64,000 nt of DNA from Candidatus Poribacteria bacterium (GTDB taxonomy: Bacteria; Poribacteria; WGA-4E; WGA-3G): contig CAXXLX010000001.1 in assembly GCA_963665235.2 (NCBI GenBank), positions 640,001 through 704,000 of the forward strand, written 5' to 3'. The notes under the pieces were generated by a model. The model ran no database searches. It saw only the letters and a program-made list of their open reading frames with translations, and was not told the DNA's origin. The translations under genes and the position numbers were made by a program. Below, in pieces: positions 1 through 64,000 of this stretch. Every line of letters starts with the position of its first letter. Position 1 is the stretch's first letter.

Positions 1-335
1 GTGTAGAGCACTTCATCCACCAATATAACCCACTTTCCATTAATGTCAAAAGGCAGGTCCGTGCCGCTCTGCTTCATCTGTGCTTCGTGAAGATTGATAT
101 CATCGCGATGAAGTGTCACATCAATTGCCCCGACCGGCACGTTGATGTTTTCAATGTGCCCCAGGTTTTCGGCAATTCGGTGGGCGATGGTATCCCCACG
201 GCTCTTAACACCGACCAGCACTAACTCCCCGATATGTTGGTGATTTCGTTCCAAAATCTCGTGGGCGATTCTGATTAACGCCCGGCGAATTTCTTCTGGG
301 TTCATGACTTGGGCTTTCTCACGCAATTGAATCAT
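1..335 (-). CDS. pyrR: Bifunctional pyrimidine regulatory protein/uracil phosphoribosyltransferase (runs off the window edge)
   Basis: Manual translation gives MIQLREKAQVMNPEEIRRALIRIAHEILERN...VGVKSRG...GAIDVTLHRDD...VILVDEVLY, a PyrR signature. Not in the ORF track because it is truncated. Confidence 0.93.
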   Translation of the reverse strand, partial: MIQLREKAQVMNPEEIRRALIRIAHEILERNHQHIGELVLVGVKSRGDTIAHRIAENLGHIENINVPVGAIDVTLHRDDINLHEAQMKQSGTDLPFDINGKWVILVDEVLY

Positions 336-391
336 GGGGTCTCCGCTCACCTGCGCCGTTGTTGCAGGCGGGTCTCTTATTAAATAAGCAT

Positions 392-426
392 AAAAAAAAT
401 CCCCTCACCCAAATAGAGTGAGAAGA
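392..426 (-). terminator. Attenuator terminator of the pyrR leader
   Basis: Minus strand reads CTTCTCACTC-TATTT-GGGTGAGGGG-ATTTTTTTT, a hairpin plus U-tract about 55 nt upstream of the pyrR ATG. Confidence 0.75.
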
Positions 427-572
427 GATGGATTAAAAGCAAAACCGATGGTGCAAAATTGATGGGAATTTTATGCTGGACTCCCGATGTTTCTATCGAG
501 AAGCATGCGGGCCGAGTGTCCGTTCGCTGTGAGAAATTATAGGCAATGTCAAGCCTCAAAGTGTCGTGTAAC

Positions 573-610
573 ATCCTTTTTCCACCTCTCCGGATGGGAT
601 TAAAAAGGGT
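573..610 (-). promoter_or_regulatory. PyrR-binding RNA loop (pyr attenuation leader)
   Basis: Minus strand CCCTTTTTAATCCCATCCGGAGAGGTGGAAAAAGG matches the UUUAA...UCCNGNGAGGY...AAGG PyrR binding-loop consensus. Confidence 0.85.
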
Positions 611-641
611 TTCTGAACATCAAAGTTAATCATTCACACAT

Positions 642-670
642 ATTATAACATATTTACCACAAAATTGCAA
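642..670 (-). promoter_or_regulatory. sigma70 promoter of pyrR
   Basis: TTGCAA-17 bp-TATAAT with an extended -10 TG on the minus strand. Confidence 0.7.
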
Positions 671-684
671 ATTTTAAATACGAC

Positions 685-1291
685 TTACGCGGTTTGGTTG
701 ACCATGCTACAGAGGATGCCGAGGATTTTGTCACATCGCGTAATCTGATAAACCGCTATATCGATGTGGAGTTTTTGCTCCTCCAATTTGAGAAATCGCC
801 ACTCTGTGCCTGTCGTGGCAGCTCCATAGATGATGGGAATATCATTCCCTTTTTCCGCATTGAAACGTTGCGCTGCAAGCATCTCTGCGACACATTGCCC
901 AAGCCCGGGTGCCGGGTCCTTCTTTCTTTGCCTCAACAAGAACGATGACCGGTGCCTCCAGAAAAGATTGTATCGGTGAGAGGCTCACTAAAAAATCACA
1001 CGTGCCGGTTAACCCCCTTTCTGCGTCTACGTTGAAGTCAATCCCTGAAAACAAACTGATTCGGTAATCAAATTGCTCAAGAAGTTCAAATACAACATTC
1101 GCGACAATTAGTTCTGAGCGGGCTTTTTCCGTATTTATAGCGGCGGCTATCGGTACCTTTTTCGCCAACACTGTTGTGAGGAGTTCACTCGGCTCCACCG
1201 GTTCTATTTCGGCAAAGATGTCTGTGCGTTCAACAAGTTCCAATTGAAATTCTTGTCGCACTGTCTCCAGTGTCCAATTGCTATACGCCAT
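685..1291 (-). pseudogene. Frameshifted PD-(D/E)XK-like hypothetical protein
   Basis: ORF 842..1291 (MAYSNWTLE...CDFL...EAKKE) continues in another frame as DPAPGLGQCVAEMLAAQRFN...IYGAATTGTEWRFL. The shift lies in the AAAGAAAGAAGG tract near 920-930. Confidence 0.7.
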
Positions 1292-1361
1292 GTCGTTGGC
1301 CCTTCCGCTACAAGCTTATTTTGTAAAATTCCTTTCAACAGCCATTTTACCTTCAATCTGC

Positions 1362-1598
1362 TCAAGTACCCACTCCCGAATTAGATTCGGGTGAGAGCCC
1401 GCGCGACTGCGCGAGTCCTTCAATAATCTCAAATTCTTCAGGTTCCAATCTTAGGGGAACTAAGGTTTCAAAAACAGGTTCACCTACTTCCTCAAGCTCG
1501 TCTTCAAAATCGGTTAAGTCGTGTGTATCCCAGAAATCAGCGAGCTCCTGAATTGAATCGGTCTGTGGAATATTTGTACGATTCATTGTTTCCTCCAT
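1362..1598 (-). CDS. CopG/BrnA-like antitoxin, orphan and possibly C-terminally degenerate
   Basis: IPQTDSIQELADFWDTHDLTDF motif typical of CopG-family antitoxins; no adjacent toxin ORF. Confidence 0.65.
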   Translation of the reverse strand: MEETMNRTNIPQTDSIQELADFWDTHDLTDFEDELEEVGEPVFETLVPLRLEPEEFEIIEGLAQSRGLSPESNSGVGT

Positions 1599-2383
1599 TA
1601 TTCCCCCTGCACAGCACTAATCTCATCTTCAGAAATCTTATGGACACTCTTTGGATTGAACGTCTGTGTCGTGTCTACACGCAGCGCCACCTCAATCCTG
1701 CCGCCTGTTAGCACAAAGAACTGAATCAGGAAACCCCCACCCTGCATCGCTTCGACCTGATATTCCGCTGTGTCAAGCCCGCCAATCCATTTTGGTAAAG
1801 CAGTTTCAAAGTTTGGGTGTGTGATAACGTTTTCGGGCAATGCAATGATGAGCGTCCCAGGCATATCCCCAATTGCATCCCCGATAACCTGGCGTTTCTC
1901 TACCATAAACGGCACAACCTGCTCAGCATAGCCAAAATTGTCATCGGCGACAATTCGTTCTGGCGGGACAAGTCCCCACGTCAAGTGATGGATAAACGGA
2001 TTGCCATACCCCTGTCCAAGCATGTGTTCCAAAGCCGCCTTGTCCACAGGATGAACAACCGCGACATAGTCAAACCACCCCTCCTGTCGTGCTGGACTAT
2101 CGGCGGGCAGGCGAGCAGAGACGTTTATATAATCACACCCATCCACAGGCGATGGATAACACCGCGCATCCCAACCGTTGACATAACCGAGCTGTTTCAA
2201 ACCGTCAGCGACGAGATGAGGCGGGTCACAGAAAATCGCAGCGTGGTCCATGTTCGGATAGATTTCTATACCTGCACCGAGGATATGTTTGGCAACACCG
2301 AGTGCCTCATCAAAACGTAAATCAGCGTTCTCAATTTTTAAGTAATCCGCGAAATTTGTAGGCAATGCAATTGTGTCTTCCAT
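1598..2383 (-). CDS. Hypothetical protein, possible divergent VOC-fold metalloenzyme
   Basis: 261 aa ORF with GGAGG RBS; DHAA, IHHL and IQFF...IEVALR give a His/His/Glu spacing reminiscent of VOC dioxygenases. Confidence 0.55.
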   Translation of the reverse strand: MEDTIALPTNFADYLKIENADLRFDEALGVAKHILGAGIEIYPNMDHAAIFCDPPHLVADGLKQLGYVNGWDARCYPSPVDGCDYINVSARLPADSPARQEGWFDYVAVVHPVDKAALEHMLGQGYGNPFIHHLTWGLVPPERIVADDNFGYAEQVVPFMVEKRQVIGDAIGDMPGTLIIALPENVITHPNFETALPKWIGGLDTAEYQVEAMQGGGFLIQFFVLTGGRIEVALRVDTTQTFNPKSVHKISEDEISAVQGE

Positions 2384-2424
2384 GAGAGTCCTCCATTCCT
2401 GCTCCTATTAGCACTATCCTACCA

Positions 2425-2772
2425 TCAGTTTAACAAAAAAATCGCTTTCGGAAGCGGCGGAAGCTGGAAACAATAAAACTTGGAATTATACAAGCTATCC
2501 TTCCCTTTTGATAAGTCTCGCACAAACAGGATCTGTTTACCATCCGGAAACCAGCGCGGATCGCTATCAAAAAATTCCGAATGCGTGAGGCGGTGAACGT
2601 TTCGACCGTTATCGTCCATCACGTAAAGCTGGCGGGTCCTCCCATCACTACGCCTACTGTTAAAAACAATCTTGGCGTGAGGGGTTTGTTGTAACAACAG
2701 CAAAAGAAAAACAACGACTAGGATGGCACCGCGCCGAAACCTACAGGACCCGATAGGAAGTTTATGTTTCAT
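2425..2772 (-). pseudogene. Truncated TolB/PD40 beta-propeller protein fragment
   Basis: Signal peptide then KIVFNSRR...LYVMDDNGRNVHRLT...PRWFPDGKQILF; ends after about one propeller blade. Confidence 0.7.
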
Positions 2773-2997
2773 GAGAAAACTCCTTTTGAGGAATGCGGCT
2801 GCTCTGATGAGAGACAGCGCCGTATCTTTCAACTACAACAACATAGTAACATATATGGAAAAAATCGTCAAGAAAAAAGGGGGGTTGACGTTATTTTGGC
2901 ATTGCAAAAATAACCGAATCTTGCTAATATAGACGCATGTAGATGCTGAAACGTCACACAATTCAAAACGTTCCTATAACACAAAAGAGGAAAATTC

Positions 2998-3786
2998 ATG
3001 AGAAAAAATACCTTTCGAGAATTGCTCAACGCTGACAAACCCACCGTCGGCACACATATCCATACCACCTGGCCCTCCATCGTTGAGGCGATTGGACACA
3101 CCGGAATGTATGACTATGTCGAATTTGTGGGAGAATATGGCCCATTTGATCTGCACGATTTGGATAATTTATGCAGGGCAGCAGAACTTCATAACATCTC
3201 CACGATGATTAAGGTAGACCAGGAGCCGCGCGGTTTCATCGCACAACGTGCAATCGGTTCAGGTTTTCAGAGTGTGCTTTACGCCGATTGCCAAAACGTT
3301 GAAGATGTGAAGGAGTGTGTCCGGACTACACGGGCGGATACGCCAGAGGATGGCGGCAGTTACGGCGTGGCTACTCGCAGATTCGCCTATATGGGATACG
3401 GCGGCGGCCCACAATACGTACAAGCTTTACGAGATGTGGTCGTTGTTATTATGATTGAGAAACAGGGGACCGTCGAAAACCTCGAAGAGGTGTTATCTGT
3501 TGAAGGGGTTGATATGATTCAGTGGGGCGGCTCCGATTATTCCATGAGTATTGGCAAAGTCGGGCAGCGCGGCTCCCCAGAAATCCAAGAGACAGAGCGG
3601 CGCGTCTTTGAAACCGCCATCAAAATGGGGGTACCGCCTCGTGCAGAAATCGGGAGCGCGGATGGCGCGAAACGTTTTCTCGATATGGGCGTACGGCATT
3701 TCTGCATCGGCACCGATATTTCCATCCTCTACGGATGGTGGCGCGAACATGGCGATGGACTTCGGAAAGCTCTCGAAGGACATTAG
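2998..3786 (+). CDS. HpcH/HpaI-family aldolase
   Basis: YDYVEFVGEY, VVIMIE, GVDMIQWGGSDYSMSIG motifs; GAGG RBS. Confidence 0.88.
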   Translation: MRKNTFRELLNADKPTVGTHIHTTWPSIVEAIGHTGMYDYVEFVGEYGPFDLHDLDNLCRAAELHNISTMIKVDQEPRGFIAQRAIGSGFQSVLYADCQNVEDVKECVRTTRADTPEDGGSYGVATRRFAYMGYGGGPQYVQALRDVVVVIMIEKQGTVENLEEVLSVEGVDMIQWGGSDYSMSIGKVGQRGSPEIQETERRVFETAIKMGVPPRAEIGSADGAKRFLDMGVRHFCIGTDISILYGWWREHGDGLRKALEGH

Positions 3787-3796
3787 CGTAATTGTC

Positions 3797-4046
3797 GTAG
3801 GGGCGGGGTCACCCCGCCCGCATAACGAAAGCACAATCGCAGGGGCGGGGTCACCCCGCCCGCATAACGAAAGCACAATCGTAGGGGCGGGGTCACCCCG
3901 CCCGCATAACGAAAGCACAATCGTAGGGGCGGGGTCACCCCGCCCGCATAACGAAAGCACAATCGTAGGGGCGGGGGGTCACCCCGGGGTCACCCCGCCC
4001 GCATAACGAAAGCACAATCGTAGGGGCGGGGTCACCCCGCCCTTAC
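3797..4046 (+). repeat. Tandem array of 6 REP units (42-bp period)
   Basis: GTAGGGGCGGGGTCACCCCGCCC palindrome plus constant linker GCATAACGAAAGCACAATC; unit starts at 3797, 3839, 3881, 3923, 3965 and 4020. Confidence 0.9.
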
Positions 4047-4065
4047 AGGAATGAGACACGCTCTC

Positions 4066-4794
4066 CTAAAGCATCGCCTGCATCTTTTCAGCGACCCAGT
4101 CCACAGCGACATCAATCATGACCTGCCCCTTCTCTGCTGTTGCAAGTTTGGCTTGGTGATGATATTTTCTGTCCGCCGTCGCCTGTCCCTCGTTAGAAAT
4201 TGTGAGTTTCGCGCTGTCGTAATCTACGCCGTGCCAATCCACGTTTTCGGCAAAAGCAGCAAGCGCGAACGCCGTTTCAAACTCCGCAGCGTGCCCCGGG
4301 CACTCCTTGGACTCCATCTGCTCCTCAACCAACTCGCGGGTATACGCCTCCCAATAGGAGTGAAACGCGATGTTGATACCTAATTTTTCACGGAAACCGT
4401 CCAAACGCTGATGCACCGGACCCGCATTGCCCGCATGCCCGTTGACAATCAGGATATTGTCAATACCGTGGCGACGCATGCTATCCGCCACATCGTACAG
4501 GACTTCACCGAAGACCTCCGCGCGAAGCGTAAGCGTGCCTTTGTGGTCCATCCAGTGCTCCGATACGCCAATTGCTAACGGCGTTGTGACAATCACCTGC
4601 GGAAACAACTTTTCAGCAGCCAATTTAGAGACATACACCGCACTTTGTGTGTCGTGATACATCGCCAAGTGCTCATTATGTTGCTCAGTACTGCCGGTCG
4701 GAATAATCGCGCCTTTGAGTGTGCCAGCATCAATCGCCTCACGGACATATCGCCGCTGGTTCTCCCAAAGTAGCACGGATTTGATTTGAGACAT
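4066..4794 (-). CDS. Creatininase/mycofactocin peptidase family amidohydrolase
   Basis: PTGSTEQH, GVSEHW, VNGHAGN and HAAEFET motifs. Confidence 0.9.
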   Translation of the reverse strand: MSQIKSVLLWENQRRYVREAIDAGTLKGAIIPTGSTEQHNEHLAMYHDTQSAVYVSKLAAEKLFPQVIVTTPLAIGVSEHWMDHKGTLTLRAEVFGEVLYDVADSMRRHGIDNILIVNGHAGNAGPVHQRLDGFREKLGINIAFHSYWEAYTRELVEEQMESKECPGHAAEFETAFALAAFAENVDWHGVDYDSAKLTISNEGQATADRKYHHQAKLATAEKGQVMIDVAVDWVAEKMQAML

Positions 4795-4947
4795 TGTGTA
4801 ACCTCCAATTTTGATTTAGGGGCGGCTGCATCTGTCGGATTTTCTGTGTTCAACCCTACAGTGAAACCGCTCCGAAATATACTAATACCATTTTTATTAA
4901 TTATCCTATCATTACCGGTCGTTAGAAATGAAACGGAGAACGGAAGA

Positions 4948-5096
4948 CACAAACTGGAAGTTTATGCTACAAGAAAGCACAAACTGGAAGTTTATGCTAC
5001 AAGAAAGCACAAACTGGAAGTTTATGCTACAATAAAGCACAAACTGGAAGTTTATGCTACAAGACCGCACAAACTGGAAGTTTATGCTACAATAAA
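4948..5096 (-). repeat. Tandem array of 5 REP units (30-bp period)
   Basis: Minus strand GTAG-CATAAACT-TCC-AGTTTGTG-C hairpin repeated five times. Confidence 0.88.
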
Positions 5097-5128
5097 GAGA
5101 CATTTCCAATTAGAAATGGTATAACCTT

Positions 5129-5660
5129 TCAAGCTCTTTTCTCTTTCAAGCGAAATATTGTTTCAGGATATGCTGTTTCTCGATTCTTTTCAGTCCGATT
5201 CAGGACAGGCCGCTTGTGTTGATTGACGATGTGCATACCTGCCATATCAGCAATAGTCGGATACATATCAAACTTATCGTTTGCAACAACGAAAACATCG
5301 TTGGCTCATGTAAAGGATGAGTGCTAAAAAAAGTTTAATCCCTGTGACCATTGACTTTATCACAAGCAATCGCACATACTTTTTACATGAGCGGACATGT
5401 TTTGTCGTCTCCGCCTCTTTAATCTTTTCGAAGGACAGTGTCCAATTCAGGTCATCGCCAAGTTCATCTTTCCACTGCTTCTCTCGGCGGCTTTGTCCAT
5501 AATAATCTTCTAAGCTCTGTAGCGGAATCAGTGTTGTCCCCTTCTCAGGACTCGTTTCGAGGTGTCCGTACTGAATTAAGTAGGAGATATTCGCAGTGGT
5601 AACGTTTTTATTGAGATGTTTCGAAGCCCATTGGCTTGCCTGTTTGAGTGTCAGAAGCAT
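5129..5660 (-). pseudogene. Site-specific DNA methyltransferase remnant (N- and C-terminal ends only)
   Basis: N-terminus MLLTLKQASQWAS...NISYLIQYG...LNWTLSF...ETTKHV and C-terminus DVFVVANDKFDMYPTIA...KRPVLNRTEK...ETIFRLKEK resemble a family of modification methylases. The catalytic core is absent. A TTGACA-17-TATACT promoter lies at 5725-5753. Confidence 0.72.
5303..5393. mobile_element. 91-bp MITE with IS1595-type ends
   Basis: Ends GGCTCATGTAAAGGATGAGTGC and (reverse complement) CGCTCATGTAAAAAGTATGTGC resemble the TIR GGCTCATGTAAAAATTAAGTGC of the IS at 13752. Confidence 0.8.
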
Positions 5661-5769
5661 TTCAGGTCCCTGTGTTATGAAGACAATAGAATTCTCGTTG
5701 CAGATGCACATGTTCACTAAAATCAGTATACCAAATATACACCTAATTGTCAAGGATGGTGGAAAAGGG

Positions 5770-6012
5770 GGGTGTGTAAAGTTTCTGTACAAGTTAATCT
5801 ATTGATGCTTAGTATTTGGGAAACCAACGGTTCCCCACTCCTACAGCAAAACGCATCGCCCATCACAACCGTGCTCGTAGTAGGGAAACCATTTATTGCC
5901 CATCGCAGCCCTGATTCTAGGAGCAAAACCCATCGCCCATCACAACCCTATACGACACGACGGGCGATGAATCGCCCTACTACAAACGGGTGTACGAAAA
6001 CTTTACACACCC
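5770..6012. mobile_element. MITE with an internal REP doublet
   Basis: TIRs GGGTGTGTAAAGTTTCTGTACA and TGTACGAAAACTTTACACACCC, flanked by the direct repeat AAAAGGG; inverted GTAGTAGGG... REP pair at 5877-5983. Confidence 0.75.
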
Positions 6013-6148
6013 AAAAGGGGCAGGGCGTAAAGTTTCTGGCATAGAGGCACAAACTTTTGTTCTCTTTAGTCCCGTAGGGACGATATATTTATAGAAGCAC
6101 ACAACACACCCCAAAAATAGCCCCAGCGGGGCGGTATGTTTATAGAAT

Positions 6149-6579
6149 GTGATAGACCCCCAGCTAAAGCATGGGGGCTTCCGCAAAGTTATGCGAAAGC
6201 GTTCGTGCGATTAACGACCTTGTTTAGAAAACCTATAGCGGTTCTCCAGGGACAGAAGCCTACTGCAACAGACACTACCCTGACTGCGACACCGAAGTGT
6301 CCTTGTGAAATTTGTTTTGAGTCGTATTGTTCAAACGGGTTTCAGCATTACCTGTCTTTCCCTACTAACGACTGTCGTGCTACACTTTCTGACTAAGACA
6401 TTAGAGCTTTACACTATAGGAAGTCTAATCAGGAGGCGCGTAACTGCCCTCTATAGCAACCGTACACTCTAAATTTATTAGACGCTATTTTCACTAAAAG
6501 GTTTGGTGTGCAATCAAAGTTTTTAGCGGTGTCTACATCCCCCAGCTAAAGCTTGGGGGTTTTGACACCGAAGACAAAG
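6149..6579 (+). mobile_element. Non-autonomous IS200/IS605-family element (no ORF; possible omegaRNA-like RNA)
   Basis: Subterminal hairpins CCCCCAGCTAAAGCATGGGGG and CCCCCAGCTAAAGCTTGGGGG...CCGAAGACAAAG|ATAA, the same end architecture as the IsrB element. Confidence 0.75.
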
Positions 6580-6766
6580 ATAATCGCTTGCACAGCACGC
6601 TCCTACATAAGAGGGGAAGGTAGGCCCTTAACGATTTCCACCGTCTTGAGGCTCACGGTGATGACGCGGGCGATTAAGTCTACGATATTGAGAGTATAAT
6701 AACAGCTGTGATAGGACAAATCAAGGATTTTTTTAATTGTCATGCTAAAAGAAACATAATCAGCTC

Positions 6767-6838
6767 GTAGTAGGGCGATTCATCGCCCGTTGGTGATAGA
6801 AAAGGTTAGCGACGGGCAATAAATGGTTCCCCTACTAC
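6767..6838. repeat. Inverted REP doublet (REPIN-like), followed by AATCCGCGC short repeats
   Basis: GTAGTAGGGCGATTCATCGCCC ... GGGCAATAAATGGTTCCCCTACTAC, the same family as 5877-5983; AATCCGCG repeated about four times at 6839-6876. Confidence 0.8.
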
Positions 6839-6965
6839 AATCCGCGCAATCCGCGCAATCCGCGACAATCCGCGATTCAGACGATATTAAAATCCGAAAA
6901 ATGTCGAAATATGGTAATATATGATAGCGTCCATTGTTTAACTTTTAGAGGCCGGAGGCATTAAA

Positions 6966-8501
6966 ATGACATTTTTCTCCCACGCTTTCACAAAATCATC
7001 CGTTTTGATAGGTGTGCTTATCGTTGCATATCTGCTGCCGATATGGTTGTTTCCCTATTTTCCAACACAGGATGGCGTGAGTCACGTCTATAACTCACAA
7101 ATTCTAACGGAGTACGGCAACCCGACCTATCAATTTCGCGACTATTACGATATTAATTGGTTTCCATTTCCGAATTGGCTATCGCATGCTTCGCTGGCAC
7201 TGCTGCTGTTCATCTTTCCGCCGTTAATCGCCGAGAAGGTTTTTCTGAGTCTATACGTTATCCTATTTCCGTTTGCCATCCGTTATTTCTTAAATGCTGT
7301 TCAGTCTGGCAGGGATGCACTGGTAATCCTAAGCTTCACGTTTATCTACAATTACCTGCTATTGATGGGTTTCTACAACTTTGCCGTGAGTGTCCCGCTG
7401 TTTTTCTTAGCACTGGGATACTGGTGGAGACATAGAGAGACGTTGACTACAACGCGTATTGTCCTGCTGAACCTGCTTATCATCGTCATCTATTTTGCGC
7501 ATCTCATCTCCTACGCGTTTGTTCTATTCTCTATTGCCCTGCTCACCGTGATTCATTTCAGACGCAACCTGAAGCGAATTCTTATCACCGGGTGTGCTGT
7601 TTTACCTGCTGCGTTATTGCTCATAGTTTACCTACCAACGTCTGACCTGCTAGCAGGCGGTCCACCTAAATTTGAGTTGGGACGTGTAGGTGAACTGTTA
7701 GAGAACGCCGTCGGCATGTATGTGTTAGTTGCCTATAACGAGAATCAGGTGTGGATTTCCTATGCGGTCTTTGCATGCCTGCTTTTCCTCAGCATCTGGA
7801 CATTTTGGCAGAACAGAAAACCATCAACAGAGTCGGTAGCAGGACAGGGGGCGTTTTTAATCCTGTTTGGCGTGCTTTTCCTACTCTATTTAATCCTGCC
7901 AGGCTCCATAGGTCCGGGCGGTTGGGTGAACGATAGGTTATTGATTTTGGCGGCCCTTTTAATATTCGCCTGTTTCCGGTTAAGCGAGCACATTAGGTGG
8001 CAGCAGGTGTTCACAGGATTGGTGACGCTGCTTGCCATTGTGAATGTCCTCTATATCGGCATTCTCTGCAAAACGCTGAACGCAGAATTACGTCAGTTTA
8101 ATGCCTTTGTAGACAGGGTTGAGAAGAACACCGTTATCTTACCGCTCCAATTTGAGGCGACTGGCGAATCGCTCAGAATAGGCATCTTTGTCAACGCGGC
8201 GAACTACTACTGTCTCGATAACGGGTGTATTAATCTCGGCAACTACGAGGTGCAGTTCGACTATTTTCCGATTCGCTTCAAAACGGATTTTGAGACACCG
8301 ATAGCTGAAAAGGAGTGGGTGCAAATTGTCCACTGGACACCGGAAGCAATTGACCTATGCAATTACGCGGACAACGTTGATTATTTGCTGCTTTGGGGGG
8401 TTCCGGAAGAAGAGAAGGTCGCTGCCGAAATTGCTGCGTGTTATACATTAATTGCTACGGAGGGACGACTAAAACTCTATGAGGGCAAGCGGGGATTGTA
8501 G
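6966..8501 (+). CDS. Polytopic membrane protein, GT-C glycosyltransferase-like
   Basis: About 11-12 hydrophobic segments, an early loop PTQDGVSH, a MGFYNF motif and a C-terminal soluble domain. Confidence 0.6.
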   Translation: MTFFSHAFTKSSVLIGVLIVAYLLPIWLFPYFPTQDGVSHVYNSQILTEYGNPTYQFRDYYDINWFPFPNWLSHASLALLLFIFPPLIAEKVFLSLYVILFPFAIRYFLNAVQSGRDALVILSFTFIYNYLLLMGFYNFAVSVPLFFLALGYWWRHRETLTTTRIVLLNLLIIVIYFAHLISYAFVLFSIALLTVIHFRRNLKRILITGCAVLPAALLLIVYLPTSDLLAGGPPKFELGRVGELLENAVGMYVLVAYNENQVWISYAVFACLLFLSIWTFWQNRKPSTESVAGQGAFLILFGVLFLLYLILPGSIGPGGWVNDRLLILAALLIFACFRLSEHIRWQQVFTGLVTLLAIVNVLYIGILCKTLNAELRQFNAFVDRVEKNTVILPLQFEATGESLRIGIFVNAANYYCLDNGCINLGNYEVQFDYFPIRFKTDFETPIAEKEWVQIVHWTPEAIDLCNYADNVDYLLLWGVPEEEKVAAEIAACYTLIATEGRLKLYEGKRGL

Positions 8502-8519
8502 GTATATAACCGCTCTTCA

Positions 8520-9734
8520 TTAATAATTGCCGCGCAGCGTTAAACTGACGATACTGTGGTTATAGTTAAGAAAATCGAGGAGCACATCTTTTTCGTTGGT
8601 GCGGTTTTGCGTGAATTGATAATCGGCATTCAGGGTTAGATGCGGTGTGAATCTGTAGTTTACCTGTGCATTAAATCCCAGTTGTGTGTCGCTGCGGTTT
8701 TCAGCCCCCTCCAGAATATTTCCGCTCTCGTCCCGAGTTTGTCTGCCTTCAAACTGCACCCAGACGCGGAACAATTTGAGTCGGAACCAACGTTCCGTAT
8801 CAAACCGGTAAAATTTACTCAGTGCAGTTTCCACACTTATGAAGTTAAAGAAATCAGCGTTGGAACGGTTTAAAAAGAGACTTGCCTCCTCCTGAAAAAC
8901 GAAACGTTTCGCTGTTGTCTGTAGCAGTTTTGCTGCGGCGAAATGTCGCCAATCGGTTCGGGGTTTGTCATCCCCAAGTCCTGTAACCCCGAGGATGAGA
9001 TTGTTTAAATTGGTTTGGTAGCGTCCGTGTTCAATTGCGTATTCTACCTTTCCGAGCACGTGCTTGTGCAATCCGAATTGAAGGCGTGTAGTGGCTTTAT
9101 GCGTCGTGGACCCGATGAGTAGAAAATCCTCTCTCCGCTGAAATTCGTCATCAAATCTGTGGAGCCGCAGGTTGTATTCTAACACCCGTCCGAAGCGGAG
9201 CCCGAGCTGCCGTTCCGTGTTGTTATAGACATTCAACTTTCGGACGAAACGTTGAAACTGATGGGAGACAACGAACGGGGGTAAATCTGAAAACGGCTGA
9301 TATCGCAGCTCGGTTAAGGTAACATCGGTGAACGCATCAAATTCGTTGAGTTTACCATCTTCCCCTATGTAGTTTTCGGACTGTGGAGCGTATTGCAGGT
9401 TGAGTCGGAGTTTATTGCCAATCGGTAGGGCACCGAGTAGGTTTAACCCGAAACGGTTGATTGTCCCTGAAAGTTGCGGATTTTCCTGTCCTGCAAGGCT
9501 GCTGGTATAAGGGTCGACACTTAAACCGAGTTCGATGTGATTGTTATAAGTGTTAGAGAGATAGGCATCAATTGTCAGTTTCGCAGGGTCGAGGTCAGCG
9601 GCTTCAGGTTCGTCGATGAGTAGACTTTTCCCGAAATCAGTATCAAGTTGTGCAAAAGCGGGGTGCAATTGTACCGCTACGAATAGGGCAAAAATGAGTA
9701 AGTAGATTGAAACAGAGCACGTTATTTTTTTCAT
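8520..9734 (-). CDS. Putative outer-membrane beta-barrel protein
   Basis: Signal peptide (MKKIT...AFA), alternating amphipathic strands and C-terminal SIVSLTLRGNY with a terminal aromatic residue. Confidence 0.65.
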   Translation of the reverse strand: MKKITCSVSIYLLIFALFVAVQLHPAFAQLDTDFGKSLLIDEPEAADLDPAKLTIDAYLSNTYNNHIELGLSVDPYTSSLAGQENPQLSGTINRFGLNLLGALPIGNKLRLNLQYAPQSENYIGEDGKLNEFDAFTDVTLTELRYQPFSDLPPFVVSHQFQRFVRKLNVYNNTERQLGLRFGRVLEYNLRLHRFDDEFQRREDFLLIGSTTHKATTRLQFGLHKHVLGKVEYAIEHGRYQTNLNNLILGVTGLGDDKPRTDWRHFAAAKLLQTTAKRFVFQEEASLFLNRSNADFFNFISVETALSKFYRFDTERWFRLKLFRVWVQFEGRQTRDESGNILEGAENRSDTQLGFNAQVNYRFTPHLTLNADYQFTQNRTNEKDVLLDFLNYNHSIVSLTLRGNY

Positions 9735-9791
9735 AGGTATCCAAATGCATGAAAGCATACAAGTTAGGCGTAGCGACAGAGGTATGTTGAT

Positions 9792-9903
9792 AGCTATTGG
9801 CCGTTGGCTGTTGGCAAGAGTAAGAGGGCTCTGAAGCGCGTCAGAAACCTGCTTAGAATCACAACATCTTGCTAATTGCCATTTGCTAATTGCCATTTGC
9901 TAA
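9792..9903. repeat. Dispersed ~110-bp element with short-repeat arms (copy 1)
   Basis: Core GGCAAGAGTAAGAGGG...GCGCGTCAGAAACCTGCT...ATCACAACATCTTGCTAATTGC recurs inverted at 43843-43959. Confidence 0.8.
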
Positions 9904-9905
9904 TT

Positions 9906-9973
9906 ATTATATGCTATTCTAAGCAAAAAGTCAAATTTTTCTATTGACATCGGTTGCAATTTAAAGGTATAAT
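9906..9973. promoter_or_regulatory. Back-to-back sigma70 promoters
   Basis: Minus strand TTGACT-17-TATAAT (9906-9934) and plus strand TTGACA-18-TATAAT (9944-9973). Confidence 0.65.
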
Positions 9974-10409
9974 CTTTGCAAGCGATTTAGATGGACATTT
10001 TGTGGATGTGTGGTATCAAAAAAAACGAAAACCGCGCCACCGCCATAAAAAGAACACTCTCATATTTGATTTACAGGAATTACGGGATGAAGCATCGACG
10101 GACGAACACCACAATTCAGAGAGCAATCTTGTCAGGTCCGGTTCACCTGAGCAAAGCTATATTAAGAGGTGTCCGCCGGCGCAACCGTTTACTCTGTACC
10201 CCCCCCGACTACTTCACATTTATTAAGTATTTTACTATACAGGAGCGTGTCAGAGGTTTTAACGTCTGCACCGCCTTCGTGCCCGCCTGCGCCATGTTTT
10301 TCATGTGTGCATGTCGCGGGCTATCTTTGTTGTTGCATTGGGGTTTTCCCCGATGCTTATTTTATCCGTTTAACCCGCACGCACGCTGCGTGCAGCAAAG
10401 GAGATTCCT

Positions 10410-11093
10410 ATGCTAAAAAGTTATAAGGTTTTACCGAGCTTAGCTATTTTGAGTATTCTCCTGCTTTGGAGTCTGCTCCTCTCTTTACCTGCATCCGCGG
10501 GTACTCAACTCTGGGATTTTGAGAGAAATAACAATGACTGGAAAGTCGCCAACGGAAATTGGCAAATCGTAGATGGTGTTTACAAGTTGACTAAAGGTGG
10601 TGCAGCAGAGCATTCCCTCGTTGGGGAAGACAATTGGGATGACTACACAATTGAGGCGAAGGTCAGACTTGATGAGGGGAGCTGGGCAGGCCTTGTATTC
10701 CGTGCGAAAAGTGAGATGGAATACTATGTCTACTATCTCAACGTCCCGAATAACAAAAGCGAGCTCTGGCGACACAAAGCTGGTGCCTGGGATGCACGTG
10801 ACAACCTTGCACAAATCCCCGCTGCCGGTGGTGTTAAGATTGCGAACGGTGAATGGTATGATATGAAGATCATTGTTTCAGGTGACACCTTTAAGTTGTA
10901 CATTAATGATGAGTTTCAGAAAGAAGACAAGGACGCTGCTTATAAAAGCGGCAAAGTCGGCGTATGGGCATGGCAAACTGGCGCCAGCTTCGACGATTTT
11001 ATGGTCACCGGTGATAACATCAAGGATACGCTACCGGTCGAGCCGACCCGAAAACTGACGACAACCTGGGGTATCCTCAAACAGGGGTATTGA
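10410..11093 (+). CDS. Secreted DUF1080 (concanavalin-like/3-keto-disaccharide hydrolase) protein
   Basis: Signal peptide; WDDYTIEAKVR, AGLVFR, EWYDMKI, GKVGVW and ASFDDF motifs; C-terminal PVEPTRKLTTTWGILK. Confidence 0.8.
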   Translation: MLKSYKVLPSLAILSILLLWSLLLSLPASAGTQLWDFERNNNDWKVANGNWQIVDGVYKLTKGGAAEHSLVGEDNWDDYTIEAKVRLDEGSWAGLVFRAKSEMEYYVYYLNVPNNKSELWRHKAGAWDARDNLAQIPAAGGVKIANGEWYDMKIIVSGDTFKLYINDEFQKEDKDAAYKSGKVGVWAWQTGASFDDFMVTGDNIKDTLPVEPTRKLTTTWGILKQGY

Positions 11094-11131
11094 GAAATAC
11101 CTCGCTTACTTGAAAATAGAAAGGAGAATTT

Positions 11132-11803
11132 ATGAAACGTTTATTCACGACTCTAATCGGATTTTGTTTTCTAGCAATCATAGCGACTACCGGTTTCGCG
11201 GGTGAGCAGCAATGGACCTTTGATTCCAATGCGGAGGGATGGACCGCGGCTAACGGCACGTGGAGCGTCGCAGACGGTGCTTATAAGCTTGCAGTCGGGG
11301 GCGCAGCGGAACATTCCCTCGTCGGCGATGTCGCCTGGGACGATTACACGGTTGAAGCGAAGGTCAGGCTTGATGAGGGCAGCTGGGCAGGTATTGCATT
11401 TCGTGCCAAAAGCGAAAGAGAATATTATGTCTTCTATCTCAACGTGCCCAATAACAAAACCGAGCTCTGGCGACACAAAACCCCTAACTGGGATTCCCGT
11501 GACAATCTCGCGCAACTGCCCGCAAAGAACGTCACAATCGCAAATGGCGAATGGTTCAACATGAAAATCGACGTTGCTGGCGATACCATGGCACTCTCAA
11601 TTAACGGTGAAATGCAAGGAGAATTTACAGATGACTCCGGGGGCAAATATAGTGCCGGACAAGCAGGCCTCTGGGGGTGGCAAACTGGAGCCAGCTTTGA
11701 TGACTTCAAAGTCTCAGGAGATGCTATCGTCGGGAGCGTTACCCCGGTTGAACCGCTAGACAAGCTAACAACGACGTGGGGACGCATCAAAGACGTTCGC
11801 TAG
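11132..11803 (+). CDS. Secreted DUF1080 protein, tandem paralog
   Basis: Long identical stretches with the upstream gene; C-terminal PVEPLDKLTTTWGRIK. Confidence 0.8.
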   Translation: MKRLFTTLIGFCFLAIIATTGFAGEQQWTFDSNAEGWTAANGTWSVADGAYKLAVGGAAEHSLVGDVAWDDYTVEAKVRLDEGSWAGIAFRAKSEREYYVFYLNVPNNKTELWRHKTPNWDSRDNLAQLPAKNVTIANGEWFNMKIDVAGDTMALSINGEMQGEFTDDSGGKYSAGQAGLWGWQTGASFDDFKVSGDAIVGSVTPVEPLDKLTTTWGRIKDVR

Positions 11804-11965
11804 TCTGCCATCTATCTTAACATTGGTATTTGTCGGTCCGGTCGCTCGAAGATCGACAAACGTTTTCCACTTAATTTGGGCTGTGTGCCTTGCTGCATGC
11901 TGCCCTCTGTTTCAGGAGGTGCTCAGTCTATCTGTGCACCTCCGCTTTCAAATTGGCGAGAACCG

Positions 11966-13723
11966 ATGGAACGATGGCGTGGATTGCAAAAACGTATATC
12001 GCTTATCGTCATAGTGTGCCTTACGGTGTCCATTTGGCATATATCTGTTGCTTGGTGTCAAAGCGGCAACGAGAGTCGCCTCAAGGAGCAAATTGAGGCT
12101 TATCGGGCACAACTCGCTGCGGACGCGACACGTGTTGATATTCGGTGCCAATTGGCAAAGGTCTATCTAAAAATTGAGGACTACGCACAAGCGGTTGCCG
12201 AGTATCAGCAGGTGATAACCACCATAGACAACTCCACAGAACACACCCTCACCCTAACAGAGGCCTCCTACGGATTAGGCTTGGCTTATGCTGCGCTTGA
12301 GCAGTTCGAGGCGGCGATTGAAGCTTATCAACGCGCGATTCAGTTGACACCGGCGTGGGCACATATCCACGCTGCGTTGGGGGCAGCCTATTCAGACTTG
12401 CACCGCTACGCTGAAGCACTCACAGCTTACAAGGTCGCGCGTGACCTCCAGCCCGACGATGCCATGATTCATCACCAGTTGGGCAACATCTATAGCAAAC
12501 GTGGAAAGCGCGCCGCGGCAATAGCACATCAGCAGCGGGCAATAGCGATTGCCCCGACTTTAGCTGCCGCGCATTATCAGCTCGGTTTGCTTTACTCCCA
12601 AGAGAATCGGTTACCTGAGGCTATTTCGGCATATCAAACCGCATACACAGCAGATTCGGAGCTTATCGAAGCTCTTTACAACCTTGCACAGGCGCACCTT
12701 CGGCATGGCGATAAACAGGCTGCGCGTGAACAGATGCAGCTGTTTGAAAAACGGAAGGCTGTCGTTGAACCTGTCCGGGACTTACGCGGTGCATTGCAGC
12801 GGACCCGTGAACCGATAAAACGTGCACGCATCCTTGCGAACATCGGCAGACTTTACCTTAAAAGCGGGGCATACCAGAAGGCGGTTTGGGAATATGAAAA
12901 GGCACTCGCGCTGAATCCAGAAGTTATTGAGGCGTATAACGGTATCGGAATTGCCTGGACAATGCTTAAGAGGTATAAAGAAGCCGTTGCCGCACAACAA
13001 CGGGCTTTGAAACTTCAACCGGATTTTGCGGAGGCACATGCAGCGTTAGGCTTAACCTACCTTGTGCAGGAAAAAACTGCCCTTGCACTTAAGCATTACC
13101 AACAAGCGGTTACCCTGAATCCCAAACTTTTAGAGGCGCGCCTAAAAATAGGGTTAATTTTACTGAATCAGAAACGTTATGTTGAGGCAGCGTCAGCCTA
13201 TCAAGCAGCACTCAGGCTAAATCCGGACGATGCGGAACCGTATCACAACCTAGGGATATGCTATCTAAATCAAGGGAAACCGGCGGAGGCTTTGTCGGCA
13301 CTAAAAAAGGCAGTTGAGATAGACCGTAAGGGTAGTTCACGCGCACCGTTTCTCGCGGAAACACACTATCTGATAGGCGAACTTCAAGTACAGCGAAAAA
13401 ATTTTGCAGCAGCGGAATCCGCATATCTTACCTCCGGCTTACCGAAAGCGTATCACTCGCTTGCCCAGCTCAGTGCAACGTTGGCAAGCACTTACGAAAA
13501 CCCCGCCAAGCGCAACGTGAAACTCAAGGCCGCTGCGGATTACGCGCAAACCGCCATCAGATTAAATCCGAACGTTGCAAGTTATCACAATACACTCGCC
13601 CTGATTTCCTACCGAAAAGGGGAGTATCGCATAGCGGAGGCCGCTATCCGTAAAGCCATTGAACTTGACCCCAAGAATCCTAACTATAAAGAAGGCCTAA
13701 AACAGATAACGAATAGCCATTAG
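11966..13723 (+). CDS. Secreted tetratricopeptide-repeat protein
   Basis: Many TPR units (for example AHYQLGLLY, AYNGIGIA, PYHNLGICY) after a signal-like N-terminus; start codon uncertain. Confidence 0.88.
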   Translation: MERWRGLQKRISLIVIVCLTVSIWHISVAWCQSGNESRLKEQIEAYRAQLAADATRVDIRCQLAKVYLKIEDYAQAVAEYQQVITTIDNSTEHTLTLTEASYGLGLAYAALEQFEAAIEAYQRAIQLTPAWAHIHAALGAAYSDLHRYAEALTAYKVARDLQPDDAMIHHQLGNIYSKRGKRAAAIAHQQRAIAIAPTLAAAHYQLGLLYSQENRLPEAISAYQTAYTADSELIEALYNLAQAHLRHGDKQAAREQMQLFEKRKAVVEPVRDLRGALQRTREPIKRARILANIGRLYLKSGAYQKAVWEYEKALALNPEVIEAYNGIGIAWTMLKRYKEAVAAQQRALKLQPDFAEAHAALGLTYLVQEKTALALKHYQQAVTLNPKLLEARLKIGLILLNQKRYVEAASAYQAALRLNPDDAEPYHNLGICYLNQGKPAEALSALKKAVEIDRKGSSRAPFLAETHYLIGELQVQRKNFAAAESAYLTSGLPKAYHSLAQLSATLASTYENPAKRNVKLKAAADYAQTAIRLNPNVASYHNTLALISYRKGEYRIAEAAIRKAIELDPKNPNYKEGLKQITNSH

Positions 13724-13751
13724 TCCGCTCTTCCATCCTTCTAACTATTTT

Positions 13752-14741
13752 GGCTCATGTAAAAATTAAGTGCCATTTTATTTTGGTTGTGCTATACTAT
13801 ATTTATGGATTTTCCAATAAACTCTCTATTTGATGAAGAAGAATCAGAGGTCTGGTTGCTAAATCATTTTCATCCTGAAGGTCTATGCTGTCCACATTGC
13901 GATGCGAGCGTGTCGGAGGCACGCAATTTCCGTAAGACCCAAGCGAGTGGTCTACAAGTCTATCGCTGCAAACACTGCCAAGGTGTCTACAATGTGTATA
14001 GTGGGACAGTCTTTGCGGGCAGTCGGTTTAGACCGTCGCAGGTGATTCTGCTTTTACGGGGTGTGTGTCAAGGTGTGTCAAGTGCCCAACTGGGTCGTGA
14101 ACTGGGTATAAGTCGTCAAACGATTCTGTGTATGCGGCGTAAACTTCAGTATTCTGCTGAACAGCTACAGCCTGCGGAGGCTGTGCCGGATGCGGTAGTT
14201 GAAACCGAACAGATGAGATGTTTCAAAACGAGGGTGAAAAAGGGACATTGCATTCGGATGCCTCAGATCCGCCGCGGCGTCGTGGGAATAAGCGTCGGGG
14301 CCACGGGACTTATGCCAATGATAGACCGCCTATTGTAGGAACGGTAGGGCGTGAAAGCGGTCAGCTGCGTTTACGCGTAGTGCACCACACCGATAGTGCG
14401 ACCCTTTCAGTCCACGTGCATAGATTCACTTGTCCGACTGCGAGCGTGTATACGGATGGGTGGCGTGGGTATAACCAGATTGAACGGGTGCGTGAGATTG
14501 TTGTTCATAAAGATGGGCAATGGGCGCGAGACGCAGATGGTGATGGTATTCGCGAGATACATACCAATACGATTGAAGGGGTGTGGACGACTGTGCGCAA
14601 CTTCCTGCGTCCGTTTCGGGGTGTTCATAAAAAGTTTCTTTCGGGTTACATTGCTATTTGTGAGTTCGCTATGAACCTAAAATCTGTTTCTGCTGATTTT
14701 ATATCAAAACTCGTCAAAAGCACTTAAGCTTGACATGAGCC
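13752..14741 (+). mobile_element. IS1595-family insertion sequence
   Basis: TIRs GGCTCATGTAAAAATTAAGTGC and GCACTTAAGCTTGACATGAGCC; exact 8-bp target duplication ACTATTTT at 13744-13751 and 14742-14749. Confidence 0.93.
13805..14727 (+). pseudogene. IS1595 transposase, frameshifted
   Basis: Zn ribbon (CPHC...CKHC), HTH and DDE motifs (ET-DEMF, YTDGW, NTIEG); a 5-nt insertion near 14206-14210 splits ETDEMF between two frames. Confidence 0.85.
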
Positions 14742-14910
14742 ACTATTTTTTTAGGGACTCCAAAAATTTTTCACACACCCCTGATTGGGTGTACTGCCAT
14801 CGAAAATTCGGGCCACCCTTAAAGCCTATTGCAACTATGGTATTGAAGATGCCCTACGGGATGTAGGGATTACTTTCAAACCACTTCGGAAGAAAGATCG
14901 ATAGTGTCAG

Positions 14911-14993
14911 TTAATTGAGGGGTGTGCATAAATTAAATCGTGATTGACTTTAGTAAGGAGTCTTAACCTTATTTATGCACACCCCTCAATTAA
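14911..14993. mobile_element. Small MITE-like palindromic element
   Basis: TTAATTGAGGGGTGTGCATAAAT ... ATTTATGCACACCCCTCAATTAA, a perfect 23-bp inverted repeat. Confidence 0.7.
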
Positions 14994-14997
14994 ATTT

Positions 14998-15648
14998 TCA
15001 CTTTAGCTTGTGGCTACCACTTCCGATTGTCGACCAGTCTCGATCCACCGTCCAACTTCCACCTGCCGAATCAGTTGCCGTCCTGTGAAAATCCTTGGAC
15101 GCTTCTTCCCATGAACCGCCCGGTATAATTCCAGTCAAACGCCATTTCCAGTACACGGGGACTAATTTGATAGAACCACTGGCATCCCATGGATATTCCT
15201 TTGGCATTCTTTTAAAAGGCCCCGTAAATGATAACTGAATCTTGTGATCTATATCTAGGGCCAGGGCCACGGGTAGAAAACCGACCCACTTCCCGAGTTT
15301 CTGTGACGTTGTATTATTAGGATCGCCATAAGATTTTCCATCAATATTGCCATAGAAAAGGATATGTGCCCAACCGAAACCATGTGCTTTGGCTGTTATT
15401 GAAACTTTAGGGGAACGTGGTTCCTCATACCAAAAATCATACATGACTTTACCATCTGCTTTAGTTCTGCGATAATGGATAAAGAACTTACCATCTATAT
15501 TACACGAAATCTCGATCTCGGGCTCGCTTGTAAAATTTAAGTCTGGTGTTTCCACACGATGGAGATTGTGGGCTTTTACCCCCATCCCGATTGCAATTAT
15601 AAAACTAAAAATGAGGATGAAAAGTGAAATTCGCTTTTTAGATAACAT
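14998..15648 (-). CDS. Secreted hypothetical protein
   Basis: Signal peptide ending VKA; beta-rich mature part; its RBS overlaps the stop of the upstream gene (TAGGAGGTTTTCAATG). Confidence 0.75.
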   Translation of the reverse strand: MLSKKRISLFILIFSFIIAIGMGVKAHNLHRVETPDLNFTSEPEIEISCNIDGKFFIHYRRTKADGKVMYDFWYEEPRSPKVSITAKAHGFGWAHILFYGNIDGKSYGDPNNTTSQKLGKWVGFLPVALALDIDHKIQLSFTGPFKRMPKEYPWDASGSIKLVPVYWKWRLTGIIPGGSWEEASKDFHRTATDSAGGSWTVDRDWSTIGSGSHKLK

Positions 15649-15658
15649 TGAAAACCTC

Positions 15659-16438
15659 CTATTCCCAGGGGGAAATTAAGTGTTCTAATCCATGTTCTCG
15701 GAGCGCGGCATTGAGTTTCTCTCGCGTAACACGGTCCGATTTTGCTATGGCTTCATCACCCACCGCACTGGTCATCACATGAACAGGACGAACCCTTTGC
15801 ACCGCTGCTTCAAGTGCCTCAATTTCCGCAGAAAGCCGCTCGACTTCATCAAAATCGCCGCGTGCTTCCGCCCATCCCTGATCTTCCAGCAGTTGATTAT
15901 ACCTTTCGAACTCCTCGCGGGTCGGTGCAAAATCGACTCTCATCTGTATATCCACAATTGGCTCGCCTATTTTATGTAAAACGGGGTTGCCGTTTTCATC
16001 CAAAAGCGGCACGTTTATATCCTTCCAGCGATATTGATATCCACGAGGCGGCGGTTTCAACCCATGTTGAATATAAAATTGGTCAAGGATTTGCTGCTGT
16101 ACTTCCCGCGAAAGCGACCAGAAATCGGGAGTGTTGTCGGTTTCCTGCCCATCAGATGTCTCATCAGACATGCCAACGTCAACCTGTTTGCTATCATCAG
16201 ACATTGGAACATTGTTTGAAGCAGGGTCAGATCGACGCTGTCTGTTCTGTTCCGACACAGTTACCAGGTCCGCAGTTCCCGGTTCGGTTTTCTTTCGAAT
16301 GTTATCTAACACTTCCTTTGCGGGAGGTTTATAGATAACTTCGGGTTCGGTATCTACATTGTGATTCAGTAGGAAGATGGCACTTCCGATAACTACTATC
16401 ATCAGGATACCAATTCCTACATAAACTTTTTGGGTCAT
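15659..16438 (-). CDS. Membrane-anchored hypothetical protein
   Basis: Single N-terminal TM segment, polar low-complexity linker and C-terminal domain; GGAGG RBS. Confidence 0.75.
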   Translation of the reverse strand: MTQKVYVGIGILMIVVIGSAIFLLNHNVDTEPEVIYKPPAKEVLDNIRKKTEPGTADLVTVSEQNRQRRSDPASNNVPMSDDSKQVDVGMSDETSDGQETDNTPDFWSLSREVQQQILDQFYIQHGLKPPPRGYQYRWKDINVPLLDENGNPVLHKIGEPIVDIQMRVDFAPTREEFERYNQLLEDQGWAEARGDFDEVERLSAEIEALEAAVQRVRPVHVMTSAVGDEAIAKSDRVTREKLNAALREHGLEHLISPWE

Positions 16439-17339
16439 AAATCTATCCTCCTATAGACAGGATTCGTTATGATTCGATTCTGCTACACCTATAAAGCAAC
16501 TTTACTGTGATAACTAGCAACTTAGGTTAACTAAAGTTTGGACAATTTGTCTGCGTTTGCTGAGAGGGCCGGAGATGTATTCATCTATTTATTACCGCGT
16601 CCGGGCGGCACATAGGACCTCTCCCGATTTATAACAGATAGGGCCCGTGTTTGAAAGCATAGCATCAGACCGAAGTAAGCACAGTTTGCTACCCCTGATG
16701 CGACCGGGTGCCAGAAAACGAGCAGAATCTACCAGACATTTTCCAAACTTTCACTTTATCACTTTAATTATACACACAATTGCATTTTTTGTAATTTTTT
16801 GAAAAAATGACAAATATGTCCGTAAACATCTTTTTTGCAATGCGTTCAGCAAAAATCGTTGATTTTTCCGTTCACATATTTCAGTATAAGCTATTTCACG
16901 AAAAAAGTCAATTAATTTCGGAAAGATTTCGAAGCAAATTGTTTCCATTCCCTTCAAACCGGAAAACACTGGGGCACTTACCCCTATTTTCGACCCACGC
17001 CACGCTTGACTCCGGAACCCCTAATCCAAACACGAACTGCACGGGGCTTTTTTTACCCCAAAAATTGGAGCGAAAATCGCATAAACCCTTACCAACACTG
17101 ACTCAAACTCGATTTTTACCAAAAAACACACCAGAATCAAGGCAACATACAGGTTTATAGACTATTTCATCCTCCCTATTTCCTTACCTATACCATACCA
17201 CTTTCTAAGAAATTAAATCAAGGAAAAATCAGTTTTTCGCTTCGCCCTTGCACTACATTCAGGATTTGTGATAAAATAAACAGTGGAGATATTTTTCATG
17301 CAATCATAAAACAGAACCAACATATTGAAGAGGTGAACG

Positions 17340-18785
17340 ATGGCGTATCCAAGTCTGAGGGATTTTGTAAAGGCATTGGAACGGGCAGGCGAACTCAAAC
17401 GTATCAAAACACAGGTCTCACCGGACCTTGAAATCAGCGAGATAACCGACCGCATCAGCAAAGCGGGCGGGCCCGCGTTGCTGTTTGAAAATGTGGAGGG
17501 CAGCGATATCCCCCTGCTTATCAATACGTACGGCTCTTACACGCGGATGGCGATGGCACTCGGCGTGGATGACCTTACGCGGATAGCCTACGAAATTGAG
17601 GGCATGATTAAAATCGGACCGCCGGAGTCGCTGCTGGATAAGGTCAAAATCCTCAGAATTTTGTCGCAGTTGACGAACTTCCCGCCAAAAAATGTCAAGC
17701 GTGGCGCATCTCAAGAGGTTGTCCTCACAGGAGAAGACGCTTCGTTAGACCGCTTACCCCTAATTAAGTGTTGGCCGATGGACGCTGATAGATATATCAC
17801 GTTGCCGCAAGTGTTTACACACAGCTTGAACACCGGCCAGCGAAACGTTGGCACCTATCGGTTGCAGAAACTAAATCCGCACGCCTTAGCTATGCATTGG
17901 CAGATTCACCACGACGGGGCTGCGCATCATCGGGAATATAAACAAGCAGGTGAACAGATGCCTGTCGCTGTCGCAATCGGCGGTGACCCTATTATGTCTT
18001 ACATCGGTACGGCACCACTTCCATCGGGTATTGATGAGCTGCTGTTCGCAGGATTCCTCCGAAAATCCAACGTTGAAATGGTGCCAGCAAAAACAATTGA
18101 TATGATGGTACCCGCCGAAGCGGACATCGTTATAGAAGGCTATATTGAGCCGGATGAGACGTGCATCGAGGGACCGTTCGGAGACCATACCGGATTTTAC
18201 TCTTTGCCCGATGAATACCCTGTTTTTCGCATCACTGCAATTACACATCGCAAAAATCCCATCTATCAGACCATCATTGTTGGCAAACCCCCGATGGAGG
18301 ATTGCTATATGGGGAAGGCAACCGAACGTATCTTTATGCCATTGATTAAAACGCAGCTGCCCGAACTGGTCGATATGAACTTGCCGTTATTTGGCGTATT
18401 TCACAACTTCGCCCTCATCTCAATTGATAAACGTTACCCCTTTCACGCAAAAAAAATTATGCACAGCTTTTGGGGGCTCGGGCAACTGATGTTCAGCAAA
18501 ATTATTATTGTCGTCGACAAAGACGTAGATGTGCAAAACGTTGAGGAGGTGCTTTTTTATGTGGGCAGCAACGTTGACCCGAAGCGAGATGTCACAATCG
18601 TCGAAGGCCCGGTGGATGTGCTTGACCATGCCGCACCCCTTATCGGGGCAGGCTCAAAGATGGGAATTGACGCTACAACGAAGTGGCCGGAGGAGGGTTA
18701 TCAGCGCGAATGGCCCCCAGAAATTCAGATGTCTGATGAAATTGTCGAGCTGGTCAACGAGCGGTGGAAGAAATACGGATTGTAA
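17340..18785 (+). CDS. ubiD: UbiD-family decarboxylase (menaquinone-biosynthesis type)
   Basis: GPALLFENV, RNVGTYR, EGPFGDHTGFY and SKMGIDAT motifs. Confidence 0.9.
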   Translation: MAYPSLRDFVKALERAGELKRIKTQVSPDLEISEITDRISKAGGPALLFENVEGSDIPLLINTYGSYTRMAMALGVDDLTRIAYEIEGMIKIGPPESLLDKVKILRILSQLTNFPPKNVKRGASQEVVLTGEDASLDRLPLIKCWPMDADRYITLPQVFTHSLNTGQRNVGTYRLQKLNPHALAMHWQIHHDGAAHHREYKQAGEQMPVAVAIGGDPIMSYIGTAPLPSGIDELLFAGFLRKSNVEMVPAKTIDMMVPAEADIVIEGYIEPDETCIEGPFGDHTGFYSLPDEYPVFRITAITHRKNPIYQTIIVGKPPMEDCYMGKATERIFMPLIKTQLPELVDMNLPLFGVFHNFALISIDKRYPFHAKKIMHSFWGLGQLMFSKIIIVVDKDVDVQNVEEVLFYVGSNVDPKRDVTIVEGPVDVLDHAAPLIGAGSKMGIDATTKWPEEGYQREWPPEIQMSDEIVELVNERWKKYGL

Positions 18786-18824
18786 GAAATATGTTTATAG
18801 AAAAAGACGTTCACGTCCCAATTC

Positions 18825-18954
18825 TTAGTCCCAGTATTCGGGCAAGCAGCCCGCTCCTCAAGGACGATATCTTTATAGAAGCCGTTTCCGCCCCAACTCT
18901 TAGTCCCAGTATTCGGGCAAGCAGCCCGCTCCTCAAGGACGATATCTTTATAGA
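18825..18954 (+). repeat. Two direct copies of a composite repeat containing an inverted REP
   Basis: CTTAGTCCC-AGTATTCGGGCAAGCAGCCCGCTCCTC-AAGGACGATATCTTTATAGA twice, 75 bp apart. Confidence 0.85.
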
Positions 18955-19010
18955 GGTTAGTGAAAACAGATATTTATTATCAAGCTCACGTAATAATTAG
19001 GAAAAAAACG

Positions 19011-20093
19011 ATGGCAGAAACAATTTACGATGTTGCAGTAATCGGTGCCGGCCCGGCAGGGACGCAAGCAGCGGTCTCCGCAAGTCATCAGATGCGGCAC
19101 GTGTTGGTACTACACTCAGGAAAGGTGAGTTTCAGCCGAGGTAGAGCGTACTGGTCAAAGTCGGTAGAAATTGAGGATGCCCCGGTTTTCCCCGGCATTA
19201 TCGGCCCCAAGTTTGCAAAGGAGCTCATGAGCTGGATGGAGAGCCGCCCTGTGGAAGAATTCAGGCTCGGTGACACGCCTCGTAAAACAGGTATTGAGGT
19301 GAGAGACGGTCTTGTTACCCGCCTGACACGAAATAACGGTATTTTTGAGTTAGAAGCCTCAACAGCCACCCTCAAGAAAAATACGCCTTTGCAGCTTGAA
19401 AGCTTCAAATCTCACACCGTCGTCGTTGCTACGGGGTTTGATGACAAGTGGCCCGATATTGAGTTTGTAGCAGATGCGGACCGGTTGTATAAACAGTACG
19501 CCACCGTTTTTCGCTATGCTGGCAATCGCAAGGGGTGGCATGTTTGCATCCGTTGCGATGGACATCTGCACGTAAATGAACATCTCGCTATCCTCGGCGT
19601 AGGCGATTATATCTATGAGGCGGCATTCGGTGCACAAGATTTCACCGATAAAATCACAATCCTAACGAACGGCCGCCCGCACGGTATGTCTCCGCCCATC
19701 CTAGAACAGGTTGCAGCCCGTAAAATTGATATCGTTGAGACGAAGATTAAACGACACATCGGTGAGAAAACCGACCTGTTAGGATTTGAAATGGCGGATG
19801 GCACCGAGCTGTTTTTCCACGGTTTTCTTGTTGACGAAGGCTTAATTCCGAATACGAAATTTTTGGAAGGGTGGGACTATCAAACGGACGAAGAGGGCTT
19901 AATTGTGGCAAATGAAGATATGCAGATGTTAGATAATAGTGGCAACCCAATTCCCGGTCTCTTTGCTGCGGGGGACATCATATCGGGAGAACGAAACTTA
20001 ATTGCCACCGCCTTTGCCCTCGGTCAAGAAGCCGGTTTATCTGCATCCGATTCGCTGCGAAAGTGGCAGTATCCGGGAGCAGATGGCGAATAG
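19011..20093 (+). CDS. Thioredoxin-reductase-like FAD/NAD(P)-dependent oxidoreductase
   Basis: GAGPAG, VATG, CIRCDG redox motif and GLFAAGD. Confidence 0.85.
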   Translation: MAETIYDVAVIGAGPAGTQAAVSASHQMRHVLVLHSGKVSFSRGRAYWSKSVEIEDAPVFPGIIGPKFAKELMSWMESRPVEEFRLGDTPRKTGIEVRDGLVTRLTRNNGIFELEASTATLKKNTPLQLESFKSHTVVVATGFDDKWPDIEFVADADRLYKQYATVFRYAGNRKGWHVCIRCDGHLHVNEHLAILGVGDYIYEAAFGAQDFTDKITILTNGRPHGMSPPILEQVAARKIDIVETKIKRHIGEKTDLLGFEMADGTELFFHGFLVDEGLIPNTKFLEGWDYQTDEEGLIVANEDMQMLDNSGNPIPGLFAAGDIISGERNLIATAFALGQEAGLSASDSLRKWQYPGADGE

Positions 20094-20115
20094 CCAACAG
20101 CCAAAGGACCAAGTT

Positions 20116-22941
20116 ATGTCAAGCGAAAATTCAAGAACCCTCTATATTATTGACACGCTCGCCGAAATCTTTCGTTCATTCTATGCAATTCAGACCCGTT
20201 TGACTAGCTCTGTCACAGGGGAGCCCACGAACGCTATCTTCGGTTTTACCAGCATGCTCATGAAGCTCTTCACCGACATCAAAGCGGAGCATATTGTCGC
20301 CGCAATTGATATGCCCGGGGACACTTTCCGGAACACGCTTTATCCTGAATACAAAGAGAATCGCAGGACACCCCCAGATGACCTCGTTAAACAGATTCCC
20401 CGTATCCAAGAACTGCTTGAAGCCTTCCAAATTCCTGTCCTCGGGCAACCCGCGTTGGAAGCAGACGACATCATTGCCTCCGTAACGCAATCGGTATTGG
20501 ATACCCCTGAAACGCAAGATGTGGATGTCTGTATCATCTCTAAAGATAAAGACCTTGAGCAGCTGCTCTGTGACAGGGTTACAATGTTTGACATTCGTAA
20601 CGACAAAACGCTTGATGTCGCAGCACTTTTGGAAAATAAAGGGATTACACCGGACCAAGTCGTTGATGTCCTAACCTTGATGGGGGACACGGCCGATAAT
20701 GTGCCGGGGGTTGAAGGCATCGGTTTGAAAACAGCGACGAAGTTGATTCAGGAGTTCGGTTCAGTTGACAACATCTTCGCGAATATTGATCAGATTAAGG
20801 GCAAACGCCGTGAGAATTTAGAGAAGGCGCGTGACCATCTCCCACTTTCCCAACAGCTTGTGACGTTGAAACGGGATGCTGTCCTCGATTTTTCGATGGA
20901 ACAGGCGCGTGTTAAACCGTTTGACCTCCAGGAAATCAACCGGTTGTTTGAAGAGTTGGAGCTCAAGCGGTTTCAGCGAGTCGTTGTTGAACTTGCTTCC
21001 GGCAGTGTTATCTCTGCCGATGCCAAACCCCCGGAGAGAACGACCCGCCAAGAACGGTTGACAGCGATGGCAGAGAAAAAGAGTGCCATTTTGGAAAGCG
21101 GTGATTATGCTACCGCCGATTCCTGCAACTATACAGCTATCACGACAGCAGCACAATTAACAGCACTCGTTGAGACGCTTTCAACCCAACGGCTTATCAG
21201 CGTGGATACGGAAACCGATGGGTTGCATCGCGATGCGGCCCTCTGTGGACTCAGCTTTTCTTGGCAACCCGCAAGAGGCGTTTATATACCGATTCGGTCG
21301 CCTGCACCTGAAACGCATTTGGACGAGAAAACAGTGCTTGCACAACTCAAACCGCTCTTAGAAAATCCCGATTTGCCGAAATGTGGACATAACCTGAAGT
21401 TTGATGCTGGTATTCTGATACGGCACGGTATTAAACTGAGGGGGGTCGTTTTCGATACAATGTTGGCAAGTCAACTCGTTGACGCACGGCACCCCTCACA
21501 TAATTTAGATACACTTTCACTGCTCTATTTAAACCACAAAATGATTCCGCTCACCGGGTTGATAGGGGAGGGCACAGCACATGACGCAATTGATAAAATT
21601 CCTTTGGATGTAGTGACAGAATATGCCGCGGAAGATGCCGACATTACGTTGCGCCTCTATCACTTCCTCACCCCGAAACTTACCGAGATGGGAATAGTGG
21701 AGTTGGTACGCGATATAGAATCCCCCCTTGCCCCAGTACTTGCAGAGATGGAGTTTAACGGCATTATCTGCAACACGGATGCGTTGAAAGCACAAAATCG
21801 GGTGATTCAAAAGCTTGTGGCGGAACGTCAAAAACAGATACATGACATAGTCGGGTTCGCGTTTAATATAGACTCGCCACGTCAACTATCGGTCGTCCTA
21901 TTCGAGCAGATTGGTTATAAACCTGTGAGGCGTACCAAAGGTGGTAACCTGTCAACAGATGTGACAGTATTGGAAACGCTCTCCCTACAAGAGGATGTGA
22001 ACGACCCGAAAACGAGCGTGCCGCGTTTAATTATTGAGTATCGGCAATTCCGTAAACTACAAAGCACGTATCTGACACAGCTCCAGAACGCGGTTGTGCC
22101 GGAGACGCGTCGCATTCACACACACCTATATCAATTGACGACAGCAACCGGCCGTTTGAAATCTGACCGCCCGAATCTTCAGAATATTCCAGTGCGAACC
22201 GACATCGGCCGGCAGCTACGTAGTGCGTTTGAGGCACCGGCGGGGTATAAGTTAATCTGTGCCGATTATTCACAGATTGAACTCCGTATTCTCGCCCATT
22301 TCAGTCAAGATACAAAATTGATTGAGGCATTCACACAAGATTTGGATATCCATACATCGGTTGCTGCGGAGGTCTTTGGGGTACCAGCGGCAGAGGTCAC
22401 GCGTGAGCTCCGCGATAAAGCGAAAAGCGTCAACTTCGGCATCATCTACGGTGTCTCTCCTTCAGGGCTTGCACGCCGTATTAAGGGGATGACTGTGAGC
22501 GAAGCGAGGGATTTGATTTCGGATTATAAACGTCGTTTTCCGGGTATCACCCATTTTCTGCATCAATGCATCCAACAGGCGTTGGACCATGGATATGTTT
22601 CCACTTTAACTGGCCGTCGGCGGGCAATCCCTGAAATCTATGAATCTTCACAGAGTCGGCGAAGTTTAGGGGAAAGGTTAGCCATCAATACGGTTGTGCA
22701 AGGCACGGCTGCTGACCTGATGAAGGCTGCTATGGTCAAAGTTCAGCACAGGATTGACCGTGACCGCTTGCCGATGAAAATGTTATTGCAAATTCACGAT
22801 GAATTAGTTCTTGAAACCCCGGCGGAATTTGTTGAATCACACGCGGCAATTGTCTGCGAAGAGATGGAGAGCATTATGCCCCTGCGGGTCCCGCTTCGGA
22901 CCGAGGCTGGGATTGGAGAAAACTGGTTGGATGCAAAGTAA
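20116..22941 (+). CDS. polA: DNA polymerase I
   Basis: 5'-exonuclease (EADD, DKDL, GDTADNVPG), 3'-5' exonuclease (DTET) and polymerase motifs DYSQIELR, KSVNFGIIYG and QIHDEL. Confidence 0.97.
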   Translation: MSSENSRTLYIIDTLAEIFRSFYAIQTRLTSSVTGEPTNAIFGFTSMLMKLFTDIKAEHIVAAIDMPGDTFRNTLYPEYKENRRTPPDDLVKQIPRIQELLEAFQIPVLGQPALEADDIIASVTQSVLDTPETQDVDVCIISKDKDLEQLLCDRVTMFDIRNDKTLDVAALLENKGITPDQVVDVLTLMGDTADNVPGVEGIGLKTATKLIQEFGSVDNIFANIDQIKGKRRENLEKARDHLPLSQQLVTLKRDAVLDFSMEQARVKPFDLQEINRLFEELELKRFQRVVVELASGSVISADAKPPERTTRQERLTAMAEKKSAILESGDYATADSCNYTAITTAAQLTALVETLSTQRLISVDTETDGLHRDAALCGLSFSWQPARGVYIPIRSPAPETHLDEKTVLAQLKPLLENPDLPKCGHNLKFDAGILIRHGIKLRGVVFDTMLASQLVDARHPSHNLDTLSLLYLNHKMIPLTGLIGEGTAHDAIDKIPLDVVTEYAAEDADITLRLYHFLTPKLTEMGIVELVRDIESPLAPVLAEMEFNGIICNTDALKAQNRVIQKLVAERQKQIHDIVGFAFNIDSPRQLSVVLFEQIGYKPVRRTKGGNLSTDVTVLETLSLQEDVNDPKTSVPRLIIEYRQFRKLQSTYLTQLQNAVVPETRRIHTHLYQLTTATGRLKSDRPNLQNIPVRTDIGRQLRSAFEAPAGYKLICADYSQIELRILAHFSQDTKLIEAFTQDLDIHTSVAAEVFGVPAAEVTRELRDKAKSVNFGIIYGVSPSGLARRIKGMTVSEARDLISDYKRRFPGITHFLHQCIQQALDHGYVSTLTGRRRAIPEIYESSQSRRSLGERLAINTVVQGTAADLMKAAMVKVQHRIDRDRLPMKMLLQIHDELVLETPAEFVESHAAIVCEEMESIMPLRVPLRTEAGIGENWLDAK

Positions 22942-22964
22942 AATAGAAAAATTGTGAATTAAAC

Positions 22965-22993
22965 TTGACAAATCCCAAAAATTGTGGTATCAT
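22965..22993 (+). promoter_or_regulatory. sigma70 promoter of the RRM gene
   Basis: TTGACA-17-TATCAT with extended -10; about 270 nt of leader follows. Confidence 0.65.
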
Positions 22994-23272
22994 ATTAACG
23001 TTTGGGAAATGTGATGGTGTCTGCAAACCATAATATTTGTAGGAGTGCTCTGACGAGCGCGACCTCCTAGCGTAGTATTTTGACAGTTTTACGGTTTGGA
23101 ACCAGGTACATTCTTGTAGATTGTGACGCGGCTTCCGAAAAAGATTGATAAGAATCCCGAGTTCATTTTTGCCAATCTTCGCTTTACTGCCAAATGTCTG
23201 CCTATAGAACATGCTGACAGTACTCAGTTTTCTCACATTCCCGTTTATTTCAATTTCAAAAGGAGAAACGAG

Positions 23273-23551
23273 ATGAACATCTACGTTGGCAATGTGCCTT
23301 ATGCAGCCACAGAGACTGACCTGGAAGAACTCTTTGAACCGCACGGTCCGCTTACCACAGTGACGATTATTCGTGACCGGTATGATGGCCGTTCCAAAGG
23401 GTACGGGTTCGTTGAGATGGAAAACCAAGAAGATGGCGAACGCGCGATTGAAGCCTTAGATGGCCAAGAGTTAATGGGACGTCCGTTGAAAGTCAACCCC
23501 GCCCGTCCGCGCGAACGACGTGCTGAACGCCGCTACGAAGAAGACGAGTAA
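23273..23551 (+). CDS. RRM-domain RNA-binding protein
   Basis: RNP2 IYVGNV and RNP1 KGYGFVEM; AGGAG RBS. Confidence 0.95.
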   Translation: MNIYVGNVPYAATETDLEELFEPHGPLTTVTIIRDRYDGRSKGYGFVEMENQEDGERAIEALDGQELMGRPLKVNPARPRERRAERRYEEDE

Positions 23552-23614
23552 CCACGTCCCCAGCAGCCACGTTCAGAAAAATAGAAAACGGCTGCAAAAG
23601 TATGCGGAATACTT

Positions 23615-23654
23615 AATGCTCCAGTTGTTTACAACCGGGGCATTTTTGTTTTTT
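23615..23654 (+). terminator. Rho-independent terminator
   Basis: AATGCTCCAGTTGT-TT-ACAACCGGGGCATT hairpin followed by a T-run. Confidence 0.7.
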
Positions 23655-23659
23655 AATGC

Positions 23660-24156
23660 AACTCTTCTATAGGAGCGTGCTGTGCACGCGATATTACGAC
23701 CCCATATTTTCAAGATATTACGCGCTCCTCTGTAGGAGCGTGCTGTGCACGCGATATTACGACCCCATATTTTCAAGCGCGCTCCTCTGTAGGAGCGTGC
23801 TGTGCACGCGATATTACGACCCCATATTTTCAAGAGCACTCCTCTGTAGGAGCGTGCTGTGCACGCGATATTACGACCCCATATTTTCAAGAGCACTCCT
23901 CTGTAGGAGCGTGCTGTGCACGCGATATTACGACCCCATATTTTCGCACTCCTCTGTAGGAGCGTGCTGTGCACGCGATATTACGACCCCATATTTTCAA
24001 GAGCACTCCTCTGTAGGAGCGTGCTGTGCACGCGATATTACGACCCCATATTTTCAAGAGCACTCCTCTGTAGGAGCGTGCTGTGCACGCGATATTACGA
24101 CCCCATATTTTCAAGAGCACTCCTCTGTAGGAGCGTGCTGTGCACGCGATATTACG
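23660..24156 (+). repeat. Tandem array of 9 REP units (about 57-bp period)
   Basis: GTAGGAGCGTGCTGTGCACGCGAT plus an invariant linker; units at 23669, 23732, 23789, 23846, 23903, 23956, 24013, 24070 and 24127. A solo inverted copy lies at 6583-6606. Confidence 0.92.
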
Positions 24157-24210
24157 CGCATTAGGTATTAACCTCTTACGCGCTCAAGCCGAGCTCACGA
24201 CTGAGAACCA

Positions 24211-26031
24211 TCACCCCAACCGTTCTTTAACCTTTGTTTTATCAATTTGTGCCTCGGCGACAAATTCCTGATATTGCGGGGGCAGGACTTCTGGCAGCAT
24301 TGCGCGAGAATTGGCTTCGTGCAATGCAAGTAACCCCATGAAGAGTTGCATCTCCGGTGAATAGTCGGGCATAAAATCTTCCACTACTTCGAGCAGGTCA
24401 GCTTGGGTCATAGCATTCCGATTGTTCCGTTTTGCAATGTTATGACCGCGTTGTGCAATTTGTGCAATGTCACTGACGCTCAGCCCCTCCATTTTCGGGT
24501 TTCGGGCAATTTCTTGGAAATTAATTTGCTCGCGCGTGTGCATTCGGCAAAAGAACTGCAAAATGCCTGCTCGGCTCTCCTGCATTGGGGCGAGAAAAAC
24601 CAATTTGTGTGAAAAAATCTCCGGCTTGCGAAAAATTGGCGGCATTAAGTCCGGGCGACTTGATGTACCGACCCATATCACTTTGCCATGCAAGGAGGCA
24701 TCACTGATAGCATTGGTCAGGCTCACTGGAAACGAGCGTTCCCAACTTTCCGCTTGGATACTTGTATGTGGAGAGGCCTGCTCAATCTCTTCCATAAATA
24801 CAACGACCGGCGCAATCCCCTTAATAAAGTTAATCGCAGCGATGAGGTTACGTTCATAACTGTTGCTGTTCTCATTAATATTAATCGTTACCTCGCTGAC
24901 CTGATTGGCGTAGCGGAGCCGTACTAGTGCCATGTTTGTTTGGCCTGCAAGCAAGCTCGCTGCATACACGTTCCCATTTCCAGTGGGGCCAAGGAAAAGT
25001 ATTCCCCGGGGTATCCGCCGTCTGTCTTCCTGTTCCATTCCCTCAGCAATATCTTGAATGACTCGTGTTACGTGGGCGGACCAGTGCTGTTGCCGGGTGG
25101 CAATAGGTTCGTTAATTTCAATAATTCCGTGGCTGAAGGTTTTGACACTTTCGCGTCGGTAGGTACGGAGTATGTCGCCGCCCACTTTCTGACCGTTAGA
25201 GGCTGCGTGCCGTGCCATATCGTGAATACCGAAAAGATTTAAGCCAGCTGTATTGTGTGCTAAAGCCTGCTTCTCTTGCGTATTGCCGAAATTTAAATTG
25301 ACCTGTGTAACCCGCCCCGGCGAGTCCGCCATAGAAATCTCCTGCGGAATAGCACCGAGATGTTCAATAAACTTCAGACGTTCGTCATAATCCGGAAACG
25401 GAATTTCGACGAGAGGCATCTCCTGATTGACCAGCAAATTCGGGTGAATATCGTACGTGTTTTGCGTAATAAGCAGAACGATATGCTTTCGTCGCCGTAT
25501 CTCCAAATCGGCAGCCCAATTTTGGAGTTGGTGGAAAAACAGTTTGAGCTCATCTTTTGCTGGCAGGTTTATCGATGGGTCGTTGGGGGCAATCTGTTCA
25601 AGATAATTGATGACCAATCCGATTCGGACCCTGTTTACTTTTAGCAGGTCGTGCATCTTCTGTATCAATTCCTTTGTAGGGACCGGATCGCTTTTATAGA
25701 AACCATCTTCATGAATCTTGTTGACTGCAAGTTGTGAATTAATCCTTCTCCGCTCGGGCGTTTCATCCGGGGCATCCTGGTTTTTCGGAATAAGTCCCAG
25801 AATTTTCTGCGTTTCCAACCACTTTCCCACATGGGGCCATGCGAACCCTTGCGTGCTGTTGTAACCGAGAACCAACTGGCATCCGAGTCTATTGAGTTGT
25901 TCCATCAGATAATCCAAGGTAGGTAAGTAGCCGTAAACTTCATCGTGCAGCAGGTCTTGCACATTAAAGTGCAGTAAAAATTGATGTGCAGCAGCGACTT
26001 TGTATTGTGTTTCAATCTGTTCCCAAAACAT
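24211..26031 (-). CDS. AAA+ ATPase-fold protein with degenerate Walker motifs
   Basis: PRGILFLGPTGNGN, VVFMEEIEQ, GTSSRPDL and PFPDYDER segments. Confidence 0.75.
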   Translation of the reverse strand: MFWEQIETQYKVAAAHQFLLHFNVQDLLHDEVYGYLPTLDYLMEQLNRLGCQLVLGYNSTQGFAWPHVGKWLETQKILGLIPKNQDAPDETPERRRINSQLAVNKIHEDGFYKSDPVPTKELIQKMHDLLKVNRVRIGLVINYLEQIAPNDPSINLPAKDELKLFFHQLQNWAADLEIRRRKHIVLLITQNTYDIHPNLLVNQEMPLVEIPFPDYDERLKFIEHLGAIPQEISMADSPGRVTQVNLNFGNTQEKQALAHNTAGLNLFGIHDMARHAASNGQKVGGDILRTYRRESVKTFSHGIIEINEPIATRQQHWSAHVTRVIQDIAEGMEQEDRRRIPRGILFLGPTGNGNVYAASLLAGQTNMALVRLRYANQVSEVTININENSNSYERNLIAAINFIKGIAPVVVFMEEIEQASPHTSIQAESWERSFPVSLTNAISDASLHGKVIWVGTSSRPDLMPPIFRKPEIFSHKLVFLAPMQESRAGILQFFCRMHTREQINFQEIARNPKMEGLSVSDIAQIAQRGHNIAKRNNRNAMTQADLLEVVEDFMPDYSPEMQLFMGLLALHEANSRAMLPEVLPPQYQEFVAEAQIDKTKVKERLG

Positions 26032-26061
26032 GATGTTTCTCCGGGCTAATGTCTTGTGTTA

Positions 26062-27532
26062 GTCAACTACCCAAGCCTAAAGACTTGTGCCTATTAAGAG
26101 CATCGAACAGCGTTAACTGTACCGCGTCTATTAAACCTTTGTCTCGTGCTTCGTTCTTGTTTCTCGCTTCATAGAGGGTGGTAACCCACCGCTCTCCACG
26201 AAAGGCAGCAGCTGCCTTAAAAAGAATGTTTAATGCAGCGTTGTGGTCTCGGTCTAAAGACGTGCCACAGAAACTGCAATTAAAGGTCCGTATCGCCAGA
26301 GAGAGTTTCTTTGGCGATTTCTGACCGCAACTTGAGCAGATTTGCGAAGTGTTTTTGGGCTCCACTTGGTGGAAATGGAAACCGTCTCTTTCGGAAACCA
26401 TGTTTCCGCACCACTCAAAGAAGGTTGCCCAAGACGCATCGCTAATACTCTTGCTGAGGTGTTTGTTCTTGACCATGTTAGAAACGCTTAAGTCCTCTGC
26501 CACTAATACACTGTTTTTCTTGTGGTGGTAGAGTTTGTAGATGAGTTGGTTTCCAATAAAGTCTTTGCGTCTGTTCGCGGTTCGCTCGTGGTGTAATGAT
26601 AGTTTGTGTTGTTGTTTCTTTGAACGGTTGCTACCTTTTTTCTTTCGAGAAAGATCTTTGGAATGTTTTTGGGTTAAACCTTCTGCTTGACGATACCAGC
26701 GTGGGTTGTTCTCTTTTTCGCCTCCGGATGTTGTCAGATAATGCATCGTTCCCATATCAACAGCTATAGCAGTTGTTGGGTCAACCTTCGGTGTGTCCGT
26801 GAGTTCACAGGTAATATGAGCATACCAGCCACTTGCTTTTTTAACGAGCGTAACGCCTTTGGGAGCCCCTTGAAGCGGGCGGTGCATATAGATTTTGACT
26901 TCGCCAAGTTTGGGGACTTTCAAACGGTCGTGTTTCCAGGCTGTTTCGCGTATCGGATGCTCGCGAATACCTTTGGACTTGCGGAGTTTCCACGACATAG
27001 ACTTTATGCTTTTTCTGTGTCTTGGATACCCTTTTTTCGCAGTGCCTTCTTCGCAGCGTCTATAGAAACCGGCGAAGGCTTTATCGTTACGTTCCAAAGC
27101 ACAGACTTGCATATCTTGTGGGACTTCGCGAAAGTCATCGTATTTTTTACGCGCAACCGTCAACTTCCGTTGTTGGTCGTAGCAAGAAACTTTTTCGCGT
27201 GCCGTTTCCCAAGCGACCTTGCGATCATGGCGAGCAGAGTTCTGAAGTTCACACAAATGGGCAAGCCAGTCTAATAATGTTGTTTCCTGTGTTTTCGTAG
27301 GATACACAGGGTATCTGAAAGTTAGTTTCATGGTTTTCTTTGCCTTCGTTTATCCCCTTCTTAGTGGGAAGCGGACACATTACCAAGCGGTAACGCTAAG
27401 AATGTCCGCCAACTTGATACTCTAATTATACCATGTTTTATGGTCAATGTCAAGTTAAAAACGATGTACCAACGGGGTTAGCGGGCTTTCCTCCCAAAGC
27501 TAAAGCATTGGGAAACCTCTCGCCCGAATGCC
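26062..27532 (-). mobile_element. IS200/IS605-family element carrying tnpB only
   Basis: Right end CAAGTCTTTAGGCTTGGGTAGTTGAC; left-end hairpin TCCCAAAGCTAAAGCATTGGGA near 27493-27514; internal TTGACA-17-TATAAT promoter (27425-27453, minus strand). The left boundary is approximate. Confidence 0.82.
26063..27331 (-). CDS. tnpB: RNA-guided endonuclease TnpB
   Basis: FRYPVYPT N-terminus; RuvC residues IAVDMG, VAEDL and DRDHNAA; Zn finger CSSC/CSFC. Confidence 0.95.
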   Translation of the reverse strand: MKLTFRYPVYPTKTQETTLLDWLAHLCELQNSARHDRKVAWETAREKVSCYDQQRKLTVARKKYDDFREVPQDMQVCALERNDKAFAGFYRRCEEGTAKKGYPRHRKSIKSMSWKLRKSKGIREHPIRETAWKHDRLKVPKLGEVKIYMHRPLQGAPKGVTLVKKASGWYAHITCELTDTPKVDPTTAIAVDMGTMHYLTTSGGEKENNPRWYRQAEGLTQKHSKDLSRKKKGSNRSKKQQHKLSLHHERTANRRKDFIGNQLIYKLYHHKKNSVLVAEDLSVSNMVKNKHLSKSISDASWATFFEWCGNMVSERDGFHFHQVEPKNTSQICSSCGQKSPKKLSLAIRTFNCSFCGTSLDRDHNAALNILFKAAAAFRGERWVTTLYEARNKNEARDKGLIDAVQLTLFDALNRHKSLGLGS

Positions 27533-27699
27533 CGTGATTTTTTTACAATTGCATTGTGTTTGCGAATTTCTTGTTTAAATAGAATACCATAAAATCGCGT
27601 CGAAATCAACGTTTTTTTCCATCGCAATCCAAAATAAATTTGATAAACATAGCAAAATATGGTATAATTTCACATACCTAAAAGGAGGGGGAAAAGACA

Positions 27700-28785
27700 A
27701 TGGAAACTGAAAATCTCACATCCGGAATCTTTCCGGCGGGTGTGTCTGTCATAGACTGTGACCTGCATAACCCGTTACCATCAGTCCGCATGCTTTATCC
27801 CTATCTCCCAGACTATTGGTCCGACTACTGTGAAGAATCGGGTTTTCCGGGACCGGATGCTAACGATTATCCAGAAGGGGTGCCGATTTCAACGCGTCCA
27901 GAATTTTCGTCTGCTGAAGCGGTGGATGCCGCCTCGGATTTGGCACACCTTCGGGAGGACGCGCTTGCCCCTTGGAACAGCGAATACGGCATACTTACCT
28001 GTGGGTATCGGGTGCAAAGCGTCCATAACGAAGATTTAGCGGCAGCCCTTGCTTCCGCAGTTAATGAGTGGCAGATTGAACATTGGTTTGACCCGGAACC
28101 ACGCTTACGGGGGTCGTTAATTGTGCCCAGCCAAAATCCTGAACTCGCTGCGAGAGAAATAGAACGTATAGGGGCACATCCGGGGTTTGTCCAGGTAATG
28201 CTGCCCGCCCGTTCACAGGCACCTTACGGAAATCGACGTTATCATCCGATTTACGCTGCAGCGGTGCGGCACAAGCTGGTAGTCGGTATCCACTACGGGG
28301 GAGCCCCGGGGCTGCCTCCGACATCTGTGGGCTGGCCCTCAACCTACTTAGAGGAATACGTTGGTATGTCGCAAGTGTTTCAGGCACAAGTGCTCAGTCT
28401 TGTAGCGGAGGGGGTTTTCGACCAGTTTCCTGACCTACGCGTTGCGCTCATAGAGAGCGGTGTGACATGGATGCCCTCTCTGATGTGGCGGTTTGATAAG
28501 GAGTGGCGCGGCTTACGCGGGTTAACACCGTGGGTTAAACAACCCCCCTCAGCATATATCCGACAACATATACGGATGACGTTGCAACCGATTGACGCAC
28601 CCCCAACTGCCGAAGAACTGCTTCAAATTGTGGGACAACTTGATTCCGAAGACCTGCTTATGTTTTCAACCGATTATCCGCATTGGCACTTTGATTCCCC
28701 TGAAGAGGCTTTTCCAGTAAACCTCCCACAGGGGGTGGCACGCAAGATTTTATCCGAAAATGCCAGAGCCTTTTACCAATTTTGA
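27700..28785 (+). CDS. Amidohydrolase family 2 protein
   Basis: IDCDLH, IHYGG, ESGVTW and FSTDYPHW motifs; TTGATA-17-TATAAT promoter at 27640-27668. Confidence 0.9.
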   Translation: METENLTSGIFPAGVSVIDCDLHNPLPSVRMLYPYLPDYWSDYCEESGFPGPDANDYPEGVPISTRPEFSSAEAVDAASDLAHLREDALAPWNSEYGILTCGYRVQSVHNEDLAAALASAVNEWQIEHWFDPEPRLRGSLIVPSQNPELAAREIERIGAHPGFVQVMLPARSQAPYGNRRYHPIYAAAVRHKLVVGIHYGGAPGLPPTSVGWPSTYLEEYVGMSQVFQAQVLSLVAEGVFDQFPDLRVALIESGVTWMPSLMWRFDKEWRGLRGLTPWVKQPPSAYIRQHIRMTLQPIDAPPTAEELLQIVGQLDSEDLLMFSTDYPHWHFDSPEEAFPVNLPQGVARKILSENARAFYQF

Positions 28786-28808
28786 GTGTGAAGGCAGAGG
28801 GATTATAT

Positions 28809-29891
28809 ATGGAAATAGAAAAAAAAGAGACCAAACGGCAGCGGTTGCCAATTATCGACTGTGATATACATAACACACTTGCTTCAGAGACAGTGTTATA
28901 TCCCTATTTCTCCGAGCGTTGGCGTAAACATCATGGTATGGTGGGCACTCCCGAACGTATCGGTTCGTATATTCCACGCGCCTATTTGCACGCCGCACGT
29001 CAGGATGCCTGGACACCCTCCGGACAACGCCCAGGGTCCGACCTGGACTTTCTACGGAAGCAGCTGCTGGATGCATACAACATTGAATACGGTATTTTGA
29101 ACTGCTTGACCCCCGTTTGTGAGATGCCGAATCTTGAATATGCGGCAGCCTGGGCCCGGGCTGTGAACGACTGGCAAATCGCTGAATGGCTTGAACCGGA
29201 ACCGAGACTCCGTGCTTCACTCATCGTCGTATCCGATGACACAGAATTCGCAATTCAAGAAATCGCTCGACTCGCGAACCATCCGGGGTTCGTGCAGGTC
29301 CTAGTGCTTGCTCGGACATTGGAACCCCTCGGACGCCGCAGGTATTGGAAGCTATACGAGACACTCGTGGAATACGACCTTCCGCTCGCGATTCACTTCA
29401 CCGGAGTCGGCGCAGGCCCCATTACTGCTGTTGGCCGACCGTCACACTATATAGAGGACCACGCAGGAATGACGCAGGCATTTCAGACACAGGTGACCAG
29501 CCTCGTCTGCGAAGGTGTTCTCGAACGTTTTCCAGCACTTAAGGTGGTTTTAATTGAGGGGGGTTTCGCTTGGATACCCCCGCTGATGTGGCGACTCGAC
29601 CGAGCATGGAAAAAACTCCGGGCTGAAGTACCAACCCTGAAAAGATTGCCCTCTGATTACATCCGGTCGAATTTCTACATTACAACGCAACCGATTGAAG
29701 AACCGCCGAAAGAGGAATACTTTCACCAGCTGCTCGCGCAACTAGACCTGAATGATAGGTTGATGTTCGCAACCGATTATCCGCATTGGGATTTTGATTC
29801 TCCTGAGCATGCACTCCCGAAAAGTCTTGAGCCGGAGCTCAAGCGGAAAATCATGGCAGACAATGCACGCACCCTGTACCAATTTAATTAA
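28809..29891 (+). CDS. Amidohydrolase family 2 protein (paralog)
   Basis: IDCDIH, EGGFAW and FATDYPHWDFD motifs. Confidence 0.9.
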   Translation: MEIEKKETKRQRLPIIDCDIHNTLASETVLYPYFSERWRKHHGMVGTPERIGSYIPRAYLHAARQDAWTPSGQRPGSDLDFLRKQLLDAYNIEYGILNCLTPVCEMPNLEYAAAWARAVNDWQIAEWLEPEPRLRASLIVVSDDTEFAIQEIARLANHPGFVQVLVLARTLEPLGRRRYWKLYETLVEYDLPLAIHFTGVGAGPITAVGRPSHYIEDHAGMTQAFQTQVTSLVCEGVLERFPALKVVLIEGGFAWIPPLMWRLDRAWKKLRAEVPTLKRLPSDYIRSNFYITTQPIEEPPKEEYFHQLLAQLDLNDRLMFATDYPHWDFDSPEHALPKSLEPELKRKIMADNARTLYQFN

Positions 29892-29937
29892 TAATCATCA
29901 AAGGTTTCTTACGTATTTACAAAAGGAGAAGAAAAAG

Positions 29938-30429
29938 ATGTCCGAAACGAAAAATACAAAGGAATTAACGCCTTGCTACTTCAACCCGGTGAAGGTGAAA
30001 TTAGAATATATGGACGAATGCCTTGAGCAATTGCGTAATGGGCTCCCGCCGAACAAGGAGGCTTACATAAACGCTGAACGTCTAACACACTCCTTTATCA
30101 CAAGCTGTGTTCTGATGATTGTGCAACGGTGCGTAGATATCAATAATACCATCATAGAATTTACCGGGGGAACCCCGCCTCTCCTAAAACATCAAGGGTT
30201 TTACTTCATGCAAGAGAGGGGCGTAATTGATACGGAAACGCTCAATTTTTTTGAGCATGCCGTCGCCTGTTACCAGAAAATCGCTAACCCTTATGAAATA
30301 TTTCCAGCGGACGAGCTTTACGAAATAGCGGTACTTTTGCTGAAACACGGTGAAGCCTATACGCGCCAGATTCAGGTTTTTTTTCAAAACAGCGAGCTAG
30401 TGCTAAGCCCCGAAGACACCTTGAATTAA
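29938..30429 (+). CDS. DUF86/HepT-like HEPN protein with degenerate active site
   Basis: IVQRCVDINNTII...PP...GF..M..GVID..T pattern of DUF86; the RX4H position reads YQKIAN; AGGAG RBS. Confidence 0.55.
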   Translation: MSETKNTKELTPCYFNPVKVKLEYMDECLEQLRNGLPPNKEAYINAERLTHSFITSCVLMIVQRCVDINNTIIEFTGGTPPLLKHQGFYFMQERGVIDTETLNFFEHAVACYQKIANPYEIFPADELYEIAVLLLKHGEAYTRQIQVFFQNSELVLSPEDTLN

Positions 30430-30584
30430 GCAGGAGGGAGGTTTCTAGCAGATTATAGGGGTGTAAGAATCAGCTTCTTGTGATAGGTGTTTAAAGTTTT
30501 TGTCAAACGGAACTGTGATAAGTATCCGGAGGAGGCTTCTAGATTCGCTCTTTGAATTTTTTCGATTTACACTCACATAAGTCG

Positions 30585-31682
30585 TTAGATACTATACGAA
30601 AGGCCATCCGTATTAGATTCCGCATGTGCTTTAAGGGTTCGCCTATCGATACCTAAGGAGGCCGCGGCCTTAGCTAATGTTGGATGTTTCGCCATGCGTG
30701 CTTGCACCACTTGACGTTGAACGTCGCGTAAGCTCATATTTTCCGCGCAGAATATCTCCGTTTCAAGTGAGCGCGGGAGACTTTTTAAGCATGTGCGTAT
30801 GATTCCATACTGAGTCTCTGCCGGAAGTGCTTTCAATTGCGAAATCAACTCCACAACAGATATTGAATGTGAAGGTGTCTGCTTTCTCAAAGGCTGCTGC
30901 GAATTGTGTTCAACTGAAAAGTTATGTGGAAAATCCGCAAGTTCAAGTGTATCAGCGGTTGTATGTGCAATAGCCACTCGAATCGTGTTTCGCAGCTGGC
31001 GGATGTTGCCTGGCCACCTTGCCTGTTCAAGACGCGCGAGTGCTTCAGGCGTAAACCCCTTAATAGTTTTGCGTCGTCCAACGTTATGTTCGGCGATAAA
31101 AAGGTTCACCAAAGGCGCGATATCTTCCGTTCGCTCCCGAAGTGGTGGAATCTTGAGCACCACACCGCTGAGGCGGTAGTAGAGATCCACTCTAAATTTC
31201 TGTTCCGCGATTGCTGTATCAACGTCTATGTTTGTCGCTGCGATAATTTGAACATCGGATGTCAAGACCTGATTGCCACCGAGGCGCGTGAATTTATTTG
31301 TGTCCAAGAAGCGGAGAAACATCTTCTGGGCATCGAGGGACATTTCTGTAATTTCATCTAAAAAGAGGGTGCTCCGATTTGCCTCCTCAAATGTCCCACG
31401 CCGCTGTTGGTCCGCACCGGTAAAAGCCCCCTTTTCATGACCAAACAGCTCACTTTGCAAGAGCTCAGCGGAGAATCTACCACAATTGATGGCTACAAGT
31501 GGTTTGTCTCGTCTTAAACTATTGGCGTGAATATATTCCACAATACCTTCTTTACCAACACCGGTCTCGCCGATAATGAAGAACGGCATCTCAATATTTG
31601 ACGCGTGCACTTGTTGAACCTCGTCATAAATTGCCTGCATTGGTGCTGATGGTAATTCGATAAATGTTGGTGGTTTTTTCAT
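30585..31682 (-). CDS. sigma54-dependent enhancer-binding protein lacking an N-terminal sensor domain
   Basis: GETGVGKE, ELFGHEKGAFTGA, LFLDEI, FRVDLYYRL, WPGNIRQL and a C-terminal Fis HTH; the AAA domain starts almost at the N-terminus. Confidence 0.92.
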   Translation of the reverse strand: MKKPPTFIELPSAPMQAIYDEVQQVHASNIEMPFFIIGETGVGKEGIVEYIHANSLRRDKPLVAINCGRFSAELLQSELFGHEKGAFTGADQQRRGTFEEANRSTLFLDEITEMSLDAQKMFLRFLDTNKFTRLGGNQVLTSDVQIIAATNIDVDTAIAEQKFRVDLYYRLSGVVLKIPPLRERTEDIAPLVNLFIAEHNVGRRKTIKGFTPEALARLEQARWPGNIRQLRNTIRVAIAHTTADTLELADFPHNFSVEHNSQQPLRKQTPSHSISVVELISQLKALPAETQYGIIRTCLKSLPRSLETEIFCAENMSLRDVQRQVVQARMAKHPTLAKAAASLGIDRRTLKAHAESNTDGLSYSI

Positions 31683-31784
31683 AACAACCTCCTTTTTTGC
31701 AAAAAATGATACCAAAATCCATTTTTTGAGTCAAGAAAAATTTTAATGTCCACAACCCCTGTCACCTCCAAAATTATCCCATAA

Positions 31785-31838
31785 GGCAATTTCTGCTGCG
31801 GATAACGACAATTTCTGCCGCCGATAGCGACAATTTGT
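31785..31838. promoter_or_regulatory. Candidate upstream activator sequences (3 direct repeats, 22-bp period)
   Basis: CAATTT cores at 31787, 31809 and 31831 within G(G/A)CAATTTCTGCYGCSGATARC units, about 200 bp upstream of the sigma54 promoter. Confidence 0.55.
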
Positions 31839-32021
31839 GTATACCGTGTATTGCAAACAGATGTCGTGTCTTCAGCACATCGAGTTTTTTGAAATAAATT
31901 TATGTTTTAGGCATCCTATGGTTAACCGCTTTGTAGACGTGCGTTTTGGAGGTATACCCGTGAGAAAAATCGTTATGGCATCAGCGGTTTTGATACGGAC
32001 CGCCTGTCTGAGTATGGGAGT

Positions 32022-32037
32022 TGGCACGAAATTTGCT
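32022..32037 (+). promoter_or_regulatory. sigma54 (-24/-12) promoter
   Basis: TGGCACGAAATTTGCT is an exact match to TGGCACG-N4-TTGCW and is divergent from the activator gene. Confidence 0.88.
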
Positions 32038-32201
32038 ACTAATATCTAAAGTAGCAACCCGCTCCGGTTTTAGTGGGTTGTAGGAGGATGTTTGAAATCT
32101 ACGCGATATCAAAGATGTTTCTCAAGAGATAGTCCTTGTGATTGCGAAACATTTTCACAAGCTCACCCTGTGAAACATCTGAAAACGAAAGAGGTTCTAA
32201 A

Positions 32202-32978
32202 ATGTTACGCGAATATTTTACAAATAGGTGGACTATAGGTGGTTTCTTATTGCTTCTGCTTTTCGCGGTGTTTTGCCATCTCTGGCTTCGGCAGGAGACT
32301 GCGAAACTCCAAAAACAGGAGGCGGAAAACGCAGAGGGACACCGCCAATTGATAGATTCCGAAAAAGTGGATACTAACAGCAAGGTGGAACAACAAGCAG
32401 GCGATGCTCCCGTAGAAAGCATCACGTCCCCCTCGGGGAAAACAGCCGAAAGAATCGAGGCCGTATCGGAAACCGGCACTACCCCCAACGCGGCAGAGGA
32501 TACCGTTTCCACAGTCACATCGGAAACGGAAAACACAACTGGCCGGGTTTCCCCCTACGGATTCGGGCCCTACCCTGAAATTCCACCCGGCTATCCAGAC
32601 CCGAATATCTTTGATAAACCGAGGTCCTCTATAACGTACGAATTAATGATGCGCGTTGATGTTAAGTTATGGCAACAAGGTATACGCACCGAGGGCATAG
32701 GGATTAGTTATAAAACCGGACTAGTTTATCCGACCATCCCAGGGACTATTTATGTCACTTGGACAGATTTCCGCATGCCGAATGGCAGTGTGACACGAGT
32801 CGCTGGAAGTATAAGCGGACATTCAGACACGGTGGATGCCTTACCTCGGCGTGGTTTACCCGGAATTCCTTCGAGTCCCTCAAACTTTGTATTTGAAAGT
32901 GATATTCCATCACATATCAGAATTCTAGAAGACTCTGAGGGCATAGACCCTTACGAGTTCCTAAACTTAAAGGAGTAA
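32202..32978 (+). CDS. Membrane-anchored hypothetical protein
   Basis: N-terminal TM, T/E/S-rich linker and C-terminal domain (VSPYGFGPYPEIP...GIDPYEFL); GAGG RBS. Confidence 0.8.
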   Translation: MLREYFTNRWTIGGFLLLLLFAVFCHLWLRQETAKLQKQEAENAEGHRQLIDSEKVDTNSKVEQQAGDAPVESITSPSGKTAERIEAVSETGTTPNAAEDTVSTVTSETENTTGRVSPYGFGPYPEIPPGYPDPNIFDKPRSSITYELMMRVDVKLWQQGIRTEGIGISYKTGLVYPTIPGTIYVTWTDFRMPNGSVTRVAGSISGHSDTVDALPRRGLPGIPSSPSNFVFESDIPSHIRILEDSEGIDPYEFLNLKE

Positions 32979-32983
32979 CCAAA

Positions 32984-33175
32984 GTAAAGATCACCCTGCT
33001 AAAGCATGGGTGCTTTGACATAGCGTAACCACACGTTCCCTGTCAAAGATTAAGTTCTTCACTACAGTAATATATCGGTATATCTGTGGTGGTGCACAAA
33101 GGTGTTTCGGATGCTCCCCAAGTCCGATGTAAACGCTGATATACCGATCTGGATGGGGAAATACAAACTCTACGG
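32984..33175 (+). ncRNA. omegaRNA scaffold of the IsrB element
   Basis: The 5' GTAAAGA can pair with TCTTCAC; blocks ACTACAGTAATATATCG, GATGCTCCCCAAGTC and GATCTGGATGGGGAAA are shared with the standalone element at 40877-41345. Confidence 0.75.
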
Positions 33176-33188
33176 AGAATTACAAACT

Positions 33189-34217
33189 ATGTTTGTTCCT
33201 GTCGTTGACAAAAACCAAAATCCACTGATGCCGACAAAGCCTTCGCGGGCAAGGAAGTGGATACGAGACAAGAAAGCCACACCGTTTTGGAAGAATGGCG
33301 TTTTTTGTGTGCGCCTTAACGCCGACCCTTCGGATAGATACTTCCAACAGATATGCGTAGGCGTAGACCCCGGCAGTAAGAAGGAAGGCTTTACCGTCAA
33401 GAGCGAGGCACATACCTACCTAAATGTGCAAGCAGACGCTCACAACAAGGTTGGAAAGAAAATCGAGAAGCGTCGGACGTTGCGGAGAAGCAGACGCACA
33501 CGGAAATGCCCGAATCGAAAAAAGAAGCAGCACAACCTGTCGAACCGGAAGCGTATCCCTGCAGGCACACGTGCAAGATGGGATTGGAAACTTCGCATAT
33601 TAGATTGGTTGTCTAAACTCTATCCTGTTACACACGTCTGTGTTGAGGATATTAAGGCGCGGACAAAACAGTATCAAAAGCAGTGGAATCAGGCCTTCAG
33701 TCCTTTGGAAGTGGGCAAGCATTGGTTCTATTCAGAGGTAGAAAAGCGATGGGAACTCCTGACGATACAAGGGTTTGAAACCAAAGAGATACGCGAGCGG
33801 CTTGGTCTCAACAAGTCGTCAAAGAAGTTAGCTGAAACCTTTGAGGCACATTGCGTTGATAGTTGGTGCTTGGCCTATCACACCGTTGGCGGTTTAGAGA
33901 TACCCGACAATACCGATATATTCTGTATCTCACCGATACCGATACGCAGGCGAGAACTCCACAGACAAAATCCGCAGAAAGGTGGCAATCGCCCGCGATA
34001 TGGTGGCACCTTATTAGGCGATGGACTTGTTAAAAACACATTAATAAAGCACAACAAATACGGATTAACACGCCTTGCGGGTGTTAATGCTAAAGGACTA
34101 TTCTCTGTCTATTCAAAAGATGGACACCGATTAACAACGGGGGCAAAACGCACGGATTTTCAAGTGCTAACACGCTTGAACTTCAACTATAAAGGCGGAT
34201 TTTCCTCCCCCGCATAA
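33189..34217 (+). CDS. isrB: IsrB RNA-guided nickase (PLMP and RRXRR, split RuvC, no HNH)
   Basis: PLMPT, GVDPGSK, RRSRR, CVEDI and HCVDS motifs; 342 aa with no CxxC/HNH insertion between RuvC-II and RuvC-III. Confidence 0.85.
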   Translation: MFVPVVDKNQNPLMPTKPSRARKWIRDKKATPFWKNGVFCVRLNADPSDRYFQQICVGVDPGSKKEGFTVKSEAHTYLNVQADAHNKVGKKIEKRRTLRRSRRTRKCPNRKKKQHNLSNRKRIPAGTRARWDWKLRILDWLSKLYPVTHVCVEDIKARTKQYQKQWNQAFSPLEVGKHWFYSEVEKRWELLTIQGFETKEIRERLGLNKSSKKLAETFEAHCVDSWCLAYHTVGGLEIPDNTDIFCISPIPIRRRELHRQNPQKGGNRPRYGGTLLGDGLVKNTLIKHNKYGLTRLAGVNAKGLFSVYSKDGHRLTTGAKRTDFQVLTRLNFNYKGGFSSPA

Positions 34218-34247
34218 ATGCTGGGGGTTTCCAATCCGAAGATTTTG

Positions 34248-34850
34248 ATGAAAAAGTTTTCTGTTTTATTAATCATCGCGATGACTTTTAGCATCACCCT
34301 AATCGGTTTTTCTAAGCGTGGTCCAGTTAATGGAAAATGGTACAACCGCGATAAAGATGTAGAAAAACGATGGACTGACCGTGAAACCGCTGACCCCGAG
34401 ATACCCGATTTCTATATAACGATTACAAGGGAAGGTGAAGATTCTGACGGGCCGGCGTTTAGTGAGAGTTATGCATCGGCTGATCAGCATCTGCTATATG
34501 CCTGGACATATATAGGTGCAAGAGGCTCTGCACCGCACGATGTATGGGAGTGGCGGGGGTCCGCATTCTTAGCTCATGATTGGGTTACAACGACCCCGGG
34601 ACCAAATCCTCATGCCGATTCAGGCGCTATTAAAGGGGACTTTACAAAAGAATTCAATGTGTATTTGAGAGAATTCGGTCACCTCCCACCTGAGGGCACT
34701 ATCTCTGATTGTCAGTCAGATGGTTGGGTAGCGTCAGACATAGCAAAGATCTCTCCCGAGGAACGTCATAGCACGTTAAGCCGAACGGATGATAACCATA
34801 GAGATATCTACATCAACGGGAAAAAACAGCAACCAGAGGATAACCCGTGA
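34248..34850 (+). CDS. Secreted hypothetical protein
   Basis: Signal peptide MKKFSVLLIIAMTFSITLIGFS; the ATG directly abuts the IsrB element end. Confidence 0.75.
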   Translation: MKKFSVLLIIAMTFSITLIGFSKRGPVNGKWYNRDKDVEKRWTDRETADPEIPDFYITITREGEDSDGPAFSESYASADQHLLYAWTYIGARGSAPHDVWEWRGSAFLAHDWVTTTPGPNPHADSGAIKGDFTKEFNVYLREFGHLPPEGTISDCQSDGWVASDIAKISPEERHSTLSRTDDNHRDIYINGKKQQPEDNP

Positions 34851-34874
34851 TGCAATCCAATTGACTGTAACGTT

Positions 34875-35049
34875 TGTATGCGCGCTTTGATGAAGTTTAA
34901 ATAAAATTTCGGTAATCGACAAGCAATAAATTGCCGGACTACAAACAAACGCGTTCAGTATTCGGGCAAGCAGCCCGCTCCTCTGGGCGATTTATTACCC
35001 GTTCCGAAAGGACCGAATTTAAAAATTAATCTTCATAAGCGCGCATACA
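34875..35049. mobile_element. MITE-like element with internal REP fragments
   Basis: Imperfect TIRs TGTATGCGCGCTTTGATGAAG...TTCGGT and ACCGAA...CTTCATAAGCGCGCATACA; REP-like cargo at about 34920-35003. Confidence 0.65.
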
Positions 35050-35133
35050 TATTGGATTAAGACGTCAGATCCCTCCGTTCTATCACCTTCCATAACCGCT
35101 TCTCCTGCTGGCACTGGCGAGAGAAATAGGGGC

Positions 35134-35922
35134 TTAATTGAATTCAATCATTCCGCCTGTGCCTTTGAGTATGATATCAGGCTTCAGCATAATCTGATCT
35201 TCGTCGGCCCGTATAGCTCCGGTTTGATTGGTTCCGTTTTTATCGAGCAGATATGCAATTCGGCGTGGTAAGAGTCTGCCCAAATCGGCCTCCATTTCAA
35301 CCGGTTCCTTGAAAATGATTTGTCCACTCTGCTGTGTTTGATAAGCGAACCAATATTTCAGGTATTTTCGAATGGGGTTGCTATAAAGGAGCTCACCAGA
35401 TGCCGCCTCAATAACTTTGATACGAACTTTGCCTAATGCGGTTTGACGGCTTCGGAGATAAAAAGTTCCCCCTCTCGCAGCTGTGGATTGTCGGCCGTGT
35501 CGGATGAGACGTTCGTCAAAATCCTTTTTATCCAATTTAGCTTTAGAGACGCCTCCCAAAATGATCATGTCCGCTTCAAAAGCCTGTCCGACTTTAGCGG
35601 CTAACGCTGCATCTTCATAAATATCGCTTAGCGTTAATCCAAGCTCTTCAAGTTTAGCACTTACCGGGCGAACCTTGTCGGATTCATCATGAATCCATTC
35701 CATCTCCTTCTCATAAAGAAGTTTAAGATGATTGGCTAAATTGATACTAAGATTTTTACTCAGTGCTCCCGCTTCTTCTACCTCAGGGAGGAATGGTGCT
35801 ACGACAACCCGTTTGGCTTCGACAATAGGGGGTGGCGTGTCAATATTAATCTCCCCGCCCCCAAAGCATCCGGGCATTGTCATGAGGAAAATAGGTATTA
35901 ATAGAAAACTAAAAAAACGCAT
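35134..35922 (-). CDS. Lipoprotein, CsgG/TolB-N-like fold suspected
   Basis: Signal peptide ending MPGC; VVVAPF, AAKVGQAFEADMIILG and VRIKVIEAASGELLY segments; alternative start at 35961. Confidence 0.65.
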   Translation of the reverse strand: MRFFSFLLIPIFLMTMPGCFGGGEINIDTPPPIVEAKRVVVAPFLPEVEEAGALSKNLSINLANHLKLLYEKEMEWIHDESDKVRPVSAKLEELGLTLSDIYEDAALAAKVGQAFEADMIILGGVSKAKLDKKDFDERLIRHGRQSTAARGGTFYLRSRQTALGKVRIKVIEAASGELLYSNPIRKYLKYWFAYQTQQSGQIIFKEPVEMEADLGRLLPRRIAYLLDKNGTNQTGAIRADEDQIMLKPDIILKGTGGMIEFN

Positions 35923-36290
35923 AATAGAGATATGCCTCCTCAAATTAAATTTTTGAATCATGGGGCCTCTGCTCCATGTCCGCCTGCTGCAGGCGAAATC
36001 AACGCCATAAGCGCGTGTGACATTCGGTTTCCCAAATCAATGCAAACGTGCATGTGGCATTTGTCGGGTTTGTTATTAAGTTAGCTCAAGATTTTAATAG
36101 GGACGTTGATATATTCCTTGCACATTCCACCCATTCCAAAAAGTTTATCATAAATTAGAAAAAAGGTCAAGAAACAATTGCAGGTTGTGATTCGCTACTG
36201 AACATAGTGCAGCACGCCAATGCCTATTTGTAAACGCGCTGCATGTTCAGGAAACGCGATAAATCAGGCTGCTGATTGCCATCCGCTATT

Positions 36291-37265
36291 TTATGCAACC
36301 GCTAAAGCTCGGACTTCCCCGAATTCATGTGCTAACTTCTGCCAAGACTCCCCATTATCTTCACTAAGGAAAAGTTGCCCACTAACGCTACACGCTATCA
36401 GTACACCATCAATCCGTGGATTATAGCCGAAACACCAAATTGTGCTATTCGCTGTGCATCCAATATCTGAGCGAGCCCACTGAATTGCTGTAGCGTTCTG
36501 TGCTGCATCTTCCATATAAAAGATACCGCCCTGGTCGCCGGGAGGTCCGTTGCCTGCCCCGATAAAGACTTTGGCAGTGTCGCCATTCAAATAGAACGCT
36601 GCGCGGCAGTAGGGCCATGGAAAGTGTTCGCGTACCTTTAAAGGTGTCCAATTGTGCATGTCCGTGGTAATACAGACATCGTTATTTGTGGCAGCAACGA
36701 GGGTTTTTTGGGTACCGGGGACTACCGTCAGTCCATGTATATCCAAGCTGCTCAACCCTTCGCTTCGGTTGTCCCATGTTTTTCCGCCATCGGTGCTAAG
36801 CCGCATTCCATCAATTTCAATTCCAGCATAGACAGTTTCAGGGTCTTCAGGGTCAATAACGATAGTTGTTACACGTGGAATGATGGGAATACCTTCGCAT
36901 TCTTGTGCAAGTTCTGCGGCGAGTTGTGTCCAGGTTTTCCCCCCATCGGTTGATTTGAAAAAAGCAGATGGACACGTTCCGGCATAGAGGGTTTCCGGTG
37001 CAGTCGGATGAATTGCAAGTGCCCAGACTTCGAGGTTATCCAATTCACTATGCAAATGTTGCCAGGTATCGCCACCATTTGTGGTTTTGACAACGCCTTT
37101 TTCAGTCCCAGCATAGAGCGTTTTTGCATCTGTTGGATGTACAACGATTGCGCGGATATCGGCTTCAGGAAAAATACCGTCACTGGCGCGATGCCAGGTT
37201 TTACCGACATCGGTGCTTCGCCAGATGCTCTGTCCAATTGTTCCGGCATAAAGTGTATTTGGCAT
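36291..37265 (-). CDS. BNR/Asp-box beta-propeller protein
   Basis: Repeated SxDGGxTW motifs (STDVGKTW, STDGGKTW, SEDNGESW). Confidence 0.88.
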   Translation of the reverse strand: MPNTLYAGTIGQSIWRSTDVGKTWHRASDGIFPEADIRAIVVHPTDAKTLYAGTEKGVVKTTNGGDTWQHLHSELDNLEVWALAIHPTAPETLYAGTCPSAFFKSTDGGKTWTQLAAELAQECEGIPIIPRVTTIVIDPEDPETVYAGIEIDGMRLSTDGGKTWDNRSEGLSSLDIHGLTVVPGTQKTLVAATNNDVCITTDMHNWTPLKVREHFPWPYCRAAFYLNGDTAKVFIGAGNGPPGDQGGIFYMEDAAQNATAIQWARSDIGCTANSTIWCFGYNPRIDGVLIACSVSGQLFLSEDNGESWQKLAHEFGEVRALAVA

Positions 37266-37328
37266 GTCAGCCTCCTTTTACTTCCTTATGTGCTCCCGCC
37301 ATCGGGAGGGATATAGGTGAGTTATCTA

Positions 37329-39140
37329 TCAGTTATCGGTTATCAGTTGATTGAGAACGCCTTCGTCAATAATTGTGTCCCCTCGCATGACGTGCCATTT
37401 CACAGCTTCCAAACCGACAATATCATCAGTGTCAAGATGAAATGCACAGCGATAGACAGATTTTGCCTCATTCGCAACATATATCATCGGTTTCGCATCG
37501 AGCACCTTCCGATTTTGATACGTCAACGTTAAGGTCAATGAAAGTGCCCCTACCGCTTCACTTGGCACAACAACAATTTCCCAATAGTCGCGATGAATCG
37601 GATTCGGAAGGACATAAATAGAATATGTTCCAAGGTTCCCTTCAAATGCATCATAGTTGTATGTTATAGTTTGCTGCGAAAAGCTGCGATTTTCCACCTG
37701 TAGGCTTGGCATAATCATCACACGTTGGACACTCGTTCCAAAAGTAGGAATATCGTAAGCAGTCATTCCATCGGTTTCCGTTTTAAGTGGTAAAGATTCA
37801 ACTCGGATTTCTCCCGTGTTATAGAGATATGCTGCCCTAATGTCAACTTTTGCGTTGCGCTGCGTAGAAAAATTGAAGGTTAAACCCGCCTGTCCTACAG
37901 TTGCGTCCCTCACAGTACATTCGATGGCGTGTGCAGAAAAATTGGCGAGTATTTTATTTTTGCCAGCAGTTGGGTACGTATCATGGGTGAATAAGGGTAG
38001 AATCGTCGGGGTTAGTGAGTTATACCGGAAAGATTTTTCAACAGTGCCGAACGGTCGCCACGCTGTAAGATAATTTGCCACTTTCCAATCCGAAAAGATG
38101 TCCGAAAATGTGCGCTGTATACCCTGTTTTTCCAACGTGTGCACAACCCCCGAAATGCCATCTATCGGACTTTTAACAAGGGCAGCGATAGTCTGTTGCC
38201 CCCCATAGTGTTCATGGAGATATAGCATGAAAAGGAACGCGGCACCGTAGTGTGATAGCAGATTTGCCTGATTTTTATGTTCCCAATTGGTTAGCGAAAT
38301 GTCCGGTGTTTGTTGAAAAGCCGCGATATGCTGATTGAGATTATATCCACACTGAAACGCGGCATAATCTGCACATCCCTCATCTATCCAGATTTCCTCG
38401 TTCGGAGAATGCTTATAATGAATAAGGTGTTGGAGTTCATGGGCGATAATTTTCTGAATGGCTTCAGCAGCCCCCGGCTGGTTTCTTGAGTGCACATAGA
38501 GAATATCCGCCTCGTTGCTATGAAGCGGCCCAAAGGTTGGATGGTGAAGCATGCCTCGCTCCTGATCGACCGGTAAGAAGTATCCCGCAGTGGTGTGATG
38601 GGCCGCGGCATCTCGAATGTTGAGGAGGAGCAAAATAACTTTGCCGTTTTTATCTATATCAGGCGGTGTGCCGAGGTATGCCGTTAAAGTTTCATAGATT
38701 CCGCGGCGTGGGTCGGCTGGCGTTGCTGTATCAAACGCTTTATGGAGCATTTGGACCATTTGTGCGGTGACCTTTTCCGGCCATTCTGAATCTTCAACGA
38801 AGATATAACAGTGGTGTCCACTTGCCCGTAAGGTTGCGTGAATTATATACTGCTGTTTCTTTGCGAAGTCTATAGCGAAAAAGTTCCGCTGGAAGCCAAT
38901 AGGGTGTGCCGGTGCCGCTGGATGTGCTGGAGCGGTCGGCACAGTCGTAGGCATTCTCCGAAGGTTTCTGTCCTTCACCGATAGGTGTTGCCCCGCGCCA
39001 TCCTTCTTTAGAAGGGGCACTGCACAGCGGAACGCTTCGCTGGACTGCACAGCGACGGTTAGCATCAGAAAAAAAAAGACAATTTGAATCAGGCCTAAAG
39101 TAGGCGGAGAAAAGGTCAGTACACTTTGGCGAAAACGCAT
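37329..39140 (-). CDS. Secreted zinc metallopeptidase (M30/M6-like)
   Basis: Signal peptide, AHELQHLIH and WIDEGCA zinc motifs, YGAAFLFMLYL. Confidence 0.8.
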   Translation of the reverse strand: MRFRQSVLTFSPPTLGLIQIVFFFLMLTVAVQSSEAFRCAVPLLKKDGAGQHLSVKDRNLRRMPTTVPTAPAHPAAPAHPIGFQRNFFAIDFAKKQQYIIHATLRASGHHCYIFVEDSEWPEKVTAQMVQMLHKAFDTATPADPRRGIYETLTAYLGTPPDIDKNGKVILLLLNIRDAAAHHTTAGYFLPVDQERGMLHHPTFGPLHSNEADILYVHSRNQPGAAEAIQKIIAHELQHLIHYKHSPNEEIWIDEGCADYAAFQCGYNLNQHIAAFQQTPDISLTNWEHKNQANLLSHYGAAFLFMLYLHEHYGGQQTIAALVKSPIDGISGVVHTLEKQGIQRTFSDIFSDWKVANYLTAWRPFGTVEKSFRYNSLTPTILPLFTHDTYPTAGKNKILANFSAHAIECTVRDATVGQAGLTFNFSTQRNAKVDIRAAYLYNTGEIRVESLPLKTETDGMTAYDIPTFGTSVQRVMIMPSLQVENRSFSQQTITYNYDAFEGNLGTYSIYVLPNPIHRDYWEIVVVPSEAVGALSLTLTLTYQNRKVLDAKPMIYVANEAKSVYRCAFHLDTDDIVGLEAVKWHVMRGDTIIDEGVLNQLITDN

Positions 39141-39221
39141 AGTTTCGGCTTCCTTATTACCTATAACAGCACAGCGGAGCGGGTTTCCTACTACTTTACA
39201 CTTGTCAGCAGACTATCCATC

Positions 39222-40844
39222 CTATTTGAGCCGTTCTTGGATTTGCTGGTTCTCAGGTTCAATCGTTTGTGCCTGTTCCAAGGCTTGACGTGCTTTTTGA
39301 GGCTCGTTATTTTTCCGGTATGCGTCCCCAAGGTGCATGAGAATCTCCACAGTGTTCGGTAAATGTTGATTTGCAAGTTCAAGTGTTTCAACCGCCTTAG
39401 CGAAACGTTTCTGTTTGAAGAAAACCCATCCGAGGGTATCGAGGTATGCCCCATTTGTAGGCGATTTTTCAAGGGCGCGTCGGACTAAATTTTCCGCTTC
39501 ATCCAGGTTCGTGCCCTGTTCAGCGTAGAGATATGCTAACGCATTGAGGGCGTGTGCATGGTTAGGTCTAAGTTGGAGTGTTTTTCGGAGATATTTCTCA
39601 GCTTTCTCGAATTCCCCGTGAGTTTGGTAGATAGCAGCGATGCTGTATGTTCCATCTACGTGCCGGGGGTTTCGTGAAAGTAGTTGTGTGAAGATTTTTT
39701 GTGCAGCATCGAAGTTTTCGAAACTGAGGTAAACCTGTCCGAGTGCATTGAGTGCATTGTCTATGATGTTTAGATACATTCTACGCTGGGCCCGGTTTTG
39801 TGCGTTTTCTGCACGGGCCTCCGCAGCAGTAATCGTTTTTTGGAGATAAGTTTCCGCTGCAGAAATAGATTTATCAATTTCTGCTGTGCGCTCTCCGCTT
39901 GCCGCATAAGCCCGTCTTGCAATGTCCTGATGGACGAGCCCCATACCGAATGTGCCGTTAATGTCATTAGGCATCCACTTAAGGATTTGGGTAAAGACCT
40001 GCTGTGCCTCAGTCAACTTATCGGTGGCGAGGTAGAGGTGCCCGAGCGCGGTCAATGCTCGGACATCGCGTGGGTTAATTTTGACAACGCGCTGATATGC
40101 CTCAATTGCTTCCTGTGGTTTCTGCAGCTCTCGGTAGAGTTCGGCTAATTGCTTATGGAAACTCGGTTCAAATGGCATTACCCGTGTGAGTGCTTTGAGC
40201 GCTGTTTCGGCAGTGTCATATTCTCGAAGCTGGCGTGCTAGGTTCGCAAGCATCTCCTGCGCCTGTCTGTGGTCAGGGTCTAATTTCGTGATGCGTTTCA
40301 GGACAGTGACGATATTATCAACGTCACCGCCGGTATGGTAAGCACGGTATGCAAGGATTTGGGCAAGTTGCCACATAGCGGGTATGTAGTCAGCATTTAT
40401 TTTGAGAGCTTGTCGGCTATCCTGTTCTGCCCCCCGGATATCCTGCATTCTATATCGGAGCTGTCCCCGTTTGTAAAAGATATAAGCGGACGTAGGGTGC
40501 AGCTGTATGAGTGCATCGTAAACGCCCCTTGCCTCTGACAAATTTTTATCAAAACTCTCTAAGTAAACTGCCTGCATCAGTTGTGTGTAAATCGCCTTTG
40601 CGCTCTGTGCAGCCTCAGCGAGCTGCGCAGCCTCTGCTGACGTATCAACCGAAAGTAGTGGCGGTGTCTCTTGCGCAGATAGGGGTGTTCGCAATGTGAA
40701 AAATGTGAAACAAAAGAACAGACTCAATAAAACCAGCCCTGCAACTTTTTGTAGCCCTGCTCGGTGGGAGCAAACTTCTGATTGTGAACGTTTATGCAGA
40801 CGCGCTTTGTAAGCACACCTTCTGATTGAAACATCTTTCGTCAT
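39222..40844 (-). CDS. Exported TPR protein
   Basis: TPR repeats; C-terminal ALNALAY...YLDTLGW...HLGD typical of periplasmic TPR proteins. Confidence 0.88.
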   Translation of the reverse strand: MTKDVSIRRCAYKARLHKRSQSEVCSHRAGLQKVAGLVLLSLFFCFTFFTLRTPLSAQETPPLLSVDTSAEAAQLAEAAQSAKAIYTQLMQAVYLESFDKNLSEARGVYDALIQLHPTSAYIFYKRGQLRYRMQDIRGAEQDSRQALKINADYIPAMWQLAQILAYRAYHTGGDVDNIVTVLKRITKLDPDHRQAQEMLANLARQLREYDTAETALKALTRVMPFEPSFHKQLAELYRELQKPQEAIEAYQRVVKINPRDVRALTALGHLYLATDKLTEAQQVFTQILKWMPNDINGTFGMGLVHQDIARRAYAASGERTAEIDKSISAAETYLQKTITAAEARAENAQNRAQRRMYLNIIDNALNALGQVYLSFENFDAAQKIFTQLLSRNPRHVDGTYSIAAIYQTHGEFEKAEKYLRKTLQLRPNHAHALNALAYLYAEQGTNLDEAENLVRRALEKSPTNGAYLDTLGWVFFKQKRFAKAVETLELANQHLPNTVEILMHLGDAYRKNNEPQKARQALEQAQTIEPENQQIQERLK

Positions 40845-40876
40845 AAAATTTCTCCTTCTTCATCGCGCTTTGTCAT

Positions 40877-41345
40877 CAAAATATTCGGTGTGGAGACCCC
40901 CAGCATTTATGCGGGGGAGGAAACACCGCTCCCATTCGTTCTATATTTCCCCCCAAAGGGGGAGTCGGGTTGTTTTTTCGCCACAAGCCCGTAGGCGTTC
41001 CTCGCAGACTGTGCTGCTTCGTTCAACAGAACTCGCACTTTCTGTTTACTTGACCTGACACGGTATCTTTGAAAAAACAGGTAAGGCCCCTTTCGGGTTC
41101 TCCGCTTACGCGGGTATATGTTTCCCCATCCAGATCACATAAGCGTAGTGGGTTAAGACTTGGGGAGCATCCTTCAGTGAAATCGTCCAACCACAGACGA
41201 CCCACCTTTTTAGATAACCATACTTTGGACTGCCATGTCCAGCCTCTGCGATATATTACTGTAGTCAACAAGTTACCCTCGTCCCTGTAATAGCCTTGGC
41301 GGGCATCAGGGACAAGCCCCCATGCTTTAGCTGGGGGTTATTGAC
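40877..41345 (-). ncRNA. Standalone omegaRNA/HEARO-like RNA in an ORF-less IsrB-family element
   Basis: Minus strand begins GTCAATAACCCCCAGCTAAAGCATGGGGC...GTTGACTACAGTAATATATCG...GATGCTCCCCAAGTC...GATCTGGATGGGGAAA and ends TTCCTCCCCCGCATAAATGCTGGGGG...CCGAATATTTTG|ATGA. Confidence 0.82.
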
Positions 41346-41359
41346 CTGAGCGCGAATGC

Positions 41360-43825
41360 TTATGTGGATTCGCTTTGTAAGGGCAGCTCTTCGCTCAAAT
41401 CCGAGGACTGATGGTTAAGCACCCCGACATCCACAATAGTTTCGTCCGGTTGTAACGTCATGAGCCGGACCCCCTGCGTAGCTCGCCCAATGACCCGAAC
41501 GTCACTGACCGCCATGCGCGTCACGTATCCTGTTGAACTAATGAGTACGAGTTCGTCATCATCTGACACTAAGTTCGCGGAGACGACAGCACCGTTTCGG
41601 GTTGAACGTTTAATAGCGGTTACCCCAACGCCGCCGCGCTTTTGCGACCGATAGGCGGATAAGCCGGTCCGTTTACCGTAACCGTTCTCTGTAACAACGA
41701 GGAGTGACTGGGTTTCATCAGGTGCACAGACCATTTTAACAACAAAGTCGCCTTCGGCAAGTCGAATGCCCCGGACCCCGCGTGTAGGGCGTCCCATGCT
41801 GCGCACCTCAGCCTCGTTAAACCGGATAGAATTGCCGTTATGACTAACAAGGACAACATCATGATTTCCACTTGTTAGCCGCGCGCCGATGAGTAGGTCG
41901 TCCGTATCCAACTTAACCGCAATAATTCCTGTAGAGAGCGGATTCCGAAATTCCCGCAATGGAGATTTCTTGACAATACCGTGCTTTGTGGTCATCAAAA
42001 CATAGAGGTCCTCCTTAAATTCTCTGACTGGAACGAAGGCAGTAATAGTCTCGGTGTCACTCAAACGTAGCATATTTACCGCTGCGCGACCGATTGCTTG
42101 ACGGGTGCCCTCAGGTATTTCAAAAACCTTCATGACATAACACTTGCCAAGGTTTGTAAAAAAGAGCAGAGATTGATGCGCCGTTGCAATAATCAGATGC
42201 TCCAAGAAATCGCCATCTTTAGTGGGACCGCCTTTGATGCCGACCCCTCCACGATTTTGGCGGCGATACGTGTCCATCGGAATCCGCTTAATGTATCCAG
42301 AATGCGTCAACGTGACAACCATCTCCTCATCGGCGATAAGGTCCTCCATTTCAAAACTTTTGACCTCCGAAACGATGTTAGTGATTCGTTCATCTCCATG
42401 TTCCTCCCTCAATGCGTCTAATTCCTCCCGGATGATGTTGGTGATAAGTTCTTCATCTGATAGGATAGCGCGAAGTTCAGCGATACGTTCAAGGAGGTCG
42501 CCGTATTCATCGTTAACGTTTTGCCGTTCCAATCCTGTCAACTGGCGTAAGGTTAGAGATAACACTTCGCGTGCCTGAATATCAGAGAATTCATACTGCG
42601 CCTGTAGGAATTCTCTGGCAGCCTGTGGGGTTTCAGCTGTCTGCACAACCTCAATGACCTCTTCTATATTTTCTAATGCAATACGGTACCCCTCTAAGAT
42701 GTGTGCGCGGCGTTCACACCGTGCCAACTCAAATTCGGTTCGCCGTCGGACAACATCCCGCCGATGGGATAGATAGTGATGCAAAATTTCAGTGAGGGTT
42801 AATATTTGGGGCAGGCCATCTACAAGACAAAGCAGATTCGCAGCGAAATAATCCTGCATCTTTGTATGTTTATACAGCTGATTTAAGATAACTTGCGGCA
42901 CCTCGCCTCGCTTGAGTTCTATTACGATACGGATTTCCTTATCGGATTCGTCCCGGATATCTGAAATCCCTGTAATCGTTTTCAAGTTCACACAATCGAC
43001 AATCCGCTCAAGTAGGTGATTTTTCTTAATCTGATACGGAATTTCGGTGACAACAATTTGTTCTCGGTCACCCCGAGTTTTGCTGTTCGTTATCGGTTCA
43101 ATTTCTACCCTCGCACGCAGTGTAATACTGCCTTTGCCGGTAGCATACATATCCTTGATACCCTTTTTACCGACGATAATTCCGCCTGTGGGAAAATCAG
43201 GGCCAGGTATAAATTCAAGCAGCTCTTCAACAGATGCATCCGGAAAATCAAGTATATGCAACAGGGCATCCACAACCTCTACGAGGTTATGTGGTGGGAT
43301 GCATGTTGAATAACCGACCCCGATACCGGTAGTGCCGTTGACAAGAAGGTTCGGGAGCAATCCAGGCAGGACGGTGGGCTCCTCCATAGAATCCTTATAG
43401 TTGGGTTGAAAATCAACTGTATCTTTACCAATATCCCGGAGGAGGGTCTCAGCAATCTTTGCAAGCCGACACTCGGTGTAACGCATTGCCCCGGGGGGGT
43501 CATCGTCAATAGACCCAAAATTGCCTTGTCCATCAATTAAGGGGTAGCGCGTGCTGAATTCCTGCACGAGTCGGACAAGCGTCCCGTAAATCGGGCCATC
43601 GCCGTGCGGGTGAAAGTTCTTCATAACCTCACCGACAACCGCAGCACACTTATCGTACGGACGCTCATTCGTCAAATTGAGTGAGCCCATGGCATAGATG
43701 ATTCGGCGTGCACTCGGTTTCAAACCATCCCGTACATCAGGGAGTGCTCTATTGGTATTAACACTCATGGCATAGGTGAGGTATGATGTTTGCAGTTCCG
43801 CTTCTATTGAACGTTTTTGAATCAT
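41360..43825 (-). CDS. gyrA: DNA gyrase subunit A
   Basis: RALPDVRDGLKP, HPHGD, catalytic MRYTE and GyrA box QNRGGVG. Confidence 0.97.
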   Translation of the reverse strand: MIQKRSIEAELQTSYLTYAMSVNTNRALPDVRDGLKPSARRIIYAMGSLNLTNERPYDKCAAVVGEVMKNFHPHGDGPIYGTLVRLVQEFSTRYPLIDGQGNFGSIDDDPPGAMRYTECRLAKIAETLLRDIGKDTVDFQPNYKDSMEEPTVLPGLLPNLLVNGTTGIGVGYSTCIPPHNLVEVVDALLHILDFPDASVEELLEFIPGPDFPTGGIIVGKKGIKDMYATGKGSITLRARVEIEPITNSKTRGDREQIVVTEIPYQIKKNHLLERIVDCVNLKTITGISDIRDESDKEIRIVIELKRGEVPQVILNQLYKHTKMQDYFAANLLCLVDGLPQILTLTEILHHYLSHRRDVVRRRTEFELARCERRAHILEGYRIALENIEEVIEVVQTAETPQAAREFLQAQYEFSDIQAREVLSLTLRQLTGLERQNVNDEYGDLLERIAELRAILSDEELITNIIREELDALREEHGDERITNIVSEVKSFEMEDLIADEEMVVTLTHSGYIKRIPMDTYRRQNRGGVGIKGGPTKDGDFLEHLIIATAHQSLLFFTNLGKCYVMKVFEIPEGTRQAIGRAAVNMLRLSDTETITAFVPVREFKEDLYVLMTTKHGIVKKSPLREFRNPLSTGIIAVKLDTDDLLIGARLTSGNHDVVLVSHNGNSIRFNEAEVRSMGRPTRGVRGIRLAEGDFVVKMVCAPDETQSLLVVTENGYGKRTGLSAYRSQKRGGVGVTAIKRSTRNGAVVSANLVSDDDELVLISSTGYVTRMAVSDVRVIGRATQGVRLMTLQPDETIVDVGVLNHQSSDLSEELPLQSEST

Positions 43826-43842
43826 GGGGTCTCCGTTTCCTT

Positions 43843-43959
43843 TTGGCTGTTAGCAATTAGCAGCAATTAGCAAGATGTTGTGATTATCAGCAGGTTTCTG
43901 ACGCGCATCACATCCCTCTTGCTCTTGCCAATCGCCATTAGCCATTAGCCAACAGCCAT
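43843..43959. repeat. Dispersed ~110-bp element (copy 2) between gyrB and gyrA
   Basis: Inverted homolog of 9792-9903 with TTAGCAA/GCCATTA heptamer arms. Confidence 0.8.
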
Positions 43960-43966
43960 TCTAACC

Positions 43967-46621
<2,655 letters not shown>

Positions 46622-46646
46622 CTAATTCAAATCTGAAAACCAATTA

Positions 46647-47177
46647 TCAATTACGTTTTGCAAGGCACTTTGTCTCAAAAAGTGACTGAAGCGCGGCCCG
46701 GAGTTCCACATCACGGACCTCAGCCACCGCTGCTTCAATCTTCTGGATATCGTCCGGGCTCAGCGATGTGACCTCGGAATCAGACTGTGTTTCTGATGCG
46801 TCCGATAGTCTTTGTTCAACATGCTTTTTGTTAGTTTTCATGCAGTTCGGATTGTAGTGAAATCGGATGTCAACGACAACGTTCTCACGTTCGAGCAGTT
46901 CAGATAGTTTTTGCAAAAGCATCGGTTTCATCATAGATAACTCGTTGCTATAAACAGCATGTGCGACTTCAACCCGCAATACCCCGGTCGATGATAAAGA
47001 CACCGGAACGGTTTGCTTAGCAATAGCATCGCCGACGACAGTTGGCCAATGTCCGAAAACGCGCCATTCTTCATACTTGTAGCTTTGTCCTTGCTCGCGC
47101 AGGGTACTTTTAATTATAGCTTCTACTTCCTGCAAACCTTCTTGGTTTACGTGATGTCGTTTCTTTCTAAATCTCAT
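46647..47177 (-). CDS. dciA: DciA (DUF721) helicase-loading protein
   Basis: WPTVVG..IA..T.P...GVLRVEV pattern; canonical position between recF and gyrB. Confidence 0.8.
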   Translation of the reverse strand: MRFRKKRHHVNQEGLQEVEAIIKSTLREQGQSYKYEEWRVFGHWPTVVGDAIAKQTVPVSLSSTGVLRVEVAHAVYSNELSMMKPMLLQKLSELLERENVVVDIRFHYNPNCMKTNKKHVEQRLSDASETQSDSEVTSLSPDDIQKIEAAVAEVRDVELRAALQSLFETKCLAKRN

Positions 47178-47190
47178 AATATTTCCACCC

Positions 47191-48420
47191 CTATGAACGG
47201 TCCCGCGCGGTTTCCTCAATGATAACCCCCTCCTCCACTCTTAACAGATGGACCCCCGAAAGTTGGCCAGCTATGGCATCGCTATCCGTTGCGGTTATCA
47301 CCGTTTGGGCAGCGACGTTCTCAAGATATGTGAGGAGGTAGGCTCGCCTTTTGACATCAAGTTCAGACAGGACATCATCCAACAAAAACAGGGGTGCGGT
47401 GCCTGTTTTCTCCCGAATGAATTCCAATTCCGCCAGTTTCAAAGCGAGAGCTATTGTTCGGTGTTGTCCTTGAGAGGCATAGATACGCGCTGTTTCACGC
47501 AGCGGTCCTTGGTTCCCATGGTACGTCTCCAAAGCGAGGGTAACATCGTCGCGATGGGGCCCTACCAACGTGATTCCTCTACGAATTTCAGCACTGCGTT
47601 CAGTTAGCAAGGCTTTTCGAAATCGTTTTTCAAGTATCTCAATGGATTCATGCATCGGTTGTGCTTCACCTACCAACGTGTTATCAGAAAAACTTTGGTT
47701 TTTATCATTTTTCTGATGCGCCAAAACGTTTGGAATATAACACAATACAAGCCGTTCAATCCCGCCGGTTAGGGCAAGATGGGTCGCTTCAGCGACAACG
47801 CTTAAACGCGCCAAGGCTACATACCGTGCAGCAGCAAGTGCACTTCCATATTTAACGAGCAGTCCATCCCACACGGTGAGTTCCTCAACCTTTGCCTCTC
47901 CCAAAGCCAACCGCTTGAGCAACGCATTCCGATGCTGCAAGACATGTCTATAACGTTGAAGTTCCACTATATACTGCCGATTCAGTTGTGATAAAAGCAA
48001 ATCCAACCAACGTCTTCGGGCTGACGGGGCCCCTTTTACTAATTCCAAAGATTCTGGTGAAAACACAACAACGTTGAACTGACCTATCCAGTCGGAGCGT
48101 CGCTGTTGGAGCACGCCATCGGTTTTCAGTCGAAATGCGCCTTGACGGGGCTTGACAGCATCCAGTCGGCGAATCGTTTCTTGGATGCCATCGCAACGCA
48201 AATACCCAGTAACAGCGAACCCTTCCGCAGTATGCCGTATTAATTCTACAGCAGATGTCCCACGATGGGATTCTCCAGTGCAGAGAAAATAGAGAGCCTC
48301 AAGCAGGCTAGTTTTCCCCATCGCATTCCTACCAACCACTAATGTGACCGGGGCAGGAAAACTGACATCACATTCCGTATAGTTCCGAAAATTCCGAAGA
48401 CAGACGCGCATTAGATGCAT
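47191..48420 (-). CDS. recF: DNA replication/repair protein RecF
   Basis: NFRNY, GRNAMGKT, GPHRDD, SQGQ and LLDDVLSELD motifs. Confidence 0.96.
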   Translation of the reverse strand: MHLMRVCLRNFRNYTECDVSFPAPVTLVVGRNAMGKTSLLEALYFLCTGESHRGTSAVELIRHTAEGFAVTGYLRCDGIQETIRRLDAVKPRQGAFRLKTDGVLQQRRSDWIGQFNVVVFSPESLELVKGAPSARRRWLDLLLSQLNRQYIVELQRYRHVLQHRNALLKRLALGEAKVEELTVWDGLLVKYGSALAAARYVALARLSVVAEATHLALTGGIERLVLCYIPNVLAHQKNDKNQSFSDNTLVGEAQPMHESIEILEKRFRKALLTERSAEIRRGITLVGPHRDDVTLALETYHGNQGPLRETARIYASQGQHRTIALALKLAELEFIREKTGTAPLFLLDDVLSELDVKRRAYLLTYLENVAAQTVITATDSDAIAGQLSGVHLLRVEEGVIIEETARDRS

Positions 48421-48542
48421 CTCTAAACCTGTCCCTTCGCACAAGAAAAAACATATCAGGTTTTATACAAATAGTATAACACAAAAGTTAAATCTTATGC
48501 AAGAAAATATATATTTCGTTGTTCTGCTCCGCCGGGCTCGTA

Positions 48543-49700
48543 TTAAGGGTCAACCTGCTTGTAGAACAGTTTTTCGCCGTTTTTAATAGTGAAAATGACA
48601 GCACTTTTGATGGGGTGTCTGTTTGCGTCATAAGCCATAACCCGAGTTGCCCCAATGTAGTTTTCCGTGGCAGCAAGTTGCTGTCGTATTTCATCAGAGT
48701 CAAGACTACCTGCCCGCGCAATTGCTTCAAGAAGCAATTTGACTGCATCGTAACTGACAGCGACACCCCCAGAAGGTGTAGCTTCATAGGTAGCTTCGTA
48801 AGTGTCAACGAATGCGCGCGCTGTCGGTGCATCTGTATCTGGTGAAAAATGTCCGCTGAAGAAACTGCCTTCTATTTCGGCATCTTCGTTATAGAGCAAG
48901 AGTTGACTGTCCCATGAATCTGCCCCTAGAAAAATCGTAGGGTCCCCATTTGCATTTTGCAACGGAATAGCTCTTGCTTGCTGCGTTATGAATGCCAATT
49001 CTTGCACAAAGCCAGCGATAAAAAGCGCATCAGGTTTCGCAGCTGCTATGGCAGATAATTGTGCTGTGAAATCTGAAGTACCCACCTCATAGAATTCGTT
49101 GGAAACAATGTCTCCACCGAGTTCCCTAAAATTGGATATAAAAATTTCAGAAATACCTTCGGTATAGAGCGCACCGCTTTGCGTAAGAACAGCGGCGGTA
49201 GTTATACCAAGGTCTACTTTTGTAAACTTTGCCATGACTGCCCCTTGGAAATTATCCGTGAAAGATGCCATGAAGACGAAATCACCGGCACTTGTTACGT
49301 TTGGATTGGTTGCGGTTGTTGTAATCATCGGTATTCTATGCCTCTGTGCAACCGCTCCCACCCCAACGGCATGGGAAGACCTATTGGGTCCAATGAGTGC
49401 TATAATTTTGTCATCGACGATGAGTGTTTCGGCAAGTTGGGCAGAGACCTCGGGCACCGCCTCTTTGTTAATGTGCCCAATCAGTTCGACTGGCATTCCA
49501 AGGAGCCCACCGTTTTTGTTAATTTCCGTTACAGCCAGTTCAGCCCCGTATGGATAGGTGATATTTGCTCCGGCAACGACGAAACCGAGCTTAAGGGTTT
49601 CTGGTTCTTGGGTGTCGGTAATAATCCTTTCAACGTTGGTACACCCGAAAATTGTCGTTATGAACATGAGCAGACTTAATGTTGCCAATAATTTGGACAT
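48543..49700 (-). CDS. Branched-chain amino acid-type ABC substrate-binding lipoprotein (LivK-like), orphan
   Basis: Lipobox IFGC; GAELAVTEINKNGGLLG, TTTATNPNVT, DFTAQL and YDAV motifs. Confidence 0.88.
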   Translation of the reverse strand: MSKLLATLSLLMFITTIFGCTNVERIITDTQEPETLKLGFVVAGANITYPYGAELAVTEINKNGGLLGMPVELIGHINKEAVPEVSAQLAETLIVDDKIIALIGPNRSSHAVGVGAVAQRHRIPMITTTATNPNVTSAGDFVFMASFTDNFQGAVMAKFTKVDLGITTAAVLTQSGALYTEGISEIFISNFRELGGDIVSNEFYEVGTSDFTAQLSAIAAAKPDALFIAGFVQELAFITQQARAIPLQNANGDPTIFLGADSWDSQLLLYNEDAEIEGSFFSGHFSPDTDAPTARAFVDTYEATYEATPSGGVAVSYDAVKLLLEAIARAGSLDSDEIRQQLAATENYIGATRVMAYDANRHPIKSAVIFTIKNGEKLFYKQVDP

Positions 49701-49769
49701 AAGAAAAAAATCCTTTCTGTGTATTTTTCTTCTCTTAAATTTTGAATTATCCGCATCCCCTAGTACTGT

Positions 49770-50019
49770 TACTAGAATACTATATATATATAAATTGTAC
49801 CTAGTAGTAGTAGTAGGGGCTGTCGATATGTGCATAACTCACCTAAACCCTTATGTACATTGAATTTATCCCTGTTGATAACATGTCGATAACTTTCCGA
49901 GTTATCGACATGTTATCAACAACGACAATAAAAATGTAAGTTATGCACAAGTTATGCACAAGTTATGCACAATGAATTAGTGAGTTATCAACAGGAATTG
50001 TGGATAACATGTGCATAAC
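49770..50019. other. Chromosomal replication origin oriC
   Basis: AT-rich TATATATATA, DnaA-trios TAGTAGTAGTAGTAG (49802-49816), a GGGC spacer, tandem boxes TGTCGATA/TGTGCATAA and about 12 further DnaA boxes (TTATCAACA, TTATGCACA x3, TGTGGATAA), directly downstream of dnaA. Confidence 0.93.
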
Positions 50020-50094
50020 TTTTTAGCGAAAATTTCTGGTTACGATAAGTTTTAGTTGCTATAAGTTAATATATGCCTTCCCGTTTTTCCGAAT

Positions 50095-51444
50095 CTATTT
50101 CAGATTTTCAATCAAATTTCTGATGATCTCCTTTGTTGCTTCATCGTCTTCAATCAGTTTTTCAACTTGTGCATGTGCATACATAATAGTGGTATGGTTT
50201 TGTCGTTGAAAAGCTTCTGCGATGTCAATGAAAGAGAGCTGTGTCATTTCTCGGCAAAGGTACATTGCGATTTGCCGTGGAAGGACAACGGCTTTTGTCC
50301 GTTTCGCCGAGGTCAAATCTTCTATATCCAAATTGAAGTAGTCCGCCACGATTTTTTTTATCGCTGCTGCAGTTGTAATCGTTCTGTGTGGCGGCCTAAT
50401 TGATTGGGACACGTCGTTTAGGACTCTGCGTGCAAAATCAATATCCAAAGGTTCACCGAGTATTGAGGCTGTTCCGATAAGTCTTACCAAAAGGCCTTCC
50501 AATTCACGTATGTTTGTTTGCACCATTTCAGCGATATAGGCAAGGACTTCATCCGGAATTTCTTCCTGCCCGTGGTCTTGGCATTTTTGGTGTAAAATTG
50601 CAAGCCGTGTTTCATATTGGGGTTTTGCGATTTCTGCTACCATTCCCCATTCGAGCCGGGAGAGCAACCGTTCTTCCAAATTCTGAAGCGTATAAGGTGC
50701 GCGGTCGCTGCTCATCACGATTTGGTTCGATCTGAGGTATAGGGTATTGAAGGTGTTAAAGAATTCCTCTTGTGTACCCTCTTTTCGTTGTAAGAATTGG
50801 ATGTCGTCAATCAATAGCAGGTCTATTTCTCGATATTTCGTGCGAAATCCTGGGGCAGTGTCTTTGCCAAATCCAACGATAGATTCTATATAATCGTTCA
50901 TAAACGTTTCGGATGTAACGTAAAGCACTTTTCGCTCGGGTTTGATACTCCGAGCGCGATTACCTATAGCGTGGAGCAGATGTGTTTTCCCTAGACCTAC
51001 CCCCCCATAGATAAACAGTGGATTATATTCACCCCCCGGGTTCTCCGAAACGGAGAGGGCAGTTGCATGACAAATCATGTTGCTGCGGCCCACAACGAAC
51101 CGGTCGAATATGTAGCTCGGGTTCAAACCGGTTGTTTCAGAGATTCCTTGTTGGTCAGGGGACGTTTGCGCTGTTTGTTCAACCTCACTCTCTTTGGCGA
51201 GCTCTGGTGCTACCGTAATCTTCAAAGTGCAATGTGGACCGATAAGATGTGAGAGTGCTTGCTGAATCTCCTTCTGAAACCGTTGCGCAATTTCTATTTG
51301 TGTGTAGCTGGAAGGTACAGCGATGTGCAAAACCTCATCGGTAAGCGAACATGGAATGGCTTGACGCAAAAAGATATCGTCGCGAGCGTCTGAGTCAAGT
51401 TCCGATAATATTTCTAACCAGAGCGCATCAGGGGTTTGCTGCAT
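50095..51444 (-). CDS. dnaA: Chromosomal replication initiator DnaA
   Basis: YNPLFIYGGVGLGKTHL, LLIDDIQFL, RELEG, PRQIAMYL and NHTT motifs. Confidence 0.98.
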   Translation of the reverse strand: MQQTPDALWLEILSELDSDARDDIFLRQAIPCSLTDEVLHIAVPSSYTQIEIAQRFQKEIQQALSHLIGPHCTLKITVAPELAKESEVEQTAQTSPDQQGISETTGLNPSYIFDRFVVGRSNMICHATALSVSENPGGEYNPLFIYGGVGLGKTHLLHAIGNRARSIKPERKVLYVTSETFMNDYIESIVGFGKDTAPGFRTKYREIDLLLIDDIQFLQRKEGTQEEFFNTFNTLYLRSNQIVMSSDRAPYTLQNLEERLLSRLEWGMVAEIAKPQYETRLAILHQKCQDHGQEEIPDEVLAYIAEMVQTNIRELEGLLVRLIGTASILGEPLDIDFARRVLNDVSQSIRPPHRTITTAAAIKKIVADYFNLDIEDLTSAKRTKAVVLPRQIAMYLCREMTQLSFIDIAEAFQRQNHTTIMYAHAQVEKLIEDDEATKEIIRNLIENLK

Positions 51445-52024
51445 GTGAATCTTCCTAACCGGACACGGACTACAAGATTCCTAAAAATTCAGGGAAATGT
51501 GTTCCTGTTGTTTGTCCGGAGTCTTCGTGTTCAACCTTAATCAAAATTCCAACTATTTTTTTTATAATGCAAATTTAAGTATACCATTTTTTCATTTTTA
51601 TAGCAACTTAAATTTTTAAATTTCAGGAATTGTTTACAGCACCCATTTTGCACAAAAACCGGAATTTTGTCAAGAACCGGACGCTGTGTGTGCTCCGGTA
51701 AGGCGGGGGTAACGCATGCCCGGACAGCCTGCTGTATCAACGAACGGATGATTCGCTACGATTTTGTGGGGATTTTCTATAAGTCCGCATTGTTTTCCTG
51801 TTGCATTGCTCCCAATACCATTTGGTTTCTTTCGGTAGAGACCGCCTCAAGGGAGGCGGATGGTATTCTCTACCGAACAATGCTATAAACATGATACAAT
51901 AAAAACCGGCAAAAGTCAAATTTTTTTTTATCCCTATCAGATAAATGTAGAAAAATTTGACAAAAGCAAAAAAATAGGGTATCCTTTTTAAGGAATTTGT
52001 AATTTCATGTAGAAAGGAAAAGTT

Positions 52025-52159
52025 ATGAAACGGACATATCAACCGCATAGACGGAAACGAAAAAACAAATTGGGCTTCCGTAAACGGATGTCCACCCGGC
52101 ACGGCAGAAAAACTATCTCGCGCAGACGGGCAAAAGGACGAAAAGTCTTGAGTGCTTAA
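52025..52159 (+). CDS. rpmH: 50S ribosomal protein L34
   Basis: Manual translation [44 protein letters not shown], below the ORF-track cutoff. Confidence 0.97.
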
Positions 52160-52162
52160 CAC

Positions 52163-53185
52163 ATGAATTTGCCTGTTGGAAAACTGAAACACGACTTTTT
52201 GGAGCAGCTCCTCCCAAACTGTGAGAAAACGGATAGTGTTGTTGTCGGCCCACAAATTGGTGAGGATGCTGCTGTCCTCGCGGTAGGCGATACTTATCTC
52301 GTGGCAACATCCGATCCGATTACCTTTGCGACTGACGAAATCGGATGGTATGTCGTCTGTGTCAATAGCAACGATATTGCAGCGATGGGAGCAATACCTA
52401 AATGGTTGATTGTAACCCTACTTTTACCCGAAGACACAACGACAGCTGCAACAGTTCAAGACATTATGACGCAACTCACACAGGCATGTGAAAGGTTTGA
52501 CATCGCACTTTGTGGCGGACATACTGAAGTTACGCCAGCTGTCACACAACCCGTTGTTGTTGGACAAATGATGGGCGTTGTTGGTAAAAATGCCTTAATC
52601 ACTTCAGCCGGAGCTTGTGCAGGAGACGCGTTAATCCTTACAAAAGGCATCGGTATTGAGGCGACTGCAATTATCGCTCGCGAATGCACAGCACGGCTAA
52701 TAGGAAAATGTGATGCCCTCTTTTTGGAGCAGGCGAAAAATTATCTCACCTCTCCAGGAATCTCTGTGATGGCAGATGCACAAATTGCTGTTGCCACAGG
52801 CGGCGTACACGCTATGCACGATGTCACTGAGGGCGGCGTTGCAACCGCAATACATGAGTTGGCAACCGCAGCCGATGTCGGAGCAGCTATCTATTCAGAT
52901 AAACTCCTTGATTCACCGCTATTGTATAGTGATGTCACCCGGACATTATGTGACATTTTGGAGCTCAATCCGCTGGGGGTCATTTCATCGGGCACCCTAT
53001 TGATTGCTTCAGCCCCTGAAAAAGCGAAAACGATTTGCGATGCACTTCACACTGCCGACATCAGGGCTGATATCATCGGAACTTTCTTGCCGCCTGAGCA
53101 CGGAATACATCTTGTGGATGCCATCGGCACAAAACGACCTCTTCCTATTTTTGAGACAGACGAAATCGCTAAACTCTTCATTTGA
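52163..53185 (+). CDS. AIR synthase-related (HypE/PurM-like) protein
   Basis: GEDAAV, SDPITF, NDIAAMGA, GGHTEV and MHDVTEGG motifs. Confidence 0.88.
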   Translation: MNLPVGKLKHDFLEQLLPNCEKTDSVVVGPQIGEDAAVLAVGDTYLVATSDPITFATDEIGWYVVCVNSNDIAAMGAIPKWLIVTLLLPEDTTTAATVQDIMTQLTQACERFDIALCGGHTEVTPAVTQPVVVGQMMGVVGKNALITSAGACAGDALILTKGIGIEATAIIARECTARLIGKCDALFLEQAKNYLTSPGISVMADAQIAVATGGVHAMHDVTEGGVATAIHELATAADVGAAIYSDKLLDSPLLYSDVTRTLCDILELNPLGVISSGTLLIASAPEKAKTICDALHTADIRADIIGTFLPPEHGIHLVDAIGTKRPLPIFETDEIAKLFI

Positions 53186-53203
53186 CATGTATTGGAGAAA
53201 ATC

Positions 53204-54112
53204 ATGGATACTATCAACGACTTCGATGCCAAACGCAGAAAGTATATGCCAACCTTTCCAATGGCAACGGGAAAACCGACCGTTTACATCGAAGGATACC
53301 CTTGTGAGGACGATGAACCTATGGGCGCAACCGCAATTCACATTGTGCAGATGGCTATACTCTTCGATCAGTTCATACGCTTTTACGAAAACGAACCGCA
53401 TGTATACATAGGGATGGACAACTTCGTCTACTACCGGAAAGGTACAGAGATAAGGTCCGTTGTCCCGGATATCTTCATTGTCTTTGGGGTGAGTAAGACC
53501 CCCCTCCGGGATAGTTTTTATACTTGGGAGGAAGGTGCGCCTCCTGTCGCCGTGTTTGAGTTTCTCTCTTATAGCACAGCGGATAGGGACCGTGAGGAGA
53601 AGCGTCACATCTATCTTTCCGATATGGGTGTTAAGGAATACTTCATCCATCAACCGGATTTGGTGCAACCTGCGGAGTTTCGTGGGTGGCATCGAACGGT
53701 TTCGGGTGCTATAGAGGAGCTCACGCCAAATGTGGATGGTGATTTGTTCAGTGAGTCGCTGAATCTTCTTTTGGGTTGGGAGGAGCGTTCTGATGGTATA
53801 AGGCTTTTACGAGCGTATCTTCCGGATGGCACTCCTCTAACGACTTCTCGGGAAGAAGCACGGCTCAGGATACGTGCGGAGGCAATAGCTGAAGAAGCAA
53901 AAGCAACGGCTGTAGAAGAAGCACGCCGCAGGCGAGACGCGGAAGCAACGGCTGTAGAAGAAGCACGCCGCAGGCGAGACGCGGAAGCAACGGCTGTAGA
54001 AGAAGCACGCCGCAGGCGAGACGCGGAAGCAACTGCCGAGGAAGAAGCACGCCGCAGGCAGGAACTTGAAGTTGAATTAGAAAAACTTCGAACACAACGC
54101 AATAATCCATAA
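53204..54112 (+). CDS. Uma2-family endonuclease with a repetitive coiled-coil tail
   Basis: VPDIF, FEFLS and GVKEYF motifs; the C-terminal ATAVEEARRRRDAE repeats come from 42-bp tandem duplications (about 53900-54060). Confidence 0.85.
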   Translation: MDTINDFDAKRRKYMPTFPMATGKPTVYIEGYPCEDDEPMGATAIHIVQMAILFDQFIRFYENEPHVYIGMDNFVYYRKGTEIRSVVPDIFIVFGVSKTPLRDSFYTWEEGAPPVAVFEFLSYSTADRDREEKRHIYLSDMGVKEYFIHQPDLVQPAEFRGWHRTVSGAIEELTPNVDGDLFSESLNLLLGWEERSDGIRLLRAYLPDGTPLTTSREEARLRIRAEAIAEEAKATAVEEARRRRDAEATAVEEARRRRDAEATAVEEARRRRDAEATAEEEARRRQELEVELEKLRTQRNNP

Positions 54113-54205
54113 AGAGATGTGAAAACCTACCTCTATAAGTGTCAAATTGACACATAAGGGGTGAGGCGAGGAAAACCCAACAAACTAGCTACAGAGGCTA
54201 TTGAA

Positions 54206-55441
54206 ATGCCGCGAACCTTTAATCTCCCTCACTTTTATCAGAGTCCTATTATCTCCGTTGTCAAAAACGCGCGTCGCCAGATTGACGCTCGGAAACGGGA
54301 CCTTACGCCATCCATATTAGATTTCGGGCCCGTCCGTTTTAAAATTGCGCGCCACTTCGGATTCTGTTACGGCGTTGAAAATGCTGTTGAGATAGCGTAT
54401 CGTGCCCTTGCCGAGAATCCGGATAAGCGAATTTTCCTATTATCCGAAATTATTCACAATCCGCGCGTCAATGAAAACCTAAGGCACAACGGCGTGCAAT
54501 TTCTCTCCGATACGGCCGGCAAAGCGTTGCTCCCTTTCGATGTACTGACACCTGATGACGTTGTTATCGTGCCTGCGTTCGGCACAACGTTAGAGGTTGA
54601 AAAAGAACTCAACGCTCGGGGTGTTACGCTCTCCTCCTACAATACAACCTGCCCCTTCGTTGAAAAGGTCTGGAAGCGGAGCCAAGATATAGGAAAACAG
54701 AATTACACCGTCGTTGTCCACGGCAAGCGGTACCATGAGGAAACACGCGCCACCTTTTCTCATGCACAAGCGGAAGCCCCTGTCGTAGTCGTTCGCGATT
54801 TGGCAGAAGCGGAAAACCTCGCAAAGGTAATACGCGCCGAAGCGAATGCAGATTTCTTCTTTCAAAAATTCGTCGACCGGTACACCGAAGGATTCCATCC
54901 AGATATCCATCTCAAGCGAATCGGGGTTGTCAATCAGACCACAATGCTTGCAACAGAGACGCAAGCTATCGCCGATTTATTACGACAGGCTATTGTCGAA
55001 AGGTATGGGGAAGAAAATCTTTCCAAACATTTTGCGGACACAAAGGATACGCTCTGCTACGCTACAAAGGAGAATCAGGATGCAACGCTTGCACTTATTG
55101 CTGAAGGCGGAGATGTCGCTGTTGTCGTCGGCGGATACAACTCTTCTAACACCAGTCACCTTGTAGAACTTTGTGAACAGCAGCTACCGACCTATTTTAT
55201 CCGAGACGCTGAAGAATTGCTCTCTCCAACACAGATTCGACATCTAATGCTTGAGACAAAAGATGTACAAATCACAGAGGATTGGTTGCCAACTGAACAC
55301 TCCGATGGTAGCCCGGTTGACATTGTTTTGACAGCGGGGGCTTCCTGTCCAGATATTCTCCTAGATGAGGTGTTACGGAAAATTGTTGGATGGTTTTCGG
55401 GTACACGCTCAGTGGAAAATGTCCTTGCGCCGTATCAGTAG
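54206..55441 (+). CDS. ispH: 4-hydroxy-3-methylbut-2-enyl diphosphate reductase
   Basis: GFCYGV, IIHNP, TTCPFV, NQTT, TLCYAT, NSSNT and GASCP motifs. Confidence 0.95.
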   Translation: MPRTFNLPHFYQSPIISVVKNARRQIDARKRDLTPSILDFGPVRFKIARHFGFCYGVENAVEIAYRALAENPDKRIFLLSEIIHNPRVNENLRHNGVQFLSDTAGKALLPFDVLTPDDVVIVPAFGTTLEVEKELNARGVTLSSYNTTCPFVEKVWKRSQDIGKQNYTVVVHGKRYHEETRATFSHAQAEAPVVVVRDLAEAENLAKVIRAEANADFFFQKFVDRYTEGFHPDIHLKRIGVVNQTTMLATETQAIADLLRQAIVERYGEENLSKHFADTKDTLCYATKENQDATLALIAEGGDVAVVVGGYNSSNTSHLVELCEQQLPTYFIRDAEELLSPTQIRHLMLETKDVQITEDWLPTEHSDGSPVDIVLTAGASCPDILLDEVLRKIVGWFSGTRSVENVLAPYQ

Positions 55442-55488
55442 GATGTCCGCTTTGGCGATACCCTTAAGAATTTGGAGAGAACGTGCTT

Positions 55489-56172
55489 ATGAGTGACCAG
55501 TATAAATATGTTGGGAAAAACCTCACGCCTGGTATAGCTGAAGAGCTTATTCAGGAACTCTTTGCGGGACAGACTGTTCAAATACAGAAAATCATGCGGA
55601 CTGTGGATGAAACACATCTTGAGCGTGGTGGGCTGCCCTCGACAACTAAAGGTCATCCTCCTGTCAGGAATGCACTGTCAAAGATGAAACGGAAAGGACT
55701 TGCTGAAAATCCTAGGCATCGTTATTGGTCTATCCTTTCAAGCACTCAGAGTGACGACAGTGTAGATTCTGAACCTAACGATGTGAAACCTGAAAAAACC
55801 ATCGGTTCCGGTAAACAGTCAGTCTACCTCTACTATTACCCAACTTACCGACGTTTAGCAGAATCGCAGGGTGAAGTGGTATGGGCCTGCAAGATTGGCA
55901 AAGCTAGTTTTGATGCTATCCACAGAATCGGGACGCAAACACGGACAGCGTTACCAGAATACCCAAAGGTCGGTCTCATTATTAAAACAGACGCGCACGA
56001 CTTAATGGAAAGGACGATACAGAATATTCTGAAACTCCGAGGTAAGCAAAAGCGGGATGCACCGGGAACCGAATGGTTCATTACTTCCCCCAGTGAAGTT
56101 GAGCAGGTGTACGAAAAAATCTTAGGAATTCACAATAAAAAGGAGGATAATTATGTTCATCGTGACGGATGA
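55489..56172 (+). CDS. GIY-YIG/T5orf172-domain protein with N-terminal HTH-like region
   Basis: VYLYYY...CKIG...RI...E...GTEWF pattern. Confidence 0.75.
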   Translation: MSDQYKYVGKNLTPGIAEELIQELFAGQTVQIQKIMRTVDETHLERGGLPSTTKGHPPVRNALSKMKRKGLAENPRHRYWSILSSTQSDDSVDSEPNDVKPEKTIGSGKQSVYLYYYPTYRRLAESQGEVVWACKIGKASFDAIHRIGTQTRTALPEYPKVGLIIKTDAHDLMERTIQNILKLRGKQKRDAPGTEWFITSPSEVEQVYEKILGIHNKKEDNYVHRDG

Positions 56173-56374
56173 CTTGGAAATTATAAACTTCAATCACTAC
56201 CAAAAATTAGCGGTGGCAGGCGAAGGCCCCAGTCAAATCGTCCTAACAGCGCAGGATGGTTCCGAGCGCGTCATCGCTGAATTTGCTGAGTTTGACGAGG
56301 CATACAATCGCTTTGCGGACATCCGAGATGCTCTCACAGCAGGAGAGACGTGCTATAGTCTAGAAGAATACTAA
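56153..56374 (+). CDS. Small acidic hypothetical protein
   Basis: Strong AGGAGG RBS; translationally coupled (TAATG) to the next gene. Confidence 0.65.
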
Positions 56375-57477
56375 TGAAAGTTCGCACTATTAACGCTTAT
56401 CAAGTTGACCTTCCACTTTACGAAGGCAGCTATAACTGGTCCGGTGGTAAATCTGTATCTGTTTTTGACAGCACTATAGTCGCTGTTGAAACGGATCAAG
56501 GTATTACTGGTTATGGTGAGGTGTGCCCGCTAGGCCCGTTCTATCTGCCCGCCTACGCTGAAGGCACTCGCACCGGCATTGCGGAACTTGCGCCGCACCT
56601 CATCGGTGAAGACCCGACACAACTGCTCCCACTTAATCAACGCATGGATATTGCACTCAAGGGGCATCCCTACGTGAAATCCGCAATTGACATCGCGTGT
56701 TGGGATATTATAGGCAAAGTTTCAGAGCAATCTGTGTGTACCCTGCTCGGCGGCAGATATGGTCCAGATTTTATGCTCTACCGGGCAATTTCTCAGCAAT
56801 CTCCCGATGAGATGGCAGAAAAGGTCGCTACGTATCGCGCGGAGGGGTATCGTAAATTCCAATTGAAAGTCGGCGGTGACCCAAATACGGATATTGAACG
56901 TATCCACGCTGTTGCCGAATTGATGCAGCCTGGAGACGTGCTCATTGCGGATGCAAATACTGGATGGTTGATGCACCAAGCGACCCGCGTTGTCCGAGGC
57001 GTGCACAATGTAGATGTCTATATTGAGCAGCCCTGCCTCTCATACCAAGAATGCCTCGCCATCCGAGAACGGACAAACCACCCCTTTGTTCTTGATGAGA
57101 CAATTGATAGCATCCACACGTTGCTACGCGGCCATGCCGACCGAGCGATGGATGTTGTCAATATTAAAATCAGCAAATTTGGGGGGTTGACGAAAGCGAA
57201 ACTTGCAAGAGACCTCTGCGTTGAACTCGGCATAGCGATGACAATTGAAGACAGCTGGGGAGGGGATATCACAACCGCTGCGATTGCCCATCTCGCCCAT
57301 AGCACCCCGCCAGAATTTCTTTTCACAGCAACCGATTTCAACAGCTATGTGACTGTCAGCACCGCGGAGGGCGCGCCGCAACGGGTCAACGGTAAAATGG
57401 CAGCTGCAACGCAACCGGGGCTCGGAATCATACCGAATATGGATGTGTTGGGTGAAGCAGTAGTTCGCGTGGAGTGA
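56374..57477 (+). CDS. Enolase-superfamily enzyme, cis-3-hydroxy-L-proline dehydratase / Hyp-betaine epimerase-like
   Basis: [33 protein letters not shown] and EDSWGG motifs. Confidence 0.8.
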
Positions 57478-57481
57478 TAGC

Positions 57482-58447
57482 ATGCCCATTAGAATCCTAT
57501 CCGCATCTGATGTCCGTGCAGCCTTACCGATGCCTAAAGCCATAGATGCGATGCGGCACGCCTACGGGCAGCTGTCCGCAGGCAAGGCGACAGCACCCCC
57601 ACGACAACATATCGCCACCGACAAAGGCGTTACGCTCTTCATGCCCGCCTATCTGCATCAGAGCGGCGAGCTAGGCATTAAAGTGGTCTCGGTTTATGAC
57701 GATAATCCGAACCACAACCTGCCCCGCATCACCGCAACGGTTTTAGTCCTGGACCCCGCCACAGGTGTCCCGAAAGCGTTCATGGACGGTAGCAGTCTCA
57801 CCGCTATCCGGACAGGTGCAGGGGGCGGTTTAGCTGCAGACCTACTCGCTCGCCAGAACGCAAAAACGGTTGGTCTCTTCGGCGCAGGCGTGCAAGCAAG
57901 AGCACAGTTGCAGGCGGTCAGGGTGGTGAGAAACATTACGCAGGTCAATCTCATCAGTCGGACAGCAGCTTCGGCACAACAGCTCGCCGCCGAGATTTCG
58001 GGCTGGCAAGAGGCACCTCAAGTCAATATCGTCCCCACACCGCGTGAGGTAGTAGCAGATGCTGATATTGTTTTATGTGCAACGACATCGGCAACGCCAC
58101 TTTTCAATGGCAACACGCTAAAAGCGGGAACACACATCACAGCCGTTGGAACGTTTGTACCTGAAAAACGGGAAGTTGATACCACAACAATCAGACGCGC
58201 GAACCGAATTGTCGTAGATTCTCGGGAAGCCTGCTTAGAGGAAGCGGGTGACCTAATCATTCCGAACGCGCACATCCATGCTGAAATAGGTGAAATCGTC
58301 AACGGCAGCAAACAGGGGCGACAGGCTGATGACGAAATCACGTTTTTCAAATCGGTAGGTGTATCGGTGCAAGATGCAGTCGCTGCATCAGCAGTACTGA
58401 CAGAAGCGGAGGCAAAAGGATTGGGCACCCTCATTGAAATCGGATGA
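57482..58447 (+). CDS. Ornithine cyclodeaminase/mu-crystallin family protein (possible pyrroline-2-carboxylate reductase)
   Basis: TAIRTGA, GAGVQA, HITAVG and FKSVG...QD motifs. Confidence 0.88.
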   Translation: MPIRILSASDVRAALPMPKAIDAMRHAYGQLSAGKATAPPRQHIATDKGVTLFMPAYLHQSGELGIKVVSVYDDNPNHNLPRITATVLVLDPATGVPKAFMDGSSLTAIRTGAGGGLAADLLARQNAKTVGLFGAGVQARAQLQAVRVVRNITQVNLISRTAASAQQLAAEISGWQEAPQVNIVPTPREVVADADIVLCATTSATPLFNGNTLKAGTHITAVGTFVPEKREVDTTTIRRANRIVVDSREACLEEAGDLIIPNAHIHAEIGEIVNGSKQGRQADDEITFFKSVGVSVQDAVAASAVLTEAEAKGLGTLIEIG

Positions 58448-58454
58448 CGAGAAT

Positions 58455-59177
58455 TTATTGGCGGTGTTCACTAACCTTACGCATCGCTGGCAAATGCCAC
58501 CACGGAACGCCCGGATACTCGTGATGTTCCCAATGATACCCAAAGTGATAACAGGTAATAAATGACCAGAAGGTCGAATATGCATTGCTCTGAGCACAGT
58601 GCGGGTTGTCATATCCACCCGCTGGCGTTCGGTGCGGCAGATATGTCCCAAAATAAAAAAGTTGTAACGTACTAAGCAATGCCGGAGAAACCCAAAATAG
58701 GAGCAGGTTGAGAGTAGGGATGTCCAAAACGTACTCCATAATCTGAAAGACAACTGCCATGCCGACGAGCTGCTTCCAACTGAGGTATTCCTTCATAAAA
58801 CGGAGATACCACGCCAAGAAACCACTGTGTTCTCCATCGTGAAAATCCGGATCGGTTCCGCTGGCAGGTGTTCTGTGGTGCGCCCAATGCTTCTCTAATA
58901 ATTTGCGATATGAAAACAACGCATATAATCTGACAGTGATTGTACCGATTACATTGTTGAGGCGTGGATATGTCGGACACACCGACCCGTGCATGGCATC
59001 GTGCGCTGTGATGAACAGACCGGTATAGAGAAATATCTGCCAAAGTATGCCCAATGGGATTAGCACAATGCCAATTTGAACGACATCGAGTGTAAGGAAA
59101 ATTGAGAGACTCAATCCCCACAGACCGATAATCGCTAACGCAATGAATAAACCCTTGTTTGTCGATTTCATAGGCAC
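58455..59177 (-). CDS. crtW: Beta-carotene ketolase
   Basis: GLFITAHDAMH, HWAHH, DPDFH, QLFYFGTYLPHR and YHWEHH motifs, within a carotenoid cluster. Confidence 0.88.
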   Translation of the reverse strand: MPMKSTNKGLFIALAIIGLWGLSLSIFLTLDVVQIGIVLIPLGILWQIFLYTGLFITAHDAMHGSVCPTYPRLNNVIGTITVRLYALFSYRKLLEKHWAHHRTPASGTDPDFHDGEHSGFLAWYLRFMKEYLSWKQLVGMAVVFQIMEYVLDIPTLNLLLFWVSPALLSTLQLFYFGTYLPHRTPAGGYDNPHCAQSNAYSTFWSFITCYHFGYHWEHHEYPGVPWWHLPAMRKVSEHRQ

Positions 59178-61000
59178 TTCAAATCCACGAGTCCAAAATA
59201 AATGAGTTGTGCAAAATAGAAATGAAACGCAATTCTAGGCAGGGGTACCAAACCTTTACTGGGAAGGGACGGTTGGGAAAACAGGCCCAATTTTATACCG
59301 AGCATCGCAAAAACGAAACTCAATCCGAACCACGCCAGATAGTTTTGCAGCGGAATACGGTTATCTGCCCATACCCAATAGTCTAATATTCCCGCCGCGG
59401 GTTCCATAAACAGGTCGAAACAGACCATTAACGATGCCACACACAACGCCAATTTGATGCAACTCGTAACTATTGATTTCGGTGCGATTCTTTGAACAAC
59501 AGCAACCGAGGCAACAAGCATTACAAACCAAGCACACCCAATACAGATGGGGATACCATCAATCGACGGACGCAGTGTCTCCCTGTAGGTATACGCGCCG
59601 AAAATTTGACCTGTCCGAACACCGAGCCATTCAATTCCGAAACTCCCTATAACAACGCATACACTCCAGAGAACAAATTTCCATCTTTCTTCTTGTGGGC
59701 AGCTCCGCCAGCATTCCCAAAACAGCCAAACCGCTAAACCAAACATCATGGGCGCAGCGAGGCTTCGCATGACTCCTTGAAAAACACCGAGTACATGCCA
59801 CAACCCCCCTGCTCCTAAAAGTAGATAAAGCACGCCTATCTTTAGTAGGGGTTGGGTTACCCAACCCCTACCGTTTACCTGCATGTCAATTTGCCGCCCT
59901 TTCCACTCCAAGCGACCCCGTTTGACTTGATAGAATGAATTGATGCCAATCAACAGAGTTGCCAAAACACCCAGCGGATGCAAAACCACACTTGTAAAGA
60001 AGGGGTGTTTGTATTTAAGTGCCAGTACAGCCCGCATAACCATGTTCATAAGGATAGCAACGAGCGATAGCTTCGTAAATGCCGAGAACCAGACAGTGAT
60101 ATAAGGGAGGACGCACATTGTAAACAGGATAAGCACTAGAACAAAAAATGGGAGTGTTTTGTAGCGGACCAGCCCAAAAAGGTTTTTGGAAAATCCACTC
60201 CATACCTCACTAAACGAATGATACATTCTACAACGTACCACACGGGTGCCAGCCGAGGTTAATATTCGGATACCTCTCTTTTTTGCCAATCGGCTTAGTT
60301 CAACGTCCTCAACAATTTGATTTGATACGGCTTGATGTCCATCAATCTGTTGATATGCCTCGCGGGTAAATGCCATCCATAAACCGCTCGCGGCGGCAAG
60401 CGATGGAAAACGACTGAAATATGTCAGCCATAACGGAAGCCCGGCATAAACGAACATGTCAATCACCGGTACCACCAATTTTTCGGCTAAAGTGCCTGTC
60501 ACTTTCTCTGGAAACGCCGACAACAACCCAAGTTCAAATTTCTGCATGTAGGCGACAGTATTCGCAATCGCGTCCGGTGCAGGTTGGTTATCCGCATCGG
60601 TGAAAATGAGTATATCCCCATCTGCCTGCTGGCTGAGTTGATGGCACGCCCAATTTTTCCCTAACCATCCAGCGGGTAATGGTTTACCACGGACCGCCTG
60701 AACTTCAGGATACTTTTCGCTGAACTTTTCAATGATTGTGCCCGTGCCATCTGTTGACTGATCATCAAGTACGCGAATCTCAAAATTATCGTAGTTTTGA
60801 GCCAGGAATCCTTCAATGCAAGCACCGATATTGGTTTCCTCGTTTCGGGCAGGAATCAGCACCGAAATGCGTGGACGGTCCCGGCACTCGCCTGCTTTTT
60901 TCAGCATCGGTGCCGTCGCAGCGTTGAACAGTGTAACCGTCAAAATAACCCCTAGCAACCCGATGGCGATAAACATCAATACAAACACTATTATTACCAA
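59168..61000 (-). CDS. Fusion of carotenoid GT2 glycosyltransferase (CruC-like) and CruF-like hydratase
   Basis: IPARNEE, GWLGKNWAC, FTDAD and WKGR, followed by EWLGVRTG..FG.Y.Y, DLFMEP and PLQNYLAW. Confidence 0.82.
   Translation of the reverse strand: MVIIVFVLMFIAIGLLGVILTVTLFNAATAPMLKKAGECRDRPRISVLIPARNEETNIGACIEGFLAQNYDNFEIRVLDDQSTDGTGTIIEKFSEKYPEVQAVRGKPLPAGWLGKNWACHQLSQQADGDILIFTDADNQPAPDAIANTVAYMQKFELGLLSAFPEKVTGTLAEKLVVPVIDMFVYAGLPLWLTYFSRFPSLAAASGLWMAFTREAYQQIDGHQAVSNQIVEDVELSRLAKKRGIRILTSAGTRVVRCRMYHSFSEVWSGFSKNLFGLVRYKTLPFFVLVLILFTMCVLPYITVWFSAFTKLSLVAILMNMVMRAVLALKYKHPFFTSVVLHPLGVLATLLIGINSFYQVKRGRLEWKGRQIDMQVNGRGWVTQPLLKIGVLYLLLGAGGLWHVLGVFQGVMRSLAAPMMFGLAVWLFWECWRSCPQEERWKFVLWSVCVVIGSFGIEWLGVRTGQIFGAYTYRETLRPSIDGIPICIGCAWFVMLVASVAVVQRIAPKSIVTSCIKLALCVASLMVCFDLFMEPAAGILDYWVWADNRIPLQNYLAWFGLSFVFAMLGIKLGLFSQPSLPSKGLVPLPRIAFHFYFAQLIYFGLVDLKCL
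59845..59871. repeat. 27-bp REP palindrome inside the GT2-CruF ORF
   Basis: GTAGGGGTTGGG-TTA-CCCAACCCCTAC, a perfect hairpin with the same architecture as the REP at 3797. Confidence 0.8.
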
Positions 61001-61003
61001 CCC

Positions 61004-61660
61004 CTAAAGCAAATTCTGCCCTTTTTCTTCACTAAGTATTCGCAACGTCAAATCATCCAGCAAATCCATCTCAGTTTTTTCGAGCCAGTCCATCCCATGA
61101 AACGTATTCATGTCGAACGAATGTACCTCCCCAAAAAGGAAAAACACCTCAGGACGTTTTTCGCCCAGAAACTCGGTACGAATTGCCAAAGGAAGCACAG
61201 TAACGGGTTTTCCATATTCCCGTAAAATCCATTCAACACCGCGCTTATAGTCAAGCGGACGTGTATGCCACGGCACTAATTGGCCTTGCGGAAAAATCGT
61301 GACCAGCGGTGTTCCTTGATGCAGCAGCTCGACGGTGTATTCCAGTGATTCAAGGATACCTTGCCGATGCTTCGGTTCGATCGAATAGGCTCCTATTTTC
61401 GCAAAAAACCTATATTTAGAGAGTTGCTCCTCCAGCATCATCAGATAGGCAGTTCGCCGAAAAATCCGTTTGTTGAGCAGATAAACGAAAAATCCATCCC
61501 ACCAGGTACTGTGGTTAGGCAGCAACAGCAATGGCAGATGAGATGGAATTTCCGGCAGTGCGCCCAAAAGGTGGATTGCGTGAAAATGCCGCTTGAACGT
61601 CCACGTAAGATACGGTTGAAAAATGAGGTCTGCCCAAAGGCGATGCTGTGCACGAATCAT
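61004..61660 (-). CDS. Acyltransferase (PlsC-like, carotenoid glycoside acyltransferase CruD-like)
   Basis: NHSTWWD and IFPQG motifs; located in the crt operon. Confidence 0.82.
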   Translation of the reverse strand: MIRAQHRLWADLIFQPYLTWTFKRHFHAIHLLGALPEIPSHLPLLLLPNHSTWWDGFFVYLLNKRIFRRTAYLMMLEEQLSKYRFFAKIGAYSIEPKHRQGILESLEYTVELLHQGTPLVTIFPQGQLVPWHTRPLDYKRGVEWILREYGKPVTVLPLAIRTEFLGEKRPEVFFLFGEVHSFDMNTFHGMDWLEKTEMDLLDDLTLRILSEEKGQNLL

Positions 61661-62586
61661 TTATGTGTTATTCCGGAGTGCGCTGAGAATAGTTTCTCCT
61701 GCGCCGATAGAACTTTCGTCCGGAGACCCTCGTGTAGTAAAATTTTTATTTTCTGGATTGATGGCACAAAGACCCGACTTAGAAACGGGTTGTAGTCACA
61801 CTCTTCTATTTTTCTTAAGATACCACGGTAAATTTTAGCTGCTGAATAGATTGCATATTGCGATTCCGTTTTCAGTAACGGGATACCGGGCATCGCTTCA
61901 GTATAGTATCCATCAGCACGTTCAACTTGGAACTTCATAAGTGCCCGCAATTGCGGTGTCATTTTCTCGTTGAAGATATCTTGTTCCGTTACGCCGAACT
62001 CTGCCAAATCTGTTTGTGGTATATAGAGGCGTCCCATCTCTTTGTCCTCTTTTACATCCCGCAGAATATTGGTCAGTTGCATAGCGATACCGAGTTGCTT
62101 TGCGTAATCGAAGGCGCGTTCGTCCTTATAGCCGAGGACAGATGTCATCATCAGACCCACAACGGCAGCAACGCGATAACAGAAAAGCGAGAGTTCATCG
62201 AATGTTTTATACCGCGTCTGCTGGACATCCATGGTAACGCCTTTGAGCAGATCAAGGGGATAGGCAATCGGAATGCCGTACGCCTTGGCAACGAGAATAA
62301 ACGCACGAATAATTGGATGTTGAGATTCACCTGTATTGTAAGCGACTTGTAGTTCTTCTGTCAAGAGTTGAATCTCTCTGAGGATTTCTGCTTCAGTCCG
62401 TTGCCGCGGCGTATCAATCAGATTGTCGCAGTGTCGACAGAAACCGTATAGCGCGTAAGTCGCCCAACGCTGTTCTCTGGGCAGCATCCTTGCTGAGAGA
62501 TAAAAACTTTTTGAATAGTGGGAGGTTACCCTGCGAGCATACTCAAATGCATCTCGATTCTCTGCTGCTTTCCATAATTTCTTCAT
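61657..62586 (-). CDS. crtB: Phytoene synthase
   Basis: SKSFY, CYRVAAVVG and MQLTNILRDVKED motifs. Confidence 0.93.
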   Translation of the reverse strand: MKKLWKAAENRDAFEYARRVTSHYSKSFYLSARMLPREQRWATYALYGFCRHCDNLIDTPRQRTEAEILREIQLLTEELQVAYNTGESQHPIIRAFILVAKAYGIPIAYPLDLLKGVTMDVQQTRYKTFDELSLFCYRVAAVVGLMMTSVLGYKDERAFDYAKQLGIAMQLTNILRDVKEDKEMGRLYIPQTDLAEFGVTEQDIFNEKMTPQLRALMKFQVERADGYYTEAMPGIPLLKTESQYAIYSAAKIYRGILRKIEECDYNPFLSRVFVPSIQKIKILLHEGLRTKVLSAQEKLFSAHSGITHK

Positions 62587-64000
62587 GATAAATCCTCCCC
62601 CATCAAATCCTTGGTGACAAGCTTTACCGTCGTTTCTGCTGTCAGCAGCACCCCCGGTACGCCTGCCCCCGGATGTGTATTTGCCCCGACGAAGTATAGT
62701 CTTTGTATATCTTCACTTCGGTTATGCGGTCGAAAATACGCTGTCTGTGTCAGTTTTGGCTCAACGCCCCATGGGCTACCGAGATGGTTGTTCCGTTCAC
62801 GTCTAAAATCCGAAGGTGTGAATGTTTCAAGGACTTCAATTGAATGTTTTAAGTCTGTCAGTCCAAAGTCGTCTTCCAGGAACGTCAGCACTCTGTCCGT
62901 ATACGCTGCCTTCGTTTTCTCCCAGTTGACACCGCTCTCCAAATTCGGCACCGGAATTAGGACGTACATACTCTCACACCCCACCGGTGCCATTGATGCA
63001 TCGGTTTGGGATGGAATATGGAGATACATTGAAAAATCGTCTGGAAGCACCTTATTGTCGAAAATATCATCTATTAACCCTTTATATCTCTCAGAGAGGA
63101 TGAGCGTATGATGCTTTAGTTGCGGATATTTTTTACGAACGCCGAGATAGAGTAGAAATGCGCTCATCGAATAGTGCGTTTTTCTGAGTTTCTTGTCGGA
63201 CCATTTCCTACGATGTTCGAGATTAATAAGTTCGCCGTAGGTGTGTGCCAGATCGGCGTTGGAAATAACGCCATCTGCCTCGTAAAATTTTAACCCAGAA
63301 CGCGGGTTTCCGTTATCATGTATATCCGATGCAAAAACCCCCTTTGCACACCGATTTTCAACGACGAGCTGTTCAACTTCCGTATCGGTTTCGACGACAC
63401 CGCCGAGTTGCTTGAACACATCTTCTAACGCGCGCACGAGGTTATACATGCCCCCCTTGCAGAACCAGACTCCGCTAGTCTTTTCAAGATAGGGAATCAT
63501 GAGGTAAACCGCCGGTGCTCGGAACGGATTGCCCCCGATAAACAGCGGATGAAATGAGAAGGTGAAACGGTGGCGTGGGTCGTCGAAATACCTTCTAACG
63601 AAGTCGTAAGCGGGCATCAATGCCTGAAGTCGTAAAGCACGCGGCAGAAAGCGGAGCATCGTCTGCAAATCAAAAGCCGTTGCACCTAATCCATCTGTGA
63701 TGACAGCGTCGTAGAGTTGACGCGTGTGTGCCATGAAGCGAGCATAGTTATCAGCATCCTTTGCACTGAATCTCGCCATCTGTCGTTTCATCTGTTCGCC
63801 ATTGTCCGTGTAATCGAGAGATGAACCGTCATGAAAGTAGATACGATAAAATGGGTCGAGTTTTACCAAATCAAGGTAATCTTCCATCCGCATGCCAGCA
63901 CATTCAAATACACGTTGAATCAGGTCAGGTGCGGTGATAATTGAGGGGCCCATATCGAAAGTGTAGCCGTTCTTAACGAGTTGATAGGCCTGTCCCCCAA
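62583..64000 (-). CDS. crtI: Phytoene desaturase (N-terminus beyond the window)
   Basis: GYTFDMGPSIIT, HHTL and LYFVGANTHPGAGVPGV motifs. Confidence 0.93.
   Translation of the reverse strand, partial: GGQAYQLVKNGYTFDMGPSIITAPDLIQRVFECAGMRMEDYLDLVKLDPFYRIYFHDGSSLDYTDNGEQMKRQMARFSAKDADNYARFMAHTRQLYDAVITDGLGATAFDLQTMLRFLPRALRLQALMPAYDFVRRYFDDPRHRFTFSFHPLFIGGNPFRAPAVYLMIPYLEKTSGVWFCKGGMYNLVRALEDVFKQLGGVVETDTEVEQLVVENRCAKGVFASDIHDNGNPRSGLKFYEADGVISNADLAHTYGELINLEHRRKWSDKKLRKTHYSMSAFLLYLGVRKKYPQLKHHTLILSERYKGLIDDIFDNKVLPDDFSMYLHIPSQTDASMAPVGCESMYVLIPVPNLESGVNWEKTKAAYTDRVLTFLEDDFGLTDLKHSIEVLETFTPSDFRRERNNHLGSPWGVEPKLTQTAYFRPHNRSEDIQRLYFVGANTHPGAGVPGVLLTAETTVKLVTKDLMGEDLS

Follow-up and report, generated by a model that had tools for sequence, protein, structure and literature searches.

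An IsrB element inserted between a Shine-Dalgarno sequence and its start codon in a Candidatus Poribacteria genome

Host genes and element at the locus

The window (the whole 64-kb stretch of DNA that was analyzed) contains at 30585..31715, on the minus strand, a gene for a sigma54-dependent transcriptional activator, an AAA+ enhancer-binding protein (Pfam Sigma54_activat, 4.2e-59; AAA_lid_14; HTH_8). It is divergent from the operon of an upstream gene at 32202..32978 (plus strand; 258 aa; no Pfam family), which was taken from the ORF list and the sequence. The -24/-12 consensus of sigma54 promoters is TGGCAC-N5-TTGC. A search of the 64 kb for this pattern gave 63 matches with at most two mismatches, of which a single one, at 32022..32036 on the plus strand (TGGCACGAAATTTGC), has none. 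This predicted promoter has GG and GC elements at the fixed spacing, and the enhancer-binding protein gene is adjacent to it. No terminator-like site was found on the plus strand between the promoter (32022) and 34973, the first one lying at 34973..34989 (sequence scan), and no plus-strand sigma70-like site was found before 33893. The sole perfect promoter match and the absence of terminator-like sites up to 34973 are consistent with the proposal of an earlier note on this DNA that the omegaRNA described below is read from the sigma54 promoter.

The final codons of the upstream gene, AAG GAG (32970..32975), and its stop TAA (32976..32978) carry the Shine-Dalgarno (SD) sequence of the downstream gene, and the spacer TAACCAAA after AAGGAG ends at 32983. 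The downstream gene (34248..34850, plus strand; 200 aa; no Pfam family) has an N-terminus, MKKFSVLLIIAMTFSITLIG, that by eye resembles a signal peptide. Its start codon ATG (34248..34250) lies immediately 3' of an inserted element, which separates the SD sequence AAGGAG from the ATG by 1,264 bp; the junctions read ...AAC TTA AAG GAG TAA CCAAA / GTAAAGATCACCC...(element)...GATTTTG / ATGAAAAAG. In its final 16 nt the element has no GGAG, GAGG or AGGA, and no hidden SD sequence was found at this end. The overlap of stop codon and ribosome-binding site that had been noted at an uninterrupted gene pair at 15648..15661 is present there on the minus strand (TGG GAA TAG-GAGG-TTTTCA-ATG). That pair is not paralogous to the one studied here (BLASTP E values of 1.4 and 7.4).

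The element (32984..34247, plus strand) is a non-autonomous member of the IS200/IS605 superfamily (ISC1/IsrB) with the termini GT...TG, delimited by an empty-allele joint and by its other copies; these boundaries, and the placement exactly between ribosome-binding site and ATG, are those that had been predicted. The left boundary, 32984, coincides with position 1 of the match to the Rfam HEARO model (32984..33164) and with the point at which 15 left-end copies in the genome begin to agree. The right ends in the genome all agree through ...TTGATGA and diverge after it. In place of terminal inverted repeats, both ends carry bulged, imperfect hairpins with a TAAA loop. The hairpin at 32992..33012 (CACCCTGCTAAAGCATGGGTG; DNA fold of -6.7 kcal/mol, z -2.57; plus strand) belongs to the canonical right end of the transposon and lies 8 nt from its cut, and the one at 34207..34227 (CCCCCGCATAAATGCTGGGGG; -11.1 kcal/mol, z -2.79; plus strand) belongs to the canonical left end, 20 nt away from the cut on the ATGA side. 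The loop of the latter contains the stop TAA of the IsrB gene, directly after which comes an ATG that shares the reading frame of the host ATG (34215..34220), and the last 13 nt before and through ATGA are unpaired in the DNA fold. As in the ISC1 group, a 4-nt target, ATGA, is conserved at one end only, and the left flanks are not conserved.

The IsrB gene (33189..34217, plus strand; 342 aa) is intact and has its own GGAG 11 nt upstream. RRXRR is its only Pfam family (1.4e-32), and there is no HNH domain. The protein aligns to DtIsrB (8DMB) over residues 3-293 with an E value of 9.6e-38 at low identity, and its motifs NPLMPT, VGVDPG, VCVED and EAHCVD align to 8DMB (RuvC DPG, VED and H..D). Only its N-terminal part matches NCBIfam guided_IscB, under the cut-off. 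The protein thus has the PLMP motif and RRXRR family, the split RuvC domain with catalytic D, E and H/D, the length of about 350 aa and the lack of HNH by which IsrB is recognized.

The omegaRNA scaffold was placed at 32984..33188 on the plus strand by Rfam HEARO (RF02033, model positions 1-211) with a score of 25.8 bits, which is below the gathering score of 83, and an E value of 0.0064 that comes from a 1.6-kb search; at gathering thresholds Rfam gave no match in the 64-kb window. Among 15 distinct copies, 11 of the 45 consensus pairs show compensatory changes, and the closing stem covaries (GUAAAGA/UCUUCAC versus GUCAAUA/UGUUGAC). The element thus encodes at its end a structured RNA with covarying stems, lying directly upstream of the nuclease ORF in the same orientation, and the scaffold may continue past 33188 into this ORF. 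The left flank directly 5' of the scaffold start (32964..32983, plus strand) is the putative guide, for which a length of 20 nt was borrowed from DtIsrB (PMC9581776); it would include the displaced SD sequence AAGGAG and the spacer. A guide taken from the DNA at the 5' flank of the omegaRNA, as the earlier note had it, agrees with the account in the preprint of Meers et al. (10.1101/2023.03.14.532601).

Empty allele and genomic copies

A scarless empty allele had been predicted and was found in an assembled contig. One contig of the public run X2 (3,042 nt, depth 31.7) covers 32100..32983 and then joins 34248. It differs from the reference in one letter of 884 and thus derives from a nearly identical strain; the empty allele is seen in this one contig, which runs exactly 30 letters past the joint. 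The joint skips 1,264 nt with the ends GT..TG, with no letter common to both sides and none extra. This indicates that ATGA lies outside the element and that there is no target duplication. Among the matches listed, no contig bridged the filled junction, and the filled allele is therefore taken from the assembly itself. Neither junction was bridged in runs X4 and X6 among the pieces listed, and the RNA run X7 gave only contigs 90 to 95% alike, from a relative. No orthologous empty site was found in 40 relatives, none of which belongs to the same genus; the downstream protein had weak matches in 2 of these 40.

The coexistence of both alleles, the empty one with a single difference in 884 nt, could be read as a reversible switch, in which insertion removes the ribosome-binding site and silences the secreted-protein gene, and scarless excision by TnpA restores it, giving ON and OFF cells. 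In the filled state an SD core is absent from the 16 nt preceding the ATG, and excision in this family is described as scarless (Meers et al. preprint, 10.1101/2023.03.14.532601). However, the polymorphism is equally explained by recent insertion, and homing by IsrB would oppose stable empty alleles.

The source genome contains 39 right ends of the element (E < 1e-6), 23 elements that reach 900 nt or more, and short end remnants of 27 to 60 nt. Many other hairpin elements are also present in this genome. ATGA directly follows 36 of the 39 ends; at the locus it occupies 34248..34251 (plus strand), where, from the element ends and the X2 joint, it is the putative target of TnpA and the predicted target-adjacent motif (TAM) of IsrB, its ATG being the start codon. 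The flank thus fits the NTGA TAM suggested earlier, which is that of DtIsrB (PMC9581776), and also N|ATGA, the target described for ISC1 elements (PMC4810608). The copies elsewhere in the genome are 94 to 100% identical to the element. No Y1 transposase (PF01797) is encoded inside the element, and 13 matches to this family lie elsewhere in the genome. Together with copies that are 99 to 100% identical, these matches suggest that the element was recently active. Four of the 13 have the same type of hairpin alongside; their left end is related, and its flank is TTAT rather than TCAT. The pairing rule of IS608 relates the TnpA target to nucleotides at the foot of the hairpin; here the nucleotides on the 5' side of that foot showed no clear fit to the target.

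Start codons and the genes behind the elements

The ATG following the element opens an ORF of at least 100 aa at 22 of the 36 ATGA-flanked ends, compared with 6,920 of the 39,618 ATGA sites (17.5%; P = 6e-9), which is the count that the earlier note had called for. Both ends could be located for 30 copies. Of these, 13 adjoin an ATG that is the first of an ORF of 100 aa or more (background, 4.9%), and in 11 the rebuilt site has an SD core 4 to 12 nt upstream (background, 3.2%). Of 60 other genomes of the bacterial family, 30 show the pattern as well. The association was replicated at 18 of 29 single loci in 29 other genomes and at 28 of 53 in the genomes G053 and G067; over the 30 other genomes, 44 of 80 ends were at start codons after two shared loci were dropped, some of the sites in related genomes being orthologous and hence not independent. 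About half of the 116 ends examined thus adjoin start codons.

The share expected by chance depends on the null model. With gene calls from a crude ORF heuristic, the expected share of start codons is 3.4% among ATGA sites as a whole, 21% when non-coding sites and starts are taken together, 32.5% among sense-strand sites upstream of a gene and 45.4% among sense-strand sites between co-directional genes. The observed 22/36 and 44/80 exceed the 32.5% expectation (P = 4e-4 and 3e-5), the background for the other genomes being borrowed from genome G000, but the excess over the co-directional expectation of 45.4% was marginal (P = 0.04, 0.35, and 0.05). That about half of the copies in the family are at start codons can be attributed to ATGA starts making up a third to half of the non-coding ATGA sites on the transcribed sense strand. 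The enrichment fits ATGA specificity combined with retention at such sites. The earlier suggestion that ATGA targeting biases insertion to start codons is borne out as an enrichment, but with a null expectation of 33 to 45% a dedicated targeting of start codons is not needed.

An active preference for start codons at insertion, beyond ATGA, might involve, for example, a longer A-rich context read by TnpA or a TnpA preference for single-stranded DNA where translation initiates. It would account for the excess over the sense-upstream expectation, and ATGAA was counted by eye at 20 of the 36 sites, which resembles the TAM TTCAT of GstIscB. However, the left flanks have no common motif, an A after ATGA is also expected from a lysine second codon, and the excess is marginal against the co-directional expectation. 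Such a preference is very unlikely.

The same arrangement occurs before leuC, argJ, murJ and the gene for BCCP in the source genome and before rplO in G067. Profile alignments of leuC, argJ and murJ begin at position 1-2, and these proteins align from their native N-termini, as does that of rplO. The genome has no ArgJ match other than this argJ; the aconitase family has, besides leuC, a single other match, a 927-aa open frame, and MurJ has two weaker family paralogues. At rplO, which lies within a ribosomal protein operon, a protein-less copy of roughly 463 nt adjoins the ATG, and in 13 of 13 other genomes of the genus of G067 this site is an uninterrupted AAGGAA-spacer-ATG. One start-codon insertion is common to two species, represented by G053 and G067 (731 of 762 columns identical). 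Some E. coli mutants can do without ribosomal protein L15, and the organism might be auxotrophic; like the MurJ paralogues, these points weaken the argument for tolerance.

The ORFs behind start-codon insertions are all intact and of full length by profile. Filled junctions folded from -30 to +21 had a mean of -6.8 kcal/mol (n = 22), resembling native starts (-6.1 kcal/mol; n = 600), unlike mid-gene controls (-9.0 kcal/mol). The arrangement at leuC, argJ, murJ and rplO and the insertion common to two species suggest that translation behind the element probably continues. Insertion between the SD sequence and the ATG most likely lowers translation or leaves it as it is, rather than switching it off. 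The on/off switch of the earlier note is accordingly unlikely: its geometry recurs at genes such as leuC, argJ, murJ, rplO and that for BCCP, and such an insertion has been retained in two species.

The elements might also inactivate genes and persist through relaxed selection, in the course of genome decay and IS expansion. The dozens of copies, the many other hairpin elements and the end remnants would fit this, and 5 to 6 of 30 copies interrupt open frames, which indicates that harmful insertions sometimes escape purging. The intact downstream ORFs, the position of rplO inside its operon and the recurrence of the pattern in 30 of 60 other family genomes argue against decay, which is improbable as an explanation. 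Translational coupling through the IsrB stop TAA and the in-frame ATG was considered and rejected as a general mechanism, since that ATG is absent from one subfamily, the variant before leuC is put out of frame by a 2-nt deletion, and the IsrB gene itself is missing from most copies in G053 and G067.

Proposed explanation and known systems

The reading preferred here, which is likely, is that a recently active ISC1-type element was pasted 5' of ATGA, was retained at a start codon and is tolerated with translation kept or lowered. The transposase would be a Y1 TnpA from another locus of the genome, inserting the element directly 5' of ATGA (TCAT on the other strand) without duplication. The omegaRNA guide would have no promoter of its own, and read-through of the operon, probably from the sigma54 site at 32022, would supply a transcript with the 20 host nucleotides up to 32983 as its 5' guide. 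Loaded with this RNA, IsrB would recognize the empty allele by the guide match and the ATGA TAM, nick it and favor re-copying of the element; a homing model for such elements has already been published (Meers et al. preprint, 10.1101/2023.03.14.532601). Non-coding ATGA sites on the sense strand would be the only places that give expression without a broken reading frame. Initiation could then occur at the same ATG through the unpaired, U-rich last 13 to 20 nt of the element or, alternatively, by re-initiation after IsrB termination 30 nt upstream.

It is conceivable, though somewhat doubtful, that the ATGA-side end acts as a portable, SD-independent translation start, which would let the element reside between SD sequence and ATG even at housekeeping genes (rplO, leuC, argJ, murJ), borrow their promoters for its guide RNA and use their ribosome-binding regions as guides. 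Gain or loss of the element would then adjust downstream expression without abolishing it, as a harm-limiting strategy with an effect comparable to IStron splicing. Should translation simply be lost, the locus would be no more than a common IS polymorphism whose geometry is neatly explained.

Cas9 descends from IsrB and IscB elements, whose biology in nature has received little study. If adjoining start codons is a habit of the whole family, it would show where the outside transcription for the guide comes from, and the natural guides would then be host ribosome-binding regions. The pattern also raises the question of how rplO, leuC and argJ are translated with 0.4 to 1.3 kb between SD sequence and ATG. 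The filled and empty alleles form a clean natural pair for the study of homing by a nickase.

N|ATGA targeting, a guide encoded outside the element and the dependence of IsrB elements on read-through are already in print, and the start-codon pattern was not found for IsrB elements in the literature searched. The N|ATGA target was described for ISC1 elements by Kapitonov et al. (2016; PMC4810608). Among these, ISC1-1_MA of Microcystis is likewise non-autonomous and about 1.3 kb long, with one IsrB gene, a 5' GT and subterminal hairpins, and it is inserted 5' of ATGA without duplication, its empty site being known by comparison; its 3' terminus is CG, whereas that of the element here is TG. Start codons are not mentioned in the text of that paper, and its supplementary figures S4 and S6, with empty-site alignments, may show some.

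ISGst5/GstIscB of Geobacillus stearothermophilus (10.1101/2023.03.14.532601) also has its omegaRNA at the transposon end and its guide encoded outside, and it requires outside transcription, its orientation following that of the upstream gene; an orientation bias of IscB elements is known from the same preprint. The GstIscB TAM, TTCAT, is ATGAA on the nuclease strand, the motif is common to TnpA and nuclease, and homing acts at the donor joint. Unlike the nickase IsrB, GstIscB contains an HNH domain and introduces double-strand breaks. No discussion of insertion exactly at start codons was found in the text available from the preprint. DtIsrB-omegaRNA (8DMB; Hirano et al. 2022, PMC9581776) shares the PLMP motif and a continuous RuvC domain, its TAM is NTGA and its omegaRNA is about 300 nt long; the IsrB here is its homologue at low identity, with predicted TAM and activity.

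IStrons, which combine an IS200/IS605-type element with a group I intron (PMC4227781), belong to the same superfamily and also limit the harm to the interrupted gene. They do so by splicing from the mRNA, whereas no ribozyme was seen in the element described here, for which harm would be limited by a position that avoids the coding sequence and preserves the start codon.

The element and its empty allele

The sequence of 32940-34260 reads ...AAC TTA AAG GAG TAA CCAAA, next GTAAAGATCACCCTGCTAAAGCATGGGTG..., and 1,264 bp further on ...CCGAAGATTTTG, next ATGAAAAAGTTT. The upstream open reading frame (ORF; 32202-32978, 258 aa) ends with a TAA stop codon at 32976-32978, and the downstream ORF (200 aa, beginning MKKFSVLLIIAMTF...) starts at 34248. 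Between them lies the 342-aa IsrB ORF (33189-34217), whose sole Pfam family is RRXRR (1.4e-32); the Pfam search gave no match to an HNH family. Residues 3-293 aligned with IsrB from Desulfovirgula thermocuniculi, whose structure is solved (8DMB, E 9.6e-38), and the alignment retained the PLMP motif together with VGVDPG, VCVED and EAHCVD of RuvC. Upstream of this ORF, the Rfam HEARO model was matched end to end from 32984, the exact start of the element, to 33164; the match scored 25.8 bits, where gathering requires 83 (E 0.0064, search space 1.6 kb), and at the gathering score HEARO gave no match. When 15 distinct copies of the same genome were aligned, compensatory changes were found in 11 of 45 consensus omegaRNA pairs, including the closing stem built from the element's very first bases. 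A bulged hairpin with a TAAA loop was predicted by folding at each element end. The family is a known one, of which this element is an ordinary member.

The earlier note had placed the element between a ribosome-binding site and its ATG and had predicted the empty allele AAGGAG-TAACCAAA-ATG. The placement was confirmed by the sequence, and the predicted allele was matched by a contig of a nearly identical strain from the public sequencing run X2 (3,042 nt at depth 31.7, with 1 of 884 nt differing), which spans 32100-32983 and then resumes at 34248. It omits 1,264 nt with the ends GT..TG, and zero letters are common to the two sides of the joint. The joint is carried by one contig with exactly 30 letters beyond it; among the pieces listed, no contig bridged the filled junction.

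The genome of the window (5.3 Mb, 4 contigs) gave 49 BLAST matches to the element region; nhmmer located 39 right ends with E < 1e-6. The copies include 23 elements that reach 900 nt, 20 of which carry an ORF of 322 aa or longer, as well as protein-less derivatives (450-650 nt). Every left end begins GTAAAGATC... or GTCAATAAC... after nonconserved sequence, and all right ends agree as far as ...TTGATGA and are divergent beyond, a comparison that by itself cannot decide whether ATGA is inside the element. ATGA directly followed 36 of the 39 ends, and the other three were followed by GATAC, GAGGA and TATTG.

Several other repeats were observed. One protein-less copy of this element family, 469 nt long (40877-41345, minus strand; ATGA at 40873-40876), lies in a 5' leader, co-oriented with the gene and 32 nt upstream of what seems to be its true start, GAAGGAGAAATTTT-ATG. 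Elsewhere in the genome, beyond the window, a partial element (C1:419213-419581) has the same host sequence of about 41 nt, beginning ATGAGATTCCGGG, on both sides; this resembles a local rearrangement, and the upstream copy resembles an empty site (...TTGAAG followed by ATGAG). Remnants comprising just the final 27-60 nt stand directly before ATGA at C1:1970575, C2:569786, C1:2446899 and C1:392401; the intact genes of a DUF6599 lipoprotein and of a BCCP-like protein follow two of these remnants, and a tRNA cluster precedes one. The window also contains three tandem arrays (3753-4059, 4943-5122 and 23661-24270) with units of 42 nt with a GGGGCGGGGTCACCCCGCCC palindrome, 30 nt and 57 nt; the core of the 57-nt unit is the inverted repeat found at 6583-6613. 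Hairpin ends similar in type to those of the IsrB element (GTCTACATCCCCCAGCTAAAGCTTGGGGG) at 6531-6562, C2:340291, C1:4266716 and C1:1142359 are parts of other IS200-like elements, and C2:340291 adjoins a Y1 TnpA gene.

Insertion at start codons

The suggestion that copies abut start codons was borne out. An ORF of at least 100 aa was opened at 22 of the 36 ATGA-flanked ends, compared with 17.5% of all 39,618 ATGA sites in the genome (p 6e-9). Among these sites, 4.9% were the first ATG of a frame with such an ORF, and 3.2% opened one with GGAG, GAGG or AGGA 4-12 nt upstream. The empty site was rebuilt by script for the 30 ends whose other end was also located; 19 opened an ORF of at least 100 aa, 13 as the first ATG (p 5e-10), 11 had a Shine-Dalgarno (SD) core (p 1e-9) and 9 had both first ATG and SD core. 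Judged by homology, the ATGs are native starts; the profiles of leuC, argJ, murJ, BatA and 5-formyl-THF cyclo-ligase align from position 1-2.

Of 60 other genomes in the family, 30 contained the end motif (reversed control, 0). Such an ORF was opened at 18 of 29 ATGs when one locus was taken from each of 29 genomes, at 28 of 53 sites in two relatives, G053 and G067, and at 44 of 80 in the pooled relatives after removal of two shared loci; these sites are partly orthologous, so that independence does not hold for every count, and their background is that of the window's genome. Many left flanks in G053 and G067 read ...GGAGG plus 5-9 nt, then the element. At the start codon of a BatA-family gene (MNFLQP.ALIALP...), an element is found in two genera (C1:784535 in the window's genome; L142 in G053), with unlike left flanks and lengths of 1,264 and 409 nt, indicating either repeated hits or one old insertion.

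By a crude, ORF-based call of 4,498 genes, 33,357 ATGA sites were inside genes, 4,972 were intergenic and 1,348 were predicted starts. The expected start-codon share was 3.4% if all sites were equal, 21% if copies survived at noncoding sites only and 32.5% if the site must also be sense and upstream of a gene, all exceeded by the observed 22/36 and 44/80. If the site must lie between codirectional genes, the expected share was 45.4%, and the excess was marginal (p 0.04 and 0.05, respectively; p 0.35 for a stricter count of 18/36). Therefore, ATGA specificity with survival at transcribed noncoding places is enough, but only if an element placed between SD and ATG does no more harm than one placed in a leader. 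The start-codon habit is real and replicated, and it is largely explained by target motif and selection. Open frames were interrupted by 5 or 6 of 30 copies, so some insertions are harmful.

Expression at the filled site

The sole perfect match to TGGCAC-N5-TTGC in the 64 kb (32022-32036, plus strand) has the operon on one side and the divergent gene of a sigma54 activator on the other; when as many as 2 mismatches were allowed there were 63 matches including this one, a total not above chance. No terminator-like site was found on the plus strand ahead of 34973. Read-through transcription into the omegaRNA is plausible from these features. Two direct copies of GATAxCGACAATTT(C/G)TG (31796-31838), upstream of the promoter-like site, may be binding sites of the adjacent activator.

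The earlier note held that the gene loses its ribosome-binding site and that excision would restore translation, a potential on/off switch. In the filled allele, the 16 nt before the ATG (CAATCCGAAGATTTTG) indeed contain no SD core. Silencing is opposed by the following cases and by the folding results, and an on/off switch is possible but disfavored. Full-length elements precede leuC and argJ in this geometry; argJ is the sole ArgJ match in the genome, and the only other aconitase-family match besides leuC is a 927-aa open frame. A full-length element also precedes the best MurJ match (two weaker paralogues are present), and a 60-nt end remnant precedes the BCCP-like gene. In G067, rpsE and rplO are separated by a protein-less copy of roughly 463 nt that stands at the rplO ATG, a start that is uninterrupted (...AAGGAA-10 or 11 nt-ATGAAACT) in 13 of 13 other genomes read of that genus. 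The left junction of this copy (L072) reads ...GATTCAG, then GTCAATAAC, one surplus G compared with the relatives, which read ...GA(T/C)TCA or ...AACTA directly before ATG in 12 of 13 and ...GATTCG in G053. The insertion common to G053 and G067 is at the start codon of a Tat-signal protein. Local folding at filled junctions (-6.8 kcal/mol, n 22) resembled that of native starts (-6.1, n 600), unlike gene interiors (-9.0), and the element's last 13 nt are unpaired in the predicted end fold.

We think that translation of the genes behind the element continues, because of the housekeeping-gene insertions, the shared G053/G067 insertion and the start-like folding. The point of interest is the route of this translation. 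At the present locus, translational coupling to IsrB would be possible; the IsrB stop codon (TAA, 34215) immediately precedes an ATG that shares its frame with the ATG at 34248. As a general route, this coupling was ruled out by one subfamily without the ATG, a leuC copy with a 2-nt deletion and the copies in relatives, mostly without IsrB.

Relation to known elements

The element, its target, the guide logic and the orientation bias are already known. Start-codon residence was not found in the literature searched (titles, abstracts and main texts, with subscription papers thinly covered). The term "start codon" does not occur in the ISC paper (PMC4810608) and occurs once in the Meers et al. 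preprint, in a figure legend on distance; "ATGA" and "upstream gene" do not occur in a 2026 review. The GstIscB TAM is TTCAT (ATGAA when read on the nuclease strand), and the GstIscB omegaRNA adjoins the transposon end with its guide outside the element, so that outside transcription is needed; IscB elements show a bias to be oriented like the gene upstream of them (Meers et al. preprint). For ISC1 elements (IsrB group), empty-site comparison gave insertion between N and ATGA and a GT start (Kapitonov et al., PMC4810608). The background on target, TAM and outside guide given in the earlier note is correct, since it agrees with these published accounts. The ISC1 elements of PMC4810608 and the present element are alike in their ATGA flank and in the GT at their start.
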